Positions 1 to 64,000 of a DNA stretch of 64,000 nucleotides are shown here, piece after piece. The stretch is from a bacterium. Its GTDB lineage: Bacteria > UBA8248. The translations under genes were made by a program, and so were the position numbers. Position 1 is the first letter of the stretch; each line of letters begins with the position of its first letter. Location of the stretch: assembly GCA_965213685.1 (NCBI GenBank), contig CBDBZY010000064.1, positions 896,001 to 960,000 of the forward strand. The letters are read 5' to 3'. The notes beneath the pieces are model-generated. The model saw only the letters and a list, made by a program, of their open reading frames with translations. It was not told the DNA's origin and searched no databases.

Positions 1-1335
1 GGGCCAATGTGTGAAGTCATTAGTGCCATACTGGTAACACTGGACAGTGGCACAGTAGTCAGCAGTGCTGTTCCACAGCTGGTGGGTTTGGAACCAGTTT
101 GGGGAGATCCACGTAACATCACCAGCCCAGACATCGAAAGTTTTCAACGACGGATAATCGGGCTTGTCTGCATGCTTGTTGAAAATCTTGAGAGTCAGGC
201 CACCGTGTAGCACCTTAATCACTGCGTATGCATTGCCGTGGTTGTGGATGGGACTGCCGTGGTTAGTGGGCCATATCTCCAGGACATATGGTATGCCTGG
301 TGAGCTCCCACGGTTGGTACCCAGTGTTACACGCAGGTAGGTTTGACTGAAATCTCCAAATTCATCTGTCTTGGACTTCAATTTCTGGTAGAGCTTTCCA
401 CTGGGGCCTTTAAGGCTGTAGCGAATCGCGTCAGAAAGGCAGTATTTGGTGGGTGTAGGGGACCAGTCCAGGTCAACATTTGGAGCAGTGACATTTGAAT
501 AGAGCTCCAAGCAGGCTGGAGGCAGGCTAGCCGAAAAGGTGAAGTTATTGTCATCCAACTCAAACAGATTAACTCTTGAGCTGTCTAGCACAAATGGAGA
601 CCAGTTGCACACAAATGGATCCTTGCTAAAGCTAACCTGGTGCTCAATGTCGATGACGGATGTAGCCAGGGTCTCAGATTCTGTGTCCAATGCGTTGCCA
701 GAACATGTAGGAAACATGGCACTCAGAGTGCACCCACGAAAGCCATCTTTGAGAAAGTGAGCTGCATACCGCTCGACCAACTCTTTCATCGGCTCAATAT
801 CGTACTGCTCAATGAGTCGGCGTACGGTCGGGCTGAAAAGGTATTGAAGCTTCTCTCGTACTTTCTCGTCCTCCACTTCATTTCCGGTAAGAAATCGGTA
901 CGTCATGAGCGTTGTCTCCTCCATGCAGTAACCTTTGCCGTACTTCAACGTCAGCAGATCACGATCGTAGCTGAACCAATACGAAATTTTTCGGTTTTGT
1001 TCGTAGCCGACATGCTCATTGTTAACGGTTCCTCGTACTTCCTTCAGTTGCTCTGCTTTCCCGTTAATGTGGATCTTAAAACTCGCTGAATGTTTACACA
1101 CTTCCAGCGCTATCCACTGGTCGGCTCCCGCTTGATGAGGTTTCAATTTCGGTCGGATGACGATGGAGAATGCAGTGCTGCGCTGGATGGAAAAGATGAG
1201 CGTGCCCTCTCCGATGACTGGGAAGTCTTTGGTCCAGTTTGGCTTCGTGCCATCCCGAATGAGACGCGCCGTATCAATACCCATCCCACCACAACCAGAG
1301 CTCTCCGATGGCACCTTTTCCGTCTCGGCTGACAT
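1..1335 (-). CDS. Intronless cysteine dioxygenase-like (thiol dioxygenase cupin) protein with long N-terminal extension; 3' end outside window
   Basis: Hand translation is open from ATG 1335 (MSAETEKVPS...) to base 1, 445 codons with no stop, so it is absent from the ORF track. Contains YLRVTLG...PYVLEIWPTNHGSPIHNHGNAYAVIKVLHGGL...GDVTWISPNWFQTHQLWN...CATVQCYQY, matching the CDO 3-His pattern (HxH at 238-246, third His at 82-84). Confidence 0.8.
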   Translation of the reverse strand, partial: MSAETEKVPSESSGCGGMGIDTARLIRDGTKPNWTKDFPVIGEGTLIFSIQRSTAFSIVIRPKLKPHQAGADQWIALEVCKHSASFKIHINGKAEQLKEVRGTVNNEHVGYEQNRKISYWFSYDRDLLTLKYGKGYCMEETTLMTYRFLTGNEVEDEKVREKLQYLFSPTVRRLIEQYDIEPMKELVERYAAHFLKDGFRGCTLSAMFPTCSGNALDTESETLATSVIDIEHQVSFSKDPFVCNWSPFVLDSSRVNLFELDDNNFTFSASLPPACLELYSNVTAPNVDLDWSPTPTKYCLSDAIRYSLKGPSGKLYQKLKSKTDEFGDFSQTYLRVTLGTNRGSSPGIPYVLEIWPTNHGSPIHNHGNAYAVIKVLHGGLTLKIFNKHADKPDYPSLKTFDVWAGDVTWISPNWFQTHQLWNSTADYCATVQCYQYGTNDFTHWP

Positions 1336-1418
1336 TACTTTGGCGCGAGCAAGTTTCTTTTGGAAAACGTTCTGAATACAGTGACCCAGCTGAATTGCAC
1401 AGCTTTGATTCCTGCTTC

Positions 1419-4400
1419 CCCTTTATACCCGGAATAGCGCGCTTGCGCGAGTTCACGTGTAACGGAATTAATTGCGTATTTAACGCGGCACGTGTTCTAC
1501 TAATCTTTCGACTGCTCTGCCCGTCAATGGACAGGCCCAGACTGGATTAGAAGCTCCTAGAATGATATTCCAGAGGAAAAGCGCCGTTTTGATTGCTACT
1601 ACACGAAGCAGAGACGAGGATACGTGCCAAAGTAAGGTAAGTGAACGCAGCTGGCGTCTTGAATGAGAGAGAAGTGGAATAAACGAGGAAGTAAAGAGCA
1701 AATGGGTTGAAAGGAGGGAGGGAGAAAGAGATAGAGGAATGGAGGGAGGAGAGAGAGTAAGGGAGTGAGGGGGTAGAGTGGGAAGAGGGAGGCAGGTAGG
1801 CAGGGGAGGGAGTAGGTGAGCAAAACGGGGAAGGAAGTGGGAGGACAGGGGGAATGAGATTATAATGCCTAATTTTGTGTAAATGCAAGAGAAACCTGTA
1901 GTACCAAGTTGCATCCCTCCATCTATGGACTGTTCATGAAGAGTAAATGTAGATTACACACAGACAACAGTGGAGTGCTAAGGACATAGATACACAACAT
2001 GGGTGAATGGAGATGAGCACATTTACATATGACAAGTAGGGATGATGAACGAGCTTAGGTAGGGGATGGCACTCACGTACATGGCTTGGTATGCATGTAG
2101 TATCTGCATGAGTGACTCTGTACATGTATGGAGGGTAAGTGCAATGCTCATAGTAGAAGAGCATGTAAGTGAGTACACAAAAAGTGAGATGACAAACTAG
2201 ACGTTGTGTTCATCTCTGATGACATGGTGGAGGTGGTACTGCAAGAAGCAGTCATCGTCTTTGCCATTATGGCAGAGAAAGTGGTCACAATCTTTACAAT
2301 ACCATACTGTCTGGTGCCTCTGCTTTTTGTAATTGTAACAGTAGTAGCAGCGGCGACCTTTGTCTGCTCCTCGCATAGGAAAGTGTGCAGTACAAAACCG
2401 TTTGACTGGTTGAGAGACGGATGGACGGCCAGGACGCTTACGGCTGCAGTATTCTCCAATGAGCTCTCTTGCCAGGTCAGTACGAAAGGTAATCACACTT
2501 TTCATATTTGTGTTGATGTATTGCTTGTAAAGAATAAAACTATTGGTAACTGCTACATCAAATAGAAACCAAAAGATGTATTTGTAGTACTTTCTACACT
2601 TAAGTCTCACATGGTAGTATCCCCTTAGCTGGTCATTTCGATCAACGCCACCCATGTGTTGATTGTACAAGGCAATTGATTTGGGACATTTGACTTTGCT
2701 ACGTGTACCATCTTTATTCTTTCGTAACACATAACATGTACTGGTAGGGTCTGCATTAGTAGCTGCTGCACATACAGTCCTATTATCTTGCCATACTGTC
2801 ACTGTGAGATTTTTACGTTGGTATGTCTGGCTTTCTCCCCGCTCTTTGAACCCTTTCTTTGCCACAGATTTTAGCTTTTCTGGGAAACCTCTACGGTCAG
2901 CTCTCATTGTGCCGCATGCGTACAGGCCAGACTTCAAAAGGTCCAGAAGTAATCCTATACTAGTGAAATAATTATCAAAATATATGTGTCTGTATGTGTT
3001 TGTGTAAGCACGAGTTAGTGTTTTTACTACGGTTGCTCCCAAGTTTTTTTGAGTGGTGTTAGACTTTTTGCCAGTGTATACCTCAAAATCTGACAAATAG
3101 CCATTTAGGGAGTCAGATATTGCCCATACCTTTATTCCTCTCTTTATGGGCTTTTTAGGCATATACTGCTTTAGAGACGATCGACCTTTGAATCTAATCA
3201 TTGCTTCATCGACACTCATAGTCATGTGAGGGCAGTAAACCAATTGAAATGTCGTTAGCAACCTTGCAATTATTGGTCTTATTTTTCCCAACTTGTCATA
3301 CTCAGGGTTACCAGGAGGAGAAAGAGTGCTATTTTCCACAAAGTGTAAATAGCGGTGAAGCTCAAAGAATCTGTCTCGGGATATCCTTTTTGCAACAGGT
3401 GAGTAGTAGAAAAATTCGTCTGTTTTCCAGTAATGATATATTGATGGTAGATGACATATTCCCATCAATATCATGAATCCCATGTAGGCTTGAAGCTCTT
3501 CTATTGTTACCTTTTCCCATCTGTGAAACCTCTCTCCTCCCATACACTCTAAGGCATATTGGTTGGTCTGCAGCACAATGTACTGCAGTAGTGTTGATGT
3601 AAAAAATAGGCTGAAAATACCAAATGGGGAGGAAGGAAGTGGTGCTTTGGGTCCTGGCGTTTCAGTGAAGGGCTGTGTTGTCACAGCCTTTAGTGATGAT
3701 GACCACTTGATGCACTCAATACTGTATGAAAGAGGAGTGAATAAGGCATATACATGTTACACCCAAACCTTGGCGAGAATGTGCTTTACCTTTCCGTTTC
3801 CTCAGGATCACTATCAGAGAGGTTGTCAAGAAGGGTTTCACTGTCATCAAGGGGAATCTCACTGGGGGGAGGGTCTTCGAGAGGGATGTCACTACAGGGA
3901 GTACATGCGCATGTATTTGTTTTTCACTGTTCGTATGTTATCTTTGAAGGCATGTATAGGTACATGTATCCTTGTAGAAATGTAACACTTCAGTACCGTA
4001 TGTAAAAGGTGTGAAAAAGCATACACATGTTGCAGCTAACTTGCTGTCATAGGGTATATTATTTTACCTTTCCATGTCTTCAGGAGGAACATCACTGTCT
4101 GAAGTGTTGAGAGGGCTGTAAGGAGGATCATCAGGAGGAATGTCACTAGTGGGAGGATCTTCAAGGGGGATATCACTATGGGAAGTACATGTGCATGTAA
4201 TTGTTTACAACACTTTCATAATTATGCAACCTTTCAAAGGTAAATTTAGCAAAATGAGTACACTGTGTATGTACCTCACCTGTCATCTCTACTGCCATCA
4301 TCGTCAAAGCTGAAATGTGTAGAGGAGTAAGTATTCAACTATAGCACTGTGGCTGTAGTATTCTGACTTTTGCTTACCTGTTCATGCCAATCTCTTCCTC

Positions 4401-4840
4401 CGGCAGCCCAAATTCCTCATCACTTCCTGGAAAGAAGACATCCTCCAGTTCCCCGTCCTCTCCTTCTTCATCCAAGAGAAGAAGGACCTCGGCTCCAGTA
4501 AAAGAAGCTCTCATACAGTTCCCCTCCACTCTAAGCCCAGAGTATTATGTACTGTCATAGTACTTGTTATCATTATTAATAGCTTGCGTTTACCTCTATC
4601 CACAGCAAATGAATGTTCTTGTTGAGCGGGTTGTACAGTTGGTTGGGGTGCAGTTCAAAACTACAAGACTCCACTGAATGCACAAGTAGTATTGGAATGT
4701 TTACTACGCACTCCGCAGCTGGAATGAACCGTTACTGAAGCAGCGCTCGCGCGTAGTTGGCTATGACGTCTATACCCGTCACTCGTCATTAACGACATAC
4801 GCGCTAATGACTGCTTTAGCCGTCATCCGGGTATAAAGGG
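1419..4840 (-). mobile_element. piggyBac DNA transposon, apparently autonomous
   Basis: 15-bp TIRs CCCTTTATACCCGGA (1419-1433) and TCCGGGTATAAAGGG (4826-4840) enclose a transposase gene. Flanks read CTTC and TAAG, not a clean TTAA duplication. Confidence 0.9.
2197..4514 (-). CDS. piggyBac transposase, 5 exons (4514-4378, 4309-4280, 4175-4068, 3891-3790, 3721-2197), about 633 aa
   Basis: Four phase-2 GT-AG introns join an acidic N-terminus (MRASFTGAEVLLLLDEEGEDGELEDVFFPGSDEEFG) to the long ORF. DDD triad VDEAM / FDNYFTS / GGVDRNDQ and C-terminal Cys-rich domain RRCYYC...WYCKDCDHFLC...CFLQYH. No stops or frameshifts in the model. Confidence 0.9.
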
Positions 4841-4844
4841 TAAG

Positions 4845-4950
4845 GGAAATCACAATGGCCCTGACATCATGTCGCGTGGAACATGGCGGAAAAAGGTTGG
4901 CCGTGAGCGGAAGTTTAACGGCCACGCCTACTGGTGGGCGCATGCGTAGA
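4845..4950. promoter_or_regulatory. CpG-rich promoter-like segment (YY1-like ATGGCGG, ETS CGGAAGT, NRF1-like GCGCATGCG)
   Basis: Three housekeeping-promoter motifs within about 70 bp just right of the piggyBac. Possibly the displaced promoter of the CDO-like gene. Confidence 0.4.
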
Positions 4951-5490
4951 TGTCACTGCTGTAAGACACTGCTGGCATCACTGATAATCTACTTGACTGA
5001 AGAGTTCAGTATGTTTCTATTGGTCAATCTAATTCTAATAACTTACCTGTCATTTCTGGTGTTCCACAAGGAAGTATTTTGGGTCCACTTTTGTTCCCTA
5101 TTTTCAATGATCTTCCTACAACATTATCAGTGTCCTCAAACGTCTTGCTCTTTGCAGATGATGCCAAGTGTTTGATGCCTGTTCTTTGCAAGATTGCACA
5201 CTTCTTCAGAATGATCTGACAAGACTCTTTGGGTGGTGTCTGTCTTGGAACCTTTTTCTAAACGAAATAAATGTTCTGTTGTTCATTACAAAACTGGTCT
5301 TTCTCCTACATTTTTGAATAACAAACTGATTGTCTCTAAATATGTGGAAAAGGATCTCGGTCTGAATGTATCTGCTGGTCTCAAATGGAGACCTCATTAT
5401 CAACTTATCACTTCTAAGACTTACAAAATGTTTGTTTGTTGTGCAGAGTTTTCTCTTGACATGTGTCTGTTTCTGCTAAGCGCTCTTTAA
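4950..5490 (+). mobile_element. Degenerate CR1/L2-type LINE reverse transcriptase fragment
   Basis: Broken frames read SGVPQGSILGPLLF...NDLP...LLFADDAKC...EKDLG, with stops and frameshifts. Confidence 0.75.
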
Positions 5491-6871
5491 GCACCCTAGA
5501 AGAACCCTATTCACCCTCAATAATTGCATTTAGGTGGACCATAGCTGGAAATACTTGTGTCTCCTCATAACACCTTATCGTACTTGGACAGTACACTCTG
5601 CAAAAATGCTCGGATTCTTATCCTGTCCGGGATGCGATTTTTTATCTGACGTACACTTTCTGGACTTGATCTCTGGACAAACGTATACGCTAGACGAAAT
5701 GCGCATGCGCAAACTTGATTGTAGATGGGGGAAATAGATCGTTTGGCGGGATTGTCAGGTCTTTGATGGCGTTCGAAAGGCTTCTGGGACAAGACATATG
5801 CACGTCCAGCCAACTGCCATATCCAGAAGGCGTGAAGGAGTCACAAAGGGAAGTAAACTAGGTCCGAGTGGTAGGCCTCCCAAACGTCCTCTTGATGATG
5901 ATCCAAGTGCTCAGACAAAGCGAAGTTTGTGTTGTCTATTCAAGTTGTGTGTTGTATACTAGTAGACTATACTGTACGCGAATATTATATCAAACATTAC
6001 CTGTCCATTCAATTCTCTTCGAGTCTTCCACCTTGTTATGTAATTAGCAGCAAGTCAGCAGTCAGCAGCTATACAGTCCAATCGCCAACGTGCGCTTTTA
6101 ATTATAAGGCGGATGTACTTCCGGTCGCTCTCCATGTTTTGCGGTTTTGTTGATATTTTTGCGATGCGTTTTTGAACCATCATATCTCTAGAACTACCCA
6201 AGCAATCTCCTACAAACTAATATGAACGGTTCTTCAACCCTTCCACAGCCGATACGCAAACAGAGCTGAACAATAGCCATGTCCTAGACTGCCGTAGCCT
6301 TTGTCTAGCCGTACCATCCAGTTTGTCCCGGAAGTAAGGGACCTTTACGTTTACCGTCCGAACGTCGGTTCTCCCCAACGAAACCATTCCTTATTGACTA
6401 CACTAATAGCTTAATGTTAGCTCCCCTCTACCATGAAATTTGGACTTGTTCTACCGTTATTTACATGCAAACAGCACCATGCGTTTTGGTGTACGTCACA
6501 CGTAATACAAATCACTAGTCCACTTGGAGAGGCAATGTAGAAGAGTACACTGCACGTGTAAACACTTATATGTAGTACTATCACTCAACAGAGTGAGAAC
6601 CATCACAACAAGATCCAGAAATACACAGGTAAGAGTAGTTACATCCACCATTCACCAAGGCCGACCAAACCAGCTTTGCATTCTCTGCAAAGCATGCAAT
6701 CCTTCCACTCAAATTCATGGAATGATGCAACTTGCTTGAAAATCTCAGTATACATGAGCCCTCTGTTGTTGTCTAACTGGAGAGATGTATTTGCAGGTTA
6801 TGCTGGGATGATATCAGTAAGACCTCTACCCAGACAGAGACAATAAAAGTCCGTGTTACACACAGCAAAAG

Positions 6872-7090
6872 GACATTGTTCATTTAACAAAGACCTTTGT
6901 CATGTGAGTTGCAGATATATGTAAATTGTACTCTCATATACTACAAATGATATCATCACAGCTGTTGTGGGCTGTACTGTGGCCACATGACAAGGAAATG
7001 TTGTGATTGTGTACTACATGGGAATAAAGTATGGACATGGTTACACAAGTGCAACTCACATGACAAAGGTCTTTGTTAAAGGAACAATTC
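6872..7090. repeat. Inverted repeat of about 40 bp (foldback/MITE relic)
   Basis: TTTAACAAAGACCTTTGTCATGTGAGTTGCA near 6883 and its reverse complement TGCAACTCACATGACAAAGGTCTTTGTTAAA near 7050. Confidence 0.7.
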
Positions 7091-8674
7091 TGTTTTTGCA
7101 GTGCATTCGCAGCTGTAAACTACCATGTACTATAAGTAACAAAAGGTGTAAGATTACAGGCATGCAGGCTGATATCATTAGTCCTAATGATGACAGAGAA
7201 GCACCCCTGTGTGTGGTACATTAACAGCATGTAAAAGCATGCCTGAGATAGGTATCCTGTTTTGGACATTGTATGGGAAAACAGAGAAAACTTGGACTGA
7301 TTTGTTGACTTTTCTAGATTTAGAGAAAGACTAGAGGGTGCTGACCACGGTGATTGCTATACATGGGTTCATTTCTAAACTGTGTTAAAGGATGCCTCAG
7401 TAAATAGGGAGTGAAAGCATTGCTATACATGGGTTCATTTGTAAAGGATGCCTCAGTAAATAGGGAGAGAAAGGAGAGGTGGAGTGAGTGAAATGGCCAA
7501 ATTGAAACATATGGTAAGGAGGTTGACTTGATGAACATAAGAGAGCTGTTAGGACAGCTGATTTCCAGCTCTGGTGGAACATACATGGTACTGTGGTCAT
7601 CTTGTTGAGTGGGAGAATGTAGCAACACTAGCCCATGACTTGGATCACCACGTTAGACTCAGCTTGGAGTCAGTTCACATTTGTTCTACCAACGAATTAT
7701 TGAACAATCATTGAACAGGAACAGATGTATTCTAACGCATGTGTATGATTACTTGTTTTAGTGTACATTTAAGATTCCACATCTTTGTTGTAGTTGCTCC
7801 AGTGTGTGTCTCTTGTTACATTGCACTGATGATGGCATTTGTATAGATACTGAAACATTTGCTGGAAAGTAAATGTCATTGGCTAGTGTAATCAGTTTAG
7901 TTTAAGCATGAATCCTCCTAGCCAGAGAGACTTTTTGGCATTGAAAGTGACACAGAGACAACATGGACCTAAAGAGAGAAGTAGACATGGAGATATACAC
8001 TAGACTTAAGAAGAGTATACTACAGAGGAAGACAGTGACACTAGTAGTGCCATGACTACGGATTTGGAACTTGGTACTTAATGTGTGATGCTGTTGGTGT
8101 ACATTATTCACTGCGGTTTACACATAAACTTGTCCATATTTCAACCATTGATATTTCGTAAACCCTACTGTAGAACAGCTTACTTTTTTTCATGTGGCAG
8201 CAACTGCCTTTGATGTACGTTAGTCTAGCTCGGCAGTCCACATAGTCTTGGAGAACCGCTATTCGGACATGGTATATACACGGTGTTGTAACCGTCGATC
8301 TGTAGGTACCTGAGTCTCCTGGAATGCAGCTCCATTCTGGTTAATGCCAGAAATGTGCAGTTTGCAAAGACCGATTCCAGAACACCCGTTCTCAGCTGCA
8401 AAAAAGGTCCGCTTCCAAAATATTACACGGTTAGCGAGAAAAGCCCACTGAAACAAGAGCCAAAAATCGGTGGATTTTCTTTGCTCGCACGTCTATGACG
8501 TAATGCGTTTTGCATACTAAATTAAACTTGTACACGCACTATGCTGACTTCCGGTCTCTGGCGATTGGACTGTATACCTCCACTGCTAGAATCTACACCA
8601 GCAGCTACACTAGATGGGCGGCGCCCGTCCAGGACCGGTGCCGCCCATCTGTCAACTTTGTCAGCTCTGTCAAC

Positions 8675-10476
8675 GGATCATGTGGAGAGAACGGACCCAG
8701 CGCGCTATCACTCCCGGAAGCCATACAAGTGCCCGCGCTGTCACGCCCGCGGTCACGCGCTATGCCACGCCCCCAAAATCCATACGCACCTGCATGAGGG
8801 GCTGTTAGATGTTGTAATCCGTATAGCTAGGCAATAAAGTTGGTGATCAAGTTGTTCTAGGTGCTTGCCCTAGCCCAAGCTTTCCCAAGGCCAGCCGCAA
8901 CAAGCTGAACAACCTTTGAGGTTACCCCAAGCCAACAATTGGGGCTCAGGTTGTTTCAAACGCCAAGAGCTCCAGAGTGGGACTCAGTGGAAGGCATTAT
9001 CTTTTGGATTAGTGGTAGCTTTGAAAAAAGCTGGTTTGTAAAGGAAGAAAAGGAAAGTAATAGAAAGGGAGCTTTGAAAAAAGCTGGTTTTAATGAAATC
9101 AAAAGTGGGCCCATTGCCCCGTAACCATCTACTGGGGGTACCACAAACTGATGTCCTGGAAGAGGCTGGTGAGAGCTGCAGATGCTGTCCGTCCATGTCT
9201 CTCCCTCCACATGAACTCGTCCAGATAGGACGACAGCATCTCCTCATGGACACCCTTCATCCGCTTGAATTTTCCCTTCACGCGGTTCCAATAGGACTCC
9301 ACATTCTGTGTGTGGACTCCTGTCACTGGGTCAACAAAGTGAAGGGAGTGGTTCACTGTGTTGTGTGTGGACACTGAAGGCAGCTGCTGCACCCTGCTGT
9401 AGGCAGCCCAGTGGTCACTGTGGACTATTGTTCCACTGCAGAGATGCCTCTGCATAACTGGCAACAGTGTTGTTGCTGTACGGTTGGGAATGATGCACAT
9501 AACACCAAGTCCTGGTGTCTGGCTTACATCGCACATCCCAAACACCCACACTTCATTTCTGGGGGCACGCCCACGATGGTACTGCAAAAGATTGGATTAA
9601 TAATTTTACTGTGGTTACAGATTTATGGACAACATACCTTGGGCTTGTGACAACAGAGACTCGTCAATTTGTACTGTCACACCTGGCCCTCCAAGCTGCA
9701 GTGGTGCATCTTGGTTCAAAAGCCTCCAGCTGCACACATCCCTGCAGTACTGGTAGGCCTGGATGGCCGTCTTCCTGTCCACTTCAGCCTCCTCAGCAGC
9801 ATCGGTTACAGGGTACTCCCTAGCCCACTAGTAAAATAAAACCAGCCACTGCTTCAGGGACAACCGAAACTTCTCAAAAAATGTCCCACTCCGGAGGCTG
9901 ACAGACTGTTTACAAGTGGAGACAGGACATCTCCACCTAAACGTAGATATTATGTATTAGTGTACGAATACCCGCATTTTGTATTGCGTGTATATGCAGT
10001 CTCACCTGTATTTTTCTGTGATGTCGCTCCTGGATTGGATCTCCATCGTGTGACTGCAGGCTGGGCAGACCTTCTGCTGAGCAATCAGGCCCCTGGTTTG
10101 GAACCAGTTGATAAGCTGGTCTGAGTCGCCTGCAAGAATACTGGCCAGTTCAATGATACTAGCAGCCATTCTGTTCAGTTGACTGTGACAAACTAGGAAT
10201 TCCCGCCGTTTCATTTTTGTATATAGCGCTTCGAGACTTTGACGTTTGCCGCTTTGTTTTCTATTGGACTGTCTTTTACCGCTAAACGATACCCCGCGAG
10301 ATTTTACCGCTATTGCTGTGTCAGATGCAGCATCTAACAGCCCCTCCTTTTCTTTATGCAGGTGCGTAAGGATTTTGGGGGCGTGGCATAGCGCGTGACC
10401 GCGGGCGTGACAGAGCGGGCACTTGTATGGCTTCCGGAAGTGATAGCGCGCTGGGTCCGTTCTCTCCACATGATCC
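8675..10476 (-). mobile_element. Merlin (IS1016/IS1595-like) DNA transposon
   Basis: TIRs of about 140 bp starting GGATCATGTGGAGAGAACGG (8675-8811 and 10331-10476); perfect 8-bp TSD CTGTCAAC at 8667-8674 and 10477-10484. Confidence 0.92.
9129..10169 (-). pseudogene. Merlin DDE transposase, 3 exons (10169-10006, 9936-9638, 9581-9129), disabled
   Basis: Zn-ribbon CPAC...WRCPVSTC and DDE motifs VQIDES / IVHSDHWAAY / HTQNVESYW. In-frame TAG at 9828-9830 and a frameshift just after IDESL. Confidence 0.88.
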
Positions 10477-10729
10477 CTGTCAACTCTGTCAACCTTGTCA
10501 ACTTTGTCAAAGCAAAAGAGTGAGTAAGTGTACAAGGTATCTACAGCTACACCTCCACTATCTACAATCTACACAAAACCTATGCAATAAAACCACGTGA
10601 CCACACACACTAAATCACGTGACTATACGTGCCCCCCCAGCCTAAGTCCAGAAAGTGTACGTCAGATAAAAAATCGCGTCCGGGATCCGATCCGCCCGTA
10701 AACGTTTGTGCTCACGCGATGCAATGTAA

Positions 10730-10815
10730 ATTACGTCATAAAATTAATGCTAAATTTAGCTTGCACTCTCATTGGTCGGATCAGCATCTCAGTACTTCAC
10801 TTACATATAAAATCT
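10730..10815 (+). promoter_or_regulatory. Beta-tubulin proximal promoter (CRE-like TTACGTCA, inverted CCAAT, TATA box)
   Basis: TTACGTCA at 10731, ATTGG at 10771, TATAAAA at 10806-10812, about 90 bp upstream of the ATG. Confidence 0.55.
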
Positions 10816-10902
10816 CGCTGCGCGTATTTTGGTGCACAGTAATAAGCTCTCGCCTCGCCTAGCGGTTTCTAAGTTTCTCGGTGTTCTTCCCTCTTCTGCA
10901 GA

Positions 10903-15626
<4,724 letters not shown>

Positions 15627-16692
15627 AGTGCACCTGCCCTTTCCCTAGACATCACGTTTGAACAACTGAAGGACAATTAGAATGTCTTGTGTTATGTTAG
15701 TTTAGGATTCTGCTCTGTTTTTCTTACAACTGACATTTCTCAGTTATATCAAATATAAGGGTACTAAATGTGCATGAAGGTACTGGGTGTATCTACATGT
15801 GTGCCTGCGTATTGTTGTTACAAGGCTGCTAGGGAGAATTGCAATGTGCAAGCTGGAGTATGCAGGTATGTATTGGTGTTTGGAGGCTAGCAATTTTGCG
15901 GAGTAGGTGGTGTACCTTAATTCTGACAGACCTCACCTGCGAGGAAAAGGGTCTGGAGCCTAATGCATGTGTGTGCTGTTCCAGTAAGCCAATTGGAAGC
16001 AAGCTCCTGTCCGTCAGCTTTGTAACTATGACAACCTACTGCTTGTGTGGAAATCCTCTTGTATCCAGACCCCACCCTGATGTCACATGACTATGATAAA
16101 CCCAGACCACAAGAGGGTGGGGTCTGGGCACAAGACTACCTCTGAACAAGTGTTAATGCCAGTGACTTGTGTGGTCAATTTGGGTTTAAGTGACTTGAGA
16201 AACTGCTTCACCCATGATGCTAGCAGGTGTTGCCATGACAGCATGTTGACCATACAGGGGCGTAGGATCTTGATTGCATTGATTTTAGAACCAGAATTGG
16301 AATGTGCAACAGATTTCATAGTATAATATTTATATGCTTTTCACTGTCTCAATAGTCAGGTCTAATCCTTCCAGTAGACCATCTATTATCACTGAGAAAC
16401 ATACCAAAACGGTCCAAAAGAGGTTTTTGTCTGAACCACATACATGTACTTGAATGAACACCTAGACATTATGTAGTGACAGAGAACTCCAAGTTTATCA
16501 TTTTTATAGATGTTTATGCAATTTGACAACAGCTAGTGTGGTCAGTAGCAAATCACTCGGTCTACAGTAATTAATGGTCACATGACAGAATCATAGTGAT
16601 ATATACTACACCAGTTGTAGTGATAATGGATGAAAATAAAATGCTCACATTGAGAAATACAACACGTGTGAAGTGTGAGAGTGCAGTGCAGC

Positions 16693-19600
16693 CTAGTCTT
16701 CCACTCGGAGAGGGATCTCAATATTGTCCCACGATTGTGTCAAAAGTGGACTAACTGTACCTGAGCCTTTACTGTGCTCTGTGGGGAGAGAAGGGGGGAT
16801 GAAGTGGGAAGAGTGAAAGAGTGTTGTGGAGGTGGGATAGGGAGGTACACATAGACAGGCAGGGAGGAAGGTGGATTGCAAGTAAACATGCAGTCCTAAG
16901 TGTGTGCAATGCACACTAACCCTTGGTCTCCACTCTCAGACTGGACTGATTTGACTCCCCGGGGTTACTGATTCCTGACACACCCACGTCATTCTTAAGG
17001 TTAGAGGTCCCAAGTCCAGACTCCATTCCCACATTAGTATGGTCTCCAGACACTCCAGCAGCAGTCTGCCCTGCCACCGCTGGCTCAGCTCCCTCTCCAT
17101 TGACCTGAGGGGCAGCCTGGCTGCTGTCCGCAGTCCCACCATCTCTGACCGTTTCGGTGGTGGAGCTAGATGGCTGGGAGATTGGTGCAGGTGGAGAGGT
17201 CTTGCCATCGTTCCCAGTAGCAGCAGTGGTGTTGGGTGGAGGTGGAGGGGGTCTCTTTGGTGGAGCTAGGGAGACAGAGTGACCTTCACTATAATAATAA
17301 TAATAATTTCATATACTACAATACAGCAGTTTTTTCATGGGGGACAAATTTTCACGTTTTTTTGCAGTCAAGCAGCATCTGCGAAAATTTAACCCATGAA
17401 TAATTAGAACCCGTCCTAGAACCCACATGTACGTGTTGCCTGAAGTCCATCACAGAAGATAGTTCTTTGCACGGCACTCATCCACAATTGTCGATCAGTG
17501 TCCAAACAGAGCATGGGCATGCAAGTGCCAGCCCTACATTATATACATACGTACGTTCTGTACGTACATATACACATGCATAAAGCTAAGTCCAATTTTG
17601 CGGCACATGTTGCTGAGCGAAAATTAAACCCGCGAATAATTCCTAAAGCCAGTGGTCTTCACAAAAATTTAACGCCGTGAAAACCCCGCTATATTACGGT
17701 ATTAGGTATTTAGGCGTGTAGTGCAAGCCCAGCATCTTTCACACATGTTAGATAGGATAACCTACATGTACATGTATGGGAACCATTAATATTGGCTATT
17801 CTACAATTTATACATGTACCTATTCAACGAACTGACTTGCCCAAATATGCCTCACTACCTCACAAATGTGCAGAAAGGCCACAACACATGCACACATACA
17901 CATACATGTACATTGCATCTGCTACACTTCAGAGACCAAATATACAAAGAGTGCATGAGGTAAAGGAGCTCTCACCTAGTTTAGATTTAGAGCCAGCACG
18001 AGGCCGGTTTGACTCAGATGAGGAAGAACCTTGTTTAGTATCCTTACTGACTGGGAGGAGAGAGGCAGGGAGATAGGCAACCACACAGAAGTACACTGTA
18101 TGCACATGCATAAAGATGGCAAGTTCACATGTGCATGTACTTTGGCTTTTAAATACCAAGTGCATGCACACACACAAACACCTGAAACAAACACAATACC
18201 TAGAACTCAGAATATGGTGTATACAATTACATGTACATGTACATGCACATGTGGGTGTGACTGTCTTACCAGAGTTAGAGTTACTTGCTACTGGTAACTG
18301 TGAAGGTGTGGAGTGGGAGGTGGGAGGAGACTCAGATGTGGGAGGAGGTGACAGTGAGGAGAGGGAAGAAGCAGGTTCTGGGGATACTTCTGAGGGGGGC
18401 TGCCCTTGAGACAACTCTGTGGGTTGGGAGGGGGGAATGATCAACATGTACATGTACCACATACACAACATACATGTATATGTATGCCCTATGTATGCAT
18501 GAGGAAAGGCTGGGGAATATTTTTAGAGAACCATGAATAACCAGTAGCCACCCGGGATTGAACCGGGGCCTCTGACTTTAGCTGTCAGTGCTCTACCACC
18601 TGAGCTAAGGCCACCGGGTGACAGCCAGCCTTCACAATTCTCATGCACAGCCAGCCTTCACACTCCGCATGTGCCATTAGAATCCCGCTGCCTGGATCTG
18701 CAGCACATATGCATGTACACATACGTGAATAGATGTACACTCAAGAGCACATAAGAGAGACGACCATTTAACTCCCTGTACCGATGCACCTGTGGGGTTG
18801 GTGATACATGTGCCTCAAAGTGTATAAAAAGGGAATTTCAACCTGCAAGAAGTGGTATCCATGGAGAATAATAAATTTAAATTAGTACTAATAACTACAT
18901 GGACTTAAAGGCAACATTCCCACCCATTTCTCAACCAGGTGATCCACAACAGGAGCTTCAAGGGCCACCAGAGTGACTTCAGTGCCTGTAGCCACATGCC
19001 TACTTATCTCAGGCCATTAAGACTAGTCCAGAATCAACATCAGTAAGAGTACATACATGTACCTCTGTGTGTGTGACATGCATAAGCTCTTGCTACATGT
19101 AGTATCATATCTTATGCTCTGCAACAAGAGTCAAGGAGACAGTGAATGGTTGTCACCGTGAACATACATGTGGCTTCACACAATTCAATGGTGAAAGTTC
19201 TCCTCAAGTCCAAAACAATGAGGGGAAAGTGTCAACCTCAGCAGCAGTGAGAACACACACAATGCACCCACTCACTGAAAGTGAAATCCGGTCTGGGATG
19301 AGCCTGAGTGAGCCTGTACTAAAGCCATGCAGTGGTCTGCATGGAGTATATGTGACAGGTACACGACACTGTACATGTACAGGAGGGGTAAGCCTCAGAG
19401 GGGACAGTTGTTTGCCTGAGAGGCAGTTGGTTGAAAGGCACATGTAGTCGGCTGAGATGACAGGGGATCAGATCGTCCAGAGTGCAAGGGAAAGGTGAGC
19501 AGTATTGCACGTACGTGAGAGGGGCACCTTTTCAGGAAAAAGCTAAAAACAGCAACTATATTTAGATTCCAGGTGAGAGTACAGAGACGCGTTTCACCAC

Positions 19601-22600
19601 AAATATTTTCCTTCTCCCTGGTTAGGTACACAACAATGCCCAGCATCGCTCTAGTATACTTGAGAGGTTAGTTTGTCTAAATGCAGGGGAAGCTGGGTCC
19701 ACCTGTCCATTCTGAGCTTGGGGATGGTACCCTATACTACTGCTGTGGCCCTCATGTGGGAGTAGAGCAGCCCCAAGGGCCATTAACCAAACACTTTGTT
19801 TGGGTGGACAAGATCAACTTGTAGGCAGTTCTAAGAATGGCACAGAGTTTTGTGGTCAAATATGTACATAGACTAAAGTGATGTACATGTACATGTACAT
19901 GGGGTCAGTGGGATGCACAGCTGAGCAAGGGGAAGGCTTGTACTTACATGTGGTGTACAAGTAGAAAAGTGTACATGTAGGTACACGTAGATATAGGTAA
20001 TGAGAGCTGATGAGAGGAAAAGCAGGAGCAGGGCCACATGACTCAAAAAGATCTCACTTCACGGACTCCGGAATAGTATACCCAACCAGCACTATTAGTA
20101 GGATATACACACAATACCCGACAGCTGTTCAAATACCTTAGGGCAGTTCCAGTGCAGATACTCTGCCAGTTCAGCTGATAACCACATGCATTGCTGGGGC
20201 ACAAGAGGCCAGCACCACACAGCAGACAAAGAGGTGTGAAATCAAGACAATGTTATGTTATGTTATGTTGGCATGCACTTCACTCCGGACAATTAGCAGA
20301 CACATAGCAAGGATGAAAGAATAATCATCAGGCATTCTAAAGGAGGAAGGGGCAAGGCTATGCATGTGTTAGTTGTGGGACCTCCCCTTGCGGACTGGCC
20401 ATATGGCTAAACAGTCAGGTACAGATCATCAGAAGCAAGTACATTGTACTATACAACCCTTAGTAGCCACAAAGAGAGCAAGAGAGCTACACCTGTCATA
20501 GTATACCCTACAATAGCTACACAGCTTTCCAGGGAATGTGGTGGATAATGAACATCAAGCCCAAACACTTATTCTGTCCAACTGCAACAACATCTCTGAA
20601 TTTGAACAATACACGTGCAAACATGGTGCCAGTGGTATCGCCCTCCTTCCTCCTAGGCAAGCAATCAAGGAACTGGTGCCCAACTAGGATAGGGCTTGGT
20701 CCCCTCCTCATTCCTCTGTAGCACGGCCAGCCCTACCTTAACCGATTTCAGAAGAGACTAGCTCCGCCTCATCACAAAGTGATGGGAAGCAACAGCATGG
20801 ACCACCAGTTCAGTTGCTGCTACCTATCCACTTTTGACCAGATGACAATACTAATAACAAATGTACACGCCCGACTCCTTGCCAGCTTGTTCCAGCACTC
20901 CAACATCCAATCTACAACTGGCCATTCATGGGTGCCCAATGCACATACTCATGAAGTACTATCCATAGAGCCAGCGAATAGACTGAGCAGGTTTGCCTTG
21001 GTCACTGAAACAGGGTGAAGCAGCACCAGTTGTACACATGTAGTACTCATATGTGTAGCCACAGAGAATGCAGCACAGGTGTGGCACATGCACAAACCAC
21101 TTGTATGGCTCTACATCCACTTGTAACAGACAGAAAGGTTGATCTGCTAACTCCATGCAGACTGAAATTCTATTGGCCTCACCACTAGGCAGCCAGTATC
21201 ACAGAAGAGTGTCTGAAGGAGGATTCAACCAGGCTTCCCAGACTAGGGAGGAGCACCAGCCCTCACTGTGGCCTAGAGCACTGTCTGGGTTATTAATTAT
21301 CTTGTAGCAGAACAGGCCAGTGGCCCATCCCCTACTGTTGGGTGAGGGTCTGAAAGACTGGCCACCTGAAGTGGCAGCAGCTGCCATCAGATGCCCCTCC
21401 TAGCAGGGCTGTAGCTAGCACAGCAGTCACTATGTACTGCACTAGGGACCATGTGCACACTACAGCATAGTCCCACTAATGATGAGCAGGGCAGGTTTGG
21501 CTGACTACTACGCAGACCCAACCCAATAGGAATGTGTGTGCTACAACATCAACCAGCAGACACATGTCAACCACATAAAGTGGGAGCTAACTATCACTGA
21601 GTAGCAGGATCACCAATCCACGTACACAGAGAAAATGGGATGTACACATACAGCTGTACATGTACAGGTACAAATATTTGGTGGATAGAACACAAGTTTG
21701 AGTCTGTTCAACAACTGCACGTTAGTAGTGTGATATCGATCAGGACAGGCTGTACATAGTGACCCTTACATCCACTCGGGTGCCACACCCTTACGCACAT
21801 AGGGGAGGAGGATACCAATCTATTACAGTCTCACCTTTCGTGGCTGGAGGCTGAACAGGTCCATCTGGCAGATCTGCACGGAGAAAAGTACATGTACTTT
21901 TGAGGGCCACATGACTAGTCAGTCACAACTACTAGAGCTAACTACTGGCTTCAGATCACTGGAATGGAGTTGAGTCCTAAACTAACCAGCTACCTACATG
22001 ATCTCAACAAATGGGACAAACATGTACATGGTACTAGCGCCTTATTCAAACATTAGGTTGTGTGTTGCTACCATATGTGACTCAGTAGGAACCAGGTATG
22101 CTGACTAGCTGCTAGAGTGTGTAGCACAAAGGACATGTATGTACATACGCATGCCACAATACACAGGTAATCACAGCTACATGTGTGGAGCATTGTCTTA
22201 CTAGGAAGCATTGTAGTGCAGGCTGGACTGGCAGATGTGGAGTACTACTATACTTCTACCACTGTGGAGTCACTAGCCACATTGGACAACATCAATAGCA
22301 TGCTCTTTACACGTGTAGTGCTTCCATCCTGACAAGGTTTTCAGAAAGACTTATATTGTTTGTGGATGTGAGAGCTGCCCCCTGATACTGCTGGAAACAC
22401 CTGCCTACTGCTCCATAGTAGATGTAATTGGATATGAAACTTCTTACACAAACACTAGAAGATACACTTCTACCAGTGACAGATGTTCACATTACATGAT
22501 GCACATGTGCTGGTAGCAGCAGTCGCTCTGAAAATGAAGCATAAGATGAAGATGAGCACTACCATAAGCTACCAAGCTGTGTGACTATGAAGAACTAAGG

Positions 22601-23901
22601 CCAGCCATCTGTGCTGCATGTGCACGACGTGTAATGTCCATACTCCTGGAGCTGATGAGGCCTGCTATTGGCCAAAACACGTCCTGTGCATTGGGTGACT
22701 GTTTAACATAAAAGCCTGAGGGCCATTTGTGGCCTAGGGAGTTGTGGTTGTCAATTTATTTACTTTTCGTGAATCACATAGAGAAGGGGATCATGGTTAC
22801 CAGTCTCTGTAGCTGTGTTGGTGGTGCGAGAGGAGCCAGGGAGAGGAGGGGGCGGTGGAGGGATGGGCCGAGATGGAGGAGGAGGCCGTGCTGGGAGAAC
22901 TGAAGCAGTAGCAAGGTGAGAACAAAGAAACATACAATTCCACACATGTACAGTGCAGCAGTGCAGGCATAGCTTGTACCAAAAATTGAAAGATCACAAG
23001 CAAACATGAATTCACCTGAACACACATGTACAGCGTGTAGGGGAACAAATGCTTCACTCAGCAGGGGGCAAGACAACAGAGACACTACACCACTATTCCA
23101 ACTCTAGACCCATCACTGCTCGTGTACTGGTACTTGCATATGCATATGTATACCCACAATGCATGACCACAAAGTATGGATTGTAAGTGTCAATAGACTT
23201 AACTCTCCACTCTTTCACAACCCTGTATAGGTGAGGAATGAACACGGCCACTGGGCTATTATGTGCCCATAGACCACTAATGTGGTTTTGGCTACACTGC
23301 AGCTGTGTTTGCAGGCCATACATCCACTGGAGATGGTTCACAGCCCCATTGTCAGCATGGTGATTAGTGTCTTACACATGTATTAACACGCACACAATCA
23401 TCATAAGTGATTTCTACATGATCCAGATATCTGCCCATATGTCCATCCCTCCCCCTCCCCCCCACTCCATCCTGCCTGCCACTGCCCTCCTCCCCCCTTC
23501 CCTCGCTACTCACTGTTCTTCCTATCGTTCTTCTGGCTGGGGTATGTTCTTGCCCTATCCCTCCACTCATCGGGAGGAGGAAGGTCGGCACTGAAAGTGA
23601 ATCGGCTCAGGAAATCCACATCATCTGTGAAACAGAAGACTGCACATATCATCTCTGCACCTGGCTATCTCTTCAAGGAAAACAGTCAGTTTTATGAACA
23701 CAAATATATCCTACAAGCAGTGACTGAGATAGAGGAGAAGCAGTGGAATGAGAATACCCACTGCAAGTGTAGCTGCACTGCCTTTGGCACACGGTCAAGT
23801 TTATGCATATCGTCCTTTCCCAACGATGTAGCTGACTAGCGATACTCACCGAGCTCAGCTTGAGCCATCTCAGGATCATGATCTTGCTCGTCTGTTGCCA
23901 T
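16693..23901 (-). CDS. Proline-rich protein with N-terminal WIP/verprolin-type WASP-binding motif, 8 exons, about 317 aa
   Basis: Exons 23901-23850, 23624-23514, 22899-22801, 21873-21835, 18416-18270, 18050-17976, 17265-16921, 16778-16693; all introns GT-AG phase 1, internal exons multiples of 3. Exon 2 reads DDVDFLSRFTFSADLPPPDEWRDRARTYPSQK, followed by polyproline tracts. Extra small exons may be missed. Confidence 0.72.
17322..17701. mobile_element. Degenerate Tc1/mariner-like MITE
   Basis: TACAG...TACGGTA ends with repeated internal CGAAAATT(T/A)AACC motifs typical of TA-targeting MITEs. Confidence 0.45.
18500..18645 (-). mobile_element. tRNA-derived SINE-like repeat, family A copy 1
   Basis: Minus strand has A box TAGCTCAGGTGG and B box GGTTCAATCC; flanks shared with the copy at 25050-25191. 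Confidence 0.75.
22525..22700 (+). repeat. Dispersed repeat ending in a minimal type I hammerhead ribozyme relic (core 22652-22689)
   Basis: CTGATGA-GGCC-tgctatt-GGCC-aAAAC-ac-GTC-ctgtgc; homologous to 43785-43975. Confidence 0.75.
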
Positions 23902-24205
23902 TTTCCAGTTGTGCGGATACGTCGCTCAGAACAGGATGCACCAGGCAGCAATGCGCTTACTCCCACCTGCTCCACGTGACCACAGAGAGCCCACGTAGCT
24001 AGCTAGCTACGTACGAGTACGTATGTACGACTGTGTATGCGCAGCAAAAAATCGTGGTTTCGCACGCACCATGTGCAACGTAGCTGCGGCAGTTGTAGGT
24101 CCCGTTCCCGGTCCGCCTGGGCGTGGGAGCCAGGGTGGTACCGCATGCGATTAAACTAAGCTCCACCCCGTACCCCGCCCATCCGAAGTCTAGCAGCGCT
24201 GCGAG
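23902..24205. promoter_or_regulatory. Bidirectional CpG-rich promoter between the proline-rich gene and EIF2D
   Basis: Divergent ATGs at 23901 (-) and 24206 (+); CpG-rich, with GC boxes and CGCATGCG. Confidence 0.7.
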
Positions 24206-30949
<6,744 letters not shown>

Positions 30950-32165
30950 ACTCTTTAAAGTAGCCTTAATTATTTGAAATGCACTTGGTGTATTTGTGTG
31001 TGTTCATTTGCTTAATATATGTACTTACATAACAGTTAGTGCATAACTGCAGAGTATGGCACATAACTGCATTTTCGGTTTGGACAAGAAGGGAGAACTC
31101 TGGGAACATAAGTGGAAATGGGGCATGGAGATGATCTGTTTACATTAACAACATCTACAAAGGTCTCACAGACCCAAGACTTGTAGCTGTGTACGTTGTT
31201 GTATGCAGTGTTTGCAGCAATGTAGTCCACAGGGATGACTTGCAATTGCCAAGACTAGATATGTCGCAGGTTGTTGGGAAGAACATCATTTCCAGCTTCT
31301 CTGTCACCTGGCTGGGCCTTCTGCCTTAGTGCATTGTCACAGGGTAAGATAGATCACCCTCTGTCTAGAACATCCTGGGCAGTTGTTGTGAATAGGGGAA
31401 TGAAGTGAGTTGGTGGACTCCACTGTGGTGGCAGTGGAGATGTTTCCAATTTCTTCTGTTTGTTAATTTTGTAGCTGACGTGTACAATGATAACAGTACA
31501 CTTTACCAGATGTTTGTCTTCAAGCACTTCCACATAGATCCAAAAATACGCGGGCATGATCAAGCGTTGGAGAAGAGACTTGGCTGTCCGCAAGTTAGCA
31601 AGGCCGCCTCACTGCAGGTACGGTACGTGCGTTGCCATAGATATTCGGAGAGGTCAGAGTGCGGGTCCCTAATATCTTTTATAGCCTCTCTTCATGCCAT
31701 TCTTAAATACTCCAATCAATTTCATCCGTCTTCAAGTTCATTTGCTAGAAAGAAAAATTCGTGACTCACTACATGTACGTATATGTGGCTACTCACGTGA
31801 CGCGACTACAGCGCGCGCTAGCTAACGCCTAGCGGCATGCGCTCGCGAACGCTATGCATGCATACATACAGTTAGCGAGCGGCAGCGTGACAAAGCATAT
31901 CGCGCATGGCGATACAGCAAATCACCATTAAGTTCCTTTCTTTAATGTATTCTAGTGCTGTATATGTCGGTTAACGGAAGGTTAACCGAGGTTAACATAC
32001 CGGTGCCGTGGAGCATGCGCCTTCCGCTGGGATGGCCTGGCCGGTCACGCATGCATATGCCTATAGCGGAACACGTGGCTGTTAGTTGCCAGCATTTGTG
32101 GCTGCCTATTGCCTGCAGTTGTGGCTGTCTGCCCGGATTATTTTTCTTCTTGCCGAATATCCTTT

Positions 32166-34363
32166 ATGGTCGACACTGAGGAGCGTGGTACCGGGACCCC
32201 AACCGGCGGCGAGGTGGAAGGAGTACCCGGGACGTCAGGCGGAGTGCTGGGGATGACGCTGTCGCCGGAGCAACTGGCGCTGATCGACGGCATGATCGCC
32301 GCCCGCCTCGCTGCCGCGACGGGCCATACCACTGCTCCCGACCCAGCCACCTCCGGGGCAGGAGGAGCGACATCAGCTGCGACCCCTTTTTTTTATAGTG
32401 ACAAATTTGTGCCAGTGTGGCACAGCCTACAGGAAATATAGGTACAAGAGCTAATACTAATCCTGAGGCCAAAAAGAAATAGAACAAAAAAAACATACAC
32501 AAAGAAAAAGGAAATGTAAAGCAACAACGGAAAGAAATAAGAGGAAAGAAAGGACACAATAATTACTGACTACAGCTGCATTATGAGTCTTTTGAACATT
32601 GCTGGGGATGATAGTTCTGTTGTGTCAAAAGGGAGGTCATTCCAGCAGGTGATGGCAGAAGGAAAAAAAGAGTGCTTGAAAGAGTTTGTGTGGTACAGAG
32701 GGAGAGTGAGCTGATGTTGATTTGCATGTCTGATGGCATATGGAATATTCCTGGGTTGCAATGGAGACGATGGTAGCAAAATATTACCCTTAACCATATT
32801 AAATAATGTGAGCAGTTTCATCTTCTTTCTGACATTGAAACAGCATGAAAAGTGGTCAGAAAGAGACTCATAGTTAGCTCTCCATTGCTTTGACCACACC
32901 CTTAAAGCAAACTGGTGAACATTCTTGATGGCTGTTTTGTCTTTGAGCAGGTGGGGACCCCAAACCACACAACCATATTCTAAGTGGGGCATAATCACAG
33001 TTTTGAACAGAACATGTAGAGTATGTACATTACAGTACGCATAGAAGTTTCGAAACAATTTCAGTCAGTTTGCTGGATTTGTTGCACTGTATTTGAATAT
33101 AATGGTTCCATGATAGATCCTCAGAAAAATTTAATCCGAGATATTTATAATGGGAAACTCTTGTAAGTGGTTGGCACTCTCCAGTATATATGTTAGTTGT
33201 AGGAACAGTTGGATGTGACTTCCTGGAGAACAACATGTAACAACTCTTCTGAGAATTCAGAGTGAGGTGATTGTTGGTAACCCAGGTACGATACCTGGTA
33301 AGTTATCATTCGCAGTTACGCTGTAGGCAGCCAGTAATGGCCCGATTGTTTTGTCTCGTTCGCTGTGTTTTTGTCTCGGCTGGCGCCGGGTCCCGGTCTC
33401 CGGGTCCCACCACCAACCGACTGATGGGGTCGTTCATACCCAGTTCTTTGTCTTTGCTTTTCAGGCTCGCTGCCGGTGTTCTCATCAGCGACTCTGCCGT
33501 CCACTGACGGTGGAACGGCTGTGGGGTCTTCTGGCCCCGCCCTCGTGTGGCCGACGGCTGTCTCTTCTGTCCCGAGTGGACCGGCCCCCTCAACAGCCGA
33601 TTTGGCACGCTTGCCGGGGTTCGGCTCTGTTCCCCCGAAGCTCGTGAAGAGAATTGTGGAGGAGTTTGTCGATATCTGGGAGCTCCTCCCTGAGTCATGG
33701 CAGCTAGAGTCCGAAGGCACCTGCTGCCACTCGAAGCGGCTGCGCCGCAGCCTGGTCACGGACATCGGTCTGTGGACCCAATGTTACGCCACGATGGCCG
33801 CGATTCTCTCATCCGCCTATCCCGAGAAGGCCCCCCATCTCTTCGCCTACCTGCGAACGGTCACAAAGGCAAGTCGCACGTTCGAAGGGTCAGCGTGGGC
33901 CTCCTATGATGTAGCCTACCGCCTGCAGGCAGCGAATCGTGGCTCCCTCGACTGGGGTGTTGTCGACCCCGCCTTGTACAATGAGGCCTTCGCTGGCCGG
34001 GCTAAGGTGGTGCCTCGATGTCGGTACTGCCTGGCCGACACACATGGCTCCCAGGAGTGTCTTCACTCGCCACTGGACGGGCCTGGTGGGAGCGTTACCC
34101 CGGTCGATGGCCGTGCTCCGCGCCCACAGCGCACCCGGCCGGGAGTTGCCGGGAAGATCATCTACGTCGGCCGCAATGCCGATACGCCCACCTCTTCTCT
34201 AAGTGCCGACGCCCACACCCACAGGCCGAGTGTGAAGAAGGGCACAGGCAGCAGCTTCCCACCATGCCTCCGGCTTCTCCCCAGTCCGTCCCCCGGGGGC
34301 CCTCGGGAGTTCCTAACCAGACGGCCTAGTCTTCTCCCATTCCGGAGAGACTGCCATGGATGA
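32166..34363 (+). pseudogene. gag-like ORF1 of the YR retrotransposon (leader exon 32166-32386 plus 33296-33297, intron 33298-33464, exon from 33465)
   Basis: FVDIWELLPE...LWTQCYATMAAIL...WASYDVAYRLQAA...DWGVVDPALY...CRYCLADTH gag-like motifs; leader exon interrupted by a LINE; probable frameshift near the 3' end. Confidence 0.75.
32387..33295 (-). mobile_element. 5'-truncated CR1/L2-type LINE inserted in the gag leader exon
   Basis: Poly(A) tail seen as T run at 32387; RT C-terminal motifs HYKYLGLNFSEDLSWNHYI, PHLEYGCVVWGPHL, SFFPSAITCWNDLP; AT-rich relative to the host element. Confidence 0.88.
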
Positions 34364-34454
34364 CTGCGAGGCCCCCAGAGCCGGAATTATTGTGTTCATT
34401 GTTACCTTGCTATTCTGCTTGTGTTATCAGCTATTGCATCTTGCTCTCCCACAG

Positions 34455-35465
34455 GCGCGTACGCATATACGGGGGACCTAGTAGCATTGAATGGGGAGGG
34501 TCCGGATAACCCCTCGCCGAGCGACCCCGCCCTGCAGCTAATATCATCACCTCTCACTAGTCGACTGCAGCAGTGGCGGGAGAGGCTCTCCCCTCACCCG
34601 GATCAAGTGTTCGTTAACTATGTGCTGGGGGGGCTCGAGCATGGTTTCCGCATTGGCTACCGGGGTGGTATCCGGCTGACCGCGGCAGCGGGTAACCTGC
34701 ATTCAGCGAGGATGCATCCGGAGGTGATTGACAACTATATCTCCGCAAAAGTCAAAGGGGGCAGAATGCTAGGTCCGTTTCGCCCAGGTGCGATCTCGCG
34801 TCTCCACTTGAGTCGCATGGGCGTGATCCCCAAGAGCCACACCCCTGGCCGTTGGCGGCTGATTACTGATCTGTCCCACCCCGAGGAGTAATCAGCCGCC
34901 AACGTTAATGACGGAATCCGACCAGAGCTGTGCTCCCTCAAGTACACCTCCGTCGAGGCTGTCGCGGCGATTGCCTCCCGACTCGGCAGGGGGGCTCTGT
35001 TGGCCAAGCTGGATATAAAGTCGGCCTACCGTCTGATTCCTGTACACCCATGCGACCGGCACCTCCTCGGCATAGAGTGGAGGGGCGCCCACTACGTCGA
35101 CCCGTTCGGCCTTCGTTCGGCCCCTAAAGTATTTACTGCCGTGGCAGACGCTCTACACTGGGCCATTGTACGTGAAGGGGTGCCGATAGTTGACCACTAC
35201 CTCGACGATTTTATTACGCTGGGCCCACCAGACTCTGCGGAATGCCAGTAAAACCTCGACAGAATACTGTCTGTTTGCGCCGACCTGGGTGTTCCCCTAG
35301 CGTTGGCAAAGCTCGAGGGCCCGTCACACCGTCTGACATTTCTTGGCATCGAGCTGGATACGATGGAGGGCGTACTGCGCCTCCCCCAGGATAAGCTGTG
35401 CCGCCTGAGAGGTCTCCTGGCCCAGTGGTTGCAACGTAGAGTGTGCCGCCGTCGTCAGCTCTTCT
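34455..35465 (+). pseudogene. Reverse transcriptase of the YR retrotransposon
   Basis: GLEHGFRIGY, GVIPKSHTPGRWRLITDLSHP, YLDDF; stops at 34889 and 35249 plus a frameshift. Confidence 0.9.
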
Positions 35466-35469
35466 TCGC

Positions 35470-36725
35470 TACTGTGAGATCGGTTTAGCCTAGTCGACGC
35501 GGAGGACTTACCGCTCTGGATTGAACCGTTTTCTGTCTTTTTGTACTGCATACGGGGTACCGACCCCTTTTCCGGTGTCTGAGACCCTCTTATGCTACTT
35601 TGTCGCATCGCTAGCGCGGGACGGCATTGCGCCGGCTACCATAAGAAACTATCTGGCGGCGGTTCGACACGCCCAGATTGTACTAGGTCTCCCTGAGCCT
35701 CGAGAATCCTCTACCTTACCCCGCCTCAGGCTCGTCCAGATTGGGGTGTTAAGGGAGGGCGAGTCATGATTGCGTTCTTCGTCAATTACTCTACCGTCGC
35801 TTTCCCCCTACATTTACCAACGCTAAAACGACAGCAATTATTTGGCGCGGTTGCAAATTCGCTGGGAAAAAATTTACTCCCCTTTGGCGAGCATCCACCT
35901 CTTCACCGGTTGGCGCCACACAGCGCCGCACGTCCAACGGTAGCGGGAAATATGAATTTTTCCCAGCGAATTTGCAACCGCGCCAAAGAATTGCTGTCGT
36001 TTTAGCGTTGGTAAATGTAAGGGGAAAGCGACGGTAGAGTAATTGACGAAGAACGCAATCATGACTCGCCCTCCCTTAAGGGAGCACGCGAGTTCGGGTA
36101 CCGCGGTAGCAACCAGACTCCCTATTACGCCGGTCCTCCTCCGCCTCCTGCGCCCGACGGGGGTGTCGAGAGGTTACGACGAGTGCCTTCGGTGGGCGGC
36201 GGCGTCTCTGTGCTTTTTTGGGTTCTTCCGCGCTGGTGAGATCACAGTCCGACGGTGTCTGCCTTCGATGAGGCAGTCCATCTCTCCTGGGGCGATGTGT
36301 CAGTGAGCGAGGATGGCCGCACCCTGCGAGTGTTCCTGAAGCGCACCAAAACTGACCAGCTAATGAGAGGTACCGAGGTCTACGTCGGCACTACCGCGAA
36401 CGACCTCTGCCCGGTCACGGCCATTCGAGATTACGTTGCCCGCAGGGGCGTGTCCCCTGGAGCTTTCTTTCGCCTCGCAGACGGAACCCCGCTGACGAAC
36501 GTGGAGCTGGTCCGGCAGGCGTTATCCCGAGCTGGCGTCTCAACCAGCGGCTACTCGGGCCACAGCTTCCGTATCGGAGCTGCTACGGCGGCGTTTCAGG
36601 CCGGGGTTCCAGACTCAGTCATCCAAGCCCTTGAACGCTGGGCCAGCCCCGCCTTTCTACGCTATATTCGAACCCCGCGGGGGCACCTGGCGCAGTACTC
36701 GTACGCCTTGGTGCCAAGGAACTGA
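35470..36725 (+). pseudogene. Tyrosine recombinase of the YR retrotransposon
   Basis: Core-binding domain (STRRTYRSGLNRFLSFC...TIRNYLAAVR) and R-K-HxxR-W-Y catalytic set; split by a MITE at 35753-36075 and a frameshift near 36250. Confidence 0.9.
35753..36075. mobile_element. Young 323-bp MITE with TTAA TSD and GG termini (Kolobok-like)
   Basis: TTAA|GGGAGGGCGAGTCATG...CATGACTCGCCCTCCC|TTAA with near-perfect TIRs of about 120 bp; removing it restores the YR frame (IGVLREHASSG). Confidence 0.85.
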
Positions 36726-36978
36726 ACTCGTCTTCTTATGTGCTGTTGTTGTTGTTGGTTGTTGTTGTGAGATATATACTGTAATAGTCACGCCTCGAAG
36801 GCCGTAGACGCATGACTCTGCGCTATTAGGGTGTCTTGGGGGGGTGAACCCCTCCCACTCCTTGGGCAGGGGCGGAGCCTCACGCCGGGAAGGCTCCACC
36901 CACCTGGGGGGAATACCCCCGTTGACACGCCGACCATAGATATTTACCTTAGGTACGGGATTGGAAGCATGAGATTAA

Positions 36979-37678
36979 CCCGAAACACTCCTCGTTGTTC
37001 ACGGAAGTGATAAATGGGGTAGCCGGTATATAGGAAACAGGGAAGAAGACAGATTTGTCTTGGTTTTCTCCGTTTACTGGTTTTAGCTTCGAGACAAGAC
37101 TAGACAAGACAACGGTATATGTGGGCTATCACGGACACGTGCGGTGCGCGAGGGGAGGAGGTACTTTTGTGTACCTGCTGCGTCCTCGGAGAGACAGCTA
37201 TGGCCAAGCATTCTCGCTTTATACGTTCGACAATGTCAACTATGTGTCGTGGTGCATAGTACACGGGGCGTCTGTCATCATGTTGAGTGCAAACACTGAT
37301 ATAGCTCTCCTCTAGCACGAACTGTCAACACTCATGTACTCCAACATGAAGACAGAGGCCCCACGCACAGTACACCACGACACATAGTTGACATTGTCGA
37401 ACGTGTAAAGCGAAAAAGCTTGGCCATAGCTATCTCTCCGAGGACGCAGCAGGTACACAAAGGTACCTCCTCCCCTCGCGCACCACACGTGTCCGTGATA
37501 GACGACGCATGTTGTTAAGCCTAAGGCCTATGTCCGTTCCCTCACTTGTTGAAGTATAACAATAGTCTTGTCTCGAAGTTGGAAGCAGTAAACCAAACGA
37601 AATCACCAGTTTCCCTCTTCTTTCCTAACCGATGCTTAAAACATTCCACTTCCGGGAACAACTAGGAGTGTGTCAGGC
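36979..37678. mobile_element. Foldback element of about 700 bp
   Basis: Inner arms about 37127-37254 and 37373-37501 nearly identical in inverted orientation; outer arms ACACTCCT.GTTGTTC.CGGAAGTG / CACTTCCG.GAACAAC.AGGAGTGT; left end follows TTAA-CCC. Confidence 0.75.
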
Positions 37679-38771
37679 GATAATGTACAGAGTGAACGGG
37701 CGCACGTGATCTGCTATGCGCCGACTGCCATAACGCAGCCCAGTCCTCTGGCCATACCCAAATGGCCCCCAATCGCTGGGTCCATGACATACGATGGGAA
37801 TGGTGGTTAGAGGGTGGGACTGGGCTATCTAGAGGAAGGTAGGTTAACTTAATACAAATTTTGCTGCACCACTTATTTTTACAAACCACAGGCCCAGAGG
37901 CCGAGGAGGGCCGACAGCGTCACGTGAGTCCCGCGAAATTGCTTGCCCATAGAAACACGGTTTCCTGGTGTGTCCATACTGCTTGAGGTACAAGCCTGGG
38001 TTTTATACTGCAGAAGTGCTATGAGGTGCGAAGACGATTGAGGCCTGGAACCCCGCGGAACCTCACCGGCGACGCAGGAGCCGAGTCAGTATGTGTTCTA
38101 CCTGGCCCACGCCCACACAGGTGCCTGCATCCACGGACAGGCGACCATGACGCTATCAAGGAACCCCCACGAGACCATAGCCATCTCTGCTTCTAGGAGC
38201 TTACGCACGCTGTCTTCACCCTTGTAGTCAGTGCCTCGTAACCAGGGCCCCTCCCACAATGGGAGGGGCCTGGGCGTGAGGAATTCATTATTGTACGTTA
38301 CGTCACTTCCTGTCGGACTCGCCGGCGCCACAGGCCGTCACACCTTTAGAGCAGTTGGGAACGGAATCAGGACAGTGGGCAGCGCCAATGGCTGTCATGT
38401 ATGTGCATATGGTGCATAGTAACCAAGTTTGCGTAAAACAATTGGGTTGACCTAGCACAGTGCGAGTGAGAGACTGCATCCACCATCCATGATTGCTATC
38501 AATGGTGAGTGTGTAAGACAGAGAGTTAGCACCAGAACTACGACATGCTGTACATAAACCATAGATAAGGGAGCTTTGAATTCCTATGCATAAACACCGT
38601 AGCTGCAGGTAGATTCTATATAAAACAGTAGCACTGTGACTGTCGTAGCTATTCATAATGTAGCGTAGTTGTACATTATCTTTACCCTCTACCGGCAATG
38701 GAACGCCAGCAGATCGTGCTCATCCTTGAGCTAGTAGCTACCACCTGTGTTGACCACTCACCGTGACAATC

Positions 38772-45148
<6,377 letters not shown>

Positions 45149-45595
45149 TTGTGAACATGCATACTGTGAGATCACACTGTCCAAATGATTTGTTTTGATG
45201 ACTGATGTGCATAGCAATGTTCTGTCAAATATGGAATGTAAACACTCAGACCATGGTCATAGGCAATGTACATAGTATGTGCATGGAGGAGTGAGTTTCA
45301 TGGTAGTGTGGGAAGTGCTAAGATACATATATACTAGCTGTATGTGTATGATGCATGAACAAGTGCAAAAAGTGACAATGTTTGTGTTGTACACTGTACA
45401 GTGTCAAAACTGTAGTTTGTTGAGTAGCCTATATAGTTCCCAGGCGTTGGTTGGGGCCAAGTACTAGGCTGTGGATAATGTTGCTTCGTGTAGAATGAGG
45501 TCAAAATGAATCACTATGGCACAACAATACACAGTCATATAATGATATCGGGTTAAAATCATGCATGAGGCAGAGGAGACACCATGCACAATGCT

Positions 45596-52245
<6,650 letters not shown>

Positions 52246-52651
52246 CTGAAAGAATAGAAAGTACCAACGGTTATTTAGAGTACATTAACATGTACATGTA
52301 CAATGGAAATACTAGGCTTTGTACTCATTGCCACTTCATTGCAGGCCCGTACGCAGGGGGGGTTCGGGGGGGTTTGTACGAACCCCCCTTTCTGCAGGCA
52401 TACCCTTAATTACCGTTAGAACAGAACTCCGGGAAGCTTCACCTCACGCCCGGCGAATTCTACATGGACCAGTTCACAATGCGCAACGGGGCTACGCTGA
52501 TTACCGCTCAGTTCTGGGATCGATGAACTGTGAAGCCGCAGGGCCGGCCATGGCCGCCCCAGTTTGTGGCCCCCTCCCCCAAAATTACGATATTACAGTG
52601 TCGCGATCGGCGCTGCCAGGCGATTATCGCGTCGTATGCGCATGCAGATTC

Positions 52652-55600
52652 TTTTTTTTTTGTTTTTTTTTTTGTATAACACTTTTTGATATGCAAATAC
52701 AAAATACCAAAGGATATACAAAATAGCAGATGCTAATGAATGGTATACCCTATACATAAGTTACTATAAATTTAATCTACACAGTACCTATACACATACA
52801 TGTACTGAGTGCAGGTAATCCAAAAGTAGTTTCTTGAACTGAGAAAGTGTTGGGGCCTGCACAATATGTTAGGGGAGGTTGTTCCACAAAGAACACAAAA
52901 GTGGGATGAAGGATGTATACATGTACTGAGTGCAGGTAATCCAAAAGTAGTTTCTTGAACTGAGGAAGTGTTGGGGCCTGCACAATATGTAGGGGGAGGT
53001 TGTTCCACAAAGAACACAAAAGTGGGATGAAGGATGGTTTGAAAGCATTAGAATGAGAAAAAGGCTGAACTAGTTTAAGACATGAGGTAGATCTTATTGA
53101 AACAGGTTTCTTGAAATGCAATATGTTTGGAGGGAAGAACATCTGGTTGTGAATGATCTTGTAGAAAGTACATAAGCTCAAATATTCCCGCCGTGCAGCC
53201 AAAGTCAGGATCTTGGAGTTCAGAAGCAAATCTCCATAAGAAAGATCCCACTGTCTAGTACATATACGAAGTGCCATTTTTTGAGTGTTTTCCAACTCAT
53301 CAATGTTCTTCTTTAGGTGTGGGTTCCACTTCCACACCTGGCTTGCATACTCCATATGTGGATGAAAAATTGAGGAATAGAGTTTCATGAACTGTTGTGG
53401 ATTTACAAGCCCATAAAATTGTCTGTACAGCAATCCCAGTAGTTTACGTACCTTTCGAGCAGTGTTATGAATGTGTTCTGACCAGGATAGGGTTGAAGTG
53501 ATGGTTACACCCAAATATTGAAACTCATGTACTCTTTCAATTTCTGTTGCTCTGATGGTTAAGACAGGTGGCTCTGCTCTCAGTTTTTTCTTGTTGGAGA
53601 GAATCATGTATTTGCTTTTCTGTCCATTGAAGTTTAAATGTTTGCTGTCCGACCATTCGTTGATTAAGTTTAGGTCTTCCTGAAGTTGTAAAAAGTCAGA
53701 GTTAGACTGAAGAACTTTATATAGTACAATATCATCAGCATACAGGACCAGTTTGGAACTGGAAGATAGTTTCAAGGTGCTGATGTCATCAATGAACATG
53801 ATAAAGAGCAACGGGCCCAGCACTGAGCCTTGCAGCACACCAGAGACTGCAGGTAATTCAGGTGAAGTCACTCCGTTGACTACAACTCGTTGGATCCGGC
53901 CACGCAGGTAACTGCAAGTTCATCTGAGGATTGCTGGACTGAGTTTCAATTCCTGAAGTCTACTAAGGAGACACCAGTGGGAAACTGAGTCAAACGCCTT
54001 TTTGAGATCCAGAAAAACCGCGCAAATTTCCCTGCCTGAATCAAGGTTTTGTAACCAATGATTTGTTACATTTAGTAGAGTGGTGGTGGTAGACTAGTGG
54101 GCCTGAAACCCCCATTGGAGGGGTGATATAGGATGATGAGTCTGGAGAAAGTCAGTTAGAACACGATGGACATACTGTTCAAGGACTTTTACTTAAAACT
54201 GGCAGTAATGATATTGGTCGATAGTTCGAAGGACTTGAGAAGTTTTTGGACTTTGGTATGGCAACTACATTAGACTGTTTCCAGAGAGTTGGAAAACAAC
54301 CCAATTTTAGTGATTGGTTGAATAACAGAGTCACAGATGGTGCAATAGAAGAGGCAGTGGCTTTAAGCATGCGAGCAGAGATATTGTCAGGACCATTAGC
54401 TTTAGATACATCAAGATTACTCAGAAGTTGGAGGACTTCTTCCTCTGAACACAAAATTTTGTCATGGAACTCTCCCACCTTCTCAAGTCGATCCATGTCA
54501 GAAAAGTCCATGGGAGGTGTAGAGTAATTGAAGCATTGAGAAAAGAACTCATTGAGCACTTCCGCTTTTTCACTATGAGTATGTGCTTCAGTACCATTCA
54601 ATGATAGAGTAGGTAGTGAGCTGTTTTTCCCTTTGGTAACATGTTTGATGGCACTCCAAAACTTTTTAGACCCTGAGAGGCTCAACTTCTGTAGATAGTC
54701 CTTTTTAGCATGACGTAGCATGCAAATTGACATTGTTTCTGCACTTTTTGTATTTCTGATATACTCTGTTATCACCAGTGGTTTTAGCCTTCCTAAACAG
54801 AGTGTTTCGTTTTCGCATGGCTTGCAGTATTTTCTTTGTTAACCACGGAAAGTTTTTCCTTTTGGGTAGCCTGACTTTAGGGATACATTGCACCATAATT
54901 TCCATAAACTTGTCTTGCCACTTGGCCAATGAAACATCCATGCCCTCTGCCATCAGATCTTCCCAGTCTGTAGAAATAATGAGATCATTGGCCCTGTCAA
55001 AATCCGCTAGATCATACCTCCAGATTTCTCTTTGACTTCCTTCATCCTGAGGTGGAAGTGACGTTACTGAGGTGGAAATTTGCAAGTCAATGCCATTGTG
55101 GTCTGATGAAGCCAAAGGTGGAATAGTGTTACAGAAATTTAATAATGAAGGAGTGGATAGAAATACAAGATCTATTAGAGAATCCCTGCCCTGGGGGTTT
55201 GTGTGAGTGGCTGAATTAACAATTTGAACAAGTGAAAAAGGAGACATGCATGACAATAAACGGCGGTATAAAAATGAAGAGGTACAAAAATAATTAATAT
55301 TAAAATCTCCAAGTAATACAAAACAGTTACGAAAAGCAGATGGGTCTAGGGAATATAAAGCCGTACAAAGATTATCAAAAGTATCACATTTAGAAGAGGG
55401 TTGACGGTAAAAGAGACTGATACAACAATTTGAAACAAAATGAGAAAGCGATACAGAAATAATCATCAATTCTAAGTTCCTAAAACCACAAGATAAAACC
55501 TTAACAGACAAAGAACAATGCACATACATCAGTATGCCTCCACCATGGCGATTTCTGTCCAGCCTGTGTATCTGATAATCACCAATTGATATCTCATTGT

Positions 55601-57470
55601 CTTCTATGCTTTCAGATAACCATGACTCGACAATGCAGATAATGTGAGGGGATTTTTGCTCAACCAATGCTCTCAGTTCATCAATCTTGGGCAGCAGACT
55701 TCTGGCATTGAAATACAGAATGTTTAATGGAAGTGACCCAACTTCCCTACATTCTGAGCTAGCACCCAACATGATTGAATTATGGAAGTTGTCACAAGAA
55801 GTACTATCAGTATCAGTAGGAGAGCTTACGCCCTGCATGGAAAGTTGAACATTATCTACTTGTGGTCTAAAAAAGGTTGTAGAGTAGGTGAACGGTGACT
55901 GAAAACAATTTCTGCTTCATGTGCTGAAATGTCTAAAGCAACTGCAGGTGAGTTTGAAACTGAGGCTGCTTGAGGATGTTTAGATACAGGCAAAGGAGAA
56001 GGCTCAGAGGGAGAGACACTAGAACCGTCAGGGACAGTCTCTTTGGGGGCAAAGCAGGACTCCAAACTCCATGCTATCTGTATCTTTACTGCTGGCCATT
56101 GTTCGTCTAGAAGAGCTAAGATTTCTTCAGGACCATGTACAACAAACCACCACCTTGTTTTGTTTCCATTGGTTCTAAACTTGCGTCTCACTTGGAGAAC
56201 CTTAGGAAGGTCTGGGCAAAGCATGAAAATTGCATTTTTAATCACAATAGCAGAACAGCTTTTCATTGTGCCCCAAATTCTTCGTTCACCAGGGACCTTT
56301 GTTCAGTTGCTAACAAAGCTGGAAACATTGACACCCTCGCCCACACCCCTGCTGCCACCGCCTACACCCCTACTGCCACCACCCACACCCCTACTGCCAC
56401 CACCCACACCCCTGCTGCCACCACCCACACCCCTACTGCCACCACCCACACCCCTGTTGCCACCACCCACACCCCTGCCCACACTCCTTCCACCACTCAC
56501 ACCACTTCCCTTTTTCACTGGCTCAATTTCTTCAGTTTCTTTTCCCTTCCCCTTCCCCTTCCTCACCACTTCCGTCCATGCACCACCCTCTAAATCTTTG
56601 GGCTTGCAGGAACTCATCACTGAGGTACTGGTGGCTTGTCCTGGATGAGGAAGTGCAGTGCTCAAGTTGGACACAGATTCTTTCAGTTGAGCAACTTCCG
56701 TCTTAAGGGATGCAACTGTATCCTGCAGGCTTAACACAAATTGCTGCAGGTCTGGTAGACAATGGTAAGCTTTCAAAGTCTCTTTCATGCACTGTGTGCA
56801 AATCCAGGGCATACCACTGTCTTGAAGTGCTTGATATAACTCATCGCCGACGCCAACACAGCACGCATGCGCCCATTGCTTATGGTGTTCCTCGCACCAC
56901 AGTGCTTGCTCACCGTCGTCTTTCAAGGTCGCCTCACGAATACCTTGGTTGCAAACAAAGCATGAGTTGCTGGAACTGGTCAGAGTCGCGGCAATCAAGG
57001 GCTCACTGCCTTCCACCGACTGCGCTGCTCCCATCCTGACATCACTGCTCGAGGGCTGTATGGAGGACCATACGGTGGGGTCTTGGCTCCGAGGCCCACT
57101 CCGGCCAGTCTCGCCAGTCTTGGTAGCCCTGCCAGTCTTGGTAGGAGTAGGCAACACATGTAGTGACGGCAGTAGCGCCTTGGGAGAAACAGCGTTAACA
57201 TTTCTCTTCTTGGACTGCGACATCTCACTACTTCTTGTGCCAGGAAAGTTGCCGAAATCCAAACGTCTCTGTTCGTATTGCAGACTGTCAGGGCAATCTT
57301 TAGTAGCCGCTCCAACTTTCAATGCTCGCTCGTCAGACTGTCTGAGCCTTAGTATTTCAGTTTGTAGTAAATCAACACGGCTACACACCTCAGCTACGTA
57401 CGTTTCTATGTTTCTTGTCACGTTTCCAGACGCAAAAGCGCATGGATGCTGACTTCCAGAGTTTTCTCTC
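52652..57470 (-). mobile_element. Near full-length CR1/L2-type LINE (PHD-finger ORF1, APE-RT ORF2), disabled
   Basis: Poly(A) tail at 52652-52673. ORF1 57421-55856 has a PHD finger (CFVC...C...W.HACC...WICTQC), a coiled coil and one in-frame TGA at 56303-56305. ORF2 has APE motifs YFNARS, VESWL, GDFN, SDH and RT motifs NYRPISLL, GSVLGPLLF, LYADD, with frameshifts. Tandem duplication of about 120 bp at 52795-53035. Confidence 0.93.
56338..56500. repeat. 21-bp minisatellite in LINE ORF1 encoding (GGGSRGV)n
   Basis: CCACCCACACCCCTACTGCCA-type units repeated about 6-7 times in frame. Confidence 0.9.
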
Positions 57471-58193
57471 TTTCAGAGAGTACGCTATCTTCGCAGCCGC
57501 TTTCACCTCTGAACAGGGCCATAGCCGCTAATACGTTTGATTTCAAGTGGATAGCTTTCTGGGGCATAACCTTCTTCGTTGCATGAGTACTTACCCGCTC
57601 AAAGCGCTCGCATCACTAGATCTTAATTACTATGTTGCATACATGTACAGTTGCTCACTAACTTTTGCCGTCAAAACTAACATGCAATGTACTCTTGCAG
57701 TATTACCTCCAAATTGCTCTAGATGCGATCTCAGCATGACTAAAATTCAAAAAGTTTCTGGGGGGGCATGCCCCCAGACCCCCCTACTACGGCGCACTTC
57801 ACGTGCCACAACTCTCCCCAGCGTATCATTTCATACTCGAGTTGCTTTACGGCCACCCCACTTCAAAAGAGCTGGCGCCGGCCCTGGAAGGCAAAAGGTG
57901 TGGTTTCGCTGCCACTTGACGGTGCATGTGTAGTTCAGGTTACAGCGCATTATCAGCAATTTGCCAAAGAAGTTATTGAACCCCCCTTTTAAGAATCCTG
58001 CGTATGGGCCTGCATTGGAGTGCCTTTCCAAACCCATAGGCAGCAAACGGAGTGGGTGGGTGCTTTCTTTGATTAATTGGACCTTATGAAATACGGCTAA
58101 CTTACTCATTCAGAGAATGTTATAATTACCTGAAGTGGTGTGTCATACACTTGGTGTACACTTACAAATATTTTACAATAAACTGTTAAGTAT

Positions 58194-58574
58194 CAGGGGT
58201 GGCTCCTGAACAAAAGTTGAGTAGTTTCTAAGGGCTAAGAATTTGCTGCAGACAAAATACTGCAGTACTTAGGGGGGTAGTCTTCCGAGCCATATATACG
58301 TATTTTCAAAACGTAGGCGACGCGCGTGGGACTAGTTAGGGGGGTCTGGGGGCATGAGCCCCCAGGAAAATTTTGAAAATCAGGCTTCCAGAGATTGAAT
58401 CTGAGCCATATGTTGAGCAGTTGTGCAAATAAAATCAAAATTAATGTCACCTTGAATTCTCACCGCTAATAATCAATGCGCACGTGTAGTGCTACGCTTG
58501 GCGGTAAAAATTAATGGCGGGCAAAGTTTGACCAGTTTCCAGAAACCCCAGAAACCCCCCAGGAGCCGCCACTG
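58194..58574. mobile_element. hAT MITE with 5-bp TSD
   Basis: AGTAT|CAGGGGTGGCTCCTG ... CAGGAGCCGCCACTG|AGTAT. Confidence 0.78.
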
Positions 58575-58672
58575 AGTATCGTACACGCAGACGTATAATG
58601 CTACTTATATGCGCAAAGACTAATTCAAGCACCGTTGGTTCACGTACTCACGCAGTACAGTAAGCATGTGGG

Positions 58673-58797
58673 TAGTCTCGTGAACCAGACTGTATTCCGT
58701 GAACGCGCATGCGCGAGCGAAAGGGGGAAGGGAGTAAGGGATAATACTTTCGCTCGCGCATGAGCGTTCACCAAATACGGTCTGGTTCACGAGACTA
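58673..58797. mobile_element. 125-bp Academ-type palindromic MITE
   Basis: TAGTCTCGTGAACCAGAC / GTCTGGTTCACGAGACTA with a perfect 9-bp TSD GCATGTGGG. Confidence 0.88.
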
Positions 58798-59636
58798 GCA
58801 TGTGGGCAAACATGCGCATAATTGTATTACTCAATTCTTTGAAAGTAGGCGTGACACGCTCGCGTCAAATGCTCAATGTGGACCTCTGTGCAAACGGGGC
58901 GGGTGCGTACGCACCCTACGCACCCCCCCTGCCTACGGGCTTGCTTTCCTCATAGCAGGCACACTACCACTGGAAATGAGAGTGGATACCGTTAACAAGT
59001 GGGGTTGGAATTATTTGTCAAAGTAGCTATTGCATCACAACCAATGGGATGCATCAAGACATACGCAGAGCAGAGCAACTCCTCCCTGAGGACAACTGCT
59101 ACTATGGCATAAGATGCTATCCTAGCATCATTTCATTTCAATTGATGTATAGACCATATGAAGGAATATGGTGTACAATTCATAAGCTGCTGAAGTATGA
59201 TATGTGCTTAGTGTTTAGCCTGTACACACATAAACATTAGAAGACTCTGATGTTCAAAAATGTACTAACAGCAAGTGAGTACGTCATTCAAAATATCCAG
59301 TTTAATAATACTACTGTGCATTTTAGTGACTAGGGGGTTACTGTTGAGTGTAGAGACACAAGAAATCTCCCTCAGTATTTATGCATGTGACCCACACCCT
59401 TACTTTAGTCTAGCTGACAAAGACAAGCGTATGCATCGAAAAGAACATGTTCCATTACAAACTCTTATTTGAATTGTAACCACTTGCATGGTTGTTGCTT
59501 GACTGGACCACTGAACTGAAATACTGGACTAACATTGTTCACAATTGCTAGTATTTACAGAAGAGACTGCAAGTGAGTGATAGCAGTTAGATCTGGGAGT
59601 GTGTCTTCTCCAGGGCTGTATCCCAATGCTACATAT

Positions 59637-59956
59637 AACAAGTAAATAAAACATTTTCCAAAAATGTACAGGGATGTAGGGATGGCAGTGCCAAAAACCA
59701 CAGCAACTAGGTGTAGAGACAGGGCATACAAACACTGCACAAATAACCCCATCCCTACATCTTTTTTTTTGTACGTGACATATTTCTTTATGCTGTAAGA
59801 TTACTGGGAGACGATAATGTGCATGAAAAAAGATGTAGGGATGGAGTTATTTGTGCAGTGTTTGTATGCCCTGTCTCTACACCTAGTTGCTGTGGTTTTT
59901 GGCACTGCCATCCCTATATCCCTGTACATTTTTGGAAAATGTTTTATTTACTTGTT
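59637..59956. repeat. Near-perfect inverted repeat, arms about 130 bp, spacer about 60 bp
   Basis: 59637-59767 is the reverse complement of 59826-59956 with very few mismatches; a diverged single arm lies near 49280-49350. Confidence 0.9.
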
Positions 59957-61309
59957 TGTGTCATTTGTTGCTGTACAACAGTACACCATATAGGAGGGTG
60001 CTGTTCTAGTGCACTTCCTTCAGGCACTAAAAAGCAAACTCGTGACCACAGACAGCTTATGCTATGTGTCATAGGCTGGGAGTATATAAAGTTGAGGACC
60101 ACCACTTGGGGAAGGGGCTGAGCCCCTTTAAAAAGTTCTTAGCTACTCACTGCACATATGTGACTGCCAAGCATCATCAACATTTGTTGCATGCAAACAT
60201 AAGGAAAATGAAATCAGCTGCTACAGTAGCTATATTGTAGGTGTTCTAGCGATAATAGGTGTAGCTTTAATAGTACATTGAAGTAAGATGCTACTTGAAG
60301 AGCCAATCTGACGGCTGTGCCAGAGAAATGTTTTGGCAGCTGAAGAATTCTTCGGCCAACCTCGTTCCGAAACCTTTCACGTCTAAGCGCATGCGTGAGC
60401 GACTACGCATGCGCTTATGTAGGTCAAGCAACGCCTATGTGTATATAGAACCATAGATAATAGAACCTACGGGTTCGTTCTCTTATCTATGATAGAACAC
60501 TGGGCGGGTAGTTAGAAGGCTTACCCATGTATACGTACTATGGGCGGGTCGGTGCGATTACTTCATAGGGAGTATACCGACTCTCTCAGAGACGTCGTTA
60601 TGCATAGCGTCTAGCCTTTACGTAGAGCTCCTTTGAATAGGATGTGTCTGCGCTATTCCCACAAGAGAGTCGCTCAGCTAGCGCGGCGCTAGGCGTGGTC
60701 TCCATGTTATCTCTCACGTGCTCAAAGTTATGCCACGTAACATTATTAGACAAATGTCTTCTATAGACCAAGTATGGGGAAAGCGACTGAGGTTTGTTCA
60801 CCAAGGTTTGCCAAGATACCATCGATTTGTTAGTAAAAGGCACTGCGCACACACGAATGAAGGTGATTGGTGCGAAAACCACGGTTAAAACTTCAGCCAC
60901 TTCTGATGTAGGCCGTTTGACAAAATCTCTTAAGAAGATGAAGATGAATAATTTGACCTTTCGGCGGTTTTCTGTCGGCAAGTGTGGCGATGCATTTTAG
61001 CTACGTGGGGGGTATCGTTGGATAGAGAAAGGTTGGAATAGGATAGCTATGTACCTAAAAAGGCTTAGAACGCGAGCGCTAAAGAGTTTAGAAGGCTTTC
61101 TAATGTACGCACACTATGGGCGTGTCGGTGCCATCCCTACATAGAGAGTCTACTGACTCTCTGATGTGTATTAGGGTCTAAAAAGTGCACTGTAGTTTAT
61201 GTCAGTGGGCACGACAGAGTGCAAGTTATATCCTGGTATGAGTACAGTATCAACTGCACCTGCTCAAATTGGATGCAATAAATTGAGAGTCCACCTCCTC
61301 ACTGAAGTT

Positions 61310-61745
61310 TTTAATCCTGTAGGTTAACCAGTAATGGTTAACTGAGGTTAATGGCCCAACAGCCTGAGGGCATGGCATGCAGTGGTTCACACATGCGCAC
61401 GATGAGGGAAGTCACGTGACAGTTGGTGGTAGTCGGACAGAGCTGGCTCGGTGGTGGTTGCTCTTGTGAGAGCAAAGCTTTCCCACCCACTCATCCTTGG
61501 GCTGTCTGGGGGTGTGTGTATGGGTTATTTACAAAAGGGGGAAGGGTCTTTGAGTAGTCATTGCTCTGGGAGGGTGTTTCGTGACAGACCGGGCTCTGCA
61601 TCTCCAGGTGAAACCTGTGACTGTGTCTGGGCAAGAGGGGCAGGTGAGCCATTCCAAGCTTGCAGGCGCAACCCGGAGGCGGGGGGCAGTTTGCCTGAGG
61701 CCACTCCCCTCTTGTCCGCCAACCCAGGGCAATGCACAACTATAG
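61310..61745 (+). mobile_element. Non-coding relic of a YR-retrotransposon terminus (putative solo A-B repeat)
   Basis: Triple GGTTAAC/T start like 31969-31996, followed by a GC-rich multi-hairpin segment like 36785-36930. Confidence 0.5.
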
Positions 61746-64000
61746 GTAGTAGGGGTACTATCTGGTAGGGGTAGCTAGTCTGGAGGGGCCAATAGTGGTG
61801 GGGGTGGGAGGGGGGGAGCAAAAGTGGCCATTAATTAAGTTGTAGCCACACTGCAATAGTGGTTATCTCAGTTGCAGCTGCAATGTCATCATGTCACTCC
61901 CACACTAGGTTCTTACTTCTCCTATACCCTTGAGACTGTGGAATGTGTAGGGAGTCTCTGGATTGACCAGAGTACAGTGTGTTGTGACAGGAACTTGACA
62001 TGTGATGCCACAATGGGAGGTCACTGCCATGCAGGGGGCGTAGGAAGCACTCCGGCCAGTCAGGCCATGGCCTGACCAGTATTTCCATTGAAAATGGGCG
62101 TGGCACAGTGTGGTAGGCATGGCCCCATGTAAAATGGATGTAGCAACTGTCCACAACTATTGGAGCTAGTTCTCAGTCTGAGAGGAACCATATCAGCCAG
62201 GTCTTGAAATTAACGTTCCCAAGTGTTCCTTGAGAAGTTAATTATTTCAGCATTGATCATTTTAATATTCAACATTAATTTTAAAAAGTCTGTATATTAT
62301 TTCCAAGATGAACATGGCTCGATCTTAGTGTACACATTATGGATGTTGTAATAATAGACAAACATTATGGGTGTGGTAATAATAGCCTGTCAATACGATT
62401 TTTTCTTCCTATTCCACTGCCATGTCATGCACAATAGACTAATGGACTGCCATTTATAAACCCTATCACTCAATCCCAAATACCTATTGGAGGATTTCCT
62501 ACCCATTTGCACATTCTTTATACGTATCTGTTCAGTGCCAGGCATTGAGAGAACAAACATAACTGAGATAATGGTTTTGCAAGTAGCTTTTGCTGGTAAC
62601 AACAGGTCTAGTCTATTGAGCTAGACCCTCCTTCTGCTTTTATGCAAATCTCCACAATTTGGATACAAATGGAGGAGAAAGTCTAATTCAATAAACTAAG
62701 TTTATTCCTGTGTACTGGTATATGTAAGAATAATCTTGTTTCTGTACAGATGACAGGCTTTGCAAGACTAGTTTGGGTTAGTCTAAATTCATCTTGTGAC
62801 CTTTATTGTGTCAGGCTACAGTAAAATGCTACTTCCAATATCCAATTTTTACTACATTTGGAGTGTCCCACTGCACTTTGTTGTATCATGGATGAGTATA
62901 GCAGACACATGCAATTATGGTTAGTAAAACAGATACTTCTCATGGAATCAGTTCCTTGTGAGCATGTGGTCACACATGCATACAATGCAAGAGATTTCAC
63001 AGAATAATATACATACATATGTGTGGGATATATGTCCTCTCCCACATACACTGGGGACTCAGACCAGGATCACTGCCAAAGAGTTCGGACACGTGCTAAC
63101 TATAATATTAAATTAATATAATGTGGCTCTGCCAGGATCACTGTGAAACTTGTACTATTTTTGGAGTAACTTGGGAATGAGTCATTGCCTGATGTGTGTG
63201 CATCATACATCAGCGTATGCTGGCCACAACGCAAGTGAATATCGCGCATGGCAGTGGACCAAAAGAATGTTCATAAAGGAGACAAAAGGTTTGCTTGGTT
63301 AGTTGGGCCATGGCCACCCTGCTGTGCTGGCCTTGGGACTGTTGAGTAGTGTGTGGGGGATGATTATAACAAAGGGACACATGCATCATCACATATTCAA
63401 AAGTGTAATTCTTTAGCACCTTTCTATGCAGTGTTGAGTGTATGTACAATGAAGTGGGTGTCTCTTATCTTTCATTTCAGCTTTGGAATTCAGCTTTGCT
63501 AGACAAAACACAAACCATGATGTTTTCAACTTATGGTTGGATGTCCTCAACTATATGTACACTTGGGATTGTCGTGGGAAATGTTCTATACTCTTGCAAA
63601 TGAGAACAATGCATAGGAATGTTGCTCCTACTATGTATGTACATGCATAGATATCTTCAAAACAAATGTACTGGCACATTCCAAGCATGACCCTCAATAC
63701 TAGCAACACTATTAATTCACCTGTTACGACACCTATGTAGGTCATTCAACATATAGTATGCCTTTGGTGTACATGAAGGAGGCTTAGTACTAATGCAGTG
63801 TCCCCGAATGTGACCAGCACATACCACACGTAGGGTCAAGGGTATAAGAGAAATACGAACTCAGTGTGGGAGTGACATGATGACATTCAGATGCAACTGA
63901 GAGGGGTTAAAATAACCATCTCTTGTGTTCCAGTGCTGTGCAAAGGCTTTAGAGTATAGAGTACAATATTAAAAAGCAAGGATCAGTTTCTGTGGCTTAC

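Follow-up and report, generated by a model that had tools for sequence, protein, structure and literature searches.

A single leader exon and alternative 3' splice sites as a probable expression strategy in a family of Ngaro-like tyrosine-recombinase retrotransposons

How a retrotransposon might translate reading frames that have no nearby start codon of their own is the question raised by a mobile element in the window, a 64,000-nucleotide stretch of a sponge-derived contig (CBDBZY010000064.1, positions 896,001 to 960,000). An earlier note, made from the letters of this stretch, proposed that one leader exon is spliced alternatively to gag or to the reverse transcriptase (RT) frame, a reading that comparison with related sequences supports. 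For the family, we consider it probable that the open reading frames (ORFs) are served by a single 5' splice site together with several 3' splice sites used as alternatives.

The element in the window is a decayed, dead copy of a Ngaro-like tyrosine-recombinase (YR) retrotransposon (Table 1). Its GC content is 0.55-0.69, compared with about 0.40-0.47 in the flanks, and the depth of family-homologous contigs from run X8 has its onset in the bin 31884-32067 and falls past 36851. A search of window positions 30500-38500 revealed neither direct nor split repeats. Decay is apparent as LINE and MITE insertions, a frameshifting gag deletion, two stops in RT and the loss of about 250 C-terminal pol codons, the RNase H region and the YR acceptor among them. 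YR homology begins at the position of residue 37 of the intact YR of locus L012 (window 35467), and the remnant matches the Pfam families Phage_int_SAM_1 (E 4.8e-4) and Phage_integrase (E 6.3e-5), both under the gathering score. The MITE has dozens of genomic copies at 95-99% identity, and X8 contains contigs with its empty site. As the window copy is dead, the idea was judged on its relatives instead.

Table 1. Features of the retrotransposon copy and its insertions, in window coordinates
Feature	Position	Strand	Remarks
YR (Ngaro-like) retrotransposon copy	31890..36850 (approximate)	+	borders open-ended; terminal repeats gone
Leader exon, part 1	32166..32388	+	ATG 32166-32168; conserved peptide motif LSPEQLALID; from sequence and ORF
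Nested 5'-truncated LINE fragment	32389..33288	-	poly(A) tail is a T-run on the + strand, from 32387
Leader exon, final 9 nt	33289..33297	+	intron-less X8 contig has CGATGCCT plus G between 32388 and 33465
Intron 1	33298..33464 (167 nt)	+	donor GTAAGT 33298-33303; pyrimidine tract and CAG 33451-33464
gag exon	33465..34329	+	CCHC knuckle; second Cys/His motif; roughly 46-nt frameshifting deletion near 34135-34173; 158 homologs at E<=0.001
gag-pol spacer	34330..34454	+	3' end of the putative longer alternative intron 33298-34454
pol remnant (N-terminal domain and RT)	34455..35488	+	in-frame TAA at 34889-34891 and 35249-35251; from ORFs
Tyrosine recombinase remnant	35494..36725 (35494-35748 and 36080-36725, MITE between)	+	stop TGA 36723-36725
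MITE insertion, foreign to the element	35749..36079 (331 nt)	.	123-nt inverted arms; TTAA at both flanks

At the 5' end, the ATG at 32166 and the GTAAGT donor at 33298 stand as first described, in phase 1, while the leader exon grows from 223 to 232 nt (32166-32388 plus 33289-33297), a length that puts the donor in phase 1; the 9-nt difference leaves the phase unaltered. The nested LINE, earlier placed at 32387-33295, has new boundaries. A LINE-free, empty-site X8 contig joins 32388 to 33289, skipping 900 letters, and the sole other LINE copy in the assembly (C64:1411285-1412192, 89.6% identity over 923 columns) matches window 32387-33289, so the insert is 32389-33288; the older boundary, based on the TSD, is ruled out by the empty-site contig. 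X8 contigs continue onward past 32388. LINE-type ORF pieces lie on the minus strand of the insert, and Pfam gave no match to them. Past the donor (context CCTG/GTAAGT, GT at 33298-33299), unspliced reading gives GGT AAG TTA TCA TTC GCA GTT ACG CTG TAG, the tenth codon being the stop (33324-33326) that the earlier note had reported within this distance. Both pyrimidine-CAG acceptors that it had reported are present in phase 1: TCTTTGCTTTTCAG has its last base at 33464, after which exon 2 (33465 onward) enters the gag frame with one base carried over, while TTGCTCTCCCACAG occupies 34441-34454, and 34455 enters the RT frame. Neither frame has an in-frame ATG close by, the first lying not before about 33790 in gag and not before 34714 in RT.

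Signals of this kind could be meaningless chance matches in a decayed copy, given that the window copy is the sole one in its 8-Mb assembly and that such sites are frequent. Control windows inside the GC-rich pol ORFs contain a strong phase-1 YAG site in 256 of 1041 cases (24.6%), and the best candidate AG is in phase 1 in 410 of 1017. Because strong phase-1 YAG sites are not rare, a single copy proves little, and the weight rests on comparison across the family. We assembled 86 sequences, comprising 79 metagenome loci, L001, the window copy and five diverged same-assembly copies, which fall into 50 subfamilies at 85% nucleotide identity; these subfamilies are related, so that counts of them are not counts of independent cases. 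Gag-based scans for loci returned only L001 (1134 nt) from genome contigs and none from the first metagenome scan or from viral contigs. The layout recurs in the 50 subfamilies, with many open copies, and copies lacking the intron exist, which makes the chance reading barely credible. As 32 of the 79 loci, representing 20 subfamilies, keep gag (at least 270 aa), pol (at least 560 aa) and YR (at least 330 aa) all open, the ATG-less layout is a working design and not decay.

Indels within the family cluster in the intron and the spacer, the gag and pol exons being nearly gap-free, an outcome in favor of the earlier note's reading. Between L033 and each of L040, L055 and L057, identity is 0.76-0.77 in the gag exon (6-18 gap columns) and 0.79-0.80 in pol (0 gaps), compared with 0.67-0.69 in intron 1 (about 490 gap columns) and 0.61-0.62 in the spacer (56-59 gap columns). 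The donor and both acceptors are kept in these comparisons.

The leader-gag intron is of spliceosomal type, with GT..AG ends, a pyrimidine tract and matching phase. The motif LSPEQLALID is common to the leaders of P0003, P0020 and P0039 and of 11 loci, and the leader motif occurs upstream of gag in 14 subfamilies. Little of the leader is conserved outside about 12 residues (mean column identity 30%); the window leader has no 5-residue word in common with its relatives, and none of 1673 candidates scored in a search for the leader peptide among longer proteins. Of 13 subfamilies with a recognizable leader, 11 have a phase-1 donor, GT[AG]AG (nine of the 11 scanned, plus L010 and the window), and the homologous introns of relatives span 0.3-1.2 kb. 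Counting against the model are the phase-0 donors of two single-copy subfamilies, L008 and B_1169, and the weak donor of the largest subfamily, CAG/GTAGGC. Of 31 scorable subfamilies, 25 have their best gag acceptor in phase 1, and 17 of 32 are without an ATG in the first 40 codons. Splice dinucleotides and phases are thus kept across diverged subfamilies, as the earlier note's reading demands.

Intron 1 is also precisely absent from two copies, seen as DNA only. At least one contig of X8, a run whose type (DNA) is guessed, lacks it exactly, with a joint from 32388 to 33464 and 8 letters between, and coexists in X8 with LINE-free contigs that bear the intron. In L012, leader and gag form one 363-codon ORF, and this locus is 334 nt shorter between common blocks than L049, whose intron is 331 nt. 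A continuous ORF1, which had been named as potential evidence against splicing, therefore exists in the form of precise intron losses, and these are what occasional reverse transcription of spliced RNA predicts.

For pol, the window copy suggests another route, in which Pol is made as a Gag-Pol fusion, whether by frameshifting, by read-through or by excision of a short intron whose donor would lie at the gag 3' end and whose acceptor would be that of pol. Its gag and RT resemble one frame split by a single TGA (34361-34363), gag and pol share a frame in P0255, a distant protein from the databases, and the short-intron version would use the pol acceptor too. The single-frame appearance stems only from the window's gag deletion: diverged contigs have 83 letters where the window has 37 (joint 34135>34173), the conserved ICRLFN..CRF block is absent from the window gag in the alignment, and gag truly ends at TAG 34327-34329, in a different frame of the window (34006-34329; C-terminus ..TA, then stop). 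Read-through of the TGA was accordingly rejected as a product of this deletion. The gag stop and the opening of the pol frame do not overlap in 68 of 71 loci but lie 10-1279 nt apart, with relative frames 0, 1 and 2, and a donor scoring at least 6.5 within -90 to +30 of the gag stop is found in only 9 of 40 subfamilies, at scattered positions and in phases 1, 2 and 0 five, three and one times, respectively. A fusion of Gag and Pol is thus very improbable.

Ahead of pol lies a candidate acceptor. An automatic scan of the 48 nt before the pol motif Y.Y..DL..L placed the best AG in phase 1 in 34 of 37 scorable subfamilies, or 35 of 37 once the mis-anchored window copy was corrected, and the phase-1 sites lie 2-17 nt upstream of the motif in most subfamilies. 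YAG sites with a pyrimidine tract of at least 0.55 before pol are in phase 1 in 32 cases, phase 2 in three and phase 0 in two. Wherever acceptor and donor were both scored (subfamilies 0, 1, 2, 3, 4, 5, 9, 10 and 18 and the window), their phases agree. When the donor is joined in silico to gag, to pol or to YR in L024, L010 and L002, every product is open. From these comparisons we infer the splice from leader to RT.

Direct DNA-level evidence exists for intron 1 only, and this invites an account in which the leader-gag intron alone is real and Pol and YR come from non-canonical translation of unspliced or gag-spliced RNA (internal or non-AUG initiation, reinitiation or an IRES), with the AG/G before each ORF arising as a by-product of pyrimidine-rich codons and a conserved Gly. 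In 15 of 39 subfamilies, an in-frame ATG is present at some point upstream of the pol motif, and translation could start internally in these; however, the ATG positions are not conserved (3-255 nt), and 24 of 39 have none between the opening of the pol frame and its N-terminal motif, so that the ATG-initiated RT that would have spoken against splicing is not the rule. A strong phase-1 YAG site lies within 48 nt upstream of the motif in 31 of 39 subfamilies against the roughly one quarter of control windows noted above, a background that favors the by-product account, but the codon before the junction ends in A across Ala, Thr, Ile, Val, Leu, Ser and Pro, when A holds 21% of third positions overall and A/G codon boundaries make up only 8.2%. 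Among 4920 proteins matching the pol N-terminus at E<=0.001, the leader motif was present in 0 of 149 new proteins among the best 150, which fits translation without a leader, and no leader-pol or leader-YR junction occurs as DNA among the 15 of 40 X8 joints listed. None of the listed runs containing this stretch is recorded as RNA. Stops 2-8 codons upstream of the pol AG in several subfamilies and the agreement of acceptor with donor phase count against this account, which we judge unlikely; splicing of the leader to pol is the reading we prefer.

A third acceptor, which the earlier note had suggested looking for, is present ahead of the YR ORF, where the best AG is in phase 1 in 22 of 30 subfamilies and no ATG occurs in 50 codons in 20 of 30. 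YR joins from the leader donor are also open in L004. Two features count against its use in the model: the site sits within pol coding sequence (..SFLSK[AV]P..), the codons of which are pyrimidine-rich anyway, and AAG, which makes a poor acceptor, occurs at several of the sites. In nearly all subfamilies, the YR frame is the pol frame minus 1; it opens within pol, with an overlap of about 110-150 nt. This constant offset would also suit a Pol-YR fusion through -1 ribosomal frameshifting in the overlap, Gag and Pol still coming from the spliced leader, and at the site in L032 the pol frame reads T TTT TTA. By eye, no common slippery heptamer was found in 11 representatives (none, for example, in L012 and L015). 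The AG survives exchange of the residue it encodes in the pol frame, Lys always being AAG (8 of 8) and Gln CAG (6 of 6), no more than 1-12 codons separate the opening of the YR frame from the AG, and open joins from the leader donor are present in four loci. Frameshifting for YR is therefore rather doubtful, and splicing from the leader donor is the route we favor for this frame as well.

We assigned the family as Ngaro-like from repeats, gene order and domains: it has split direct repeats, and no methyltransferase was found. The repeats are A1 3038-3295/A2 9044-9301 and B1 8798-9043/B2 9502-9747 in L036, and A1 3365-3564/A2 9116-9315 and B1 8914-9123/B2 9378-9587 in L010; none were found in L024. 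A DIRS1-like identity was rejected, as the inverted terminal repeats that DIRS1 combines with an internal complementary region are absent (0 pairs of at least 40 nt in L024, L036 and L010, 10 kb each), the order is gag, pol, YR and not the DIRS1-like YR before pol, and there is no methyltransferase match; in three pol proteins of 569-600 aa, Pfam gives only RVT_1, a missing match being no proof of absence. The recombinase is a tyrosine recombinase and not a DDE integrase, as indicated by the Pfam matches of the window and by the match of L012 YR to Cre recombinase (45-337 against 39-328, E about 2e-6). Pol homologs of 550-630 aa have RVT_1, which lies above the gathering score in P0126, P0121 and P0130, to which the RT piece of the window is 45-65% identical. 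Pfam makes no RNase H call in pol; the motifs DAS..WG and ADxLSR presumably mark this domain, and pol ends about 60 aa past ADDLSR. Gag matched no Pfam or NCBIfam family. An AlphaFold model of L012 Gag (mean pLDDT 67) had no match at E<=0.001 when searched with Foldseek on the PDB, and a wider structure search gave generic helical bundles at best (Z 5.2).

Taken together, these data suggest the following scheme. Transcription would start in the upstream repeat A1, and a short first exon with the sole dependable ATG would encode a leader of 40-170 aa, consisting of a conserved PF(S/T)xEQLAWL-type helix followed by a disordered Ser/Pro/Gly-rich linker. This exon would end in a phase-1 donor, usually G/GTRAG, to be joined to a phase-1 acceptor just ahead of the gag core, to one just ahead of the N terminus of pol (RT/RNase H) or, probably, to a third inside the 3' end of pol that opens the recombinase frame. 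Depending on the acceptor used, the product of an mRNA would be leader-Gag, leader-Pol or leader-YR, in ratios that may be set at splicing, and unspliced RNA would be the template copied into new insertions.

A possible but tentative extension is that the leader helix, PF[S/T]xEQLAWL, and its flexible linker act as a common N-terminal address tag on Gag, Pol and recombinase, recruiting both enzymes to Gag assemblies, or to a single place in the cell, and thereby standing in for the Gag-Pol fusion of LTR elements and retroviruses, with the relative strength of the three acceptors setting protein ratios. If true, this would be a third solution to Gag:Pol stoichiometry and packaging, widespread in the YR elements of marine invertebrates. 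To the question how DIRS-order elements translate separate or overlapping ORFs, a family with many apparently young copies offers a testable answer, and intron-less copies are a natural record of the RNA species that get reverse-transcribed. There are also consequences for annotation: ORF finders and prokaryote-style gene callers assign these proteins false starts, as seen in database proteins that begin at arbitrary Met, Val or Leu codons within intron ends, and libraries of transposable elements would miss the leader exon.

Parts of the proposed scheme have parallels in retroviruses and LTR elements. Foamy viruses make Pol from its own spliced subgenomic mRNA, independently of Gag and with no Gag-Pol fusion, much as the proposed spliced mRNA would here. 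A foamy virus is a retrovirus, whereas the element here is a YR retrotransposon, in which the upstream exon is coding, so that Gag, Pol and probably YR would have a common N-terminal peptide. Retroviruses have a major 5' splice site, such as D1 of HIV-1, from which one donor at the 5' end serves alternative acceptors, while unspliced RNA is the genome. The arrangement proposed here would likewise combine a single donor near the 5' end, alternative acceptors and unspliced genome RNA, but the retroviral leader is non-coding and gag-pol is made from unspliced RNA, whereas even gag would need a splice in this family. In copia, a gag-only mRNA is said to arise by splicing, reportedly described by Brierley and Flavell in 1990, which would make it another retrotransposon in which splicing sets the Gag:Pol ratio. 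Unlike the elements here, copia encodes Gag-Pol on the unspliced RNA, splicing removes pol, and there is neither a common leader exon nor an ATG-less ORF.

[quoted passage not shown] As kangaroo-1 is a YR element of Volvox, an intron in a DIRS-order element is not unheard of; for kangaroo-1, Penelope and Athena, the accessible literature does not describe alternative acceptors for separate ORFs. Our literature search found no splicing-based expression of Ngaro or DIRS ORFs, and Goodwin and Poulter 2004, Poulter and Butler 2015 and Duncan et al. 2002 might bear on novelty. In their accessible portions, the overviews PMC3266345 and PMC3783388 have only ORF overlaps and frameshifted ORFs, and 'intron' and 'splic' do not appear. 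The closest known counterparts are the Ngaro elements, defined in the available text of PMC8547959 by split direct repeats of the form A1-[ORFs]-B1A2B2. As in Ngaro, so far as the sources at hand describe it, a gag-like ORF is followed by an RT/RNase H ORF and then YR, and the repeat arrangement is that of L036 and L010. Whereas Ngaro is usually without ORF overlaps in the accessible part of PMC3266345, pol and YR here overlap. Unlike Ngaro, all three ORFs here are without dependable start codons, each has a phase-1 acceptor before it, and a separate coding leader exon lies 0.2-1.2 kb upstream.

The assembly is a mixed bin of 71 contigs, some of GC ~0.65 (bacterial) and others of GC 0.42-0.53, the latter reaching 1.6 Mb and carrying animal-type transposons. 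C64, the largest of these at 1.6 Mb, carries the window, and several runs containing the stretch are labelled 'sponge metagenome'; the window is host DNA, not prokaryotic, and the host probably a sponge. A GC-rich element at ~31890 to ~36850 carries a gag-like ORF, an RT ORF and a tyrosine-recombinase (YR) ORF, in that order. It is single-copy within the 8-Mb assembly, with five far more diverged relatives on C64 and another contig, C56, and the window copy is dead (see table). Dozens of copies of the MITE within it, 95-99% identical, are spread over C16, C18, C41, C56 and C64, a pattern that points to recent activity of a piggyBac-type MITE. The foldback just 3' of the element is a repeat separate from it, as judged by high run depth there. 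Beyond lie a GA/GGA microsatellite (38917-39392) and a 436-codon open frame on the + strand (39496-40806).

Features of the window copy, its surroundings and related loci
Feature	Sequence	Position	Description
LINE fragment	window		900 nt, in first exon
gag deletion	window		~46 nt, shifts gag frame
RT stops	window		two in-frame TAA codons
pol C-terminus	window		~250 codons missing
MITE	window	35749-36079	331 nt, TTAA at both flanks; splits recombinase ORF; 123-nt inverted arms, 98% complementary
Foldback	window	37072-37593	165-nt arms (37121-37285 and 37342-37506), 90% complementary, nested inside 31-nt inverted repeat
Natural intron-less member	L012 (WLWI01019349.1)	522-1610	no usable donor; pol and YR acceptors remain
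Intron 1 tandem array	L024	3850-4685	
Intron 1 tandem array	L036	3631-4730	
Intron 1 tandem array	L010	4042-4637	

An earlier note had proposed that a leader exon is spliced from one donor to either gag or RT. The sites on which it relied are all present: a leader ATG at 32166, a donor CCTG/GTAAGT at 33298 whose read-through stops at the tenth codon, and two pyrimidine-CAG acceptors, one ending at 33464 and the other at 34454, each phase 1 (two bases left to fill the codon), ahead of gag and RT frames with no ATG nearby. Its leader, rebuilt by removing the LINE, kept the phase claimed but not the length: a LINE-free contig of sequencing run X8 joins 32388 to 33289, giving an exon of 232 nt rather than 223. 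The single TGA that appears to separate gag from RT is a by-product of the gag deletion, the true gag stop being TAG at 34327-34329, in a different window frame.

With a pol profile we collected 79 loci from public metagenome contigs; all three ORFs are open in 32 of them. Adding L001 (a further locus), the copy in the window and its diverged relatives on C64 and C56, and clustering at 85% nucleotide identity, gave 50 subfamilies; these are related, and counts of subfamilies are not independent trials. Split direct repeats (A1...B1 A2 B2) in intact members, no inverted repeats found in those examined, no methyltransferase domain match in the pol proteins scanned and the gene order gag, pol, YR make the family Ngaro-like in anatomy.

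Several lines of evidence converge on the intron between leader and gag (intron 1). A second X8 contig runs to 32388, then through eight letters that match 33289-33296 save one difference, then from 33464 onward; the leader exon is thus fused exactly to the gag acceptor, without the LINE and without the 167-nt intron. At metagenome locus L012, leader and gag form one 363-codon ORF, shorter than its relative L049 by 334 nt between shared blocks, the GT..AG intron of L049 measuring 331 nt; L012 is presumably a copy derived from gag-spliced RNA. Three database proteins called without splicing (P0003, P0020, P0039) contain the conserved leader, then a non-conserved stretch whose first residues fit G/GTGAG, and the conserved gag N-terminus (..SLP[VI]FS..) resumes after residues fitting ..CAG/G. 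From this DNA-level evidence (the type of run X8, 'DNA?', is a guess), intron 1 is a conserved feature, removed at least sometimes, and we regard the leader-gag intron as very probably real.

The leader motif lies upstream of gag in 14 subfamilies. A donor scan of 11 subfamilies ranks a phase-1 site first in 9, and L010 and the window have a phase-1 donor too; two single-copy subfamilies show phase 0. At the gag acceptor, 25 of 31 subfamilies have phase 1. When two related subfamilies are aligned, the donor and the gag and pol acceptors are conserved, and the gag and pol exons (identity 0.76-0.80) hold 0-18 gap columns, the gag-pol spacer 56-59 and intron 1 ~490. In several subfamilies intron 1 consists largely of 33-38-nt units repeated in tandem 14-21 times; that of the window is short and has none.

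Expression of pol by frameshifting or read-through from gag was rejected, since the pol frame opens 10-1279 nt past the gag stop, in varying relative frames, in 68 of 71 loci. Subfamily 6 (L062, L070, L071) is the sole one with a pol frame open far upstream, where it shares 305 nt with gag. The acceptor before gag in this subfamily (..ATGGCAG/GT) contains an ATG that arises by chance at the frame opening, and the leader-like ORF persists, with residues SGKG that at the protein level would fit a G/GTAAG donor. Pol has no conserved start codon: between the frame opening and the conserved N-terminal motif Y.Y..DL..L there is no ATG in 24 of 39 subfamilies, and elsewhere its position varies. Ranking acceptor-like AGs in the 48 nt ahead of that motif puts the best one in phase 1 in 34 of the 37 subfamilies that could be scored, or in 35 once the anchoring of the window copy is corrected; it mostly stands 2-17 nt before the motif, often with in-frame stops a few codons upstream. 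A comparable phase-1 site occurs in 24.6% of 1041 control windows inside pol ORFs, against 31 of 39 at the pol N-terminus. The last base of the codon preceding the junction is A whatever the residue, with A at only 21% of third positions overall, an apparent synonymous constraint. A donor at the end of gag occurs in 9 of 40 subfamilies, at scattered places and phases, with none conserved there. Among the protein matches and contigs examined, none joined the leader to pol or YR, and of the listed sequencing runs that contain the element none is recorded as RNA. A leader-pol splice is, on these sequence patterns, reasonably likely.

A third acceptor, before the YR ORF, had also been suggested as worth seeking. 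The recombinase frame opens within the pol 3' end, in the pol -1 frame, without an ATG in its first 50 codons in 20 of 30 subfamilies, and begins 1-12 codons ahead of a pyrimidine-rich AAG/GT or CAG/GT that is phase 1 in 22 of 30. The pol-frame residue there is Lys (AAG in 8/8) or Gln (CAG in 6/6). Of the three acceptors it is the least certain, since much of the signal could come from constraints on pol coding. We lean only slightly toward a leader-YR splice. Joined in silico, the single donor gives open frames with the gag, pol and YR acceptors in all three of L024, L010 and L002. The shared leader may be a common tag on the three proteins; in a predicted model of the intron-less L012 Gag, the conserved leader motif is a short helix (low confidence), followed by ~50 disordered residues and a confident helical core, for which structure search gave no clear PDB relative.

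Overviews of the DIRS order (PMC3266345, PMC3783388, PMC4157794, PMC8547959) make no mention of introns or splicing, and introns in kangaroo-1 and Penelope transcripts are reported in PMC1636488. Nothing closer emerged from the full-text literature searched; key papers lie outside its coverage, so an earlier description is possible. In other systems, splicing separates Gag from Pol in copia, foamy viruses make pol from its own spliced mRNA, and retroviruses use one donor with many acceptors.
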